Origin: an uncultured Rikenellaceae bacterium
GTDB taxonomy: Bacteria > Bacteroidota > Bacteroidia > Bacteroidales > VadinHA17
Direction of reading: 5' to 3'
DNA: 56,086 nt
Assembly (NCBI GenBank): GCA_964612275.1
Contig: CAZTES010000003.1
Span: 2,834-58,919 of the forward strand
This document shows, piece after piece, positions 1 to 56,086 of the stretch (the stretch's first letter is position 1; the number at the start of each line of letters is the position of its first letter). Under the pieces are notes generated by a model. That model saw only the letters and a list, made by a program, of their open reading frames with translations, was not told where the DNA came from and did no database searches. A program made the position numbers and the translations under genes.

Positions 1-1393
1 AATTTTTCCCGGGTTTTCCGGTTATGACCAGGGTATACACCTGCCCGTTTTCGCTGGTTAAATTGTATGTCCCGGCAAGGTTTGGCAGATTCATATCGGA
101 TAGGATGAATCGTTCTCCCTGGATCCAGTTTTCAAAAAGTATGGTATTCTCATCGAAAAGAGCCCCTGATGTTATCAGAAAATTTGCCAGCATGCCTTTT
201 TCCAGCTTGCCTACAAGATGCTCCATATGCAACATCCTGGCAGGTTCCAGGGTAAGTGCTTTTAAGGCATCTTCTTCCTTCAACCCATGCTCAATGGCTT
301 TGCGTATATTGGGCCAGAACTCTTTCCTATTGCTCAAACCATCGGAGGTGAGAGCAAAAGGGATATTCTCACGGGTAAGCACTGCCGGGTTTACAGGAGC
401 TAACTCCCAGTGCTTCAAATCCTCAAGAGGGATTAACATGCTTTTATACGGATCGGAAACATCCATAGCTTTTGGAAAATTAACCGGGATAATCAGTGGA
501 GCACCCGTTTCACCGATCTCTTTGATGATTTGATATTCCTTTCCATCACCCCGGATGATGTATTGAACACCAAATTCATCCCCAACCTTGTCTGCCCGCA
601 GAACAGAGAACTTATCGATAACTTCAAAAATCTGAGGCAGAGCCTGGTTTTCATTCCATGCGTCCAGTGAAAGATCATAAAAAGGTTTGTCTGGCAGTGA
701 CATGTACCAGCTGGCATCCAGGTAAGTTTGCCGGAGCAGGGCAATCGATCCCATGAGGGAACCGGGGTAATTTTGCCCGGAACTGCCCTTGTCAAACGAA
801 TAGTGTGCAGCCACTTTTTCAGTGAGCATGACTTCGTTTGGATTTTTCGTGGCTAATGTAACCAGCGTGGAGGTCCCACGTGCAATTCCATCTGCCCTGA
901 AGGTGAGTGCTGTTCCGAAACCGAGCTCTCTGAGAGCACCAGCCTCCCTGTCGTTTACCTGGAACTCCTTCGAAGCATGATACCACGACTTAATGGCTTC
1001 GTTCCAATTATAGGCTCCGGGTGTGTTGGATTCGAACTGTGGTGTACTCATCCGGAACCCCCTTGAACTGCCGGCTGTCTCTCTATCGCTTGGGAGCCCA
1101 TAATGACTGTAAATCTCTACCAGTGAAGGATAGATGTATTTTCCTGAGAGATCAATTACGACGGCATGATCAGGAATTTCCAGATTGGAACCGATCTGAA
1201 GTATAACATCTTCCTGGATGATCAGATCAGCTCCTTCCAACCGTGTCTGATAATCGGTTACAATGGTGGCATTCCTGAAAGCATACAGGGTGGCACGATC
1301 ATCCCGGATACCTGTTACAGGGAATGTCTCCTGTGAAAGCACCTGGAAATGATACAATACCAGTAAAAACAAGATCATCTGTGACTTTTTCAT
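1..1393 (-). CDS. Amidohydrolase-family protein with signal peptide, 3'-truncated by the window edge
   Basis: Not in the ORF track. Manual translation from ATG 1393 gives MKKSQMILFLLVLYHFQVLSQETFPVTG...AFRNATIV...IDLSGKYIYPSLVEIYSHYGL. Later DALKALTLEPARML...GKLEKGMLANFLI matches the amidohydrolase C-terminal motif. Confidence 0.85.
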   Translation of the reverse strand, partial: MKKSQMILFLLVLYHFQVLSQETFPVTGIRDDRATLYAFRNATIVTDYQTRLEGADLIIQEDVILQIGSNLEIPDHAVVIDLSGKYIYPSLVEIYSHYGLPSDRETAGSSRGFRMSTPQFESNTPGAYNWNEAIKSWYHASKEFQVNDREAGALRELGFGTALTFRADGIARGTSTLVTLATKNPNEVMLTEKVAAHYSFDKGSSGQNYPGSLMGSIALLRQTYLDASWYMSLPDKPFYDLSLDAWNENQALPQIFEVIDKFSVLRADKVGDEFGVQYIIRGDGKEYQIIKEIGETGAPLIIPVNFPKAMDVSDPYKSMLIPLEDLKHWELAPVNPAVLTRENIPFALTSDGLSNRKEFWPNIRKAIEHGLKEEDALKALTLEPARMLHMEHLVGKLEKGMLANFLITSGALFDENTILFENWIQGERFILSDMNLPNLAGTYNLTSENGQVYTLVITGKPGKN

Positions 1394-1477
1394 GGGAATA
1401 GTAAATAAGTTTGAAGCCTAAATGTAGAAAAATCAATTCAATCCTGCCAGATGTTTAAAAACAAAAAATAACCATTT

Positions 1478-2137
1478 CTATTTTTTGGCTAATCCATGGG
1501 CAAGAATTTCAGAAAATTCTTTTGCAGTGCTGGCAATTTCCTGCTCGGGAATAGAGAATGCCTGCTTTTGCTCTTTGATGTTTTTTTGCTGGTCAATCTT
1601 GTGTCGAATCGTCAGGAAATCGTTGATTCCCAATTGAATCTGCATGATCAGATATGCCATAAGATCGGTGCGGATATCCATTCGTAACGCTCTTTTTGCC
1701 TTGTATGTCTCTATTATGGAGGTTAGCAATTCGATCATCATCTCTTTGGAACGGATCAGTAAATTACTTAACTCTTCGTTGGTTCTTTCCTGCATGGAAT
1801 TGTAGAGGAAAGTACTCTGTAGAGGGTAGGAGAGATAAAACCTGATCTGCATCGAAAAATTTTGCTCAAACAGAGAAAAAAAATCGCCTGCAGGCAACTC
1901 GAAAAATTCTTTTACATGGTCCGTTCGCAGGGCTGTAGCCTGATCAACGAGGAAAAGGTAAAGCGCTTTCTTGCTTTCAAAATAGCGATAAAAACTTCCT
2001 TTTGCTATCCCCAGTTTTAATACAATACGGGAAACGGATGCGTTTTTGTAGTCGTGCTGTGCAAACTCCTCAAAACAAGCCTGAATGATCTCATTCTTTC
2101 TCTCCTGTGACAGGTTGTTAAACGTTGATTTTGGCAT
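1478..2137 (-). CDS. TetR/AcrR-family transcriptional regulator
   Basis: N-terminal HTH EEFAQHDYKNASVSRIVLKLGIAKGSFYRYFESKKALY. Confidence 0.93.
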   Translation of the reverse strand: MPKSTFNNLSQERKNEIIQACFEEFAQHDYKNASVSRIVLKLGIAKGSFYRYFESKKALYLFLVDQATALRTDHVKEFFELPAGDFFSLFEQNFSMQIRFYLSYPLQSTFLYNSMQERTNEELSNLLIRSKEMMIELLTSIIETYKAKRALRMDIRTDLMAYLIMQIQLGINDFLTIRHKIDQQKNIKEQKQAFSIPEQEIASTAKEFSEILAHGLAKK

Positions 2138-2150
2138 AATATAATGATTA

Positions 2151-2201
2151 GCGACTATATAGTCACAAATATATTAAAAAATCATGTGACTCTTTAGTCG
2201 C
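2151..2201. promoter_or_regulatory. Two palindromic operator-like sites flanking a Bacteroidota -7 box of the tetR promoter
   Basis: GCGACTATATAGTCAC (2151-2166) and GTGACTCTTTAGTCGC (2186-2201) are inverted copies of each other (14/16), each with a GACT-N4-AGTC dyad. Minus-strand TATATTTG (TAnnTTTG) lies at 2166-2173. Confidence 0.7.
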
Positions 2202-2361
2202 ATTACAATTTTTTTCATTTTATTGTAAATGATAACCAAGTTGAGCATATCCCAATAAATATGCAAGGATTATCCGTTAGCTAATAAATATTTCGTAAAT
2301 TCAGCATTTCAATCTTTCTGCATCGTATGCAATAGATTTTCAGGACTTAAGCTGTATAACC

Positions 2362-4446
2362 ATGAAAACGAAAGCACAATTAAACTGCATTATTTTTTTA
2401 GCATTTGTTACTTTTTTCAATGCTAACGGACAATTATTACCGGATCAGTATAAAACTATTTTGCCGGAATCCATTATGGATGAAATTATTGGAGAGTGTT
2501 CGGGAGAAATAGCAATGAACCATATGATTGAAATGTCGGGTTATAACCGAGACCGGTTGGAAAATGAATTTGCCACCACTTTTCTTGAGGCGGAATATGT
2601 ATTGGAAAAGCTTATCGGTTATGGCATACCAGATGCGAAAATTGAAAGATTCCCGGGAGGAGTGGTATGGGATGGAATAAAGGGCGAGCTATGGGAAATT
2701 AGCCCTGAGCGGACTAAAATTGCTGATTATGATGATCTCAGGGCTGTTCTTGCCTCCGGGAGCAGGAATACAGATGTTGAAGCAGAACTCATCTGGATCG
2801 ATGAAGGAGAGCCTGAGGATTTTGAAAACAAAGATGTTAACGGGAAGATTGTTGTTACATCCGGGTCAGTATCCGGGGTTCATAACCGAGCTATTGCCAG
2901 GGGGGCTGTGGGGATCGTTTCGATGAATACTCCCAGGCCTTTGAAGGATCCGCTTCAAATTCCGTGGAGAGGTCTTCGCGGAGAGGATGCCACGTTTGCC
3001 TTTAATCTGAATGCCAGGGAAGGCGAGATTCTGAAAACCCGGCTAGTAAATGGTGAAGTGATCCGTGTACATGCCCTGGTAGAAAGTGCTCAGCGTGACT
3101 ATGAACTACAGGATCCGACAGCAGTGATTTATGGCACTGACAGGGATGCAGGAGAAGTGATTTTTTCTGCACACCTGTTTGAAGGATATACCAAACAGGG
3201 AGCCAATGATAATATTTCTGGCAGTGCCGTTATACTGGATGTTGCCCGTACTCTGAATGCATTGATCGAAGAGGGGCGAATTCCCAGGCCAAAAAGAAAC
3301 ATACGATTCCTGTGGATTCCTGAATTTTCCGGAACAGGACCTTGGGTTAATGCTCACAAGGAATTGATGGAGAATACGTTGTGTAATATTAATCTGGATA
3401 TGGTAGGTCTCCACTTGAGCAAAAGCCACTCGTTTTTCTGCCTGATGCGAACTACTTTCGGGAATCCTCATTACCTGAATGATGTAATGGAACACTATTA
3501 CAGATATGTGGGTGAAACCAACCGGGAGATGATCCATAACAGGAGAGCCGGTGGATTTACTAAAAGGATTGTTGCTCCAAGTGGTTCGGATGATCCTTTC
3601 TACTACAAAATTGATCCACACTATGGTGCTTCCGATCATGAAGTCTTTAATGACTGGGGAATCCAGGTTCCCGGGATCATGATGATCACCTGGCCCGATT
3701 TGTACTACCATACTTCGGAGGACCGTCCCTATCATTGTGATGCTACACAGATGAAAAGGGTAGCTGTGATTGCCGCAGCTTCAGCATATACCATTGCCAG
3801 TGCAGAGAATAACATGGCAATGAAGATTGCTGGTGAAACGTTCAGCCATGCTGCCAACAGGCTGGGTATCCAATTCGGACGTGGGATTGATGAATTATCT
3901 GCAACAACTGCAAATGAATTTGCACATACCTATAAAAAGGTCAGAAGCTATATTGAGGCGATTGTGATGAATGAAAAGGAGACGTTGGAGAGTATCATTG
4001 AACTAAGCAGTAACCCAGAAGAGATGAATAATTACATCAAAACCGTTCAAGCTTCAGTTCAAAAAATTGGTGAAGGACAGTTGGCTGCGCTGGATGAACA
4101 CATGAAAACCGTTGCCCGGCAGTTGAACGTAAAGCCTGTAACGATCCAGCTGAATGATCTGGAAAAGAGGGCAGCCCGCATGATTCCCAGAGAGACTGCA
4201 AAGGTAAAAGATGCCGGATACCAGGGACATTCCCGGATTTTAAGGGAACTGCCGACCAACATTACGGACATGTACCCGGTCATTTCTCTCTATGACAGCA
4301 GGGAATTATGCCGGCTGGTAAACGGAAAACACAGTGCATTGGACATCAAAAAGTTACTCGATATACAATCAACCACTGAATCAGACCTGCAATCGATCAT
4401 GAACTACCTTGAACGGTTGAAACATGCCGGCCTGATTGAAATGTGA
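2362..4446 (+). CDS. Secreted M28-family (DUF4910-like) metallopeptidase with PA domain
   Basis: Signal peptide; PA domain (DVNGKIVV...GAVGIVS); zinc-ligand motifs SAHLFE, GANDNISG, WIPEFSG, NLDMVG, YHTSED. Confidence 0.85.
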   Translation: MKTKAQLNCIIFLAFVTFFNANGQLLPDQYKTILPESIMDEIIGECSGEIAMNHMIEMSGYNRDRLENEFATTFLEAEYVLEKLIGYGIPDAKIERFPGGVVWDGIKGELWEISPERTKIADYDDLRAVLASGSRNTDVEAELIWIDEGEPEDFENKDVNGKIVVTSGSVSGVHNRAIARGAVGIVSMNTPRPLKDPLQIPWRGLRGEDATFAFNLNAREGEILKTRLVNGEVIRVHALVESAQRDYELQDPTAVIYGTDRDAGEVIFSAHLFEGYTKQGANDNISGSAVILDVARTLNALIEEGRIPRPKRNIRFLWIPEFSGTGPWVNAHKELMENTLCNINLDMVGLHLSKSHSFFCLMRTTFGNPHYLNDVMEHYYRYVGETNREMIHNRRAGGFTKRIVAPSGSDDPFYYKIDPHYGASDHEVFNDWGIQVPGIMMITWPDLYYHTSEDRPYHCDATQMKRVAVIAAASAYTIASAENNMAMKIAGETFSHAANRLGIQFGRGIDELSATTANEFAHTYKKVRSYIEAIVMNEKETLESIIELSSNPEEMNNYIKTVQASVQKIGEGQLAALDEHMKTVARQLNVKPVTIQLNDLEKRAARMIPRETAKVKDAGYQGHSRILRELPTNITDMYPVISLYDSRELCRLVNGKHSALDIKKLLDIQSTTESDLQSIMNYLERLKHAGLIEM

Positions 4447-4453
4447 TTTTTTT

Positions 4454-5884
4454 ATGAAAGAGAAAGCGATACCAGAAATAAAGCTACTGGATAAAGAACA
4501 GCAGTCCTTTATCCACCAGAATTCGCTTCAGATCCTTGCCCGGACCGGAGTGAAGGTGGAATCCATTAAAGCCCGGGAACTGTTTGCAAAAGCCATTGGA
4601 AAACCCAAGGATCCTGAAAAGGTTTGTATCCCCTCTGATCTGGTTGAATGGGCGATAGAGTCTGCTCCTTCAAACATCACACTGTTTGACCGGTATGGAA
4701 AGGAGGCATTCCGTCTTGGTACAGATTCTAACGGTAATAAGGTTTTTGGGATAGGTGTCACCAACACGCATTATCAGGATTACAAAACAGACAGCCTGCT
4801 CCCCTTCACCAGGGAGCACATGAAGATTTCGAGCCGGTTGGGAAATGCACTTTCCGAATTCGATGTGGTTTCAACGATCGGAATTCCTTCGGATGTTACC
4901 CCGGAGGTTGCTGATCTGTATGGTACACTGGATATGTATGCCAATACGAGCAAGACCCTGGTTATTCTGATCATGAATGATGCCAGCATTTCATCGGTTT
5001 TCGAATTGATCTCTCATTTAAGTACCAATGCATTCGATAACTCCTCTATTATAACCTATGTAAATCCGGTCACCCCCCTGATCCTGAATAATGGAACGGT
5101 GCAGAAGATGATCCATTCCATTGAGCTTGGTTATCCGGTAGCCTATTCCAATTACAGCATGTATGGTGCAACAACACCGGCACCGGCAGTGGGAACTCTG
5201 AGTTTGATGAATGCTGAGCTGTTGGCCGGTTTGGTTCTCAGCCAGCTCATACGGGAAGGAGCTCCCATGATCCTGGGCAGCCTTCCGGCAAGTTTTGATA
5301 TGACAACCATGGCAAGTCCTTTTACTCCACAGACTTTTTTACTGAACCTTGCCTGTGCCGAGATGATGGATCATTACGGTTTGCCACATTGCGGAACGTC
5401 GGGTAGTGGTGCAGGGTGGGGCGCAGATTTGCCGGCAGCGGATATGTTGTGGATGAACCACCTGACCAGCTGTCTGGGCAAGGTTGGCCTGGTCCCTTTT
5501 GTTGGCAGCAACTTTGAATCCCTGGCGTTCTCCCCGGCTATGGCGATTCATTCGAACCAGATCATCCGGCAGGTCAGGGAATTCATGTGTGGAATCGGAT
5601 TGGAGAATTTCTCTGATAGTTTCAATGAGATCATGAAAGCCGGGCCTGGAGGGAATTTTCTCACTTCTGGACAAACTCTGAAAGGAATGGGATCCTTCAA
5701 AAAACAGGATAATATCTGGCCGGGAATGACGGTTGAGAAATGGGAAAGTGAGGGAAACCCCAAAGCCTCAGAACGGTTGAATAAATATGTTGAAGCGTTG
5801 ATGAATAGCCTGGAACCACCGGATGATTGCAACCAGATCATGGAAAAGGGGGAGGAGATGATCCACAAGATGATCGCTAAATAA
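4454..5884 (+). CDS. Trimethylamine methyltransferase (MttB superfamily, COG5598) protein, non-pyrrolysine type
   Basis: IHQNSLQILARTGVKV, IPSDLVEWAIESAPS, NPVTPL, GATTPAPAVGTLSLMNAELLAGLVLSQLIREGAPMILG, YGLPH, GPGGNFLTSGQT, WESEG. No in-frame TAG. Confidence 0.88.
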   Translation: MKEKAIPEIKLLDKEQQSFIHQNSLQILARTGVKVESIKARELFAKAIGKPKDPEKVCIPSDLVEWAIESAPSNITLFDRYGKEAFRLGTDSNGNKVFGIGVTNTHYQDYKTDSLLPFTREHMKISSRLGNALSEFDVVSTIGIPSDVTPEVADLYGTLDMYANTSKTLVILIMNDASISSVFELISHLSTNAFDNSSIITYVNPVTPLILNNGTVQKMIHSIELGYPVAYSNYSMYGATTPAPAVGTLSLMNAELLAGLVLSQLIREGAPMILGSLPASFDMTTMASPFTPQTFLLNLACAEMMDHYGLPHCGTSGSGAGWGADLPAADMLWMNHLTSCLGKVGLVPFVGSNFESLAFSPAMAIHSNQIIRQVREFMCGIGLENFSDSFNEIMKAGPGGNFLTSGQTLKGMGSFKKQDNIWPGMTVEKWESEGNPKASERLNKYVEALMNSLEPPDDCNQIMEKGEEMIHKMIAK

Positions 5885-7200
5885 TGATGGTTCGGAAGGA
5901 CACTGAGCGTAAAAAACTCGGCCTCTGGATGAGTACGAGCCTGGTTGCCGGGAACATGATTGGTTCGGGTATTTTCCTTCTTCCTGCAGCCCTGGCTTTT
6001 TTTGGTGGTATCTCTCTTTTTGGATGGCTCTTCTCTGCTATGGGTGCCATCTTTCTGGCACTGGTTTTCTCGCGGCTCAGCCGGTTCATTTCAGGTGCTG
6101 GAGGGCCCTATATATACACCCGGGAAGCATTCGGAGACCTGAACGGATTCCTGGTTGCCTGGGGATACTGGATAGCACTCTGGAGTGGCAACGCTGCCAT
6201 TGCTTTAGCTGCAGTGGGCTACCTGGGGGCTTTTTTCCCTATACTGGCTAAAGATCCTGTAATTGGTGGTCTGACAGCCATCGGACTGATCTGGCTTTTT
6301 TCCTGGATCAATATGCTCGGGATACGGGAAGCAGGTATGGTTCAGTTGGTTACCACTATATTGAAACTTCTACCGCTGATCCTGATCGGAACGGTTGGCT
6401 TTCTTCACTTCCGATCGGAAAACTTTTCCCCCCTGAACCTTAGCGATAAAACGAATTTCTCAGCCATCACAACCACAGCTGCCCTTACCCTGTGGGCATT
6501 TATGGGCCTTGAATCTGCCACCATACCCTCAGACCAGGTAAAGGATCCCAGGCGAACCATTCCTATAGCTACCATCCTGGGTACAATCCTGGTATTGGTT
6601 GTATGCATAGCAGGGACCGGAGCGGTTATGGGAATCATCTCCCCATCCGAGTTATCCACATCAGCTTTTCCCTTTGCCGATGCTGCCGATAGGATCTGGG
6701 GCAGATGGGCAAGGTATGCAGTGGCAACAGGTGCCCTGGTTGCCTGCCTGGGAGCATTGAATGGATGGATCCTGCTTCAGGGGCAATTTCCACTTGCGGC
6801 AGCCAGGGACAGACTCTTTCCGTTGCTCTTTTCCAAATTATCCCGGAAAGGTATCCCTGTTTTGGGGATCATCGTTTCCAGCCTCCTGTCATCCCTCCTG
6901 ATCATCATGAACTATACACGGGGACTGGTGAGCATGTTTACCTTTCTCATCATGCTTTCTACCCTTTCCACCCTGATCCCTTATGCATACTCTTCCCTGG
7001 CAGATGTGTTGTTTTGCTTCCGGGAAGATAGAAAACAATACAGAAGTTCAATTCTAATCCGTTTGTTTATTGCCTTATCTGCCCTGGCATTCTCATTATG
7101 GGCTATCTGGGGTCTCGGTTTTATAACAGTTTTATGGGGAATCGTGCTGCTGGCAATGGGACTCCCGTTTTTCTTCTATCTGCGAAGGAGAAAGGGATAA
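5884..7200 (+). CDS. APC-family amino acid/polyamine permease (AdiC/PotE-like)
   Basis: About 12 TM helices; GNMIGSGIFLLP, GGPYIYTREAFG, LWAFMGLESA motifs. TAATG overlap with the upstream stop. Confidence 0.93.
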   Translation: MMVRKDTERKKLGLWMSTSLVAGNMIGSGIFLLPAALAFFGGISLFGWLFSAMGAIFLALVFSRLSRFISGAGGPYIYTREAFGDLNGFLVAWGYWIALWSGNAAIALAAVGYLGAFFPILAKDPVIGGLTAIGLIWLFSWINMLGIREAGMVQLVTTILKLLPLILIGTVGFLHFRSENFSPLNLSDKTNFSAITTTAALTLWAFMGLESATIPSDQVKDPRRTIPIATILGTILVLVVCIAGTGAVMGIISPSELSTSAFPFADAADRIWGRWARYAVATGALVACLGALNGWILLQGQFPLAAARDRLFPLLFSKLSRKGIPVLGIIVSSLLSSLLIIMNYTRGLVSMFTFLIMLSTLSTLIPYAYSSLADVLFCFREDRKQYRSSILIRLFIALSALAFSLWAIWGLGFITVLWGIVLLAMGLPFFFYLRRRKG

Positions 7201-7298
7201 GTTATAAGTTACAAGTGATTTGTTATAAGTTATGGATTTTTAAATATTTATGACTGAATTTTAATTACTTATCAACTTATCAACGTATAACTTATAAC
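7201..7298. repeat. Facing GTTATAA-type heptamer arrays between convergent genes
   Basis: GTTATAA GTTACAA GTGATTT GTTATAA GTTATGG follows the permease stop. The reverse complement TTATCAAC TTATCAAC GTATAAC TTATAAC abuts the HD gene stop. Confidence 0.75.
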
Positions 7299-7849
7299 TG
7301 TTTTTTTCCGAATTTTCCTTTTCCTGCGCTCACCAGTTCATCAAATGCATCTTCAAGCATCTTGTTCACGTTCCTCAGTCCGTTAGCCACCTGCTCAGCC
7401 CAGTCAATGTACTCCAGTTTTCTCCTGGTATTCCAGTACAGGGGTGGATTTTCCAGAAGATCTCTCATGTTGCTGATTTTATCTGCCAGTTTAATTTGTT
7501 TAGCGGCATCCGAAAGGTTTGCTGCATGCTCAATCTGTAATTTCTTTCTGACAAACCGGGGAAGTCGTTTATCATCCGTTACCTCTTTTACCAGGGCGGA
7601 TACCTTGGATCCAAAAAGTTCGCTCACCTCTTCCGGACGGGTTGATGTGTCTTCAACGGTATCGTGTAAAATTGCAGCAGTAAGAATGGTTGGATCAAAC
7701 ACGGCTCCGATCTCTGTTAATACGTAACAGACATCGATGGGATGGTTGATATAGGGTGTTTTTCTTTTGTCTTTTCGACGCTGGTTCCTGTGCTTGCCTG
7801 CTGCAAAGTGCAGGGCTTTAAGGAATGCGGATAATCCTTCAGGATTCAT
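7292..7849 (-). CDS. Mesh1/HDDC3-like HD-domain (p)ppGpp/NADPH hydrolase (small alarmone hydrolase)
   Basis: HRNQRRKD..PYINHP, AAILHDTVEDT, EVTDDK, IKLADKISN. Start taken at MNPEG (7849), 1 nt after the upstream stop. Confidence 0.88.
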   Translation of the reverse strand: MNPEGLSAFLKALHFAAGKHRNQRRKDKRKTPYINHPIDVCYVLTEIGAVFDPTILTAAILHDTVEDTSTRPEEVSELFGSKVSALVKEVTDDKRLPRFVRKKLQIEHAANLSDAAKQIKLADKISNMRDLLENPPLYWNTRRKLEYIDWAEQVANGLRNVNKMLEDAFDELVSAGKGKFGKKQL

Positions 7850-7850
7850 G

Positions 7851-8189
7851 TTATAAATCATTGTATTTTTTTGCGGTGTTCCGGGACTTTTCAACGGGAT
7901 ATTTTATACTGTTTTTACGGATTTTTTCCAGGACAATTTTTTTTATGTCCAGTCCATGTTTGTTTGCAAGCAGCAGGCTAAATGCAAAAATATCCGCCAG
8001 CTCATCGCACAGTTTTTCCCGGCTGACAAGCTCTGCCTCTTCCTCCTTTTTCCAGAGGAATAATTCATTCAATTCAGCAGCTTCTATTGAGATGGCAAGT
8101 GCCAGGTCCTTTGAATTGTGAAATTGTTTCCAATTTCGTTCATCCCGGAACCTGACCAGTTCATGGATCATTTGATCGATATCAGACAT
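7851..8189 (-). CDS. MazG-like nucleotide pyrophosphohydrolase (dCTP pyrophosphatase/DCTPP1 type)
   Basis: FRDERNWKQFHNSKDLALAISIEAAELNELFLWK...DELADI...KYPVEKSR..AKKY. Start taken at MSDID (8189). Confidence 0.92.
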   Translation of the reverse strand: MSDIDQMIHELVRFRDERNWKQFHNSKDLALAISIEAAELNELFLWKKEEEAELVSREKLCDELADIFAFSLLLANKHGLDIKKIVLEKIRKNSIKYPVEKSRNTAKKYNDL

Positions 8190-8296
8190 GGTAATATTGG
8201 TTTGTGGTGTAAAGGTATAAAATAATGTTTTTAATTGGGGGATTGAACAGGTATATGCAAATAGGGCCTCCAGATTCATAAGGTGAAGGAATAAGC

Positions 8297-8418
8297 AAAT
8301 AGCAAAAAACAAGTTCCAAACAACTTCCAATTTCAAAACTTCAAACAACAAGAATTTGGGAATTGGATTCTGGTGATTAGAATATTATTTGTTATTTGAG
8401 ATTTACCATTTGGAATTT
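8297..8418. repeat. Degenerate inverted heptamer array (AAATTCC-like left arm, ATTTGGA-like right arm)
   Basis: AAATAGC AAAAAAC AAGTTCC AAAC..., then TTTGGGA ATTGGAT...ATTTGTT ATTTGAG ATTTACC ATTTGGA ATTT, in a divergent intergenic region. Confidence 0.6.
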
Positions 8419-8558
8419 AATCAAATCGAATCAATATAAAGTTCTATAAACGTGACGCAATCGTCAAGTACAATAAATCTTTGTACCTTAGAAACATTAA
8501 CCAATTGCTTTACACTTTGGGATTGATCAAGAGATACCTGTTGTCCGGTCCCGGTTTA

Positions 8559-10037
8559 ATGCAAAGAATTGGTCTCCTCTCCGGTCCTTTGCTTGCGATC
8601 GTTCTGATTCTCTTTTTTGATCTTGACAAGGGAAATCCGAACGTTACCTTTACCGCTGCCGTTGCTCTCCTCATGGCCATCTGGTGGATTACGGAGTGTG
8701 TTCCCCTGGCGGTTACTGCTCTTTTACCGGTTGTTTTATTTCCCCTGATGGGGATTATGAATGGAAGAGCGGTATCTGCGCTCTATTTTAACCACATCAT
8801 TTTTCTCTTCATCGGTGGATTTATTGTAGCATTGGCGATGCAGAAATGGGACCTGCATCGGAGGATAGCATTATTCACCATGTTGATCTTTGGGATAAAG
8901 CCTGCCCGTATCCTCCTGGGTTTTATGATCACGACCTGGTTTTTGTCCATGTGGATCTCCAATACGGCTACAGCCATGATGATGGTTCCCATTGCTCTTT
9001 CTGTAATCATCAATCTGGAGGGGACGCTTAGTGCGAAACAGGTTAAGAAATATTCCATTGGTTTATTACTGGGAATTGCTTACAGTGCAAGCATTGGTGG
9101 CATTGCAACACTTGTTGGCACACCACCAAACCTTTCTTTTTCAAGAATCCTGACGATTACTTTTCCTGAGGTAACGGAGATCTCCTTTGCCTCCTGGTTC
9201 TTTTTTGCCTTCCCGATATCTCTTTTTTTCCTGCTCCTGGTCTGGTTGATCCTATCGTTTATATTTGGCAGGGAAAGTTTTTCAGTTGACCGATTCATTT
9301 TCAAGACGCAATTCAGGGAACTCGGAAGGATGCGGTTTGAAGAAAAAGTTATCTTAGCCGTCTTCCTGGGCATGGCTCTTTTATGGTTAACCAGAGCGGA
9401 TATAACCATCGGTCAGGTAACGATCCCTGGCTGGTCGGGAATATTTCCCCAGGCCGACTATATTAACGATGGCACTGTTGCCATAGCGCTTTCACTGATC
9501 CTCTTCATTGTTCCCTCGAAAGAAAAATCCCGGCTGATGGATTGGAAAACAGCTGCCAAACTGCCCTGGGGCATTGTCCTGCTTTTTGGCGGAGGATTCG
9601 CACTGGCAAGTGGCTTTAAGGAATCAGGCCTTTCGCAATGGTTCGGGATGCAGCTTTCCGGACTTGATGCTTTATCTCCGGGTTTTCTGATTGGAAGTAT
9701 CTGCTTCATGATCACTTTCCTTACGGAGCTGACATCCAACACGGCTACTGCAGAGATGATACTACCCATTCTTGCTGCTGTTGGAACAGCCATCGGAAGG
9801 AATCCCCTCTTGTTGATGGTCCCGGCCACTCTCGCAAGCTCTTTTGCATTCATGATGCCTGTGGCAACCCCGCCCAATGCCATCATTTTTGGTACCAACC
9901 GGATTCGTATCATGGATATGGTGAAAGTTGGATTCTTTATCAACCTTCTGGGGGTGCTTGCCCTGACGCTCGGAATCCTGGTTCTGGGATCTCTTCTGAA
10001 TATAGATCCTGCAATTATGCCGGAATGGGCAAAGTGA
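8559..10037 (+). CDS. SLC13/DASS-family Na+/dicarboxylate or sulfate symporter
   Basis: WISNTAT, GTPPN, ELTSNTAT, FMMPVATPPNAI motifs; many TM helices. ATG 8559 is preferred over TTG 8481. Confidence 0.93.
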   Translation: MQRIGLLSGPLLAIVLILFFDLDKGNPNVTFTAAVALLMAIWWITECVPLAVTALLPVVLFPLMGIMNGRAVSALYFNHIIFLFIGGFIVALAMQKWDLHRRIALFTMLIFGIKPARILLGFMITTWFLSMWISNTATAMMMVPIALSVIINLEGTLSAKQVKKYSIGLLLGIAYSASIGGIATLVGTPPNLSFSRILTITFPEVTEISFASWFFFAFPISLFFLLLVWLILSFIFGRESFSVDRFIFKTQFRELGRMRFEEKVILAVFLGMALLWLTRADITIGQVTIPGWSGIFPQADYINDGTVAIALSLILFIVPSKEKSRLMDWKTAAKLPWGIVLLFGGGFALASGFKESGLSQWFGMQLSGLDALSPGFLIGSICFMITFLTELTSNTATAEMILPILAAVGTAIGRNPLLLMVPATLASSFAFMMPVATPPNAIIFGTNRIRIMDMVKVGFFINLLGVLALTLGILVLGSLLNIDPAIMPEWAK

Positions 10038-10041
10038 GGGG

Positions 10042-10183
10042 AGTTATACGTTAAAAGTTATACGTTAAAAGTTATAAGTTGGGGGAGACTTTGAGAGGGT
10101 GATACGATGAGATTGGAAGGCTGAGAGACTGAGAGACGAAGGGACTGAGAGAAGTGAGTTGTGAGTGGTGAGTTATGAGAAGT
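10042..10183 (+). repeat. C-poor patchwork of short tandem repeats (GTTATAM heptamers, GAGACTGA octamers, GTGAGTK heptamers)
   Basis: AGTTATACGTTAAAAGTTATACGTTAAAAGTTATAAGTT; GAGACTTT...GAGACTGA GAGACGAA GGGACTGA; GTGAGTT GTGAGTG GTGAGTT. Confidence 0.8.
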
Positions 10184-10196
10184 CATGGTTACCAAT

Positions 10197-10260
10197 ACCC
10201 CGTAGGGGTTTAATATTGGTAGCCCCGGGTGAGAGAACGATAGTGACCGTAACCCGGGGT
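10197..10260. repeat. REP-like unit: ACCCCGTAGGGGT palindrome followed by a CCCCGGGT...ACCCGGGG hairpin
   Basis: Palindromes read directly. The same two-hairpin layout recurs at 36599-36658 (inverted) and 36678-36824. Confidence 0.6.
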
Positions 10261-10391
10261 TGGTGCGTTTTAGAATATATGGTCCAACTACCTGGTTATT
10301 CTGTGGGAAATCATTCCATGGACCAAACAAGCAGCAAGCCTAAATTCGAGAGAGAGAATTTATGACTGAAAGAAGAGCGATTGGAATTAAA

Positions 10392-10473
10392 GATTTCGTC
10401 CGAAGGACTCCTACGGAGAATATCGAATTTCGAACCTGTCCTGACCAACAATGTTGCGTCAGGATTTCGAATT
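10392..10473. repeat. AATTTCG heptamer array interrupted by two small hairpin elements
   Basis: GATTTCG [TCCGAAGGACTCCTACGGAG] AATATCG AATTTCG AA[CCTG TCCTGAC CAACAATGTTG C GTCAGGA]TTTCG AATT. Confidence 0.8.
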
Positions 10474-11107
10474 AAAAATTCAGGTTCACTCCCAGCTGAA
10501 TACCCGAATAATCCATTTCAAAATCTTCATATGTTTTGTCGTTCCCTTTTGCAAAATCATAGGCTAGATAGATCTGGGGGTTGAAACCGAAATTATTCAG
10601 GCTGAATCCAAACTGGCCCCTGTAACCCGGCATATTACACTCAAAATCCTCGAACCGCATTGCGTGATAGAACACACCACCACCAAAGAAGATTGAATTC
10701 TTTGCATTTTGGGAGAGTGGGATCAAGGCATTGGCTACAAAACCGGGTGAAAACCGACCGAAATTGAAAAATTTACTGGTCCCGCCGATCACTTTAATGT
10801 ACTTCATTCCTGCAGAATACTCGATTGTTCCATACAGTTCAACGTAATCATTGATCCGGTACCCCAGATCAAAGTGGGCACCGAGGTTAAGAATCAGGTC
10901 GGTAAAACCGACTGATTCAATAAGGTTTTCTTCTGCGAGCCAGGACTCAATATATTGATTCACATCGTCCGGGTTGAAAAAACCGATATGTATGCCAATG
11001 CCAACCAGAAATTTACCTTTGTTGAACCGGATGGTTTCCTTCTGGGCACCTGCAGTAAGAACTATTATCAGAAAACAGATAATTCCCGTTAACACTCTTT
11101 TTTTCAT
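10472..11107 (-). CDS. Putative outer-membrane beta-barrel protein
   Basis: Signal peptide, alternating amphipathic strands, C-terminal GIQLGVNLNF ending in Phe. Confidence 0.7.
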   Translation of the reverse strand: MKKRVLTGIICFLIIVLTAGAQKETIRFNKGKFLVGIGIHIGFFNPDDVNQYIESWLAEENLIESVGFTDLILNLGAHFDLGYRINDYVELYGTIEYSAGMKYIKVIGGTSKFFNFGRFSPGFVANALIPLSQNAKNSIFFGGGVFYHAMRFEDFECNMPGYRGQFGFSLNNFGFNPQIYLAYDFAKGNDKTYEDFEMDYSGIQLGVNLNF

Positions 11108-11226
11108 GATTTTCAGGTTTATTGTTATTTCACTTGAATGTTCTTGCTATACACGTAAATGTTTATTCCCCTTACTATTCTGATTGTTTTTCTTATGCGA
11201 GTATCAGGTTCAGCAGGTTTTAACAT

Positions 11227-13755
11227 TTACCGGAAAATTACATTGCCGAGCAGTATCCTGCCGCTTTTCCAGTATGCCCTGTAGTAGGGATCATCGGTAA
11301 TATAAACGATCTCACCACGTCCTATTCGTTCGGAACCGATTACCATACTGTTTTTCACTTCTTTCTGAAATTCACTACCGGCAAATCCGGCGACCGGTTC
11401 ACTGTTCAGGATATAACCGATATTGTTTCCCTTATCCAGGAAAGGGTAGTTGGCAGACATCTTCATAATAAACCATTTCTTTCCCAGTCCAAATGTATAG
11501 GGATGTGTTTCATCCAGATTCACACGGTAGATACTTCCAGCCGATCGTTCTTTTAGTCTCTCCCGGCGCTGGTTTTCATATTTCTTCAGGTGACTGGGAT
11601 CTTCGGTTTTGATCTTTTCCTTCTCGGCTTCCTTCTCTTTTTTCTTTGCTTCCACCGCGTTGAACAGATTGGTGGTTTTTTCTTCTGCGAAAAGAGAGAT
11701 TGACCGTTCAAATGCTACCAGCCGTCCCCCCTCTTTTACATAGTCAAGGAGTTTGTCTTTTTGCCTTGAATAGGAACCCGAAGGAAGAAGCAGGACATCA
11801 TATTTGGAAAGGTCGACTGAATTCAGGTAATCTGTACCAAGTACTGTGATCGGGTAGTTAATCTCTCGTTCGAAAAAATACCATAATTCACCAAAGGTAC
11901 CGCTGGATACTCCATCGCCACCAACCAGTGCAATTTCCGGTTTGCTTTTCAGGGGAGCATAATTCGATCCGAGATCTTTTCCTTTATCCACAATACCCGT
12001 GCTGGTAGTATGAAGCCGGACACCCGCAGCATTTGCTACGGTGACCATGGTTTGGTCAAAGGTGTCCTTCAGGTGTTTGTTATCGCCACGGGCGATAATA
12101 AGGCTACCCCTGTTGAATGCCTGTTTTCCGATAGTAAATGGCTTCATCGCATTCCTGATCCTGAACTTCCGTTTGAGCAGCTCAGCCATGAATTTCACTT
12201 CGTTGAAACCCGACCAGTTTACAACGTAGGCATAGGGTTTTGATTCAGGAAGAATATTTTCAGGTGGCGGAAGAACAACCTCTCCCTCTTTCGGAGGGAT
12301 GATCTCCTTCAGTGCATAAGCATTCAGATTATAAACATAGGGTAGCGCCCAGGCAGTCAGGTCGTAGCTGAGTGAATCGGTATATTTTGAATCGGGTTCG
12401 AACAGGACCTTGACAAAATGAGCCTGGGGTTGCCGGGCGGCTATCAGGAGATCCCCCTCATCGATAGTTACCTGACCGTTGTTGTTGGCAAGGTATTCAA
12501 ATCCGGTAAAGGTTTTTCCTTTGCTTCCTGCAAGGGAATACCTGATCTGGTTGCGATCGAGCAGTTCGAGCAGGTCCTGGATCGCTGCGCGATCGTTGTT
12601 CCCTTTTATGATCACCGACTCATATTCAAACGGAGGTTTGGTTAATCCTGATTTGAAATATGTATTGAATTCAGTAATGAGTTTTCCCCTGTTTTCATAG
12701 GAGACTCTGATTGTGGCAACGCTGGCCAGGTAGTGACCTTCAATCCGGTCCTGTAATGACAGGGTATCACCGGTTTCTCTTGCCACGGAAAGTCCCGAAT
12801 ACCCACCACCACCCTGTTCGTATGTAAAACCCATGGCTCCGTTAAACAGGGGCCAGGTATCACCAAAACTGGGACAAAAGAGATCGAAGCTCTCTTTCGT
12901 AAAATACAATTTGAACTGCTCATCAAAAAGCGCTGCATTTGCCTTTCCGGTCATATCATGAAATTCGTGTTGCCAGGGGGTGATCACCTCATGCCAGGGA
13001 TCAGCTCCGGGAGCAAAAAAGAAGGTAGAACCGGCTCCCATTTCATGAAAATCTGCATGTACCTGAGGCATGTACTGGTTGTAAAACATTAATCGTTGCC
13101 GTGTTTCTGCCTGTGTCTGCCAGGTCCAGTCCCTGTTCAGATCAAACAGGTAATGGTTCAACCGGGCACTTGGCCAACCCTCGTGATGCTCCCAATCGTC
13201 CGGATTCGCATTGGGCTGAACTGACTTTGACCTTCGGTACCGATAGGCGTAAAGATCCCTGCCATCTGCATTCTGGCAGGGATCAATAATAATCACACAT
13301 TCCTTCAACCAGTCGGTTACCCCTTCGTACGATTGGGTTGCCAGGACAAAGAGTGTTTTCATGGCGGCTTCCATACCCACAGACTCATTTCCATGGACAT
13401 TATAACTCAGCCAGATAAAGGGGATTTGTTTGCCTCCTTCGTTACCTTCCAGGAAGCCAGTGTTAATCAGGTTATTTTTCCTCAGGAATTCCAGATTCTC
13501 CAGGTTTTCCTTTGATGATACGAAAGCAACACCCAGGGGGCGCCCCTCATAACTTGCCCCATACGGTACATACTGCACATAAGGTGAGCCTTCAGCGACG
13601 TATTTGAAATAATCAACCGCCTGCAGATGAAAAGTAAATTGATCACCAAGCGGATATCCAAGATATTCCTCAGGTGATTTGATCGATTGCCCTAGAAGGT
13701 TGAATGTAAATCCAAGAAGAGCAAGGGAAAGGGTAAGTGTAATTCTGTTTGTCAT
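11227..13755 (-). CDS. M14-family zinc carboxypeptidase with C-terminal GATase-like domain
   Basis: VHGNE, NADGR, NHYLFDLNRDW, DFHEM, TYEQ motifs; signal peptide. Confidence 0.9.
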   Translation of the reverse strand: MTNRITLTLSLALLGFTFNLLGQSIKSPEEYLGYPLGDQFTFHLQAVDYFKYVAEGSPYVQYVPYGASYEGRPLGVAFVSSKENLENLEFLRKNNLINTGFLEGNEGGKQIPFIWLSYNVHGNESVGMEAAMKTLFVLATQSYEGVTDWLKECVIIIDPCQNADGRDLYAYRYRRSKSVQPNANPDDWEHHEGWPSARLNHYLFDLNRDWTWQTQAETRQRLMFYNQYMPQVHADFHEMGAGSTFFFAPGADPWHEVITPWQHEFHDMTGKANAALFDEQFKLYFTKESFDLFCPSFGDTWPLFNGAMGFTYEQGGGGYSGLSVARETGDTLSLQDRIEGHYLASVATIRVSYENRGKLITEFNTYFKSGLTKPPFEYESVIIKGNNDRAAIQDLLELLDRNQIRYSLAGSKGKTFTGFEYLANNNGQVTIDEGDLLIAARQPQAHFVKVLFEPDSKYTDSLSYDLTAWALPYVYNLNAYALKEIIPPKEGEVVLPPPENILPESKPYAYVVNWSGFNEVKFMAELLKRKFRIRNAMKPFTIGKQAFNRGSLIIARGDNKHLKDTFDQTMVTVANAAGVRLHTTSTGIVDKGKDLGSNYAPLKSKPEIALVGGDGVSSGTFGELWYFFEREINYPITVLGTDYLNSVDLSKYDVLLLPSGSYSRQKDKLLDYVKEGGRLVAFERSISLFAEEKTTNLFNAVEAKKKEKEAEKEKIKTEDPSHLKKYENQRRERLKERSAGSIYRVNLDETHPYTFGLGKKWFIMKMSANYPFLDKGNNIGYILNSEPVAGFAGSEFQKEVKNSMVIGSERIGRGEIVYITDDPYYRAYWKSGRILLGNVIFR

Positions 13756-13933
13756 GGTTAGAACGATTTACATAGTTATTTGGAAAATAAAAGTAAGAAA
13801 TATTCCGAAAGGGAAATAACGTTCAGAAATTTTATGATGATTTCTTGATTTTACAGCAAAGTTCCTGTATTTTTATTCATAATAATTTCTGAGAAGTAAT
13901 AAGATAACCCTCATCCCTGTAAAACATGAAACC

Positions 13934-14134
13934 ATGAAAAGGAAAAAACACTTTTTGCGCTTCTTTTCGTTAATTGCCATGCTATTGATGCTGGTTGCAT
14001 TAATTGACCTGATCTTTTCGCCCAAGTTTTTATTTGTTAATCATGTTGTGAACTATTTTCATGTTGCCAACTCCTTCCTACTGCTGGCAATCTTTACTGC
14101 ACTTTACCCGGTGGATGAAAAAACGCAGAGTTGA
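13934..14134 (+). CDS. Small two-TM membrane protein
   Basis: 66 aa with two hydrophobic segments and an A-rich leader; occupies an otherwise empty intergenic region. Confidence 0.65.
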   Translation: MKRKKHFLRFFSLIAMLLMLVALIDLIFSPKFLFVNHVVNYFHVANSFLLLAIFTALYPVDEKTQS

Positions 14135-14153
14135 TTTTGCGAAAAATTGTTTA

Positions 14154-14189
14154 GTATCCACAGGGTGACTCGAGTCACCCTGTGAATAC
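14154..14189. repeat. 26-bp perfect palindrome (36 bp with one mismatch), REP-like
   Basis: GTATC CACAGGGTGACTCGAGTCACCCTGTG AATAC. Confidence 0.8.
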
Positions 14190-14315
14190 AGCATAAGTCA
14201 TTTGGAGGGCTGAATTCTTTCAGAGAAATCCTTCCTGTATCATCTACTGTTTCCCCTGTTAAAAACTCATTAATAGATTCTACTTTTTATTTGTTGCAAC
14301 GAGAATCCAATCTTT

Positions 14316-14323
14316 TATCTTTG
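14316..14323 (+). promoter_or_regulatory. Bacteroidota sigma-A -7 box upstream of the transaldolase gene
   Basis: TATCTTTG matches TAnnTTTG. TTTG/GTTG lies about 20 nt upstream and the ATG is 47 nt downstream. Confidence 0.6.
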
Positions 14324-14370
14324 ACCGGACAGTTATTCGCGTATCTATTAAATTAAGAACTTCAATTATT

Positions 14371-15612
14371 ATGATAACTTACAAATCAACCATTTCAGAC
14401 AGGATTAAGAATTTCGTTCAAAGAGGAATTGATATTCACGGGCAGGAGGCAAGCTATGCTTCTGATCCCTTCTGGCAAAGCCTGCACAGCTGTGGTACTG
14501 AGCTATGGCTTGATACGGGAGATATGGAAGAAGCAGCAACGATCTGGACCACAGAAATTTCAGCGTTAACAACAAACAATACATTGCTGAATAAGGAGAT
14601 CCAGAAAGGAATTTATGATGATTACATCGAGGAGGCAAATGGCATCCTGAAAGAGATGGATCCTGGTTCGCGGATACTCGAAATTGCATTTATTTTGAAT
14701 GCCAGACATGGAATGCGATTGGTGGAACGGTTTGGAGGGAAAGTCAGCGTGGAGTTACACACTGATTTTGCGCATGATTTTAATGGTATTGTAGAATATG
14801 GTCAGCGCTTCTTTGAGATCTGTCCGGATCATTTCCTCATCAAAGTACCGTATACCGCTACCGGGCTGTTGGGCGCAAGAAGACTGCGTGAACTTGGTGT
14901 TGCCGTCAATTTCACCCTTGAATTCAGCGCGAGACAGAATGCCCTGGTTGCTGCCATCGCGAAACCCAATTACCTGAATGTGTTTCTGGGCCGGCTCGGA
15001 GCTTATATGGTTGATAACAACCTGGGAGATGGGAAACTGGTGGGTGAGAAAGCGACCCTCTCTGCACAAAAAGTGGTAAACTATTTTACAAAGCATCATG
15101 CTGCCCCAACTAAACTGATTGCTGCAAGCCTCAGAAATGCCAGTCAACTGGAAACCCTGGCAGGTGTCAATGTATTTACTATACCAACAAAAGTGGCAAC
15201 GGACGGAAAGGAGACCCTTTCGGGTGATTTTTTATCCAGAACAGAGGAGGTTTACCCCGTCACCCTCAACCAGGGAGTATCTGCAGAAGAGATCGGTTTT
15301 TCGAAATTATGGGAGGTGTCACAGAAAGAACTTGATCTGGCAATAGAATTTGATCGAAATCTGCCTGCTGATGCAGGAGATTTGGTGCAGAGGGCACGTG
15401 AAAAGGGATGTGGAGACATGTTCCCTGAACTCACTGAAGCAGACCACAAAACGATAACGGCTGATGGAAAAATCCCGGTTCATGAAAAATGGGCAAAACG
15501 GATTGCATCCGGGGAACTGGCGATTGATACCCTCCTGAACCTGGCAGGACTGGCATCCTTTGCAACCGATCAGGAGAAACTGGATGAACGGATTAGGAGT
15601 ATAATCAGTTAA
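14371..15612 (+). CDS. tal: Transaldolase-family protein (long variant)
   Basis: WLDTGD, TTNN, VSVEL, Schiff-base Lys in LIKVPYT, VNFTLEFS, VFLGR, AASLR. Confidence 0.8.
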   Translation: MITYKSTISDRIKNFVQRGIDIHGQEASYASDPFWQSLHSCGTELWLDTGDMEEAATIWTTEISALTTNNTLLNKEIQKGIYDDYIEEANGILKEMDPGSRILEIAFILNARHGMRLVERFGGKVSVELHTDFAHDFNGIVEYGQRFFEICPDHFLIKVPYTATGLLGARRLRELGVAVNFTLEFSARQNALVAAIAKPNYLNVFLGRLGAYMVDNNLGDGKLVGEKATLSAQKVVNYFTKHHAAPTKLIAASLRNASQLETLAGVNVFTIPTKVATDGKETLSGDFLSRTEEVYPVTLNQGVSAEEIGFSKLWEVSQKELDLAIEFDRNLPADAGDLVQRAREKGCGDMFPELTEADHKTITADGKIPVHEKWAKRIASGELAIDTLLNLAGLASFATDQEKLDERIRSIIS

Positions 15613-15689
15613 CCGGTTGCATTATAACTATCTTACCCGTTGGGTGATAGGTTGTGTTTGATTAGTTTGGCTCCTATTTATTATTTGTG

Positions 15690-15710
15690 CCTGTCTGCCG
15701 AACAGGCAGG
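15690..15710 (+). repeat. CCTG-footed mini-hairpin element
   Basis: CCTG TCTGCC GAACA GGCAGG sits between ATTTGTG and CATTCGTG. Confidence 0.65.
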
Positions 15711-15727
15711 CATTCGTGGCCCCTTGT

Positions 15728-16765
15728 TCACACCTGGCTTTTGAACATTTTCCTCAATTCCGGATCTAATCTACTGCAAAGGTCTGCCGAATATTTCCAC
15801 AGTTTCTCCCCTTCCCCTGCATCATAGACTTTTGGATCCATCTTCTTGGGATTGAACATGTGGAAGTATCGATTGGTCGTATTCTCCATCTCCTGGGAGG
15901 CAACCAGATAAATAATGGGTTTTGCGGCTTTATCGGGTGATTGGAAAAAAAGAGTAAAAATGAATTTCAGGATAACCCTCAACCAGCCCGGAGCATGCCT
16001 GCTTATATTTGAATTCACCGGACCCGGACAGATCACATTAACCGAGACGTTTACTGTGCCTGCCGGGTTTAACCGACGCGAGAGTTCAGTAGCAAAGGTA
16101 TTCATAACCAGTTTGTAATAACTGTAATTGTTCATCGCCTTCCGCACACCATAAGGCTGGTATTTGCCGAATTCTTCAAAATCTATTGCAGAAGCATTTT
16201 GATGGGAATCGGAGGAGATAAAAATAATTCTGGGTATTAGATCCGGACTGCTGTTTTTTGCGAACGGTTCATTTCGGATAATGCCGTTACGAAGGAGCCG
16301 GTTCAGCACAATAAATTTGGAAAGGTAATTGACCATAAAAATCTCATCCTGGCCCGATTCGGTTGGTTTCGAGCCGGGAGGTGCCACACCTGCATTGCAG
16401 ACAATGACATCAAGGTGAATATTTCGTTCCGCCAGGTTTTTGCAGAATTGAGCGATCGAATCAAGTTTTGTCAGGTCAAGGGGTACCATTTCGACAGATT
16501 CAGAGCCGGTCAGATCCATTAGCTTCTCCCCGGCTTCCGGGATTCCGCTCCGGCATGCCATGATTACATGACCGCCTCTTTTTGCCATCTCCCTGGCGAT
16601 GGCAAAACCCAGCCCGGAGTTTGAACCGGTTACCAGGCAGGCTTTTCCGTCCAGCCTGTCATCTTCCCGCAGGTTCCCGGCAAGCTTCTGTTTTCTGAAA
16701 ATATCCAGGATCCCGGTTAATGTTGCCTGAACTGGATTATTGAAGCGTCCATATGACATAGCCAT
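15728..16765 (-). CDS. SDR-family NAD(P)-dependent oxidoreductase (retinol-dehydrogenase-like)
   Basis: VTGSNSGLG, CNAG, YSYYK (YxxxK), CPGPVNS. Confidence 0.9.
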   Translation of the reverse strand: MAMSYGRFNNPVQATLTGILDIFRKQKLAGNLREDDRLDGKACLVTGSNSGLGFAIAREMAKRGGHVIMACRSGIPEAGEKLMDLTGSESVEMVPLDLTKLDSIAQFCKNLAERNIHLDVIVCNAGVAPPGSKPTESGQDEIFMVNYLSKFIVLNRLLRNGIIRNEPFAKNSSPDLIPRIIFISSDSHQNASAIDFEEFGKYQPYGVRKAMNNYSYYKLVMNTFATELSRRLNPAGTVNVSVNVICPGPVNSNISRHAPGWLRVILKFIFTLFFQSPDKAAKPIIYLVASQEMENTTNRYFHMFNPKKMDPKVYDAGEGEKLWKYSADLCSRLDPELRKMFKSQV

Positions 16766-16787
16766 GTGATTTTAACGGACCCAGGGG

Positions 16788-18191
16788 TTACATATTCAGG
16801 TTTGCGGTGGTACTCACCCAACCCTCGGTTTCATCGATTGTACGAATGAAGTAAAAACCGTTGAATTGACCAAGGACCAGGAAGTGATCGTCAGAAAAAA
16901 ATGTAGCAACCGGCACTCCGTTTTGTTCCGGAGTTTCCAGTAGCGGGAAGTGGTCAGGAAAGGTTTCGTGATCGATTTCATCCAATGCAAACACAACCTT
17001 TTCTTCCGGGAGATAACCGGTTCTGCCATCCGGCAATAAAACCCGGTACATGCTACCGGTGGCAGCTGTGATTTTCATGATTGCATGCATCTCCAACGTA
17101 TCTGCAGGTTGCGAGTGGGGATCAGGCCTTCCAAAGAGGGGAGATGATTTATTCAGTCTTACCAGCTTACTGATTATCAGAGTGTCAGACAGGATCCGGT
17201 CCGGAACCGTATCGGTCTCAGCAAGAAAATTCCAGGGATCTACGGGTCCTCTGCTATAGATCCCGAAATGGAGATGCGGACTTGTTCTCCTTGCATTTCC
17301 TGTGTTTCCAACTGTTCCTATGGTATCGCCCGGATTGACCCAGCGTACATCTTTTACGTCCTGTGTTTCCAGGTGGGCAAAATAGAGGTAAAGGACTCGC
17401 TTCGGTTCGTATAGCCACACATATCTTCCTCCGATGGCTCCTTCACCCACCCGCAAAACCTGCGCCTTGACAGGAGCAAGAACGGGGGTGTGCCTCGGGG
17501 CAAAAATATCCACACCATGATGCTCCCTCTTGCCACCATCCCTGGGATCTCCGAAAAAACTGAGGATCGCACTACTGTTTTTTCCGGAGACAGGAAATTT
17601 CAGTGAGGGTACCTCCCGGATCATTACATCAAACCGTCCACCCCGCAGGAGCTCGGGCTGAAGCCGGAGAATATAATATGCATCGCGCCTGGTTTCGAAC
17701 AGAATACGGGATGAATCCTCATCTGCAGTTGCCACGTGTATCCAGTCCGGTATGGAATCCCCCGCCTGTCGGAACAAATCAGCGAAAAGTATGAGGGAGT
17801 CGGACCCATGAATCGCGATCCTGACTTCAATGCGTAAACCCTGCTTTACGAAAAACCGGTAACCCAAAGCATCAGGAGTTTTCGGGCTGATGTAAAATGC
17901 TTCCCGGTAAGGCAATGTGATATCCGTGGGAGAAACAAGTGACCTCTGCGCAGCATGAACCCAATCCTTTCCAAGAGCTGTCACCGCCAGGTTTGCCTCC
18001 TCCAGAGCGTGTTCGTATGCCTCGTGATCTGGCCGGGGATAAAATATTTCCGGCACGATCTCTTTTTTGCAGCCGGTGAATAATAACACAGAAAGAATGA
18101 AAATCAACAGGAAGAATTTTGCAGCTGAATTAGAGGAGCAACCTGACCCGTAAAAAGTAATTTTTTTGAGCATAGATCTGAAGTTAAACAA
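16788..18191 (-). CDS. M23-family metallopeptidase lipoprotein with C-terminal SH3-like domains
   Basis: Lipobox FTGC; HHGVD (HxxxD), YFAHL, GTVGNTGNA, PHLHF; C-terminal GRTGYL and EGWV SH3-like motifs. Start codon uncertain. Confidence 0.88.
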   Translation of the reverse strand: MFNFRSMLKKITFYGSGCSSNSAAKFFLLIFILSVLLFTGCKKEIVPEIFYPRPDHEAYEHALEEANLAVTALGKDWVHAAQRSLVSPTDITLPYREAFYISPKTPDALGYRFFVKQGLRIEVRIAIHGSDSLILFADLFRQAGDSIPDWIHVATADEDSSRILFETRRDAYYILRLQPELLRGGRFDVMIREVPSLKFPVSGKNSSAILSFFGDPRDGGKREHHGVDIFAPRHTPVLAPVKAQVLRVGEGAIGGRYVWLYEPKRVLYLYFAHLETQDVKDVRWVNPGDTIGTVGNTGNARRTSPHLHFGIYSRGPVDPWNFLAETDTVPDRILSDTLIISKLVRLNKSSPLFGRPDPHSQPADTLEMHAIMKITAATGSMYRVLLPDGRTGYLPEEKVVFALDEIDHETFPDHFPLLETPEQNGVPVATFFSDDHFLVLGQFNGFYFIRTIDETEGWVSTTANLNM

Positions 18192-18274
18192 TGAAAAGAA
18201 GCCCCCTTTTATTAAAATGATCAGGATAGTTTATGAACAAAAACTGCCATTCAGTATTACCTGGCTCCCGTGAT

Positions 18275-19957
18275 TCAGATTGAATCGATCGCTTCTGTAA
18301 CATTGATAATATAGTCTCCAAGCTTTTCACATTCGGAAAAGAGATCGTTGTAGATTATCCCTGTTAGATAACTATATTCATTATTTTCGACGCTTTTCAG
18401 ATGTTGCTTTCTGAGTGCATTCCGCAGGTGGTTAATCTTTTCTTCCATTTCATCTGCTGCCTTTTTGTCAATCTCTTTGATACCTTTCTCCAGGTTCCTG
18501 TTCATAATTGCAAATGCCGTATCGATCAAACTGAACATCTGAAGCAGATTTTCATTTAATTTTTCTGAAAACTTAATGCGTTTTTTTCTCTTTCTGATCA
18601 TAGTCTTTGATAGATTATAGATACAATCAGAAATGGATTCAATTTCACTGATGATGGTAAACATGGACTGTAACCGGTTGGATGACAACCTACTCAATTC
18701 ACTTTCGCTCAGTTTTGTAAGGTATTTGGCAATTTCAACCTCAGTCTGGTCGTTTGCATTTTCGTAATCCTCGATTTTCCTGCAGGTCTTTTCAAATTTG
18801 TTTTCCTTATGCTCGGAAAATAATTTTTTAAACCGGTTAAACATCTTCTGAACTCTCTGGCCATAGAGTTCAATCTCCTTTTTCGCTTGCAAAAGACCAA
18901 GCTCTGAGGTGGAGATCATTCCAATGTTAATGTATTTCAGGTGGAATTCTTCCTCATCACTGTCGTGTCGTACCAGCCGTTTTGATAGTTTAGTCAGCAT
19001 GGGGATGAGCCAGATCAAACCGGAGGCATTCAATATATTGAATGATGAGTGAAAAATAGACAGAGCGATGGGTATGCTTCCGACATTGGAAAAAGGAGAC
19101 TCGCCACCCCAGGCAACCATCAGCCTGTCAATCATTACCAGGTATGGTTTAAAAATTATTAACATCCATAGGATTCCGAACACATTAGCCATGAAGTGAA
19201 TCCGTGCAGTCTGTTTGGCGGTTGTATTTACCACTGCTGCAGCAATGTTAGCAGTAATAGTGGTTCCAATATTTTCTCCCAATATCATCGCTGCTGCCAG
19301 GTCGAAACTTATCCAGCCGCTGTTGCACATGACGAGTGTGAGCGCTATTGTAGCACTTGATGACTGGATGGCGATTGTCAGTACAGTTCCAATGAACAGG
19401 AAAAGAAGTGTTCCGGATAATCCGGAATTTGAAAATCGGGATAAAAATTCTAAAATTTCCGGGTGATCATTGATATTTGGAACAGTTGATTTTAAGAACT
19501 CAAGACCCAGGAACAGCAGTGCAAATCCAATGATTACTTCACCCCAGGCACTGCGCGCGGTATTTCTTGAAAAAATGAGAGGGAATCCGATTCCGATAAG
19601 AGGCAGGGAAAGTGCACTGATGTTTACCTTAAATCCAAAAATGGAAATGATCCAGGCTGTAACCGTTGTGCCAATATTAGCACCAAGAATGACGCCGGCT
19701 GATTCTGTCAGACTCAGAAGACCAGCATTCACAAAACTGACTACCATTACCGAAGTTGCTGAAGAGGACTGGATGACCGCAGTGATCAGGAGACCGGTAA
19801 ATACCCCAAAAAACCGCCTGGATGTCATGGCTGCAAGGATATTTCGCATCTTGTCACCTGCAACCTTTTGAAGTGCTTCACTCATGAGTTTCATCCCATA
19901 CAGGAAGACTCCTAGCGAGCCAATAAGCTTCAGCAAATCAAGAAAACCGTATGCCAT
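18275..19957 (-). CDS. Na+/Pi cotransporter family protein with PhoU-like C-terminal domain
   Basis: Repeated QSSSAT motifs, GANIGTT and GENIGTT; helical PhoU-like tail. Confidence 0.93.
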   Translation of the reverse strand: MAYGFLDLLKLIGSLGVFLYGMKLMSEALQKVAGDKMRNILAAMTSRRFFGVFTGLLITAVIQSSSATSVMVVSFVNAGLLSLTESAGVILGANIGTTVTAWIISIFGFKVNISALSLPLIGIGFPLIFSRNTARSAWGEVIIGFALLFLGLEFLKSTVPNINDHPEILEFLSRFSNSGLSGTLLFLFIGTVLTIAIQSSSATIALTLVMCNSGWISFDLAAAMILGENIGTTITANIAAAVVNTTAKQTARIHFMANVFGILWMLIIFKPYLVMIDRLMVAWGGESPFSNVGSIPIALSIFHSSFNILNASGLIWLIPMLTKLSKRLVRHDSDEEEFHLKYINIGMISTSELGLLQAKKEIELYGQRVQKMFNRFKKLFSEHKENKFEKTCRKIEDYENANDQTEVEIAKYLTKLSESELSRLSSNRLQSMFTIISEIESISDCIYNLSKTMIRKRKKRIKFSEKLNENLLQMFSLIDTAFAIMNRNLEKGIKEIDKKAADEMEEKINHLRNALRKQHLKSVENNEYSYLTGIIYNDLFSECEKLGDYIINVTEAIDSI

Positions 19958-20224
19958 TGTTGGAAATTTAAGAATATAAAAATGGCAGAAAGAAAATTAA
20001 ATATAAAAATATTCCCGTTTTTTTTCTCGAATAGTTTTTAACAGCATGTTCTCCCCTCTTCTGTATCACCATTTTTATGGAATGCATGATGAATGTTAAT
20101 TTAAAACCGGTCTATTCATTTTTTTGTTACATTACAATTCTGTTCTATTATTTTATTACGATTATCGAACCGGTCCTGCAATTTTTCTTCAGAATGAACG
20201 GATCCGGTAAATAAAAAAAATATC

Positions 20225-20743
20225 ATGAACATTGAAGCTTTTTTTAAACTCACCTATGGATTGTATATTGTGAGTTCAGCCGCTGAAAAAAAACTGAACG
20301 GTTACATTTCTAATACCGTTTTCCAGGTGACAGCAGAGCCACCCAAACTGGCGATTAGCTGCAACAAGGATAATTACACGGCTTCCCTTATTCAAAAGAG
20401 CAGACATTTTTCTGTTTCGGTTTTACACCAGGATGTAAAAGCTGCCATCATTGGCAGTTTCGGTTATAAGAGCGGTGCTGATATTGACAAGTTTGAAGGG
20501 ATTGAATACAGGCACGGAACCACCGGCGTTCCAATCGTAATGGAAGATACAATAGCCTGGTTTGAATGCAGAGTGGAGCAGGAATATGATGTTGGAACGC
20601 ACCTGATGTTTATCGGAGAAATTGTAAACAATGAGATGATTGATCCCGGGAAAACACCCTTGACATACGCCCATTACCGGGAAGTTAAACGGGGTGTTGC
20701 CCCAAAGAATGCACCTACCTATATCGACAAATCCAAACTTTAA
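20225..20743 (+). CDS. Flavin reductase-family protein (resembles the reductase domain of high-molecular-weight rubredoxin)
   Basis: AFFKLTYGLYIVSS, NTVFQVTAEPP, FGYKSG, GTHLMFIGE, PLTYAHYREVKRGVAPKNAPTY. Confidence 0.88.
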   Translation: MNIEAFFKLTYGLYIVSSAAEKKLNGYISNTVFQVTAEPPKLAISCNKDNYTASLIQKSRHFSVSVLHQDVKAAIIGSFGYKSGADIDKFEGIEYRHGTTGVPIVMEDTIAWFECRVEQEYDVGTHLMFIGEIVNNEMIDPGKTPLTYAHYREVKRGVAPKNAPTYIDKSKL

Positions 20744-20846
20744 TAGAAAGAAGCACGAACAGGTGAATTAACGTTGCGCTGGCGGCTGAGGTGGTATGGC
20801 TTTGTCTGCTTTTGACATGGCCTGCTAACCATTATTTTTTCCTGAT

Positions 20847-23234
20847 TCACTCATACCGCAAGCTTTCCACCGGATTTTGTCCAGCAACTTTTATGATATT
20901 GAATATCATGGTAAGGTAAGAGACAAGCGCTGTAAAAACAAAAGCAAACAAGAATATCCATGCCTGGACTGGAAACCGTTGCGTAAAATGTTGGAGCCAA
21001 TTGTCCATCAGGTAATAGGCAATTGGAATGGAAATGATGGATGAAACCAGCAGGTTCCAGAAAAGATTTATTGAAAAGAGAGAAACGATATTCGGCGAGG
21101 CGGCACCCATTGCTTTTCGGATTCCTATCTCCTTTGATCGCTCTTTAGAAACATGAGATACCACAGCATATAATCCAAGACAGGATATGATAATAGCAAC
21201 TGCTGAGAAGAATTCAAAAAGCAGGGTGTTTCTTTTTTCATTTTCATAGAGAGAATCAAAACGTTTATCGAGGTATTCATATTCAAAGGGTTGTTCCGGA
21301 TTGTACTCTTCCCAGAGTTTCTTCATGATCGCAATAATCTCATTTTCCCTTCCCTCCGGGAATTTTACCAGAATACTGCCCTGGTTATACATCCAGGGCA
21401 GTATGAATGAATCATAGATATAAAATACAGCCGGTTCAACGTCTTTCTTTAATGATCTGAAATGAGCATTATGAACAACACCGATTATCTCACCTCTCCG
21501 CTGGCTATTCCACAATCGTTTACCAACAGGATTTTCAAGCCCTATCTGATCTACAGCTTTTTGATTAATAATGAACGCTTCTGTCTTGTCAGACAGGATA
21601 TCCTGAGTGAAATTACGCCCTGCAGTGAGCTTCATCCCGATAACATTTAAAAAATTATATTCAACCGCAAAAATATCCACAATAACATTCTCATTTTCTT
21701 GCTGCCCTTCCCAATAGACATAATCCTGACCGCCTGAAAAGAACGGCCTGCTCTGAAGGGTGATACCCTCGATAAAGGGATTCTTCAGTAATTCCTGCTT
21801 TATTAGGTCAAACCTTTCAACAAATGGTTCACGGGCAGGAATCATGATGATATTCTTGCGGTTGAATCCCAGGTCATAGGTAAGCATAAAATTCAACTGC
21901 CTGACACTGATAATTGTACAGACAATTAAAACCATGGATACGGCAAACTGGATGATTAATAGAATATTCCTTGTCTTTATATTTCGTGTTTTGAAGCTGC
22001 TATCAATTCTGAAAATAAATGAAGGACTGAGACTGGAGAGTAACAGGTTGGGATACAATCCGCCAACAACAACGGCCAGTGTAAATATTCCATATAAAAG
22101 CAATCCTCCAAAAAATCCTATCCCTGTTTCACTGATATTGGCATTTGTGAAATTGATAAATTGGGGTTTTACCAGTTCTACAATACTTGCCGAAATAAAA
22201 AATGAAACAGTAATGAAAATCATTGATTTGGTCATCAATTCCATGAATAGTTTCCTCCTGCTGTTACCCAAGGTCTTTTTAATAGCGATATTTCTCAGGT
22301 TCTTTAGCTGGTCAACGAAAACGAAAATAGTGAAGTTAATGACCGAAAAAATTAAGATAAGAAGTGCAATGACACCAAAAAAATAGAGTTTCGATTTTCG
22401 CTCGGTTCGGGCGACTTCTGATCCAAGTCCGGTAGTGAAATGGATATCCGATAGAGCCTGAAGTCCCGGTTCCATCTGTAACCGTGAAATGATTTCATTG
22501 TTTTGTTTTGCCAGTTCCGATATTTTCCTGTCCAAAGCGGGAATATCGGGTTGGTTTTCAAGGGTAACATAACAATAGTTGTTCCAGGGATGCGTAATAC
22601 CAAATCGCTTTAGAAGATCATGGGGTATGAGGATATCAAACGTGAGATGGGAATTATCCGGCCAGGATTTAAACACACCGCCAACCATTACAACGAGCGA
22701 ATCAATCTTGAAAGACTGGTTGATGGCTGATCTGTTCCCAAAATATTTATTTGCAGTTTCCTCACTGATGTATACCTCAAAAGGATCTCTCATGGGCTTA
22801 TTCCCATTCGATGCCATAATAGAAAATGAGAATATATTAAAGAAAGATGAATCAACCGCTGCAATTCCGGACTCATAAAATAGTTTTTCTCCCTTTTGCA
22901 CAACACATCTGTCGAATGGTTTGAAACGTGCACAATAGCCAATTTCCGGTATGTTTGCCTGTAACAAGGGTTGAATATCGGCATGCATCTCAGCGAACCC
23001 TGCAGAATTGTTGGCACCTGATTGAGCAATGATCACCCGGTAGATTTGATCATACTTTTCATGAAAACGGTCAAAGGTAGCCTGATAGACTAACCACAAA
23101 TAGATCAGGATCACACTGGTCATTCCGATAACGATTCCAAGGAGGATAAGAGCGGAACTCTTTTTCTTTTGTAAAATTGTTCGAAGGAGTGCTTTCAGAT
23201 TCACCGCATTGCGGGTTTGGGTAAATTTACTCAA
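20847..23234 (-). CDS. MacB/FtsX-type ABC transporter permease (Bacteroidota duplicated type)
   Basis: DRFHEKYDQIYRV, IQFAVS, LGFNRKN, RSKEIGIRKAMGA, NPVESLRYE. Start codon uncertain (TTG or GTG). Confidence 0.92.
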   Translation of the reverse strand: MSKFTQTRNAVNLKALLRTILQKKKSSALILLGIVIGMTSVILIYLWLVYQATFDRFHEKYDQIYRVIIAQSGANNSAGFAEMHADIQPLLQANIPEIGYCARFKPFDRCVVQKGEKLFYESGIAAVDSSFFNIFSFSIMASNGNKPMRDPFEVYISEETANKYFGNRSAINQSFKIDSLVVMVGGVFKSWPDNSHLTFDILIPHDLLKRFGITHPWNNYCYVTLENQPDIPALDRKISELAKQNNEIISRLQMEPGLQALSDIHFTTGLGSEVARTERKSKLYFFGVIALLILIFSVINFTIFVFVDQLKNLRNIAIKKTLGNSRRKLFMELMTKSMIFITVSFFISASIVELVKPQFINFTNANISETGIGFFGGLLLYGIFTLAVVVGGLYPNLLLSSLSPSFIFRIDSSFKTRNIKTRNILLIIQFAVSMVLIVCTIISVRQLNFMLTYDLGFNRKNIIMIPAREPFVERFDLIKQELLKNPFIEGITLQSRPFFSGGQDYVYWEGQQENENVIVDIFAVEYNFLNVIGMKLTAGRNFTQDILSDKTEAFIINQKAVDQIGLENPVGKRLWNSQRRGEIIGVVHNAHFRSLKKDVEPAVFYIYDSFILPWMYNQGSILVKFPEGRENEIIAIMKKLWEEYNPEQPFEYEYLDKRFDSLYENEKRNTLLFEFFSAVAIIISCLGLYAVVSHVSKERSKEIGIRKAMGAASPNIVSLFSINLFWNLLVSSIISIPIAYYLMDNWLQHFTQRFPVQAWIFLFAFVFTALVSYLTMIFNIIKVAGQNPVESLRYE

Positions 23235-23460
23235 AAAAGATATACGGTCCCATGTATTCCATGAAAGAAGAGAGTATCGGAATAACCGGACCTGAAATAT
23301 ATAAAAGTTCTGCCATTTCCTACCTGTCTGCTTTTATAAATGGTTCCGTTGTATCATTTTTTTTACTCCCGGGATGGATTATCCTTGGAAATTCCCTATT
23401 TTGGGATAACCTTTTTCCCGTTGTTGTTTTATCCATTTTCTCATTCAAGATCTTCCTCAA

Positions 23461-24906
23461 ATGAAAAAACTGCTCTTCTTGTTTGTTTCGATTTTACTAA
23501 TTCACTGTTCTGGGCCAGGTGATCCGCAACCCTATGGAGTAGTTCCAAGCGAGCGTCAGCTGGAATGGCACAAACTGAAGTATTATGCTTTTATCCATTT
23601 CAGTCCCAATACATTTACCGACAAGGAGTGGGGTTATGGAGATGAAGACCCTGCTATTTTTAACCCAACTGAACTGGATTGCCGGCAATGGGCAAGGGTG
23701 GCGAAAGAAGCCGGGATGGAAGGGATTGTGATCACCGCAAAACACCACGACGGGTTTTGCCTCTGGCCATCAGCCTATACCGAACATTCGATAAAAAATT
23801 CACCCTTCCGGGGTGGAAAAGGGGATATCCTTCAGGAACTGCGGGAGGCATGCGATGAGTACGGTTTGAAATTGGGGATATACCTTTCTCCCTGGGACCG
23901 GAACCATGCTGCTTATGGCACCGCTGAATACATCACCTATTACAGGAACCAGTTAAAGGAATTACTGACGAATTATGGTGAAATCTTTGAAGTCTGGTTT
24001 GATGGAGCCAATGGTGGTGACGGGTATTATGGAGGGGCAAATGAAATGAGGAGAATTGATAACAGGACTTATTATGACTGGGCAAATACCCACAAAATTG
24101 TCAGAGACTTGCAACCCATGGCGTGCATGTTCAGTGATGGCGGACCGGATATTCGCTGGATTGGCAACGAGCAGGGGTATGCTGCAGAAACAAACTGGTG
24201 TACCATGAACAGCGGCCGGTTGTACCCGGGTGTGGGTGGAGTAAATGAGATACTACAAAAAGGTCAGGAAAACGGGGATCTGTGGCTCCCGGCTGAAGTG
24301 AATACATCCATCCGGCCAGGTTGGTTCTATCACCCGGCAGAAGATAACAAAGTGAAATCGATAAAACAATTGGTTGATAACTGGTACCATTCGGTTGGAA
24401 TGAATGGTAATTTCATCCTGAACCTTCCGGTTGACCGGCGGGGGCTGATCCATGAAAACGATGTGAAGGCATTGATGGGATTGAAGAAATATGTCGATGA
24501 AGCGTTTTCAATCGACTATGTACGTGATGCAGATTGTTCTGCCTCTGATGTGAGGGGCAGGTCTCGGAAATATAGTGCTGCAATGGTTAATGATGGGAAT
24601 AATGATACCTATTGGGCAGTGAATGATGCTGTCCTGAATTCCTCGCTTGAGTTCGATTTTCAGGAACCGGTGATGGTGAATGCTTTGCTGATCAGGGAAT
24701 ATATCCGTTTGGGTCAGCGCATTTGCTCCTTTACCGTTGAAGCGATGATGGGAGGGGAGTATCAGGAAGTGGCAACCGGAACTACAATCGGAAACCGCCG
24801 GATCGTGAAATTCCCAATGGTTGAAACGGAGGCATTGAGAATAACTCTGGATGCCATGGCACCACCGGTCATTTCAACCATCGAAGTATACCGCGTCCCG
24901 GAATAA
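23461..24906 (+). CDS. Alpha-L-fucosidase (GH29) lipoprotein with F5/8 type C domain
   Basis: FIHF, ITAKHHDGFCLWPS, YLSPWD, nucleophile WFDG, RPGWFYH. Confidence 0.93.
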   Translation: MKKLLFLFVSILLIHCSGPGDPQPYGVVPSERQLEWHKLKYYAFIHFSPNTFTDKEWGYGDEDPAIFNPTELDCRQWARVAKEAGMEGIVITAKHHDGFCLWPSAYTEHSIKNSPFRGGKGDILQELREACDEYGLKLGIYLSPWDRNHAAYGTAEYITYYRNQLKELLTNYGEIFEVWFDGANGGDGYYGGANEMRRIDNRTYYDWANTHKIVRDLQPMACMFSDGGPDIRWIGNEQGYAAETNWCTMNSGRLYPGVGGVNEILQKGQENGDLWLPAEVNTSIRPGWFYHPAEDNKVKSIKQLVDNWYHSVGMNGNFILNLPVDRRGLIHENDVKALMGLKKYVDEAFSIDYVRDADCSASDVRGRSRKYSAAMVNDGNNDTYWAVNDAVLNSSLEFDFQEPVMVNALLIREYIRLGQRICSFTVEAMMGGEYQEVATGTTIGNRRIVKFPMVETEALRITLDAMAPPVISTIEVYRVPE

Positions 24907-24923
24907 CTGACCGGAGGTCAAGT

Positions 24924-24949
24924 CCTTTCCTGATCTTGGCTACTCAGGA
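24924..24949 (+). repeat. CCTT-footed mini-hairpin element
   Basis: CCTT TCCTGA N10 TCAGGA; same layout as 10435-10464 and 33580-33596. Confidence 0.55.
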
Positions 24950-24986
24950 TTGGGACAAGCGCTGTGTCAAGCATGGAAATGCAAAT

Positions 24987-25101
24987 CGTCATGCTGAACT
25001 TGTTTCAGCATCTCATTAATGTGAAAACAGATTCCGATCCGCACGCAGTCGCTGAATCCGCCTTTAGCGGAGTAGGCGCCCGATTGGCGGAGGAAATGAC
25101 C
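24987..25101. repeat. REP-like doublet with nested hairpin insertions
   Basis: GTCATGCTGAACTTGTTTCAGCATCT...AGATTCC...GAAATGAC. The right half contains ATCCGC...GGCGGAG, which itself contains ATCCGCCTTTAGCGGAG. Confidence 0.65.
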
Positions 25102-25165
25102 TCTACAGCGAAATAAGGTTGATATAACACAAGATGTAAACCATGGATAAATCCGTCATAAAAGC

Positions 25166-25978
25166 ATGAAAAAGAGAATTGTATGGATGACAATTACAGT
25201 ATTGATCCTCCTAGCTGTGATCTTTCATTCCCGCTTGGGACAATTTATTTCTACAATTACTGCGCGCCTTTCTGCTCCTCCCATCGTACTCATGATCGAT
25301 GAGATAGGGGATGGAATTACAGTGGATACCACTGCCCAGCTACTCAAAAAAACCGGTTTCTGGTTATCCTATAACGAGATGTATGAGCAGGCAGACTGGA
25401 CGGCTTATATACTCACCAGGGAGATGGTGGAAAGAGGGAACATACCCCGGAGTGATGATTTCAGACCGGATACTGCAGTAGTGACAGGATCAGCTCAACT
25501 GGGTGATTACCGGGGAAGCGGTTACCACCGGGGGCACCTCGTCCCTGCCGGGGATATGACCTGGTCGGAAATAGCCATGAGTGAGTCATTCTTATTAAGC
25601 AACATGAGCCCCCAGGTTGCCGGTTTCAACCAGGGAATTTGGAAGCGGCTTGAGAATAGGGTCCGCACCTGGGCGGTCGAAAACGATAGCATTTATGTGA
25701 TCACCGGACCGGTCCTGATGAATGTGGAGGAAACGATCGGGGAAAACAGCATTGGAGTACCCGGCTATTATTTTAAAATTATCGTGGATATATCCTATCC
25801 AACCTACAAGGGCATTGGGCTCCTGATGAAGAACGAATCCAACCCGGCCGACATTTTTACGTTTGCCGTAACCATCGATTCCCTGGAAGAACTGCTGAAT
25901 GTTAACTTCTTTCCAACCCAACCGATCCGGGATATCGAATACGTCGAAAGCAGAGTGGATGTGAATCAATGGAGATAA
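25166..25978 (+). CDS. DNA/RNA non-specific endonuclease (NucA/EndoG family)
   Basis: GYHRGHLVPAGD, SNMSPQ, FNQGIWKRLE, VPGYYFKI; N-terminal membrane anchor. Confidence 0.93.
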   Translation: MKKRIVWMTITVLILLAVIFHSRLGQFISTITARLSAPPIVLMIDEIGDGITVDTTAQLLKKTGFWLSYNEMYEQADWTAYILTREMVERGNIPRSDDFRPDTAVVTGSAQLGDYRGSGYHRGHLVPAGDMTWSEIAMSESFLLSNMSPQVAGFNQGIWKRLENRVRTWAVENDSIYVITGPVLMNVEETIGENSIGVPGYYFKIIVDISYPTYKGIGLLMKNESNPADIFTFAVTIDSLEELLNVNFFPTQPIRDIEYVESRVDVNQWR

Positions 25979-26256
25979 ACCATTTTCCTTTCGTTTTGCT
26001 GGATATCACCATGTTGTGTTTACCCCTTCTTACAGTATCGGAGATTTTCTGACCATCTTTAGGAGACTACTCCTGAGTAACTATGGAGCTAAAGAGCATT
26101 TCTTATTGTAAATCAAAAACTCAACGATTAACAGAAAGAGTGGAAATGCAATGCTCAAAACAATCTGAGTATCCAATCCTATTCCATTCCCGTTTGCAAG
26201 TGAGTTGAGGATATTAAACATCAGGCAGATGGAATATAAATCCCATAACTGGAATG

Positions 26257-26360
26257 GTTTATCGATTCTTTCTTACCGGATATCAACCAATCGGATCATT
26301 TGGTCGATTTATGAATTAATGGATTGTCTCGCAGTCATTATTAATGTAAATTTACATTTG
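26257..26360 (+). promoter_or_regulatory. Putative LytTR-type direct repeats plus -7 box upstream of the lytS/lytTR operon
   Basis: TCGAT, TCAAC and TCGAT at 21-bp period (26262, 26283, 26304); TACATTTG at 26353-26360. A near-copy lies at 33713-33785. Confidence 0.5.
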
Positions 26361-26377
26361 AATAAGGTTTGCTTTTC

Positions 26378-27403
26378 ATGTCGAGACTTGCTGAAGTAAT
26401 ATTGCATGTTGCTTTGTGGATTGTGTTCACTGCAATCTTATTAATGGGTGCTGTAACATCAAAGTCTCCTGAGTATTTTGCAGATGTTTTACGCAATGTA
26501 CAATCATTACTTTATTGCATCCCGTTATTCTATTTATTCTATTCTTTTTTGGTACCACGCATTCTTGCACGAAGGAAGATACTTACATTTTTGCTATTAA
26601 GTATTGTTACAATTACCATTACCGGTAATATCATATGGCTGGTCGATACCACAAATCCAATCAAGGAACTCACAGCATCTGACCAATGGACTGATTTATG
26701 GTGGAGAAGGTATGTAAGGGGCATGATAATCTCCTGCTATATTTCATTGTTGTCTATCGTTATCCGATTTGGAGTAGATTGGTTCCGGAACCAACAAATA
26801 CGATTAGAGTTAATAAATAAAAACCAGGCAAGCGAACTGGCATTGATGAAATCCCAGATCAATCCGCATTTTCTGTTCAACACGCTGAATAATATCTATA
26901 GTCTTGCTAACCGGCACGATGATAGAGCACTGGATGCGATGGTGAAATTATCTGGTATCATGAGGTACCTGATTTACGATACTCAGGCGGACCGGGTTTC
27001 ATTGGAGAAGGAGGTGGAATATCTTGAGAATTATCTTGAATTGCAACGTCTGCGCCTGCGTGATCCGGGTTCGGTTAAGTATACGATTGACGGGGAGATG
27101 GGGGAACTTGAAATCGCTCCGATGCTGTTGATCCCATTTGTTGAAAATGCATTCAAACATGGAGATAAAAAAGCGAAAGTTCCGGCCATAAAAATCGAAC
27201 TTGATGTGCGATCAAACAGGTTAATTTTTAACGTAAGGAATTCTATTCCGGAAAGGGTAATTGAAAAAGACCAGACAGAGGGAATTGGTTTATCGAACCT
27301 GAGAAAAAGACTCGAGATACTGTATCAACACAGGCATAAACTAAAAATTTCCGATCAGAATGGAATTTATCAGGCATATCTTGAAATCAAGTTAAACAAA
27401 TAA
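26378..27403 (+). CDS. LytS/YehU-family sensor histidine kinase
   Basis: Four TM helices; ELALMKSQINPHFLFNTLNNIY, PFVENAFKHG, GIGLSNLRKRL. Confidence 0.95.
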   Translation: MSRLAEVILHVALWIVFTAILLMGAVTSKSPEYFADVLRNVQSLLYCIPLFYLFYSFLVPRILARRKILTFLLLSIVTITITGNIIWLVDTTNPIKELTASDQWTDLWWRRYVRGMIISCYISLLSIVIRFGVDWFRNQQIRLELINKNQASELALMKSQINPHFLFNTLNNIYSLANRHDDRALDAMVKLSGIMRYLIYDTQADRVSLEKEVEYLENYLELQRLRLRDPGSVKYTIDGEMGELEIAPMLLIPFVENAFKHGDKKAKVPAIKIELDVRSNRLIFNVRNSIPERVIEKDQTEGIGLSNLRKRLEILYQHRHKLKISDQNGIYQAYLEIKLNK

Positions 27404-28161
27404 TGATACGTTGTATTGCAATTGATGATGAACCCCTGGCCCTGGATCTGATCCGGGATTATGCAGAACGCATACCTTTTCTTTCACTGGAAGGACTTTT
27501 TGAGAGTGGGATGGAAGTCCTGGACTGGTTTCAGAACCATCAGGTTGATCTGATCTTTCTTGATATCATGATGCCTGATATCACCGGTATTCAGTTCATG
27601 GAAGTGATGGATAACAGGCCCCTGGTTGTGTTTACCACTGCCTATGATCAGTATGCACTGAAGGGATTTGAACTCGATGTGGTGGATTATTTGCTAAAGC
27701 CCATTTCTTTCGATCGGTTTTTAAAGGCAGTACTCAAAGTCCAGGACAAATTGCTTTCTGAAAAACCGGGAAGTACAAATCAATCAGCCACTCAAGGGAT
27801 TATTTCGTCCCATGAAAAGGGATACATTTTTATCCGGACTGAGGGACACCTGAAAAAAATTGATCTGCAATCCATCTATTATATTGAAGGGATGAAGGAC
27901 TACCTTTCCATCCACACCAAGGAAGGCAGGATCATGACCCTGATGAATTTCCGGAATATGCTGGACCTTTTGCCAAAAGAGCGGTTCATACGGACACACC
28001 GATCCTTCATTATTCATGTGGATTGCATTGACAGGGTAGAATCGAAAGTGGTGATCATTAATGATAAAAGGATCCCGATAGGCAATGCTTACCGGGACGG
28101 TTTTCTTGAAATGATCAGGAATATACAGAATAATTCTTCGCATCATGTTGAAGAAAAATGA
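27403..28161 (+). CDS. LytTR-family response regulator
   Basis: IAIDDEPLA, FLDIMMP, FTTAY, DYLLKP; LytTR domain FIRTHRSFII. TAATG coupling to the kinase. Confidence 0.95.
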   Translation: MIRCIAIDDEPLALDLIRDYAERIPFLSLEGLFESGMEVLDWFQNHQVDLIFLDIMMPDITGIQFMEVMDNRPLVVFTTAYDQYALKGFELDVVDYLLKPISFDRFLKAVLKVQDKLLSEKPGSTNQSATQGIISSHEKGYIFIRTEGHLKKIDLQSIYYIEGMKDYLSIHTKEGRIMTLMNFRNMLDLLPKERFIRTHRSFIIHVDCIDRVESKVVIINDKRIPIGNAYRDGFLEMIRNIQNNSSHHVEEK

Positions 28162-29068
28162 ATATCGTGGTAAAGGTTTCACAGGGAAAATTCTTCCAGC
28201 CTGCCTGATCATCATCCAGATTTATTTTGGTTGTAAAGGTTACATTACTGCAGGTGAAATTCATGATGCTGTTAAGATGGGAGATTTAGATAAGGTAAAA
28301 CTGATCCTTACTGCTGACCCAAATCTGATAGACACCCCGGATATCATTGGGCATACTCCCTTGAGTTTGTCAGCTACATATGCCCGGTGGGATATATTTC
28401 AGTTTCTTCTGGAAGCAGGAGCAGACGTACATATCATAACCAGATCAAATACTACTGTAGCCCATTCGGTCTGCCAGCACAACTGTCCGGATATGCTGGA
28501 ACTTCTACTTCAAAAAGGAGGACCTCCCTGCCTGAAGATCAGAGATGTTTACGGTGAGTACACACCCATGTTGCGGGCGGTTCAGCGGGGGTGCAAAGAT
28601 GTGATCGCATACCTTCTTGAAAACGGCTCAAGACCTGATGAATCGACCAGGGAGGGCTGGAATGCATTGCATCTTGCAGCAAAATGCGGTCACCGGCATC
28701 TTTATGATCTACTCATTGATAAGGGGGTATCGCCGGATGCGAAAGACAATGAGGGAAAAACCCCGATGGAGTATGATTTTAAAAGACCCGATCCCATTCC
28801 CATCGATCTGAAACTATTTGAGGAGTATATTGGTCGATATACCTGGGAGGGAGCAACTGAGGGACTGGGAATAAGGATTTTTCTGGATGGAGAAACCCTG
28901 ATGCTTGATGATTATGGCCTTGATGAACTGTACCCGATAGGGGAAGACCTGTTTTATTGCAGCCAGAATCCCTGGACCCTTAAATTCTACAGAAATAATT
29001 CAGGTGAGGTTGACCGTGTAGAACTCACTTTCCTGCGTCGAAGTGTTATTGTAAACAAAATTTTTTGA
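28145..29068 (+). CDS. Ankyrin-repeat protein with C-terminal DUF3471-like beta domain
   Basis: GHTPLSLS, YTPMLRAV, GWNALHLAA, GKTP repeats; tail EEYIGRY...LYPIGEDLF...LKFYRNNSGEV. Confidence 0.85.
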   Translation: MLKKNEYRGKGFTGKILPACLIIIQIYFGCKGYITAGEIHDAVKMGDLDKVKLILTADPNLIDTPDIIGHTPLSLSATYARWDIFQFLLEAGADVHIITRSNTTVAHSVCQHNCPDMLELLLQKGGPPCLKIRDVYGEYTPMLRAVQRGCKDVIAYLLENGSRPDESTREGWNALHLAAKCGHRHLYDLLIDKGVSPDAKDNEGKTPMEYDFKRPDPIPIDLKLFEEYIGRYTWEGATEGLGIRIFLDGETLMLDDYGLDELYPIGEDLFYCSQNPWTLKFYRNNSGEVDRVELTFLRRSVIVNKIF

Positions 29069-29072
29069 TAAT

Positions 29073-29642
29073 ATGGAAATTATACGTTTTTTAACAGCAA
29101 GTATTTTTGTAATTCTTTACAGTTTTTTTGTATTCAGAATTATTATCCGCCGGGAGTACAAGAAAAATAAAAGCTTAAAATGGTTTATAACCCTCCTTCA
29201 AGTTTTGGTTTTTTTCTTTCATGGGTGTCTTTCCTACCTGTTTCTGCCTGCCAGTTGGTTTTCATTACCTTCTTTGTCTGAAAATGGCATTTTGAATTTG
29301 TTTGGTATAGTCCTGTTAGGAATTAGTTTATTTCTTATACTTGTTTCAATGGGATCATTAGGATATGCGAAAACGATAGGAGTAAAACTAGATAACCTGA
29401 AAGAAACCGGTTTTTACAGGTTCTCACGAAATCCACAGCTGATATTTTATACTTTTTTCTTAATTGGATTTGCTTTACTATACCCCTCCTGGTATTTCAT
29501 ACCCTGGATAGTGATTTACTTTATACTCGCTCATATGATGGTTGTGACTGAAGAAGAAAATCTTCAGAGAACATTTGGCAAATCCTTTGAAGATTATTGT
29601 CGCAGGGTACCCCGATACTTACGATTTCCTGGATTTAAATGA
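29073..29642 (+). CDS. Isoprenylcysteine carboxylmethyltransferase/PEMT-family membrane protein
   Basis: LKETGFYRFSRNPQ, EEENLQRTFGKSFEDYCRRVPRY. Confidence 0.85.
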   Translation: MEIIRFLTASIFVILYSFFVFRIIIRREYKKNKSLKWFITLLQVLVFFFHGCLSYLFLPASWFSLPSLSENGILNLFGIVLLGISLFLILVSMGSLGYAKTIGVKLDNLKETGFYRFSRNPQLIFYTFFLIGFALLYPSWYFIPWIVIYFILAHMMVVTEEENLQRTFGKSFEDYCRRVPRYLRFPGFK

Positions 29643-29770
29643 AAACCAGCAAATTTAGTAAACAAACTGACACAATATCGGATTTACTAAGAAGCAAATA
29701 TTTTTTCCGCTGCCTGATTCTCTGGTATCTCATGCTGGTTAATTAGCATATGAAAGGATTAACAAGATAT

Positions 29771-30868
29771 TCAATCCTTATCATTCCTCTTAATGAAATT
29801 AATAAGATCTGTGTCAGGTTCCTTATGCCGCCCCCAGGATTTAATATGAGTCAACGTGGTGTGGGTAAATATCCAGTTGATAAAAGGTATTCTGTTCAAT
29901 AAATGAAAAATGTAGTATGAAATAAAAATCGCAGGATACCAGAAAAGGATATCAATCAAATCACTTATCCAACTGCCTTTCAAATCATCCATGCCAGGCA
30001 AGTAATTATTTAGGTATGTCAACAGATAGACAGAAACCGGTAATACCGCAATAAAATAGAGTAACACACCCCATGATTGTCCCATGTCAATTGCATTATG
30101 GGGGCAAATGGAAGCGCATTTCATGCAACTCTCACACCGGTACGTCCAGAATGGTTTGGGGTTCTTTTTACCCCTCAGTTCTATTCCTCCGAATGGACAA
30201 TTGTGCACACAGATACCACATGCATTGCAGTTTGAATTGGCAATGAAAAGCTTAGAATGGAAAAAACGTCCGATGAATACATATCCTGCTGAAACCAGTG
30301 AGAGGAGGATCCCATCGGTTATTTCATAGAGGTTATTCAGGGTAAACCAGACTTTCTTCCCGGAAAAAACTTTTGATGTAAAACTGGTAACTCTTTTCCG
30401 GGAACGGTTAAGAATCTCTTTCTGCCTTTTAATCCGTTGAATTGGATGCACCAGGTACCAGTTAGACGGCATATCGACACTCATTACACCGCGGACTTTG
30501 TACCCTTTTAATGCCAGTATCAGTGCGACTATAAATGTTCCGCTACCACTCATACCGGGAAAAATCACACGTCCTATTTTCAGGGATGCTCTTGTGGCAA
30601 TACAGAACGCATGAGCAGTATTTGTTCGGGGCAGTCGACAAACAAATTTCAGGATTTCCCATGGCATGGTAAATCCATGGGTGGGAAATACAATCCCAAC
30701 GATTTTATTATTCGTTTTTCCATCCAGATCCTCCTTCCTGACCATCCTGGTAAAAAGAACCTTAGCCTTTGATGTGAATTTTTCAGCATTGTCCTCAATC
30801 CATTTCGAAACCCGGTAAGAGTTACCCGTTCCACTCATGAAATAGATAATTGCGTTTTCGTACAACAT
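29771..30868 (-). CDS. EFR1-family flavodoxin-fold/4Fe-4S ferredoxin with C-terminal TM segments
   Basis: YFMSGTGNS, FPTHGF, MPSNW; CxxCxxCxxxCP twice (CNACGICVHNCP, CESCMKCASICP). Confidence 0.88.
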   Translation of the reverse strand: MLYENAIIYFMSGTGNSYRVSKWIEDNAEKFTSKAKVLFTRMVRKEDLDGKTNNKIVGIVFPTHGFTMPWEILKFVCRLPRTNTAHAFCIATRASLKIGRVIFPGMSGSGTFIVALILALKGYKVRGVMSVDMPSNWYLVHPIQRIKRQKEILNRSRKRVTSFTSKVFSGKKVWFTLNNLYEITDGILLSLVSAGYVFIGRFFHSKLFIANSNCNACGICVHNCPFGGIELRGKKNPKPFWTYRCESCMKCASICPHNAIDMGQSWGVLLYFIAVLPVSVYLLTYLNNYLPGMDDLKGSWISDLIDILFWYPAIFISYYIFHLLNRIPFINWIFTHTTLTHIKSWGRHKEPDTDLINFIKRNDKD

Positions 30869-30963
30869 TGTATCAAACAAAGAATAAGTTGTTACAATTC
30901 CAATCAAGTGTCAGACGACTACATTTTGCTTTTTACCCATTCATTATTATAACAAAAAGGATA

Positions 30964-32349
30964 TCACTGGAATTCAGGTATTGGATTTTTTGAAAAATCA
31001 GGTTGTACACCCTGATAAAGCTCGTCCTTTTGTAACCTTTGGATGGATAAATAAATATAGGCTAACGGCATTTCAACAACAATCCCACTGTATGGAAGTG
31101 TCAGTTTAACTGGGCTTAATCCACTTCCGATGCATGTTCCTCCGGTCCCCTCCCCAACAAAGATAACATCCGATTTCGCCTTGAGAAGTGCAGCAAACAT
31201 GGTTGCAGCAGAGAATGTATTATGGTCAATTAATACGGTAATTTGGACTTCTTCCTGCGGACTCAACCGATGCGGTTTCCGGGGCTTTAATTCACGGTGG
31301 AGGGTGTAATACCTCTTTTCCCCTTTCTTACGGGTGATCATATGGCGAAACCGGTAGAACTGATCTTTCTGAATAAAGTGATCATAGGTTACTTTATCCA
31401 TGCTTTTCAATTCAACAGATTTAAAAAAGGTAAAGGTTGAATCGATAATGAATGAGGCAAGATACCCTGCCATATGAACGCTTCCTCCCTGGTTTCCACG
31501 AATATCGATGATTATCTCTTCACAGTTTTTCTCCCCGGTTTCCTTAAAGAAATTCTTAATGTAGGATTTGTAATGGATATCGTTCGCCTTCAATACTTTT
31601 GTATAAAAAGTCGGTAATCTCAAATAAGCTGAACCCCCTTCATTTATTTCCATGGCCATTCCTTCTCCTATCCCTCCTTTGTTCATTAATTTTTCCTTTT
31701 TGGTCTTTGCTGGGATAGCTTTTCTTATTGTGTCTCCTGTTGGTGATCTAAGTTCCAGGTTAACTGTCGATTTGCAATCAAAGTATCTTTTGTAAAGTAT
31801 GGGGAAATCAGATTGTACTCTGAACAGTTTTGCAGATTCATTGTACCCGTCTGTGGAGATTCGCTGTACCAGGGCATTCACGATATCACGGACAGGAGTG
31901 TCATCTATTGTAACGATCTCTCTGTAATCCGGAGGGACAGCAATCGTGCTGTCGAACCAATCACAAACATATAATTTAATATCCTTCAACTCAACAGAAA
32001 ACGGAAGGAAATATTTGCTCAATGGTGTTGGAGAATAGGCAACCGTATGGCCACATCGAACAAAACCGGTTATTTCACTGATGTGAAACAACCATTCCCG
32101 GAGAGTCAGGCTATCGGATTGCTTGATCACCAAATTAAGACTGTCAATTTTTAAGTTGATCTCGGGTGTGCTCCGGTACAATGTGAAACCGGGATGCAGC
32201 TCCTCGAATGTTGCTTGCACAATTTGGAGTTCCTCAACTACTTCCTGCTTTGACAGGTTTTGGGAAAGGCTCCCTGTACGAAGAATGAAAGAGAAGAAAA
32301 TGCAGTATGAGATTTTTAAATTCATTTTCAGAAGAGAGGGTAAGATCAT
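30964..32349 (-). CDS. S41-family peptidase
   Basis: ELHPG, CGHT, IIDIRGNQGG, TFSAA, VGEGTGG, GVQPD. Confidence 0.87.
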   Translation of the reverse strand: MILPSLLKMNLKISYCIFFSFILRTGSLSQNLSKQEVVEELQIVQATFEELHPGFTLYRSTPEINLKIDSLNLVIKQSDSLTLREWLFHISEITGFVRCGHTVAYSPTPLSKYFLPFSVELKDIKLYVCDWFDSTIAVPPDYREIVTIDDTPVRDIVNALVQRISTDGYNESAKLFRVQSDFPILYKRYFDCKSTVNLELRSPTGDTIRKAIPAKTKKEKLMNKGGIGEGMAMEINEGGSAYLRLPTFYTKVLKANDIHYKSYIKNFFKETGEKNCEEIIIDIRGNQGGSVHMAGYLASFIIDSTFTFFKSVELKSMDKVTYDHFIQKDQFYRFRHMITRKKGEKRYYTLHRELKPRKPHRLSPQEEVQITVLIDHNTFSAATMFAALLKAKSDVIFVGEGTGGTCIGSGLSPVKLTLPYSGIVVEMPLAYIYLSIQRLQKDELYQGVQPDFSKNPIPEFQ

Positions 32350-32385
32350 CCCATCCTTATAATCTGTTTTTCCAGTTACCAGAAA

Positions 32386-33207
32386 TTAAGCAATTACCCC
32401 GAAAGAAGAATAAATCGGGAGAATAATCAATAAATCAGCTCCTGCATGAAAGAAAAGTGATGCGATGATGCTTTTTGTGTAGTGCATCAGAAATCCCCAG
32501 ATCAATCCAAGCAGGAATACGATTCCGGAAAAAATGACTGCATCCGATGTATAGGTGACTTGCAGATGTGCAGCACCGAATACGAAAGCGGTTAAAAATA
32601 TTGCCCAGAATGGTGTAAAAAGATCATTCAATTGTTTCAAAAATATGCCCCTGAAAAGCAACTCTTCCATAAAAGCATTGGAAAAAACAAACAGCAAAAT
32701 CCATAGGATGTTTCTTTTCAGAAAGTTTGATTCAACGGGTTGTTCCACAGTATTTAATGCAAAGTATCCCATTAGAATAAAGGAAATTAAACCGATGATT
32801 ATACCCAGACTGAATCTGCCTTTGTGTAGGTATATCTCTCTCAGTTTGTAGCCTCCCAGTAGAAAGGAGATGATCAATACCAGACTGATGAAGAAACTGT
32901 CGCTCAGTTTGATTAAGGCTATACTCCTGGCACTTTCTAAATTAAGGTTCCATAACTCAGCAGTGAAAAATGATACAATGAAAAAGGCGAGGTTTATGAC
33001 CATCAGGGTGAATGCCAGGTTTTTGAAATGGGCCTGCTTCTTCCATTTAGAGAAACTCCATGCTGCAAAAAACAAAAGGGTTAATCCGATCCGTAAAACC
33101 ATCAGCACCCTGTCCGAAATTTTGCCGATAAATGTCATGTTCAGCAAAAAAACTGCCATCACAATCAGCAAAACAAAAAAGAATGCCGGGATCTTTTTTT
33201 TCTTCAT
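32386..33207 (-). CDS. CPBP/Abi-family intramembrane glutamic endopeptidase
   Basis: MEELLFRG, FGAAH, HAGAD motifs; multiple TM helices. The start may be as far upstream as 33297. Confidence 0.9.
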   Translation of the reverse strand: MKKKKIPAFFFVLLIVMAVFLLNMTFIGKISDRVLMVLRIGLTLLFFAAWSFSKWKKQAHFKNLAFTLMVINLAFFIVSFFTAELWNLNLESARSIALIKLSDSFFISLVLIISFLLGGYKLREIYLHKGRFSLGIIIGLISFILMGYFALNTVEQPVESNFLKRNILWILLFVFSNAFMEELLFRGIFLKQLNDLFTPFWAIFLTAFVFGAAHLQVTYTSDAVIFSGIVFLLGLIWGFLMHYTKSIIASLFFHAGADLLIILPIYSSFGVIA

Positions 33208-33314
33208 AAGTAATTTTCTGTTGTTTTTTTGATTTTCATCTGGGTTAAAATATTTAAAAAAAAACATCCCATCTTGTTCCTCCTTTTTTTTATTCATCTG
33301 TCTGGCTCAACGCA

Positions 33315-33515
33315 TTAACTTTTTGCATTTCTCCATTGTATATAAGATCCGGAAGTTAATAAAACAAATAAAACGCTGACCGTTATGAATATGATTTTGC
33401 CGGCGGTATCATCAGGGTGCCTGATGAAGTACCTGATTGTTCCGCTAATTTGCAGAATGGAGCCGATAGTCATTGCAATTGCAATTCCAAGGTAAAAGTT
33501 CTGTTTTTTTTTCAT
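33315..33515 (-). CDS. Small two-TM membrane protein
   Basis: MKKKQNFYLGIAIAM...; two hydrophobic helices; co-oriented with the CPBP gene. Confidence 0.6.
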   Translation of the reverse strand: MKKKQNFYLGIAIAMTIGSILQISGTIRYFIRHPDDTAGKIIFITVSVLFVLLTSGSYIQWRNAKS

Positions 33516-33712
33516 AGTATTCAATTTTTTAGTTATTTAAGCCATACCTTGCCTAGTCCGCCATAAAACAAACAATTGTCCTATCCTGATCCAGGATAAA
33601 AAGGATCCGTGATGAGAATGGCTCAAATTAGGGTGAATAGTTGAAAGTAAAAAATAAAATATACCAAACGAATACCAGGTTATGCCAACCGGGAATTCGG
33701 GTATAGAGGAAA

Positions 33713-33785
33713 GTTTATCGATGTATCGCTAATGAACATCTTTCCATCTGATCATCTGGTCGATTCCATGAGCTACTATGTTGTC
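33713..33785. promoter_or_regulatory. Second copy of the element found upstream of lytS/lytTR
   Basis: GTTTATCGAT-N27-GATCATCTGGTCGATT-N15-TTGTC, versus GTTTATCGAT-N27-GATCATTTGGTCGATT-N14-TTGTC at 26257. Confidence 0.55.
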
Positions 33786-34047
33786 ATTTGTTATTTACTA
33801 TTGATTCAATACTCTTGCCACAACACAGTTCGTCAAATTCCTTAAGGATCTCCTCTTTTTTCTCATTGGAGAGCTTGTATTTGCAACACCAGCAATCCTC
33901 ACGTTCCTGGCAATGAGATCCTTTATCCAATTCTTTTCGTACTGATTTATCCTTAAGTTTACGGTCTTTATACCTTTTAAAAAACAGTAAAGTGAGTTCT
34001 AAAACTATCAGGGAAGCAGCGATACACAATAACCACAGGTAATTCAT
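33784..34047 (-). CDS. Small membrane-anchored Cys-rich protein
   Basis: N-terminal TM helix, then CQEREDCWCCKY...CC. A minus-strand TATGTTTG -7 box lies at 34144-34151. Confidence 0.55.
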   Translation of the reverse strand: MNYLWLLCIAASLIVLELTLLFFKRYKDRKLKDKSVRKELDKGSHCQEREDCWCCKYKLSNEKKEEILKEFDELCCGKSIESIVNNK

Positions 34048-34329
34048 ATTATCAGTTTATAATGAGATTTACCGGCTCAAACTTTATGGTTGAGGCTGAT
34101 CCAACCAAATCGAAATTCCTGCACATCCGGGTTGTTCTATTTACAAACATAATCAATTATTTAATATATAAAGATCCTTTTATCTAAAATATAACGATTT
34201 TTTGATAATCCGTGAACCTGGTTCTCCAGGTGATTGGCTTTGCATTCCCTATTTGGTAACCTTTTGATACACCCCCCTACGGAATGTTGTCATTGATATT
34301 TTTGAAGATTAATATACCAACCTGAGTAA

Positions 34330-34578
34330 TCAAAGAAGATAATCGAACGGGTAAGGATATAAGACCTCCCCTCCGTTATCAGTTATCCGATATACATCCT
34401 CAAAACGGACCCCGCCGACTCCGGGAACAGCCAGTATAGTATGTCCGACGGTTACCGTCATGTTGTTTCTGAATTTTGTTTTGCTATGGGGTGGGATGAT
34501 GGTTGAAGCCGGGTTTTCCTCAAAACGCAATCCATTCCCGTGGGATATTCCTTTTATGTGATAGTCTTCCAATCCATC
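34330..34578 (-). pseudogene. C-terminal fragment of an M24 (Xaa-Pro aminopeptidase-like) peptidase
   Basis: GLEDYHIKGISHGNGL..EENP...GVGGVRFEDVYRITDNGGEVL matches the M24 C-terminus. There is an in-frame stop about 14 codons upstream and no N-terminal part. Confidence 0.75.
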
Positions 34579-34662
34579 TTGAGCAGAACAGTACGGTGAT
34601 ACAGGAGAAATACATTATCTTTAAGGGAACGTTAATTTTTCGATAAATCAACACATTGAGTC

Positions 34663-36468
34663 ATGAAACACCCCATCGTTTTCAACAACACCTTCCTGAT
34701 ATTTTTGTTCTTCTTTTTCAGTTTTGCATCAATGGGTCAGGGCAGATCCGCTGATCAGCCTCCCAACCTGGTGATCATATTTACCGATGACCTGGGATAT
34801 GGGGATCTGGGTGTTTACGGACACCCGACCATCCGGACTCCAAGCCTGGATAAGATGGCTCAGGAAGGCATGCGGTTCACACAATTTTATGTTGCAGCAT
34901 CAGTTTGTACACCCAGCCGTGCAGCCCTCATGACCGGTCGATATCCTCTCCGTACCGGCTTGGTGGGAGGGCTCCTACCGGGACGTGTACTCTTCCCGAA
35001 TGACAGGGTGGGGCTGCCTTCCGAGGAGGTTACTATTGCAGAGGTGCTCAAGCAGCGTGAATACGCTACGATGGCGATTGGAAAGTGGCACCTCGGTCAC
35101 CTCCCCGAATTTTTACCGACAACCCAGGGTTTTGACACCTTTTTCGGTCTGCCCTATTCGAACGACATGGACTACATTGCACCCCCCCGGGACGGGAAGC
35201 CTGGATACTGGAACGTTCCCCTTATCCGGGATACTGTTATTATTGAGCGGCCGGCAGAACAGACTACTCTCACGAAACGGTATACTGAGGAAGCGGTTCG
35301 TTTTATTCATGAAAATGCAGACGGACCCTTCTTTCTTTATCTTGCTCATACGATGCCCCATGTCCCCTTGTTCGCTTCGCCGGATTTTTTTGATACCAGT
35401 GCACGCGGGCTTTACGGGGACGTGGTGGAAGAGATCGACTGGAGTGTGGGGGAGGTGTTGAAGGCAATCCGGGAGACGGGCAATGCAGAAAATACGCTTG
35501 TCATTTTCACCAGCGACAATGGACCATGGCTTGTGCAGGGGTTTAACGGGGGGTCAGCCGGATTGTTGCGTGAAGGCAAAGGAACAACATGGGAAGGGGG
35601 GATGCGTGAACCCATGATTGCCTGGTGGCCGGGCACAATCCCTTCGGGTGTGACCTCACATGAGATTGTCAGCTCGTTGGACCTGTTACCAACTGCTGCA
35701 GCTCTTGCAGGAATCTCCCCTCCGGATCGGGAGCTTGACGGATTCAACATTCTTCCCTCTCTGAAGGGTGAAGCAGAGTCGCCACGCGATTTTTTTGCCT
35801 ACTACCGTGGCGACCGGGTTTATGCCGCCCGGCTTGGCCCATGGAAAGCTCACTTCATCACACAGACTGCTTACCCGGATGGTCCACCTGTTCCGCATGA
35901 CCCACCCCTGCTTTACCAGCTTAACCAGGATCCGGGCGAACATTTTGACCTTTCATCAAAATACCCGGAAATTATCGAAGAAATGTATGCAAGGATGGAA
36001 AAGCACTATGCATACGTTGGTCGTACCCGGATACCCACAATTGAAGCAGAATCGTTGATAGACAGAACAAGGGGGACGGGTGGCTCACTGCGCGTGCAGG
36101 ATATGTCATCATTTAAAGGAATATGGGGAGGTAATGCCCAATTGTGGTGGGTTGAAGCTTCCCCGGGCGACCGGCTGACAATACCATTGGAAGTACCCGA
36201 GAGCGGCACATACGATGTTGCCGGCTTCTTTACCCGCGCCCGTGACTACGGTATATTCAAGCTCCAGGTCAACGGACAACCGGTCGGGGAACTGGTGGAT
36301 GGATATGCATCGACGGTGGAACCAACCGGACGTATTTCATTCGGCAGGGTGGAAATGAAGGAAGGAGTAAATGAGCTGGTGCTGGAACTGATCGGTAAGG
36401 ATGTACGATCAGCAGGCTATTCCGGTGGCTACCTGGTGGGTATCGATGGCTTCCTTCTACGGAAATAA
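34663..36468 (+). CDS. Cys-type S1 sulfatase (arylsulfatase A-like) fused to a C-terminal CBM-like beta-sandwich
   Basis: DDLGYGD, CTPSRAALMTGR, GKWHLG, SDNG, GKGTTWEGG; extra C-terminal domain IEAESL...LWW...TRARDYGIF...GIDGF. Confidence 0.92.
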   Translation: MKHPIVFNNTFLIFLFFFFSFASMGQGRSADQPPNLVIIFTDDLGYGDLGVYGHPTIRTPSLDKMAQEGMRFTQFYVAASVCTPSRAALMTGRYPLRTGLVGGLLPGRVLFPNDRVGLPSEEVTIAEVLKQREYATMAIGKWHLGHLPEFLPTTQGFDTFFGLPYSNDMDYIAPPRDGKPGYWNVPLIRDTVIIERPAEQTTLTKRYTEEAVRFIHENADGPFFLYLAHTMPHVPLFASPDFFDTSARGLYGDVVEEIDWSVGEVLKAIRETGNAENTLVIFTSDNGPWLVQGFNGGSAGLLREGKGTTWEGGMREPMIAWWPGTIPSGVTSHEIVSSLDLLPTAAALAGISPPDRELDGFNILPSLKGEAESPRDFFAYYRGDRVYAARLGPWKAHFITQTAYPDGPPVPHDPPLLYQLNQDPGEHFDLSSKYPEIIEEMYARMEKHYAYVGRTRIPTIEAESLIDRTRGTGGSLRVQDMSSFKGIWGGNAQLWWVEASPGDRLTIPLEVPESGTYDVAGFFTRARDYGIFKLQVNGQPVGELVDGYASTVEPTGRISFGRVEMKEGVNELVLELIGKDVRSAGYSGGYLVGIDGFLLRK

Positions 36469-36532
36469 CAGGGTGATCCGCTGATCTATTTAACTAATAT
36501 TGCTAGCGTCGTGTCAGGAGGGAAGTGGTGGT

Positions 36533-36564
36533 CGTCATGGTGAACTTGCCTGCAGGCAGGTAGG
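36533..36564. repeat. Partial GTCATGCTGAACTTG REP-like unit cut by a footed mini-hairpin
   Basis: GTCATGGTGAACTTG is followed directly by CCTGCAGGCAGGTAGG (reverse strand: CCTA CCTGCC TGCAGG). Confidence 0.5.
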
Positions 36565-36598
36565 GGGTTGAAGATTTAATACTTCAAATTGGAAATTC

Positions 36599-36824
36599 AA
36601 CCCCTTTAGGGTTGGAAATAGTCAGTGATTAAGGACCACCGGTTCGCACCGGCGGTTATTTATTATAGATTAATATTAGCTCCATAGGAGCGACACCCTT
36701 TTAGCCCAGGGTAACCCTGTGAAATAAAATGCGTCGTTGAAACGAGAGATTTGGATAATAAAATAACTTATTGTTTTCACGACCTGGCATATAAAGTGTC
36801 TATTTCACAGGGGCAACCCTGGGT
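36599..36824. repeat. REP-like cluster
   Basis: AACCCCTTTAGGGTT; ACCACCGGTTCGCACCGGCGGT; GCTCCATAGGAGC; CCCAGGG...CCCTGGG. Confidence 0.65.
36715..36816. mobile_element. MITE-like element of about 100 bp with 12-bp perfect terminal inverted repeats, inserted in a REP hairpin loop
   Basis: CCCTGTGAAATA (36715-36726) and TATTTCACAGGG (36801-36812) plus a GCAA tail. Removal restores CCCAGGG-TAA-CCCTGGG. Confidence 0.65.
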
Positions 36825-36959
36825 ATAATGTAACAAAGTAAACGGGCCAAATGCTATTTTTTTAAACGGGAAATCGTTTCATGGACCGAAATTCTGCCAT
36901 ACGTTCCTATTCGTTATCTTTATCCTATTAATGATGAAATTTCAATAAATATAAAAAAC

Positions 36960-38585
36960 ATGGTACGCATTACTACATGGATATTCAACATCATCCTGCT
37001 CTTTTCTGGGTCCTGCAGGAACGAGCCGGTGGAATCGGAGCAGGATCAACCCAATATTCTATGGATTGTCTGCGAAGACCAGTGGAGTGATTTTTTCCCG
37101 ATGTACGGAGACTCAACGGTTAGCCTGCCTACACTGGAGAGAATTGCTGGCGAAGGAATCGTTTTTGAAAACGCGTTTGCCACTGTTCCGGTCTGTGCCC
37201 CGTCCAGAAGTGCCCTCATTACCGGGATGTATCCCACCACCCTGGGAACACACAATATGAGGACATACAACGGGTACAGTCCGGTAAATCAACCTTCTAT
37301 TGGTATTCCAAGTTATTCGCCGGTGGTTCCTGACAACGTTCGTTGCTTTACCGAATACCTCCGGATAGCAGGTTATTATTGTACGAACAATGCCAAAGAG
37401 GACTACAACTTCAAAACACCTGTTTCAGCATGGGATAAAAGTGGGAGGGATGCCCACTGGAGAAATAGGGCAGAAGGTCAGCCCTTTTTTGCAGTGTTTA
37501 ATTTTAATGTTACCCATGAATCAAGAATCTGGGTGAATGGAGACAGTGCCCTGCTGGTGGAACCGGAGAAGATCAGTATACCGCCATTTTTCCCGGATGA
37601 TTCAGTTATCCGACACGATCTGGCGGTTAATTACAGCAACCTTATACGTCTCGACAAACAGATTGCACAACTGATTCAGCAATTAAAAGAAGATGGATTG
37701 TATGATGAAACGATCATTTTTTTCTATAGTGATAATGGCGGTCCTTTCCCACGGTTTAAGAGAGCCCTTTATGAGACAGGGATCAAGATCCCCCTTCTTG
37801 TTCGTTTTCCTGCTTCTGCTGGGGAGTCCGGACGAAGTGAAGAACTCGTCAGTTTCATCGATTATGCCCCCACCGTTTTATCCCTCGCCGGAATAGAACC
37901 ACCTGGTCACATGCAGGGACAGGCATTTCTGGGCGAATTTAAAGCAGAAAAGGAAAAACAGCATGTTTTTACATCCGCTGACCGGTTTGATGAAACATAC
38001 GACAGGGTGAGAGCGGTTCGTTCTCAAAGATTTAAATACATCCGGAATTTCAATACAGGGCTTCCCTATGCTATCCCAAACTCCTACCGCATGAACATGC
38101 CCATGATGCTAAGGCTCATTGATCTGGATGAGAAGAATCAACTAGATTCCGTATCTGCACTCTGGATGGCAGATACCAAACCGGAAGAAGAATTGTATGA
38201 CCTGATGACAGATCCTTATGAAATCAACAACCTGGCAGGGAATGAGCAATATCGTGACACCCTTCTGTTCATGCGGAAAAAGCTGGATAATTGGATAGCA
38301 GAGACCAATGATCTCGGGCGGTTCGATGAGAAGAAGTTGATCAGCAGATGGTTTGTTGACGGAAAACAGCCGGTTTTAGCCAGCCCGGGATTCAATCTGT
38401 CTGAGAATGGATTAACCATTACATCAGACATTCCCGATGCTACCCTGGTTTGGAAACGACCGTCTGAAGACAAATGGACTATTTACAGTGACCCTGTACA
38501 CTATTCAGCCAATGATACCATTGAAGCAAAAGCAATCCGGATCGGTTACACTGACAGTAAGGTGTATTTGTTTGTTGGGAAGTAG
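36960..38585 (+). CDS. Cys-type S1 sulfatase lipoprotein
   Basis: Lipobox SGSC; PNILWIVCED, CAPSRSALITG, KEDYN, SDNG, EELYDLMTDPYE. Confidence 0.92.
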   Translation: MVRITTWIFNIILLFSGSCRNEPVESEQDQPNILWIVCEDQWSDFFPMYGDSTVSLPTLERIAGEGIVFENAFATVPVCAPSRSALITGMYPTTLGTHNMRTYNGYSPVNQPSIGIPSYSPVVPDNVRCFTEYLRIAGYYCTNNAKEDYNFKTPVSAWDKSGRDAHWRNRAEGQPFFAVFNFNVTHESRIWVNGDSALLVEPEKISIPPFFPDDSVIRHDLAVNYSNLIRLDKQIAQLIQQLKEDGLYDETIIFFYSDNGGPFPRFKRALYETGIKIPLLVRFPASAGESGRSEELVSFIDYAPTVLSLAGIEPPGHMQGQAFLGEFKAEKEKQHVFTSADRFDETYDRVRAVRSQRFKYIRNFNTGLPYAIPNSYRMNMPMMLRLIDLDEKNQLDSVSALWMADTKPEEELYDLMTDPYEINNLAGNEQYRDTLLFMRKKLDNWIAETNDLGRFDEKKLISRWFVDGKQPVLASPGFNLSENGLTITSDIPDATLVWKRPSEDKWTIYSDPVHYSANDTIEAKAIRIGYTDSKVYLFVGK

Positions 38586-38910
38586 AAGGCTGAGGAGGAG
38601 GCAGAGGAGACTTTGAGACGAAGAAACTGAGAGACTAAGTGAGGGGGAGGTGAGTTGTGAGTTCCGCCGTCGCTAAAGCTTTGGCGGACAAGGATGAGAA
38701 GTGAGTGGTGAGTTTGTAAACTGGTGCTTGGTTAAGAGGAAGAGACGATGAGACTGTGAGAGGGGGAGAAGTGTTGTTTCATATGGTTTCAGATGGTTCA
38801 ATGTCGTTTCAATGGGTTCTCGGTCCTCGGTGCTCGGTGCTCTGTAACGAGTGACAAGTAACAGGTAACGAGAAAAGAAAGAGGTGAGTGGAGAGCTGAA
38901 AGTTACAGGT
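38586..38910 (+). repeat. Long patchwork of short tandem repeats containing one hairpin insertion
   Basis: Blocks of GAGACTRA octamers, GTGAGTK heptamers (interrupted by TCCGCC...GGCGGA CAAG at 38663-38692), GTTTCARNG-like 9/10-mers, CTCGGTS heptamers and GTAACRR heptamers. Confidence 0.8.
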
Positions 38911-39017
38911 ATCCCTTTGGGATAAATTATTAATATACAATGAAATACACAAATCTGCTTCCTTGTTTCTTAAGGAAAGACACGCGAGAATGTTAAGCAG
39001 ATTTGTGAATTACAGCG

Positions 39018-39082
39018 ATCCCGCCATAGGTGGGAGAGCGCCTGCCTGCCGATAGGCAGGAGTTACATTGAGCGGAGCGAAA
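39018..39082. repeat. Cluster of mini-hairpin/REP-like elements
   Basis: ATCCCGCC ATA GGTGGGA; CCTG CCTGCC GATA GGCAGG; ACATTGAGCGGAGCGAAAT. Confidence 0.6.
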
Positions 39083-39162
39083 TAATAATATTTTTTCCAA
39101 TTACCCACAGAAGTATTACTTTTATTTGTGAAACGAATATGAATCCAACCTAAAACCTAACG

Positions 39163-42100
39163 ATGAAACCACTTTGCCTGTTAATCACTTTAAGCTTTTT
39201 TACATTTGTTTCCTTTGCACAGGATTTTCAGTTGATAAACTCCGGTGAATTGCTTAAGAAGGCTATTGCGTTGCACGACGAAGGGAAGTATGAGGAGGCA
39301 TTGGAACAATACAGACAGATAACCCGGAATGACACCAACTACCTGCATGCGCTATCTGAAATGGCGACCACCTACCTTGCCATGGAGGAATATGATTCTG
39401 TGATATCCATCTGCCAGAATGGATTAAAGGAACACTCAGAAGTGGATTACATGTTCTTTAATTTATTGGGTACAGCTTATGATGACACTAAACAACCGGA
39501 AAAGTCGCTGGAAATTTATTTGAAAGGCGTTGAGGAATATCCGGCTAACTCCCTGCTTCACTTCAACCTTGGGATTACACTGCTGGGTTTGGGCAGGCAG
39601 GATGAAGCCATTGAATACCTGAAAAAAGCAATTGATCTGGACATCTATCATACTTCCAGTCATTATTATCTTGGGAAAACGCTGGCTGATCAGGGACGTT
39701 TTGCACCTGCGTTCATTACCCTCAGCATGTTCGTCCTTCTTGAAAATAACGGACAGCGCTCCGTTGAAATAATCAAAATGCTCCAATCGATCTCTTCCGG
39801 TGGTATGGATCAACCTGAAGTCTCTTACCCCGAAGACCAGATATTCAGTGAACTTGACTTGATCCTCAGATCCGGGATCGCACTGAATAAGGAGTATAAG
39901 ACTGAGGTGAAAGAAAATGACTCCTATGTAAAACAACTGCAGGTCATGTGTGAGAAAATGCCTGAAGAACAAATTACGGATAACTTCTGGATGATCAACT
40001 ATTCACCTTATTTCAGGAATTTGCCCGAAAGTGATTACCTGCCGTTTCATACCTATTTCGTCTTCACCTCATTGAACAACGATAAAGTGAACAAATGGCT
40101 CGAAAAGAATCAATCGAAGCGATCCGATTTTGTTTCCTGGGCAGAGTACCAGTTGAATGATACCCGCAGTAATAAGGTTATTACTTCAGGTGGTAAAATC
40201 GAACTGGTCTCCTGTTTGTTCTATAATAACGGTAACCTTGAAGGCATTGGTAAAATGGGAACAAGTGGAACCGGTGAGGATATTATGATCGGTCCATGGA
40301 CCTTTTATTATTCAACCGGTAATATTCAGGCTGGGGGAATGTATAATTCTGCAGGGCAGCGTATAGGTGATTGGATGTGGTATTATGCTGACGGGACATT
40401 AAAGGAAATTGTATACTATGAAGAGGATATCATCCAGCGCAATAACCTGCAGTATCACTCCAATGGTCAATTACATTACGAAATTCCTTATTTAAATAGT
40501 GCGATTGACGGTTTGGCTATCGAGTTCAGCACCACAGGTACACTGATTTATGAGGGAGAGTATGAAAAGGGTCAAAACCAGGGCTATGAAAAATATTATT
40601 ACCTGAATGGTAAAATTAAATATCACTATTTCTATGAAAACGGTCAGGGAGATTCTATTACAAGAGAATATTATCCGGATGGAAGTTTGAAACGGGAGTT
40701 CTTCCTGAAAAATGGAGAGTTGAATGGTTTGGATAAGGATTATTACGAAAATGGAAAGTTGAAATCAGTTGGGGAGTTTACCAATGGCATACAAACCGGA
40801 CCTTGGAAATGGTACTATGAAAGCGGCAACATTCAGAATGAAGGAGAACTTGATAATGGTGCATTTACCGGTATTTATAAATCCTATTATTCCACGGGAA
40901 AGCTGGAGGAGGAAGTACGTTATTCTGATGGGAAATTGAATGGAAAAGCATCGAAATGGGATAGGAAAGGAAACCTGCTGGCAAACTATACATACCTTGA
41001 TGATAACCTGATTGAATATACAAATTTTACTCCGCAAGGAGAGATAATATCGACCGGAAAAGAAGAGGATGGAGTTGTCGAATTTGTATCTTTTTTTCCA
41101 GAAGGAATGAAAGAGACAGAGGGTGAACTGGTAAATGGGAAACGAGATGGAGTCTGGAAAACATATTACCGCAATGGAAATGTCGATGAAGAAACAACCT
41201 ATCAGGATGGGAAATTAAACGGACCCGTTAAGTCATATTATAAGAATGGAAACCTCTTTGCAGAATATACCCTCAGAGATGATGCATTTGATGGTTTTTA
41301 CAAATCATACCAGAAGAATGGGAACGTTTACTCCATGGGATGGTATCAGGTGGATCAGTTCCAGGGAGATTGGTTTATCTATTCAGCCGATGGAAAATTA
41401 TCACACCGTGGATACTATCTGAACGATAAACCATACGGATACCAGGTTTACTACCATCCGGATGGGAAGTTACATTATGAGGAAAAATATGAAGACGGTT
41501 TAATTCATTGCATTATACTATATGATACCACAGGATTGGCTGTTCAGAAAACAGAACTTGAAAAGGGAAATGGTGACTTAACGCTACTGAATGCTATCAA
41601 TAATCAACCCGTGATAACCGGGGAATACAAGAATGGTTTACTGGAAGGGGAGGTTGTAAGATACCTTTCCCAAAAAAAGGTCCAGAACAGAGACCACTTC
41701 ATGCTTGGACTTAAAAATGGACCTTCAGAAAAGTACACCATGGATGGAAAGTTGAAGGAAAAAGGGTCTTATCTCAATGGAGAACAACACGGGGAATGGT
41801 CGTATTACCATGATAATGGGCAATTATCCACTACTGGAGTGTATCAACGAGATAATAGGATAGGAGATTGGAAATGGTTCTATGATACAGGTGAGTTACG
41901 CAGAACAGGGAGCTACTACAATGGTTTCCGGGATGGGGAATGGAACCTGTATGCTCCATCCGGTGAATTGATCTACAGACTCTATTATGATGAAGGTGAT
42001 ATTCTTTTTTATGCATATCTGGATGACTCTGGTAATGAAATCAAAATACCCCTCCCTCAGGAGTCCGGTAAAATCACATGCTACTATCCGTCCGGCTCAA

Positions 42101-42435
42101 AATCAGCAGTCTTTGAACTGAAATTCGGATTGCGGGAAGGACCGTACGAAGAGTATTATCCTGACGGGAATTTGATGTTCCAGGATTACTTTGTGGCCGA
42201 CCAGCGTCATGGTATTTCAAAGGAGTTCCATCCCAAGGGCACTTCAAAACGGGTTGAAACGTATTATTATGGTAGCCTGAATGGAGAAACCATTCTTTAT
42301 GATGAAAACGGGAATATACAACGTGTAGAACATTACCTTCTCGATGCCAAACATGGAGATTGGACCGATTACCGGAACGGATCGGTACTCTCTGCTAAAA
42401 AGTTTATGTATGATTACCTTGTTTCGGAAGAATAA
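39163..42435 (+). CDS. Secreted TPR + MORN-variant (YwqK-like) repeat protein, 1090 aa
   Basis: Signal peptide; N-terminal TPRs (GKYEEALEQY, LHFNLGITLLGLGRQDEAIEYLKKAI); many G-x-W/Y-x-x-Y-Y-x-N-G repeats. Confidence 0.88.
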   Translation: MKPLCLLITLSFFTFVSFAQDFQLINSGELLKKAIALHDEGKYEEALEQYRQITRNDTNYLHALSEMATTYLAMEEYDSVISICQNGLKEHSEVDYMFFNLLGTAYDDTKQPEKSLEIYLKGVEEYPANSLLHFNLGITLLGLGRQDEAIEYLKKAIDLDIYHTSSHYYLGKTLADQGRFAPAFITLSMFVLLENNGQRSVEIIKMLQSISSGGMDQPEVSYPEDQIFSELDLILRSGIALNKEYKTEVKENDSYVKQLQVMCEKMPEEQITDNFWMINYSPYFRNLPESDYLPFHTYFVFTSLNNDKVNKWLEKNQSKRSDFVSWAEYQLNDTRSNKVITSGGKIELVSCLFYNNGNLEGIGKMGTSGTGEDIMIGPWTFYYSTGNIQAGGMYNSAGQRIGDWMWYYADGTLKEIVYYEEDIIQRNNLQYHSNGQLHYEIPYLNSAIDGLAIEFSTTGTLIYEGEYEKGQNQGYEKYYYLNGKIKYHYFYENGQGDSITREYYPDGSLKREFFLKNGELNGLDKDYYENGKLKSVGEFTNGIQTGPWKWYYESGNIQNEGELDNGAFTGIYKSYYSTGKLEEEVRYSDGKLNGKASKWDRKGNLLANYTYLDDNLIEYTNFTPQGEIISTGKEEDGVVEFVSFFPEGMKETEGELVNGKRDGVWKTYYRNGNVDEETTYQDGKLNGPVKSYYKNGNLFAEYTLRDDAFDGFYKSYQKNGNVYSMGWYQVDQFQGDWFIYSADGKLSHRGYYLNDKPYGYQVYYHPDGKLHYEEKYEDGLIHCIILYDTTGLAVQKTELEKGNGDLTLLNAINNQPVITGEYKNGLLEGEVVRYLSQKKVQNRDHFMLGLKNGPSEKYTMDGKLKEKGSYLNGEQHGEWSYYHDNGQLSTTGVYQRDNRIGDWKWFYDTGELRRTGSYYNGFRDGEWNLYAPSGELIYRLYYDEGDILFYAYLDDSGNEIKIPLPQESGKITCYYPSGSKSAVFELKFGLREGPYEEYYPDGNLMFQDYFVADQRHGISKEFHPKGTSKRVETYYYGSLNGETILYDENGNIQRVEHYLLDAKHGDWTDYRNGSVLSAKKFMYDYLVSEE

Positions 42436-44353
42436 GAGATGGGAAGCATGCCTGACCCTCTTTTGGCTTAGCCTGGTGATTGCAACATCACAAACGAGTA
42501 CACTTATTGAAGAGTACCGTCTTCGTTTCCCCGATGATTTTGCCATTGTAATGAATGAAGAAACAAGCATACTGATTACCCTTGAGAACTCCAATCTTTC
42601 GATTAAAAAGAACTACAACAAAGAGACATTTTACTATTCCGATCCTCCGGAAGGTAGTTCTGATGAGGTACTGTTTACCAATTCATTTAATCCCTTAACG
42701 GATCTCAAAGCCTATTTCTATCAGTCAGAGAGTGGTCGTTTTAAAAGGAGCACCGTGGATAATATCTTTGAAAAGGATGATTATGGAGACAACATTTTTT
42801 TTGACGACCGTAAAAGAATTGAAATCATATTTCCCAAAGTATCCTCGGGGACAAAAACTTCCGTACACTATAGCAAAGATATACTCGAACCTCACTTCCT
42901 GGGTAGCCACTTTTTTTCTTCCTATTTTCCCGTCGAACTGAGTGAGTTCGAGGTGATCTATCCTGAAAAAGTGAAACTGGGCTATAAGGTGTTTAATGAT
43001 CCGAACGGGAAAATCAAGATTACAGAAAAAAAATCGGGGAAAAAGCAGGTTTTAAATTGCATTGCCACTGATCTGGAAGCATTTGATTATCGGGACAATG
43101 ATTTTACAATCAATTATTTCGAACCACATATTGTTGTCTATATCAATCATTATATTGCCGGTGAGGATACCATCCAATTTCTCTCTGATTTGTCGGATCT
43201 CCACAGATGGTATTATACCTTCATAGAGGATGTATCGGGAAAGTACCATAAAGAACTCCAACAATTTACTGATTCGTTAACAGAAGGGATAGAATCAGAG
43301 TTGGGAAAGGCAAAAGCACTTTATTACTGGATTCAGGACAACATCAAATACATCGCATTTGAGGATGGGTATTCCGGATTTATACCACGCCCCTCTGTTC
43401 TCGTCTATAACCGGAGATACGGAGATTGCAAAGATAAAGCCAATCTTTGTTGTGATCTGCTAAATTATGCCGGGATTGAAGCCTACCTGACCTGGGTAGG
43501 AACACGCGGTATCCCATACCGGTATAAGGATATTCATGCACCGATTGTGGATGATCATCTGATCGTATCAGCCATTATTGATGATGGTTATTATTTTCTC
43601 GATCCAACGGGTAACTTTCTGCCGATCGACTACCCTTCATCCTTTATTCAAGGAAAGGAGTGCCTTGTAAGCAAAAGCCGGGAGGATTTTGAAATCGTAG
43701 AAGTTCCTGTAATGAAAATGGATGAAAGTGTTTTTACCGATACATCCAGGTTGACCGTCATAGGGAACGATTTGCACGGTGAATCGCATGTGACCCTTAC
43801 AGGCTATTATAAAACAGAATTTGCCCCATTGGTCCGTCATCGAACCCCTGAAAAACTGAAAGAACTTGTTGATTCCAGGTTTGAGAGGGGGAACAATAAG
43901 TTTACTGTGAAAGAATGCGCCTACCGGGGATTGGAAGACAGAGACAAAGATTTCCATGTTTCCTATTCTTTTGTACTGCCTGAATACTCAAGACGGATTG
44001 GTGATGATATGTACATCAACCTGAATCTGGACAGATTGTTCTTCGACCAGAAAATAGAACTGGATGTAAAGCGAACAGATAAAAAGTTTGATTATCGCTA
44101 TACGAAAATACATCATCTCTATTTTGACATCCCCCGGAATTGCGAAATTACATCGTTGCCCGGTAATTCACAGTACCTGCACCCCTGTTTCGGATACGAG
44201 ATAAAATATACAATGGAAGGGAAGAAGATACATCTTGTCTCAAAATTTTATATCAATTCGATCCGGATGGGAGTAAATGATTTTTCGGAATGGAATACGA
44301 TGATCGATAACCTGAACAAAGCCTATAGCCAAACAATCGCAATAACCAACTGA
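42410..44353 (+). CDS. DUF3857 + transglutaminase-like domain protein with intact Cys-His-Asp triad
   Basis: WIQDNIKYIAFEDG, YGDCKDKA (Cys), DDHLIV (His), FLDPT (Asp). Start at 42410 is inferred and overlaps the upstream gene. Confidence 0.88.
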   Translation: MITLFRKNKRWEACLTLFWLSLVIATSQTSTLIEEYRLRFPDDFAIVMNEETSILITLENSNLSIKKNYNKETFYYSDPPEGSSDEVLFTNSFNPLTDLKAYFYQSESGRFKRSTVDNIFEKDDYGDNIFFDDRKRIEIIFPKVSSGTKTSVHYSKDILEPHFLGSHFFSSYFPVELSEFEVIYPEKVKLGYKVFNDPNGKIKITEKKSGKKQVLNCIATDLEAFDYRDNDFTINYFEPHIVVYINHYIAGEDTIQFLSDLSDLHRWYYTFIEDVSGKYHKELQQFTDSLTEGIESELGKAKALYYWIQDNIKYIAFEDGYSGFIPRPSVLVYNRRYGDCKDKANLCCDLLNYAGIEAYLTWVGTRGIPYRYKDIHAPIVDDHLIVSAIIDDGYYFLDPTGNFLPIDYPSSFIQGKECLVSKSREDFEIVEVPVMKMDESVFTDTSRLTVIGNDLHGESHVTLTGYYKTEFAPLVRHRTPEKLKELVDSRFERGNNKFTVKECAYRGLEDRDKDFHVSYSFVLPEYSRRIGDDMYINLNLDRLFFDQKIELDVKRTDKKFDYRYTKIHHLYFDIPRNCEITSLPGNSQYLHPCFGYEIKYTMEGKKIHLVSKFYINSIRMGVNDFSEWNTMIDNLNKAYSQTIAITN

Positions 44354-44358
44354 TTACA

Positions 44359-46359
44359 ATGAAAAAACTGATTCTGATATTTGTTTTTCCCGTTTGCCTG
44401 TATAGCCAGGATATTCAATATAAATATGCTGCCTGGGATGCTGACTTTTCTTATCCGGAACTTTCTGCTGCAGAACTCGTAGAGTCATTTATCATCCTCA
44501 AAGATCATAGAGTAAAGGAATATATATTCGATGATAGTGAAGATCTGACACAATTCGAAACGATTCACAAGCTGGTTCTTGTCAATTCGGACAATGCTGT
44601 GAACCGGTTTAACAAATACCGTATCCCACTTACCAATACAAAACGACTGGTTGAATTCAGAGCAAGAACGATTAAACCGGACGGAACTGTAATTGAAGTG
44701 GAAGAGTCGGCTATGAAATCCATTGAGGATTATGATGAGTCGGGACCATACAGAATTTTTACTTTCGAAGGGGTTGAAAAAGAAGATGTGGTGGAAGTAT
44801 TCTATACCGTGGAGAAAAATCTTCGTCTTTATGGCCGGTATACTTTCCAGACATCAGGTATTGTAAAAACGGCTAAACTGGAAATCATCTCTCCATCGAA
44901 CCTAATTTTCGCCGTAAAAGGATACAATACAAATTTCAATATTACCGATACCGTTATCCAGGATAAGAACTATGTTATCGTGCTGAAAGATTCAATTCCT
45001 GCCCTGTTTGAGGAAAAATATGCCTATTATAGTGCTAACCAGGCAAGGGTCGAATACATTTTTCATGAAAACACAAACATTAAAACTACCAGTTACCATA
45101 CCTGGACAAATGCAGCACAACTGTATTACGAGGCAGTATATGGTTTGGATAAAAAGGTTGAAAAAACGATAAAAAAATTCCTAGCCAAACTGCATTTGAA
45201 AAACCTTTCTGAAGAGGAGAAGATAGAGACCATTGAACGGTATATTAAAACAAATTTTGAGATAAAATCCATTGAGGGTATTGAAAACGGTGATGAGATT
45301 GAAACCATTCTTGAAAATAAATACTCTTCGGAACTTGGAATAACACGGCTGTTCGCAAACCTGTTCAAGGTCGAAGGGATAGATCATCAACTCGGGATCA
45401 CACATGACAAAACAAGTCAGCGATTTGATAAGGATTTCATGACATGGAACTATCTTACCTGTTACCTGTTTTACTTTCCCGGAGCCGATAAATTCCTTTC
45501 GCCTACTTCTTTTGAGTACCGCTATGGGACGGTTCCTGGTATAAACTCCTCCATTTATGGTATGTTCATAAAGGAAGTCCAAATTGGTGACTATGTAACA
45601 GGAGTACAGGTTTTCAGATATATACCCCCTTTGTTCTATAGAGATAACATCACAAACCTTGAATTAGAAGTAACCTTTCCTGAAGATATCAGTTATGCAA
45701 TAGTGGATATGAAACACATTTATGGTGGTGAGGCAGCTATTCCGCTGAAACCCTATTTTGAATTCTTACCTGAAAGGGATAAAGAAGCCATTATGGAACA
45801 GTTTATCAAAGCGATCGGAGAGGATGTTGAAATTCAGGAAAAAGCGGTTTACAACACAAACCTGGATACATCGGCAATTGCGAAACCACTGACAGTTGCA
45901 GCTACCTTAATCTATCGATCCGCTGTTGAGAAAGCCGGAGAAAACTTTATCTTCAATATCGGCAAGTTGATCGGGGAACAGGTTGAATTATATCAGAAAC
46001 ATACCCGGCAACAAATTATCGATATTGAATTTGCCCATGAACTCGAAAGAACGATCCGTTTTACCATTCCACCGGGTTATGTAGTGAAAGGATTGGAAAA
46101 CCTTGAAATCAACATTGAATACAGCACCGATAATGAAAAATCAATGGGTTTTATTTCAAGCTACAAGGTTGATGGGGACACAGTGGATGTTCATATATAT
46201 GAATATTACACCAGAACAGTTTATCCGCTGGAGCAGTATGAGGAGTTCAGGGAAGTGATCAATGCAGCAGCCGATTTTAACAAAATCTCCCTTCTGTTTG
46301 AAAACAAATTGAATGTTTTGCAAGCCAGACCTTCAATACTTACTTTATTATTTCAGTAA
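44359..46359 (+). CDS. DUF3857/transglutaminase-like paralogue lacking the catalytic Cys
   Basis: DUF3857-like N-terminus (RARTIKPDG, GVEKEDVVE). The catalytic region reads KYSSELGITRLF; C-terminal GKLIGEQVELY...IPPGY...Y..FREVINAAADFNK. Confidence 0.8.
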   Translation: MKKLILIFVFPVCLYSQDIQYKYAAWDADFSYPELSAAELVESFIILKDHRVKEYIFDDSEDLTQFETIHKLVLVNSDNAVNRFNKYRIPLTNTKRLVEFRARTIKPDGTVIEVEESAMKSIEDYDESGPYRIFTFEGVEKEDVVEVFYTVEKNLRLYGRYTFQTSGIVKTAKLEIISPSNLIFAVKGYNTNFNITDTVIQDKNYVIVLKDSIPALFEEKYAYYSANQARVEYIFHENTNIKTTSYHTWTNAAQLYYEAVYGLDKKVEKTIKKFLAKLHLKNLSEEEKIETIERYIKTNFEIKSIEGIENGDEIETILENKYSSELGITRLFANLFKVEGIDHQLGITHDKTSQRFDKDFMTWNYLTCYLFYFPGADKFLSPTSFEYRYGTVPGINSSIYGMFIKEVQIGDYVTGVQVFRYIPPLFYRDNITNLELEVTFPEDISYAIVDMKHIYGGEAAIPLKPYFEFLPERDKEAIMEQFIKAIGEDVEIQEKAVYNTNLDTSAIAKPLTVAATLIYRSAVEKAGENFIFNIGKLIGEQVELYQKHTRQQIIDIEFAHELERTIRFTIPPGYVVKGLENLEINIEYSTDNEKSMGFISSYKVDGDTVDVHIYEYYTRTVYPLEQYEEFREVINAAADFNKISLLFENKLNVLQARPSILTLLFQ

Positions 46360-47626
46360 AAAATAGTGTCATTAGCTGCATGTAATCGACGAACTCGGTC
46401 AGGGGCAATGTTTCATATTTATCGTAGATGTCGTGGTAGGCTTGTATCCCTCCCTGTGTATAAATAAAGAAACAGGGAACACCTTTCTTATGAAACATGC
46501 AATGATCGCTATTGCAGGCAGCCCCACGGATATCCACTTTCGGCAACAAGGTATGCTTATCATTCAGCCTTGTTATCATATTAAACGCTTTCCTGTGAAC
46601 ACTTCCGTTAACTATCCGGACACCTTCCTCACCGGTACCTGCAAGATCAAAATTGACGAGAAACTTAATCCGTTCCAGGTCAAACAATGGATGTTCGGTG
46701 AAATAGCTCGCACCTAAAAGACCGAGCTCCTCGGCTCCTGTGGCAATAAAAACAATTGAATAATCATGAGGATGATGGCTGTAATGCGTCGCCAGATTGA
46801 GTAACATGGCAATTCCGCTTGAATTGTCATTGGCTCCCGGGAAATAGGTGTCACGCCCCATTTTCCCTAAATGATCATAGTGAGCCGTAATAACCAGGAA
46901 TGAATGAGGTTGGTTTTTCCCCGGTATGAATCCTATCAGGTTCTGTGTTTTGCAGTTTTCTATCATCCTGGCATCAACAGCGACCTCGATCTCATCGACA
47001 TCATTCAGGTCCATATCATGATTCACGGTGAAAGAAGTTTTTTCTGATTGCATGGTACCAATGCCCCATGTCAGCTTATTAGAAGTCATGATGATTACCC
47101 CGGATACGGGGGATTGTGGACTGTATTTTAAAAAGTTTATAAGATCATTCAGGTTTTGCTCCTCTTCCTTATCTCCCGGCTGGTATTCCCTTTCGTCAAT
47201 GATCAGGAATTGATCATCTATCGACCGGATAACGGGAAATACAACCTGTTCATCCATCATTTTTGCTTTTTCCAGGATTATGACTCCAAATTTTCCTTTA
47301 ACCGGTCCTGAAAAGGGGTCAATAAGAAAATCTTTCCCGGGCGTTAACTTCACCCCACCGATCTTCAGCATCATCTTTTTTGGGAAAGTGTTTACATTAA
47401 CAGCAAAATACTGTTCATAACCCTCTTCGAAGGATAACAATCCGATTTCCTGAAATTGAGAAAGAATGAAATCAGCAGCAATCCTGTTTCCATTTTCCAC
47501 ATATCCCCTCCCTTTGAATTCGGGGGATGCAAGGATACGGATAATCTCTTTTGCATAGTCGATATCCTGTCCTTGGACGGAGAGTTTTAATATGAGAAGA
47601 GCAATAAAAAATAATTTCTTTTTCAT
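46340..47626 (-). CDS. M28-family aminopeptidase
   Basis: LASPEFKGRG, TAHYDHLG, GANDNSSG, GAEELGLLG, NFDLAG, SDH, YHD. Confidence 0.92.
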   Translation of the reverse strand: MKKKLFFIALLILKLSVQGQDIDYAKEIIRILASPEFKGRGYVENGNRIAADFILSQFQEIGLLSFEEGYEQYFAVNVNTFPKKMMLKIGGVKLTPGKDFLIDPFSGPVKGKFGVIILEKAKMMDEQVVFPVIRSIDDQFLIIDEREYQPGDKEEEQNLNDLINFLKYSPQSPVSGVIIMTSNKLTWGIGTMQSEKTSFTVNHDMDLNDVDEIEVAVDARMIENCKTQNLIGFIPGKNQPHSFLVITAHYDHLGKMGRDTYFPGANDNSSGIAMLLNLATHYSHHPHDYSIVFIATGAEELGLLGASYFTEHPLFDLERIKFLVNFDLAGTGEEGVRIVNGSVHRKAFNMITRLNDKHTLLPKVDIRGAACNSDHCMFHKKGVPCFFIYTQGGIQAYHDIYDKYETLPLTEFVDYMQLMTLFFTEIIK

Positions 47627-47656
47627 TCTTATCTCAACTAATAATTGCAATCTGCG

Positions 47657-48157
47657 TTATGCATTCTTCTCAACATATTCGGTAAGTTTACCTTTCTCTT
47701 GCATCTTGATATATTTTTCGACATGCTTGTCTTTTTTCAGGAACCCTCTGTTTTTTTGATAAAATTCAATAACTGATTCAATACCCTTTAAGGTTCCATT
47801 TATCTTGTCATCAAATTTTTTGGTTTTAAGTGAATATTTTGCCCAACCTCCCATAAAGATCATTAATAAATCAGGGGTAGTAGACAGGAAAGTAACTATT
47901 TCAGGTTTGATTTCAATGTGTACATCAGGACTGCCTGTCAGCCATTGCAGCAGAAATTTGTTTGCATCTGCTCTCTTTTCTGTCTGCTCATTTAAGGGTG
48001 TGTTGATTAGCCAATCAACACAATGAATAATGTCCTGTTCATAGGGGGCATAATCTTCCCCATCAACCAGTCTATAGTCTTTTGGTACTTCAAAATCCTG
48101 GGCATTAAGTGCCAATGAAGCAGCGATAAGCATCAAAAGGTTGAATGTTCGTTTCAT
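47657..48157 (-). CDS. Conserved-looking secreted hypothetical protein
   Basis: Signal peptide (LALNA|QDF); 166 aa; minus-strand TAATTTTG -7 box at 48200-48207. Confidence 0.75.
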   Translation of the reverse strand: MKRTFNLLMLIAASLALNAQDFEVPKDYRLVDGEDYAPYEQDIIHCVDWLINTPLNEQTEKRADANKFLLQWLTGSPDVHIEIKPEIVTFLSTTPDLLMIFMGGWAKYSLKTKKFDDKINGTLKGIESVIEFYQKNRGFLKKDKHVEKYIKMQEKGKLTEYVEKNA

Positions 48158-48403
48158 TGTATTAAAGGTTTAGTTTCGTAAGATATTAGAAGTTAGTATC
48201 AAAATTATAAAAACATTTTGTGAATTGGCTTACTGGTGGATAATTTCCATTTGCTTTTATCCGCTAGGCGGAGCGTGTTCCCGTCCGGCCGCTACAGTCG
48301 GCTTGACGGGTATTTGATCGTATGGCTCCCCTTGGGGGTAAACTTTGGAAGTGTATTCGAAATTGGACCGTTTTTTTTGGTTCCATCTCGAGTTTTTGAA
48401 CTA

Positions 48404-48551
48404 TGACCATCGTTTGACAATAGTATGACAATTGCATGACCCTGTCAAATAGCGACTACGTCGTTCCTGCGATGCAGCATTTTACAGGGTATACTATCGA
48501 ATGTGATTGACAATCGCATTACCACTGAGTTACTACCGAGTTACTTCTGAA
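48404..48551. repeat. 11-bp tandem arrays interrupted by a 54-bp element with terminal inverted repeats
   Basis: TGACCATCGTT TGACAATAGTA TGACAATTGCA TGA[CCCTGTCAAAT...ATTTTACAGGG TATA]CTATCGAA; then TACCACTGAGT TACTACCGAGT TACTTCTGA. Confidence 0.65.
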
Positions 48552-48559
48552 CCAGGAGT

Positions 48560-49036
48560 TCAATAAATTGGCAACCCGTTATGTTTCAACGCTTCATTAT
48601 AAATGGGTCCTTTTGCAATAAAAGCAGGGCCTAATCCACTGCCTCTCCCAACCAGCAATCTGGTACTGGATTGCATGGTAAGCAAATCAAGCCATTCATC
48701 GGAGATTGTAATATATTTTTTATGATCCAGGGTTGTCCAGCAAATCAGCCGGCTCCCCGATTTTATCACTTCCAGTTTGCGGGAAGTGAATAAGCCGGAT
48801 CCTTTGTTGTAACCAATTACATCGGCTATCTGGCGGCCGACTTTTGCTCCTGCCAGGAAATCCGGTTTGTGTGCGCTGAATCCACCCGAGGTTTTACTCC
48901 CTGAGAGCAAAATTACGGCATTGGTTTTACAGAAATGGTATTCATCGTACGCTTCGTCCGGTATCCGGATCCGTCCGTCGCTTTGTATTACTGCCCAGCC
49001 AAATATATACTTTCCTCCTTTTACCAGTTGTGGCAT
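48560..49036 (-). CDS. Conserved hypothetical protein, possibly a duplicated AbrB/MraZ-like fold
   Basis: MPQLVKGGKYIFGW..I..DGRIRIP..AY.EY, SGSKTSGGFS, RGSGLG..FIAKGPI. The fold is my inference. Confidence 0.7.
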   Translation of the reverse strand: MPQLVKGGKYIFGWAVIQSDGRIRIPDEAYDEYHFCKTNAVILLSGSKTSGGFSAHKPDFLAGAKVGRQIADVIGYNKGSGLFTSRKLEVIKSGSRLICWTTLDHKKYITISDEWLDLLTMQSSTRLLVGRGSGLGPAFIAKGPIYNEALKHNGLPIY

Positions 49037-49106
49037 TTTTATCCGGTTTAATGAAATTTTGATTAATTTGGTAATTTAATCCGGGATATCCATTAAACCA
49101 AACCAT

Positions 49107-49313
49107 ATGAAAAGGAAAGTAATCATTAAAATCGTCCTTCTTCTGCTTTTTATTCTGCCCTTGTTTCTTACCTGCGAGAAGCCAACCCGGTATTGTGTTG
49201 AATGCGATTGCCTGACCAGGGATAAATGTTACAATAGCTATGACAGAGCTGAAAATTTTGCCGCAATAATGGAACTTGGAGGTACCTGTGAATGCAGTAT
49301 CTATGAGGATTGA
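49107..49313 (+). CDS. Small Cys-rich lipoprotein
   Basis: Basic N-terminus, hydrophobic core, FLTC lipobox, CVECDC...C...CEC. Confidence 0.65.
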   Translation: MKRKVIIKIVLLLLFILPLFLTCEKPTRYCVECDCLTRDKCYNSYDRAENFAAIMELGGTCECSIYED

Positions 49314-49326
49314 TTAATGACACCAT

Positions 49327-49473
49327 ATGCTCTTAGCCTTCGATACGCATTACTTCAACAACAAGGCAAAGACAGTATGCATATGTTTTGAGAAATGGTC
49401 GGATCCTGAACCCTGTGATCTGTTCACTGAAGTCATAAAAAGTGGTGACAGCTTCTTATTTAAATTTTGTTAA
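49327..49473 (+). pseudogene. nfi: N-terminal fragment of a Bacteroidota-type endonuclease V
   Basis: Manual translation MLLAFDTHYFNNKAKTVCICFEKWSDPEPCDLFTEV resembles the short EndoV N-terminus. The frame runs into an inverted-repeat element and stops after 48 codons. Confidence 0.65.
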
Positions 49474-49621
49474 AATACAGTATAACAGCATATTAATTTT
49501 ATAATAAAAATGGAAAAGTTTTGGTTAATAATTTTTTAAATATCAGTTATACAATCTTTTACATTAATAATTTAGAAATTTTAAAAAATAGGAAGCTGTC
49601 ACGACTTTTTTGTTATGACTT
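49430..49621. mobile_element. AT-rich MITE-like element of about 190 bp with imperfect terminal inverted repeats of about 32 bp
   Basis: AAGTCATAAAAAGTGGTGACAGCTTCTTATTT (49430-49461) pairs with AAATAGGAAGCTGTCACGACTTTTTTGTTATGACTT (49586-49621). Confidence 0.6.
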
Positions 49622-49656
49622 TTTCAATTCAAACATTTCACAGCAAGTACCTTTTT

Positions 49657-51351
49657 TTATCGAACCTGCTGTAGATAACCCAGTACAAAAACAGCGGGGG
49701 CATTCCAGTTGATGCACACTTCATTTGAAGCATAACTCTGCTGCACATCCATATAGCTTTTTGCCGGAGATTTCGATGGATAGTCTACGGCATTGCGATC
49801 CTGCATGTGACCGTTCGGACCACCCACGATGAATCCCGGTACCGGCTCATCGATACCGTCGGCACCACTCGGACGGTGATGCGGGAACATCACTTTTTTT
49901 GTGCCCAACCCGGTTAAAAAGCAATACCCGGTGGCATTCTTCCCGAATATATAGTCGGTAATCTGTTCTGCTCCCGCCAGGTACTTCTCTTCATTCGTTA
50001 AATGGTGTGCAATACAAAGAATCATTGCCTGGTTCAGGATATCGCTGTTGGAGCCCCATTCAAACCGGTCCAATGCAATGCGGTATGGGTTACTGGCGAT
50101 TTTATCCAGGGTCTTATCAGCCAGGGCAATGTGTCCTTTTTCCAGGGATGCAGCTAATTCCGGATCCAGCAGAGACCGGTTTGCCAGCAGGGAGTGAAAA
50201 CCGTTATTCCTGACAAATAATTTCCAGCTACTGGTTAGCTGATGGATGTATTCCTGTTCGTTCGATGTCAGATGATCCAGGTATTCTTTTTTTTGAGTGG
50301 TGATGAATAGTTCTGCTGCAGCCCAGTAAAAGTCGTCGGAGAATTGGCCGTCTCCATATTCACCTGTACGCACATCCGCGGGGTTCCTGAAATCAATGTT
50401 GTCATTCTCCACCGCCCACTTCCATGCCTTTTCAGCAGCAGTTAATGATTTGGTTGACCATTGTGAGTCGATGTCTTTTAACAACCGGGATGCCTGGGCC
50501 ATGACCGCAGCAAAATTGAGGGTAGCTGCTGTTCCTTTTCCAATGACCATTCTTTCCAGACCATAGTCTGCCGGCATGATAAAACTGCTGAAGTTTTTTG
50601 CAGTAATCTTATGGAATACCCCACCATCCTGATCCTGCATGGTCATGATCCAATCCAGTTCATACTTCAGCTCGTCCATTAAATCGTTTATCCCATTACC
50701 GCTTTCAGGTATATTCAGTGAGCCGTCCTCAACGGCATTCGGATAGATCTCAAGTAGGTGAAGCATCTGTCCGGTGCTCAGAGCGGCATTGACTGTATAT
50801 TTCCCATAATCGCCTGCATCATACCATCCTCCGGATGAGTTCATTGTCCCTTCCGAATACCCGGAGGATGGATGGAAAACACACCGGTTATCAGGGTGTC
50901 CTGCACCTCTTTTGTACATGCCACCGTACTTTTCTTCAATCGGCATGGAGGCTCTTTGGTAATAATAGCTTTTTATTGCTGCCCGCAAAGCTTCCTGGTA
51001 CAACCCTTCTTTGATCTTGAAGGATGGAGACTCTATTTTCCCATCCACAACGATATAGTATTGACCCGGAGTATTAAATGAACTGAAATCACCAAGCATT
51101 ACGTGTTCGGCGGAAGCTTTCCAGGTACCGTTATCGGTTAGTTTTCCGCTGAAAGCAACATTTCCGTCCGGGTGGATGAGTTGAAAAGACTTTGCTTCCC
51201 TATCAACGACCAGGAATTGCTTCAAAGAACCCGGATAAAAACCCAGTTGATTGATCCGGATTTTTTCAAGAGAAGCAGTCTCCTCGGTTGTTGATCCACA
51301 GGATGCAAATAACAGTGCACCGAGCACAAACGATAGAATAACGTTTTTCAT
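49657..51351 (-). CDS. GH9 glycoside hydrolase (endoglucanase-like) lipoprotein with N-terminal Ig-like domain
   Basis: IRINQLGF, YYYQR, GGWYDAGDYGKY, HHR, GGPN, SYASNEVCINWNA. Confidence 0.93.
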   Translation of the reverse strand: MKNVILSFVLGALLFASCGSTTEETASLEKIRINQLGFYPGSLKQFLVVDREAKSFQLIHPDGNVAFSGKLTDNGTWKASAEHVMLGDFSSFNTPGQYYIVVDGKIESPSFKIKEGLYQEALRAAIKSYYYQRASMPIEEKYGGMYKRGAGHPDNRCVFHPSSGYSEGTMNSSGGWYDAGDYGKYTVNAALSTGQMLHLLEIYPNAVEDGSLNIPESGNGINDLMDELKYELDWIMTMQDQDGGVFHKITAKNFSSFIMPADYGLERMVIGKGTAATLNFAAVMAQASRLLKDIDSQWSTKSLTAAEKAWKWAVENDNIDFRNPADVRTGEYGDGQFSDDFYWAAAELFITTQKKEYLDHLTSNEQEYIHQLTSSWKLFVRNNGFHSLLANRSLLDPELAASLEKGHIALADKTLDKIASNPYRIALDRFEWGSNSDILNQAMILCIAHHLTNEEKYLAGAEQITDYIFGKNATGYCFLTGLGTKKVMFPHHRPSGADGIDEPVPGFIVGGPNGHMQDRNAVDYPSKSPAKSYMDVQQSYASNEVCINWNAPAVFVLGYLQQVR

Positions 51352-51443
51352 TTTTTATAAGGATTTGTTATGAAAATTTGAACAATGATGAAATAATTCA
51401 AGTAATTTTAAAGGCCACACTGTTCACATTTCCTTTTCCCGCC

Positions 51444-52592
51444 TCACCGGTTCATCGCCCTTCGCACCTCGGCGATAACCGGAAAGCAGAAGTCGTCGTA
51501 CCAGTTTGTCACCATAAAATCGTAGCCGTTAAAGCTCATGGTGGAGATTACGGTTGTCCCGAATTCCGGGAAATATTCCAGCCGGGTATTGTACCCGAAG
51601 ATCCCGCCACCGTGTCCATATGCCAGTCCTTCCTGGGTTTGTGTTACGAACATACCAAGTCCGTAATGTGCGCCTTCATCGAGCCATACCATTAGATCGA
51701 AAGTTGACGTCTCGTCAAACAGCTCACTGTTTACCAGAGCATGCATAAAGACTGAGAGTTCCTCAACTGTGCTGACCAGCCCACCGGCTGCCCAGGCCTG
51801 GCTTCCGTGGTAATGTGTACCGTCAAAGGTCATGGTGTAACCGTGGGCAATCCGCAGATCATCGGGTGTGATATCATAATCAAGAAGATGCGTGTTTTCC
51901 AGCCCGAGCGGATTACAGATCCTTTCCCGGAGTACTTCATGGTAAGGTTTTCCGGTAATACGCTCGATCACAAGGCCCAGTACGTTGAAGTTGGAATTCC
52001 GGTATGCATACTGCGTACCGGGTTCGAACTCCGGATAACAATCGGAAAACAGATACCTCATCCGTTCCAGCTGAGTAATGGAATCAGTATAAAAATAATC
52101 GTCGAAAAATGTCGTGGAGGAGATGGCTGGTAGCCCGCTCTTGTGACTTAACAGGTTCCTGATGCTGACATCACTGAATCCGTTGATTTTCGGGTAGGTT
52201 GCTTCATCCAATTGAAGGTAATCGTTGAAAGGTGTGCCCAGGACGATCAGTTCCTCTTCCCACAGCTGCAGGATGATGGTGGCGGTGAACATTTTCGTTA
52301 CGCTGCCAACACGAAAAATAGAGTTTATTCCGATATCACCGGTTCCTAAACTATCCGTACTCCCCATATACGCCTCCCATGGTTCATAACCCGGGACGGT
52401 CACCCGGGTAGCATGTCCGAGCAGAACAGTCTCTTCGTTGGTGTAGTTGTATTCGGGAGCGAAATCATTAAAAAGGTTGTCGAACACTTTTACTCTGAGT
52501 CCCGTTTGATCAGGCTTACTGCAGTGGATACAAAACGAAGCGAGTAAAACAAGACTGAGGATTAGGTTAGCAAAAACTGGTCGATTTTTCAT
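51444..52592 (-). CDS. Serine hydrolase of the beta-lactamase/S12 family
   Basis: FRVGSVTK (SxxK), LLSHKSG, YRN (YxN), GHGG. Confidence 0.9.
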   Translation of the reverse strand: MKNRPVFANLILSLVLLASFCIHCSKPDQTGLRVKVFDNLFNDFAPEYNYTNEETVLLGHATRVTVPGYEPWEAYMGSTDSLGTGDIGINSIFRVGSVTKMFTATIILQLWEEELIVLGTPFNDYLQLDEATYPKINGFSDVSIRNLLSHKSGLPAISSTTFFDDYFYTDSITQLERMRYLFSDCYPEFEPGTQYAYRNSNFNVLGLVIERITGKPYHEVLRERICNPLGLENTHLLDYDITPDDLRIAHGYTMTFDGTHYHGSQAWAAGGLVSTVEELSVFMHALVNSELFDETSTFDLMVWLDEGAHYGLGMFVTQTQEGLAYGHGGGIFGYNTRLEYFPEFGTTVISTMSFNGYDFMVTNWYDDFCFPVIAEVRRAMNR

Positions 52593-52613
52593 GGGTGGGT
52601 TAAATGTACAGTT

Positions 52614-53162
52614 TTATTTTTCAATAAATCGTTTGATCCTTTCAACCGATTCTGCTTGCCTGCTTGTTTTGGATCCGATCATCGGAATGTTGATCCCTTT
52701 TTTCTCAAGCTCATTTTCTATTATTTCCATAAATACTCCACGTCCACCTGTTTCATTGCCCTCCTTAGTGGTTGTTTCTACCCCGCAACTGGGGGATCTG
52801 TTTACACCAATGATGCCAACAATTTTAAAATCATACTGAATATATTCCTCTAATTGAAATACAATCTCTTTTGCTTTTTCCCTCAGTATCTCAAGATTTC
52901 CCCCTTTCTCAAGTAGATTTCTTATCCGGGTATTTTCAAGCAAAAGATCCCTGCCGGCACCCTGTTTATCCTGTCTGTCCAGCCCGAGGCAGAGAAACTC
53001 GGGGCAGGGCATCTGGATTATTCCAATATCATTAGCCATCAGGAGGCGAATGACTTCAGTAAACTGGGCTGGCAGATCTGCCGTACCATCCGAGATCGAA
53101 TTCTGGTTCAGTAAGCAGTGTGCCAGAACAATGATTTTTTTACTTCTTTTATCGTTGAACAT
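52614..53162 (-). CDS. DUF523/TudS-related (CD3072-like) putative Fe-S desulfidase
   Basis: AHCLLNQN, QMPCPE, SPSCGV, GRGVFM; three conserved Cys. Confidence 0.8.
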   Translation of the reverse strand: MFNDKRSKKIIVLAHCLLNQNSISDGTADLPAQFTEVIRLLMANDIGIIQMPCPEFLCLGLDRQDKQGAGRDLLLENTRIRNLLEKGGNLEILREKAKEIVFQLEEYIQYDFKIVGIIGVNRSPSCGVETTTKEGNETGGRGVFMEIIENELEKKGINIPMIGSKTSRQAESVERIKRFIEK

Positions 53163-53845
53163 ATCGTTTTATTACTCTTTTTCGGACTCCTCTGTTCGTC
53201 ATTTTTACAGGATTGATCTTTCCATCGTTATCAAAGGTTAAAACATCTATACAAACCTGCCGGTGGTGTGGATTATCCGTACTTAACGGCCTGCGGTGGT
53301 AGACAATATAGTGCTCATCTGTATTCGGGATGGAAATAACAGAGTGATGACCGGCACCGGTTGCTATCGTTGAGTCCTGCTGCAGGATTTTTCCAATCCG
53401 TTTGAAAGGACCTCCTGGAGAATCTCCAATAGCGTAAGCCACGCTATAATCAGGCCCCATCCAACCACCTTCTGACCACATGAAATAGTATTTATTTCTC
53501 CTTTTAAACATGCAGATGTTTTGTCCAGTTAACCAGATCTTTGGAAGAAAAAGCATTGAAGAAGGTTTGTATGAGGTATTGTTGATTGATGGCTTTTTCT
53601 CTAGCCAGTAACTGTTTCTTGGAAAATTCAGTTGACCTGTCCTCAAACTGATAATGATCTGAATAGGTAGGATAAATCCAATATTCATCACCAAATATTA
53701 TTCCTTCCGGATCTGCGTACCACCCTTCTATGACGGGATTACCGGAATAGGTGATTTGATCAGGAAGATTCTGTTTTTGATTACAGGAACTTGCGGTAAA
53801 GAGCAATACCGCAAGCACCAAGCTCAATGTCTCTGTTTTATTCAT
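53149..53845 (-). pseudogene. GH43 glycoside hydrolase with internal deletion and frameshift
   Basis: The N-half (lipobox, GNPVIEGWYADP, WIYPT, FSSKDLVNWTKH) is joined out of frame at about 53512-53515 to the C-half (MFKRRNKYYFMWSEGGW..PDYSVAYA, GAGHHSV, YHRR, RQVCID). Confidence 0.82.
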
Positions 53846-54147
53846 AGAAATAAAAATAAGAGAATTGGATATTAAATCCAAGGGAGGTTTTTTGTAATTA
53901 CTGGTTGACAATGCTTATACGATGATCTCCGCATTGCACCATCCAATGCTCAGCCCTCTGACCGGGTCGAAATATCGGAAAAACCGGAAATCCATAACAG
54001 GTCAGTAAATAATGTTATTAAAAGACCGATCGCAACAAAGAATAAAACTTTTTTTCCATAACTGTTCCAAACTACAAAATGTTTTACATTGTTGAAAAAA
54101 TAGTTATAGGATGTAAAGGTTATCAACAAGTTAACCCGGATTATTAG

Positions 54148-54278
54148 CTTCGCTAAGCTCCGCTTCGGCGGACGAGAAGGTGTGGTTTAACCTGCAAGCT
54201 CTGCCTGCCCTTAGCCGGCAGGCTGGTTCCCCAGGGTTCTACCCCGGAAAGACGGGTCCAGGATTCTACCCTGGGATT
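54148..54278. repeat. Cluster of mini-hairpin/REP-like elements
   Basis: TCCGC TTCG GCGGA CGAG; TCTG CCTGCC N7 GGCAGG; CCCAGGGTTCTACCC...CCAGGATTCTACCCTGGG. Confidence 0.6.
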
Positions 54279-54399
54279 TCATGCCTTTGATTACCAATTT
54301 ATTCCAATTTTTAGAAATAATTTGGTACCTTTATAATTGAGGATTGCCTTTTGTATTTCATCGACTCGCTCAATCCTTAAAAATATAGCTCAATTAATT

Positions 54400-56086
54400 A
54401 TGATTTATGCAAGCAACAATAAGTTTTTTTACCCAAGAGTATTACTTCTATGTGTGGTGTTAATTTTGTTTAGTTATTATGGCATTTGCCAGTCCTCGGC
54501 TAAAATAGATAGCTTGGTGTCCATATTAGAATCCACAACCGATTCCAGAGAAAAAGTTGAAATATTAATGTCCATAATTGATGAAGTTATCGATTCCGAT
54601 TATGACAAAGCGATGCAGTATGCCAAGATCGCACTGACCGAATCAGAGAATACAAATTATATGGAGGGCAAAGCAAATGTTTTCTTTGTTATGGGTAGTA
54701 TTTATGAAAACACAGACAACTATGAAATAGCCATAGAAAATTACCTTTTGTCTTTGAATCTTTACACGGACCTGATGAATGAACGGGAGATGGCAAAACT
54801 CTACTATAGTCTTGGAGATATTTATAAAAAGAAGGGATTATACCAGCTTTCACTTGAAAATTGTCTTGAAGGACTAAAAATATATGAGAAATTAAACGAT
54901 AGAGCAGGGTTATCAGATATTTATAATTGTATGGGGAGTTTATATAAATATCAGCAGAATAATATGAAAGCGTTAGATTATTATAATAAAAGCCTGGATT
55001 TGAGGATTGCATTGGAAGACAAATATGGTATGGCACTATCTTACAATAATATAGGGGTAGTATATGCTATTGAAGGACGTAATGAAGTCGCTCTGGATTA
55101 TTTTAGAAAAAGCGAAGAAATTTACATTGAAAAAATTCACATTGAGGCTGGGGCTAAAAAAAACCTGGGAATCACATTGGGGAACATTGGTAATGTTTAT
55201 TTGAATCAGCTGAAATTGGATGATGCATATAACTACATTTCTAAGAGCCTGAAAATTCATAATGAAATAGGTTATACCCGCGGAATTGCAGATCAACACA
55301 GGAAATTAGGGAATTATTATGACCTTTTGGATTACTTTGATCTTGCGATTGAAAATTTATCAAAAGCTTTTAACCTGTACAAAGATTTAGGCAGGCTTGA
55401 AAATAAAAAAGAGGCCGCAGCCATGTTAAGTGAAATCTACTTTAAGAAGGGTTATCATAAAGAAGCCTACAAATACCTCTTAATGCACAAAGAATTAAAC
55501 GATAGTATTTTTACTATTGAAAAGATGAAAAATATAGCGCAGCTTGAAGATGAATATGAACACCTGAAAGCCGAGGAGGTAAGTCTTTTAAAAGATCAAA
55601 AAAGAAGGATAATATATATAGCTTTTTTTGCCATACTGTCTCTTATAATAATAATTGTTATTTTACTTCTTACCCACTTGAAAATTAAAAACAAAAGGCA
55701 ATATCTTGAATTTCAGAATATCGATCTTGAAAGGAGAAAGATAAAAACTGAACTCGAACTAAAACAAAAAGAGCTGACTACAAAAACGATCCATATGGGT
55801 AAGAGGAATGAACTGATTATCAGTGTAGTAGACCGATTGAATGAAGCGAAGAAAAACCTTAAGAAAGAAAATGAATCTATTGTGAATGAAATTATCGCTG
55901 ATCTTTGTTCAAATACTGACCATAACATATGGGAGGAGTTTGAAATACGATTTCTGAAAGTACACAAAGGATTTTACGAAAATCTGCAAGACAGATTCAC
56001 TAATCTTTCAAGGAATGAGAAACGGCTTTCAGCTTTCCTGAGACTTGATTTTTCTACAAAAGAAATATCTTTAATTACAAAACAAT
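54400..56086 (+). CDS. Periplasmic TPR sensor - TM helix - LuxR-type HTH regulator, 3'-truncated by the window edge
   Basis: Not in the ORF track. Manual translation from ATG 54400 gives MIYASNNKFF...KIDSL, TPRs (ALSYNNIGVVY), a TM helix, then WEEFEIRFLKVHKGFY...LSRNEKRLSAFLRLDFSTKEI. Confidence 0.88.
   Translation, partial: MIYASNNKFFYPRVLLLCVVLILFSYYGICQSSAKIDSLVSILESTTDSREKVEILMSIIDEVIDSDYDKAMQYAKIALTESENTNYMEGKANVFFVMGSIYENTDNYEIAIENYLLSLNLYTDLMNEREMAKLYYSLGDIYKKKGLYQLSLENCLEGLKIYEKLNDRAGLSDIYNCMGSLYKYQQNNMKALDYYNKSLDLRIALEDKYGMALSYNNIGVVYAIEGRNEVALDYFRKSEEIYIEKIHIEAGAKKNLGITLGNIGNVYLNQLKLDDAYNYISKSLKIHNEIGYTRGIADQHRKLGNYYDLLDYFDLAIENLSKAFNLYKDLGRLENKKEAAAMLSEIYFKKGYHKEAYKYLLMHKELNDSIFTIEKMKNIAQLEDEYEHLKAEEVSLLKDQKRRIIYIAFFAILSLIIIIVILLLTHLKIKNKRQYLEFQNIDLERRKIKTELELKQKELTTKTIHMGKRNELIISVVDRLNEAKKNLKKENESIVNEIIADLCSNTDHNIWEEFEIRFLKVHKGFYENLQDRFTNLSRNEKRLSAFLRLDFSTKEISLITKQ

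Follow-up and report, generated by a model that had tools for sequence, protein, structure and literature searches.

Very small palindromic elements, probably inserted, in a heptamer array of an uncultured Rikenellaceae bacterium

Two short hairpins interrupt an intergenic array of heptamer units in the genome of an uncultured Rikenellaceae bacterium, which raises the question of whether they are insertions of minimal mobile elements and, if so, by which route they may have arrived. The stretch concerned (10392-10473) is housed in a 434-nt intergenic gap between convergent genes, and positions are those of the window, i.e. the whole stretch of 56,086 nucleotides that was analysed. An earlier note made from the sequence had proposed that a block of 20 nt and another of 30 nt, here termed elements A and B, represent a possibly undescribed mobile-DNA system. 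The gap and its flanks comprise the following features.

8481..10037, plus strand: upstream gene, DASS-type Na+/sulfate-citrate symporter (PF00939, E 6.6e-74)
10038..10391: rest of the intergenic mosaic, with short-unit arrays (10042-10080, 10121-10152, 10154-10179) and small palindromes (10187-10224, 10220-10266, 10282-10325)
10392..10398, plus strand: heptamer unit GATTTCG, the last G of which (10398) is the conserved base preceding element A
10399..10418, plus strand: element A, 20 nt, TCCGAAGGACTCCTACGGAG, TAC subtype (evidence: family copies, empty site in G004, fold)
10419..10434, plus strand: array units AATATCG AATTTCG AA separating inserts A and B, uninterrupted in G004
10435..10464, plus strand: element B, 30 nt, CCTG followed by a 26-nt hairpin (TCCTGAC / CAAC-AAT-GTTG / C / GTCAGGA)
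10465..10476, plus strand: array remainder TTTCG AATTAAA, overlapping the stop codon (10472-10474) of the minus-strand ORF 10472-11107
10472..11107, minus strand: downstream convergent ORF, 211 aa, with a weak match to an outer-membrane beta-barrel (PF13505, 19.7 bits, below the Pfam cut-off of 28.7)

Scripted deletion of A (10399-10418) and B (10435-10464) yields GATTTCG AATATCG AATTTCG AATTTCG AATTAAA, and the coordinates, sequences and restored heptamer array of the earlier note proved exact. Neither 20 nor 30 nt is a multiple of seven, and the inserts are therefore not decayed array units. Three other sequencing runs, belonging to two studies, yielded contigs with the same A- and B-carrying allele and not one differing letter; its presence in independent runs means that it is no assembly artefact. 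Folded as single-stranded DNA, B reaches -8.5 kcal/mol (z -5.25), a value matched by none of 200 shuffles; the fold of the window's A copy is weak (-4.5 kcal/mol, z -1.9, matched by 10 of 200 shuffles), because the TAC variant breaks one pair. Exact recurrences of either string are absent from the remainder of the 3.77-Mb, 424-contig genome, in which near copies exist.

These near copies define a family with the consensus TCCGAAGGACTCCTWYGGAG, also written as TCCGAAGGACTCCTTCGGAG. At no more than two mismatches, A occupies 11 distinct sites in this genome, the reversed-pattern control giving 0, and a Hamming scan at no more than four mismatches returned 24 rows, two of which are mirror reads of one palindromic site. 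The flanks vary from copy to copy and comprise arrays of CTGTACC, AATTACTATTG or AATATCG units, other palindromes and unique DNA. The count of copies and definition of ends proposed in the earlier note gave fixed ends, with 11 sites for A and three for B, both numbers being affected by the under-assembly of repeats in this metagenome-assembled genome (MAG) of 424 contigs. Five SusD-family genes are present in the genome; among the control genomes, Bacteroides alone matches SusD, and the organism is on this ground placed in the Bacteroidota.

Element A is composed of an inverted pair of 9-nt units, TCC-RNA-GGA and TCC-TNY-GGA, arranged about a central C. Searches with N at positions 4, 5, 15 and 16 revealed the subfamilies GA/TC, GA/TT, GA/AC, GA/AT, AT/GC, AT/GT and GT/TT, several of which break the long hairpin at these four positions, and unbiased searches at no more than two mismatches likewise placed most of the variation there, the stems being constant. 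The same positions form the triloops of two mini-hairpins, GTCC-RNA-GGAC and CTCC-TNY-GGAG, the latter presenting an RNA (purine-N-A) loop on its complement. DNA triloops of the type C-GNA-G are unusually stable. As judged from this variation, A can be understood as an inverted doublet of a 9-nt unit that may adopt either one 8-bp hairpin or two mini-hairpins.

The surroundings of 121 non-redundant copies follow a strand-specific rule. The base preceding A (-1) is G in 117 copies and the one before it (-2) is T or G in 104, and the bases following A are A or G in 107 (+1) and 101 (+2) copies, which places the insertion point between (T/G)G and RR. The conserved unit reads G-TCCGAAGGA-C-TCCTTCGGA-G, yet the array ruler shows that 20 nt are added, and one of the two Gs is therefore derived from the target or duplicated. 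The claim that no target duplication is left over holds from 2 nt upwards; the preceding G together with the terminal G of A may conceal the duplication of a single base or a boundary shifted by 1 nt, and the same ambiguity may apply to B, with the base A in place of G.

Evidence for insertion of A is provided by exact empty sites in sister species at three orthologous loci, i.e. that of the window and those on contigs C27 and C41. At the window locus, the sister species G004 continues from TTATGACTGAAAGAAGAG... as GATTATCG AATATCG AATTGCG AA TTTAT, without A; at the C27 locus, ...GTAATCCAG|AATTACTATTGA... of G001 faces ...ACTATTG, A and AATTACTATTGA... of G000; and at the C41 locus, a gap of exactly 20 columns is present in G004 and G003 between conserved flanks (alignment A2). 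Empty alleles, a comparison suggested in the earlier note, were thus found for A at three clean loci in sister species, but in clean form not for B and not in the contigs of four metagenome runs (X3, X5, X6 and X7), which would hide rare variants and which displayed no empty allele, excision joint or indel. A further case is provided by the 44-nt GGTCCA...TGGACC element at 10282-10325, which lacks A; its relatives on C5 (~38029) and C378 carry A internally at one point, and the copy in the window therefore represents the "empty" version. In other genomes, A sits centrally in palindromes of the type CCCGAAGG|GATCCCTTCGGG and at the tips of longer hairpins, and its flanks pair over at least 5 bp in 8 of the 121 copies, a count that chance would put at 2.15 and that none of 200 re-pairings raised above 6. 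The resemblance of G004:C220 and G004:C35 to the A-plus-array arrangement of the window, considered as a larger shared unit, was rejected, these being separate A copies in similar array types.

Diverse surroundings were also observed in G045, a 7.3-Mb Lentimicrobiaceae MAG with 117-120 A sites (117 at no more than two mismatches). Twenty sampled copies possess flanks of at least eight unrelated types: 6-7 belong to one composite hairpin repeat, 5-6 share a second flank type, three are located at array borders and four in unique DNA. This variety indicates that A is itself a unit of dispersal, which also hitch-hikes in larger repeats. Across the 121 copies, the ends of A are sharp and identical and the sequence beyond them is unrelated, contrary to the ragged ends that decay of REP or MITE units, the alternative named in the earlier note, would have left. 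Since the same family boundaries recur elsewhere, the inserts are beyond chance. The proposal of separate, minimal, non-coding elements that were inserted independently is borne out by multiple copies, sharp ends and unrelated loci and, in the case of A, by the three exact empty sites; A and B are very probably genuine inserted mini-elements.

Element B is the rarer family. At no more than three mismatches, it is present at three sites in this genome and at one site each in three of the four sister species, and it was not found in the remaining 36 of the 41 relatives; on these matches, B appears to occur only in its own genus. Weaker copies are located on C20, C9, C133, C244 and C327. The insertion point is strand-specific and the same in each copy, between the second and third bases of an (A/G)A|TT(T/G)CG-type unit, and the inner stem displays a compensatory change from CAAC/GTTG to CAGC/GCTG. 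One orthologous B is common to G003 and G004. At the window locus, G004 is devoid of B as well, but its downstream flank diverges, rendering this the weaker case of an empty site. At the B loci on C20 and C239, the intergenic sequences of the different species defy alignment, and empty sites are unobtainable there; none of the loci compared provides a fully clean one.

The role of the arrays was evaluated from the periodicity of the DNA next to A. In other genomes, flanks of A are periodic (threshold 0.6) in 24 of 121 cases versus 15 of 121 for DNA 110-140 nt away, and a strict threshold gave 2 versus 2 of 121; in this genome, 4 of 9 flanks are periodic versus 0-2 of 9 distal ones. A strict test for the same period on both sides yielded 0 of 132, and is too strict in that the upstream array of the window consists of a single unit. 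With an excess this weak, arrays as a required target of A were dropped. That the array fixes the boundaries, as the earlier note had put it, accordingly stands in one respect, a 20-nt deletion being the best fit in three of the four A copies with strongly periodic junctions (the fourth resides in a mixed 8/7-nt array), but not in the sense that arrays are needed: the array is a lucky ruler and no requirement for A.

Other hairpin families are found in a like situation. A census of interrupted arrays in this genome yielded 85 candidates, a crude number that includes much noise; GCCTTGCCTGCCGGCAGGCAG interrupts GAAGGAT arrays five times, TCACGTAGTGATGCCTACGGC interrupts ATAACTTA arrays, and TCCGCC...GGCGGA types occur likewise. 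Within the window, a 37-nt stretch with a TCCGCC...GGCGGA hairpin (38663-38699), of a family unlike A and B, interrupts a GTGAGT-type heptamer array in register. The case of A and B is one instance of a genome-wide habit.

Close to the two inserts, 10187-10224 constitutes a hairpin that encloses a CCCCGTAGGGG palindrome (z -3.7), and 10220-10266 a CCCCGGG...CCCGGGG hairpin with heptamer-like units in its loop. The latter element has five copies in this genome and extra contigs in every run compared; a depth spike together with loose ends at 10220-10262 in the run contigs marks it as a multi-copy element. The most frequent 14-mers of the genome all derive from small palindromes, of the types CCTGCCTGCCGGCAGGCAGG, TTCGAGGATCCTCGAA, CGTCTGAC/GTCAGACG and TCCGCTTCGGCGGA, and those containing CGTC are, judging by this motif, possible members of the superfamily of CGTC REPs that has been reported for Bacteroidetes. 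Overall, the intergenic mosaics of one species of the genus have next to nothing in common with those of another. Comparison of 10038-10471 with G001:C122, G003:C36 and G004:C30, and of the C20 locus with its counterparts in G001, G003 and G004, revealed near-complete intergenic replacement, the regions between the conserved genes measuring 271 to ~1290 nt and being built of different arrays and hairpins; the counterpart in G001 contains an extra small ORF-like stretch.

Beyond the genus, element A is widely scattered. An exact scan with TCCGAAGGACTCCTWYGGAG, restricted to one genome per species, detected at least 122 loci with at least 125 matches. The matches listed include MAGs of Chitinophagaceae, Saprospiraceae, Cyclobacteriaceae, Sphingobacteriales, Bacteroidales, Lentimicrobiaceae and Rikenellaceae, many of Ignavibacteria/Ignavibacteriota and Melioribacter, and one of Calditrichaceae; a cultured isolate carrying the exact sequence among the matches listed is Niabella hibiscisoli. 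One MAG labelled "Chloroflexota" (L060) hardly differs in its flanks of A from a Chitinophagales MAG (L066), and its label is, on this likeness, probably a binning error. Among 41 relatives, A was detected in seven, i.e. all five genomes of the genus as well as G008 and G022. In an even sample of the phylum, the carriers number 32 among 401 genomes and represent 23 of the 180 genera, with 1 to 23 copies per genome. All 31 carriers besides the genome under study belong to other classes, and none of the ~100 other sampled genomes of the same order or class contains A; occurrence in scattered classes and absence from near ones make for a patchy distribution. Only two of 2.9 million viral contigs carry A, which provides no sign of a phage vector.

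Clusters of A in G042, G043 and G045 flank no gene and are set in extended non-coding DNA. Six copies of the A subtype TCCATAGGACTCCTGTGGAG on one strand of G045 (C20:6272-8578), spaced at 300-700 nt, look like a tandem array of a longer A-carrying repeat.

Among known systems, the repetitive extragenic palindromes invite comparison. REPs are described as palindromes of 20-40 bp with GTAG or CGTC tags (PMC3733652), those with GTAG being thought to be moved by RAYTs and those with CGTC (Bacteroidetes, Chlorobi) to be without a dedicated transposase (PMC3733652), and REPINs as REP doublets (PMC3116915). The assertion of the earlier note that described mobile units are normally larger is at variance with this REP size (PMC3733652) and with the likewise very small SDRs of Nostoc. 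Both A (20-21 nt) and B (30 nt) are intergenic palindromes in the REP size range; the CCTG of B resembles a short unpaired tag, A as an inverted doublet is like a minimal REPIN, and the genome harbours 10 RAYT-like genes, mostly flanked by palindromes. In contrast to REPs, neither element has a GTAG or CGTC tag, A displaying a flanking G alone and B CCTG/CCYG, and the 11 Y1 loci of this genome and seven of G045 are free of flanking A or B. Compared with a REP copy number above 100 per genome, there are 11 copies of A and three of B in the under-assembled MAG, and 117-120 of A in G045. REP families and REP-RAYT pairs are usually lineage-specific, whereas A is conserved across classes.

Papers citing the Nostoc SDRs refer to them as "short mobile elements" or "small dispersed repeats", and they are reported to be confined to Nostocaceae (PMC5861425). 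By description, they are the nearest match in behaviour, A and B being very small, non-coding, dispersed hairpin repeats that are embedded in arrays and nested. The 2008 account of Elhai et al. in Genome Res (18:1484) is said to describe SDRs of 21-27 nt, often located in tandem heptamers or minitransposons and mutually nested, whose recent mobility was inferred and whose moving enzyme was reportedly not known. At 30 nt, B is slightly larger than that. The differences lie in the host, a member of the Bacteroidota versus a cyanobacterium, and in the range of A, which spans several classes; the likeness is one of description. Intergenic arrays of 7-nt units have been documented in Cyanobacteria, Beggiatoaceae and a few Bacteroidetes, and differ between close relatives (MacGregor 2015, PMC4679880); that paper treats the arrays rather than inserted elements and features neither the word "inserted" nor a citation of Elhai. 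In the literature searched, the coverage of which stops short of supplements and subscription journals, pieces of the A 20-mer on either strand were not found in print, nor were array-inserted mini-elements in Bacteroidetes.

IS608-type Y1 transposases act on ssDNA hairpins at the ends of their elements (PMC6006769). The likeness to the IS200/IS605 family (IS608, ISDra2) and its non-autonomous derivatives consists in a hairpin-dependent, strand-specific insertion by a short fixed motif, as seen in A from the fixed G at -1, T/G at -2 and exact blocks of 20 nt, with a 1-nt duplication possible. Insertion in this family takes place next to a short fixed motif and without a multi-base target duplication. 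These elements are, however, at least 10 times longer and have two distinct ends with separate hairpins and guide sequences, whereas A and B are single, near-symmetric units of 20-30 nt that encode nothing and have no TnpA linked to them. MITEs differ by a length above 50 bp, terminal inverted repeats and a duplication of at least 2 bp, compared with 20 and 30 nt and no duplication of 2 nt or more in A and B. Taken together, A and B act like REP/SDR elements yet do not qualify as members of either family; the suggestion of a possibly undescribed mobile-DNA system gives way to their assignment to the REP/SDR kind, as insertion elements of very small size and with a specific target site, which constitute no new category and rank among the smallest insertion elements known.

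Candidates for the moving enzyme were sought among Y1 genes. Ten strong Y1_Tnp (RAYT-like) ORFs of 140-223 aa, plus one weak, were identified in this genome (sites: C10:33730-34983, C243, C2:39631-39975, C136, C81, C201, C175 and C44). Most of them are flanked by their own palindromes of 13-25 nt, the gene on C2 residing between inverted copies of GGCCGCTCCTACGGAGC, and the Y1 genes of G045 are likewise flanked by small palindromes of their own; from this abundance it follows that hairpin-specific ssDNA enzymes are plentiful in both genomes. The Y1 gene on C10 is tandemly duplicated, with identical products of 170 aa. The 11 Y1 loci of this genome and the seven inspected in G045 never have A or B as their flanking palindromes, and in this genome, G045 and the phylum sample no gene, Y1 or other, was found that has A or B on its flanks or that shares the distribution of A. 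The link to HUH/Y1 enzymes drawn in the earlier note thus retains the 10 palindrome-flanked RAYT-like genes in its favour, but none of them is flanked by A or B or tracks A.

The Y1 ORF nearest to an A copy, which lies 387 nt upstream of it, is that on C229. In this ORF (C229:3806-4258), an in-frame TGA takes the place of the W that is conserved among its paralogues in the (F/Y)WQ-GYG motif, which points to either a pseudogene or a sequencing error. As the enzyme of A it was rejected, its closest relatives (88-90% identity) residing in the A-free genomes G020 and G014, as was a Y1-like protein of 226 aa encoded on C240, which is not co-distributed with A. Y1 genes are present in 34 of the 41 relatives and hence do not discriminate for A. 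In the phylum sample, canonical Y1 (E<=1e-8) was detected in 25 of 31 A-bearing versus ~175 of ~269 A-free genomes, a weak enrichment, and the A-rich genomes G206 and G362 (23 and 19 matches) have borderline Y1 matches alone.

In the preferred mechanism, A and B would be cut and joined as ssDNA hairpins by a host HUH/Y1 enzyme (RAYT-like or IS200/IS605-TnpA-like) acting in trans, which would recognize the mini-hairpin or mini-hairpins plus the adjacent G and paste the unit beside a short motif of the target with no duplication of several bases; each unit of the heptamer array would contain this motif once, so that insertion would be recorded in register. By analogy, the hairpin, the fixed adjacent base, the strand-specific target, the exact ends and the lack of multi-base duplication would fit the HUH Y1 mode, and the occurrence of A as one 20-mer across classes of the phylum, unlike REP-RAYT pairs, would count against it. 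The reading of A and B as two families of tiny, non-coding, palindromic insertion elements, REP/SDR-like and moved in trans by Y1, is given an even chance; that a Y1 enzyme moves them is, taken on its own, a tentative proposition with odds somewhat on the lower side.

Other routes were weighed against Y1 movement in trans. It is conceivable, if rather unlikely, that A is an autonomous-looking mobility unit of 20-21 nt that is common to classes of the Bacteroidota (in the GTDB sense, Ignavibacteria-type lineages included), displays two C-G-closed R-N-A triloop mini-hairpins and is moved by a conserved, non-adjacent enzyme other than a canonical RAYT. If true, no smaller mobile DNA of wide distribution than A would have been defined so far, its movement would point to a new pathway of transposition or insertion, and B, together with the many other hairpins that interrupt arrays in this genome, would represent sister families moved by the machinery of A.

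Movement without dedicated transposition, by templated repair, polymerase template switching or gene conversion between similar arrays or palindromes, is distinctly unlikely. Such copying would agree with the fast turnover of the intergenic regions of the genus as mosaics of similar arrays, the frequent location of A within similar array types (AAT-N-TCG | AAT), the presence of about a third of the sampled G045 copies inside a larger composite repeat and the failure of the enzyme search to yield a candidate tied to A. It is hard to reconcile with flanks that in most copies are unrelated right up to the edge of the element, an exact 20-nt block in three orthologous comparisons, one 20-mer shared by many genera and classes, and the G at -1 in 97% of the copies.

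Less probable again is a spread via RNA, with hairpins inserted into, or copied from, transcripts and fixed by reverse transcription, as has reportedly been proposed for the SDR elements of Nostoc. The idea draws on three of the at least 122 loci, where A is held in loops of sequence derived from tRNA-Ser(GGA), and on the commonest A variant, TTTGGAG, which keeps its pairing solely via G-T(U). At two of these loci (L027:151-170 and L042:151-170), A is located in the D-loop of a partial 5' tRNA copy just upstream of an intact tRNA-Ser(GGA), and at the third (L094:151-170) in the anticodon loop of a truncated copy, for which ARAGORN made no call even with the 20 nt removed. These cases are few, concern fragments, and two may be one event; moreover, the abundant subtypes TAC and AT/GC lose pairing altogether, Rfam returned zero matches over 9900-10600 at permissive E, and exact-ended, strand- and site-specific insertion fits a cut-and-join of DNA at least equally well. 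Very improbable is the view of A and B as stubs of longer units (REP doublets/BIMEs, MITEs) or as independently selected functional hairpins (protein-binding, RNA-stability), for which the many other REP-like palindromes and composite repeats of this genome, the inverted doublet of a 9-nt unit in A and the site 3' of two convergent genes might be adduced, but against which stand the sharp, identical ends of 121 A copies with unrelated DNA outside, the exact restoration of the array phase by removal of 20 and 30 nt, the absence of a terminator T-run and the inability of convergence to yield the same 20-mer at more than 100 loci.

For the question of how repeats of REP and SDR size move, A offers a defined substrate, a defined target and candidate enzymes, its inserted unit being pinned to the nucleotide (20 nt, after G) by the arrays of short units together with the empty sites at three orthologous loci. 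Tiny hairpin inserts in heptamer arrays, a combination familiar from cyanobacteria, are thereby extended to the Bacteroidota, and the mosaics account for the hypervariability of intergenic regions in such MAGs and for the breaks between their contigs.
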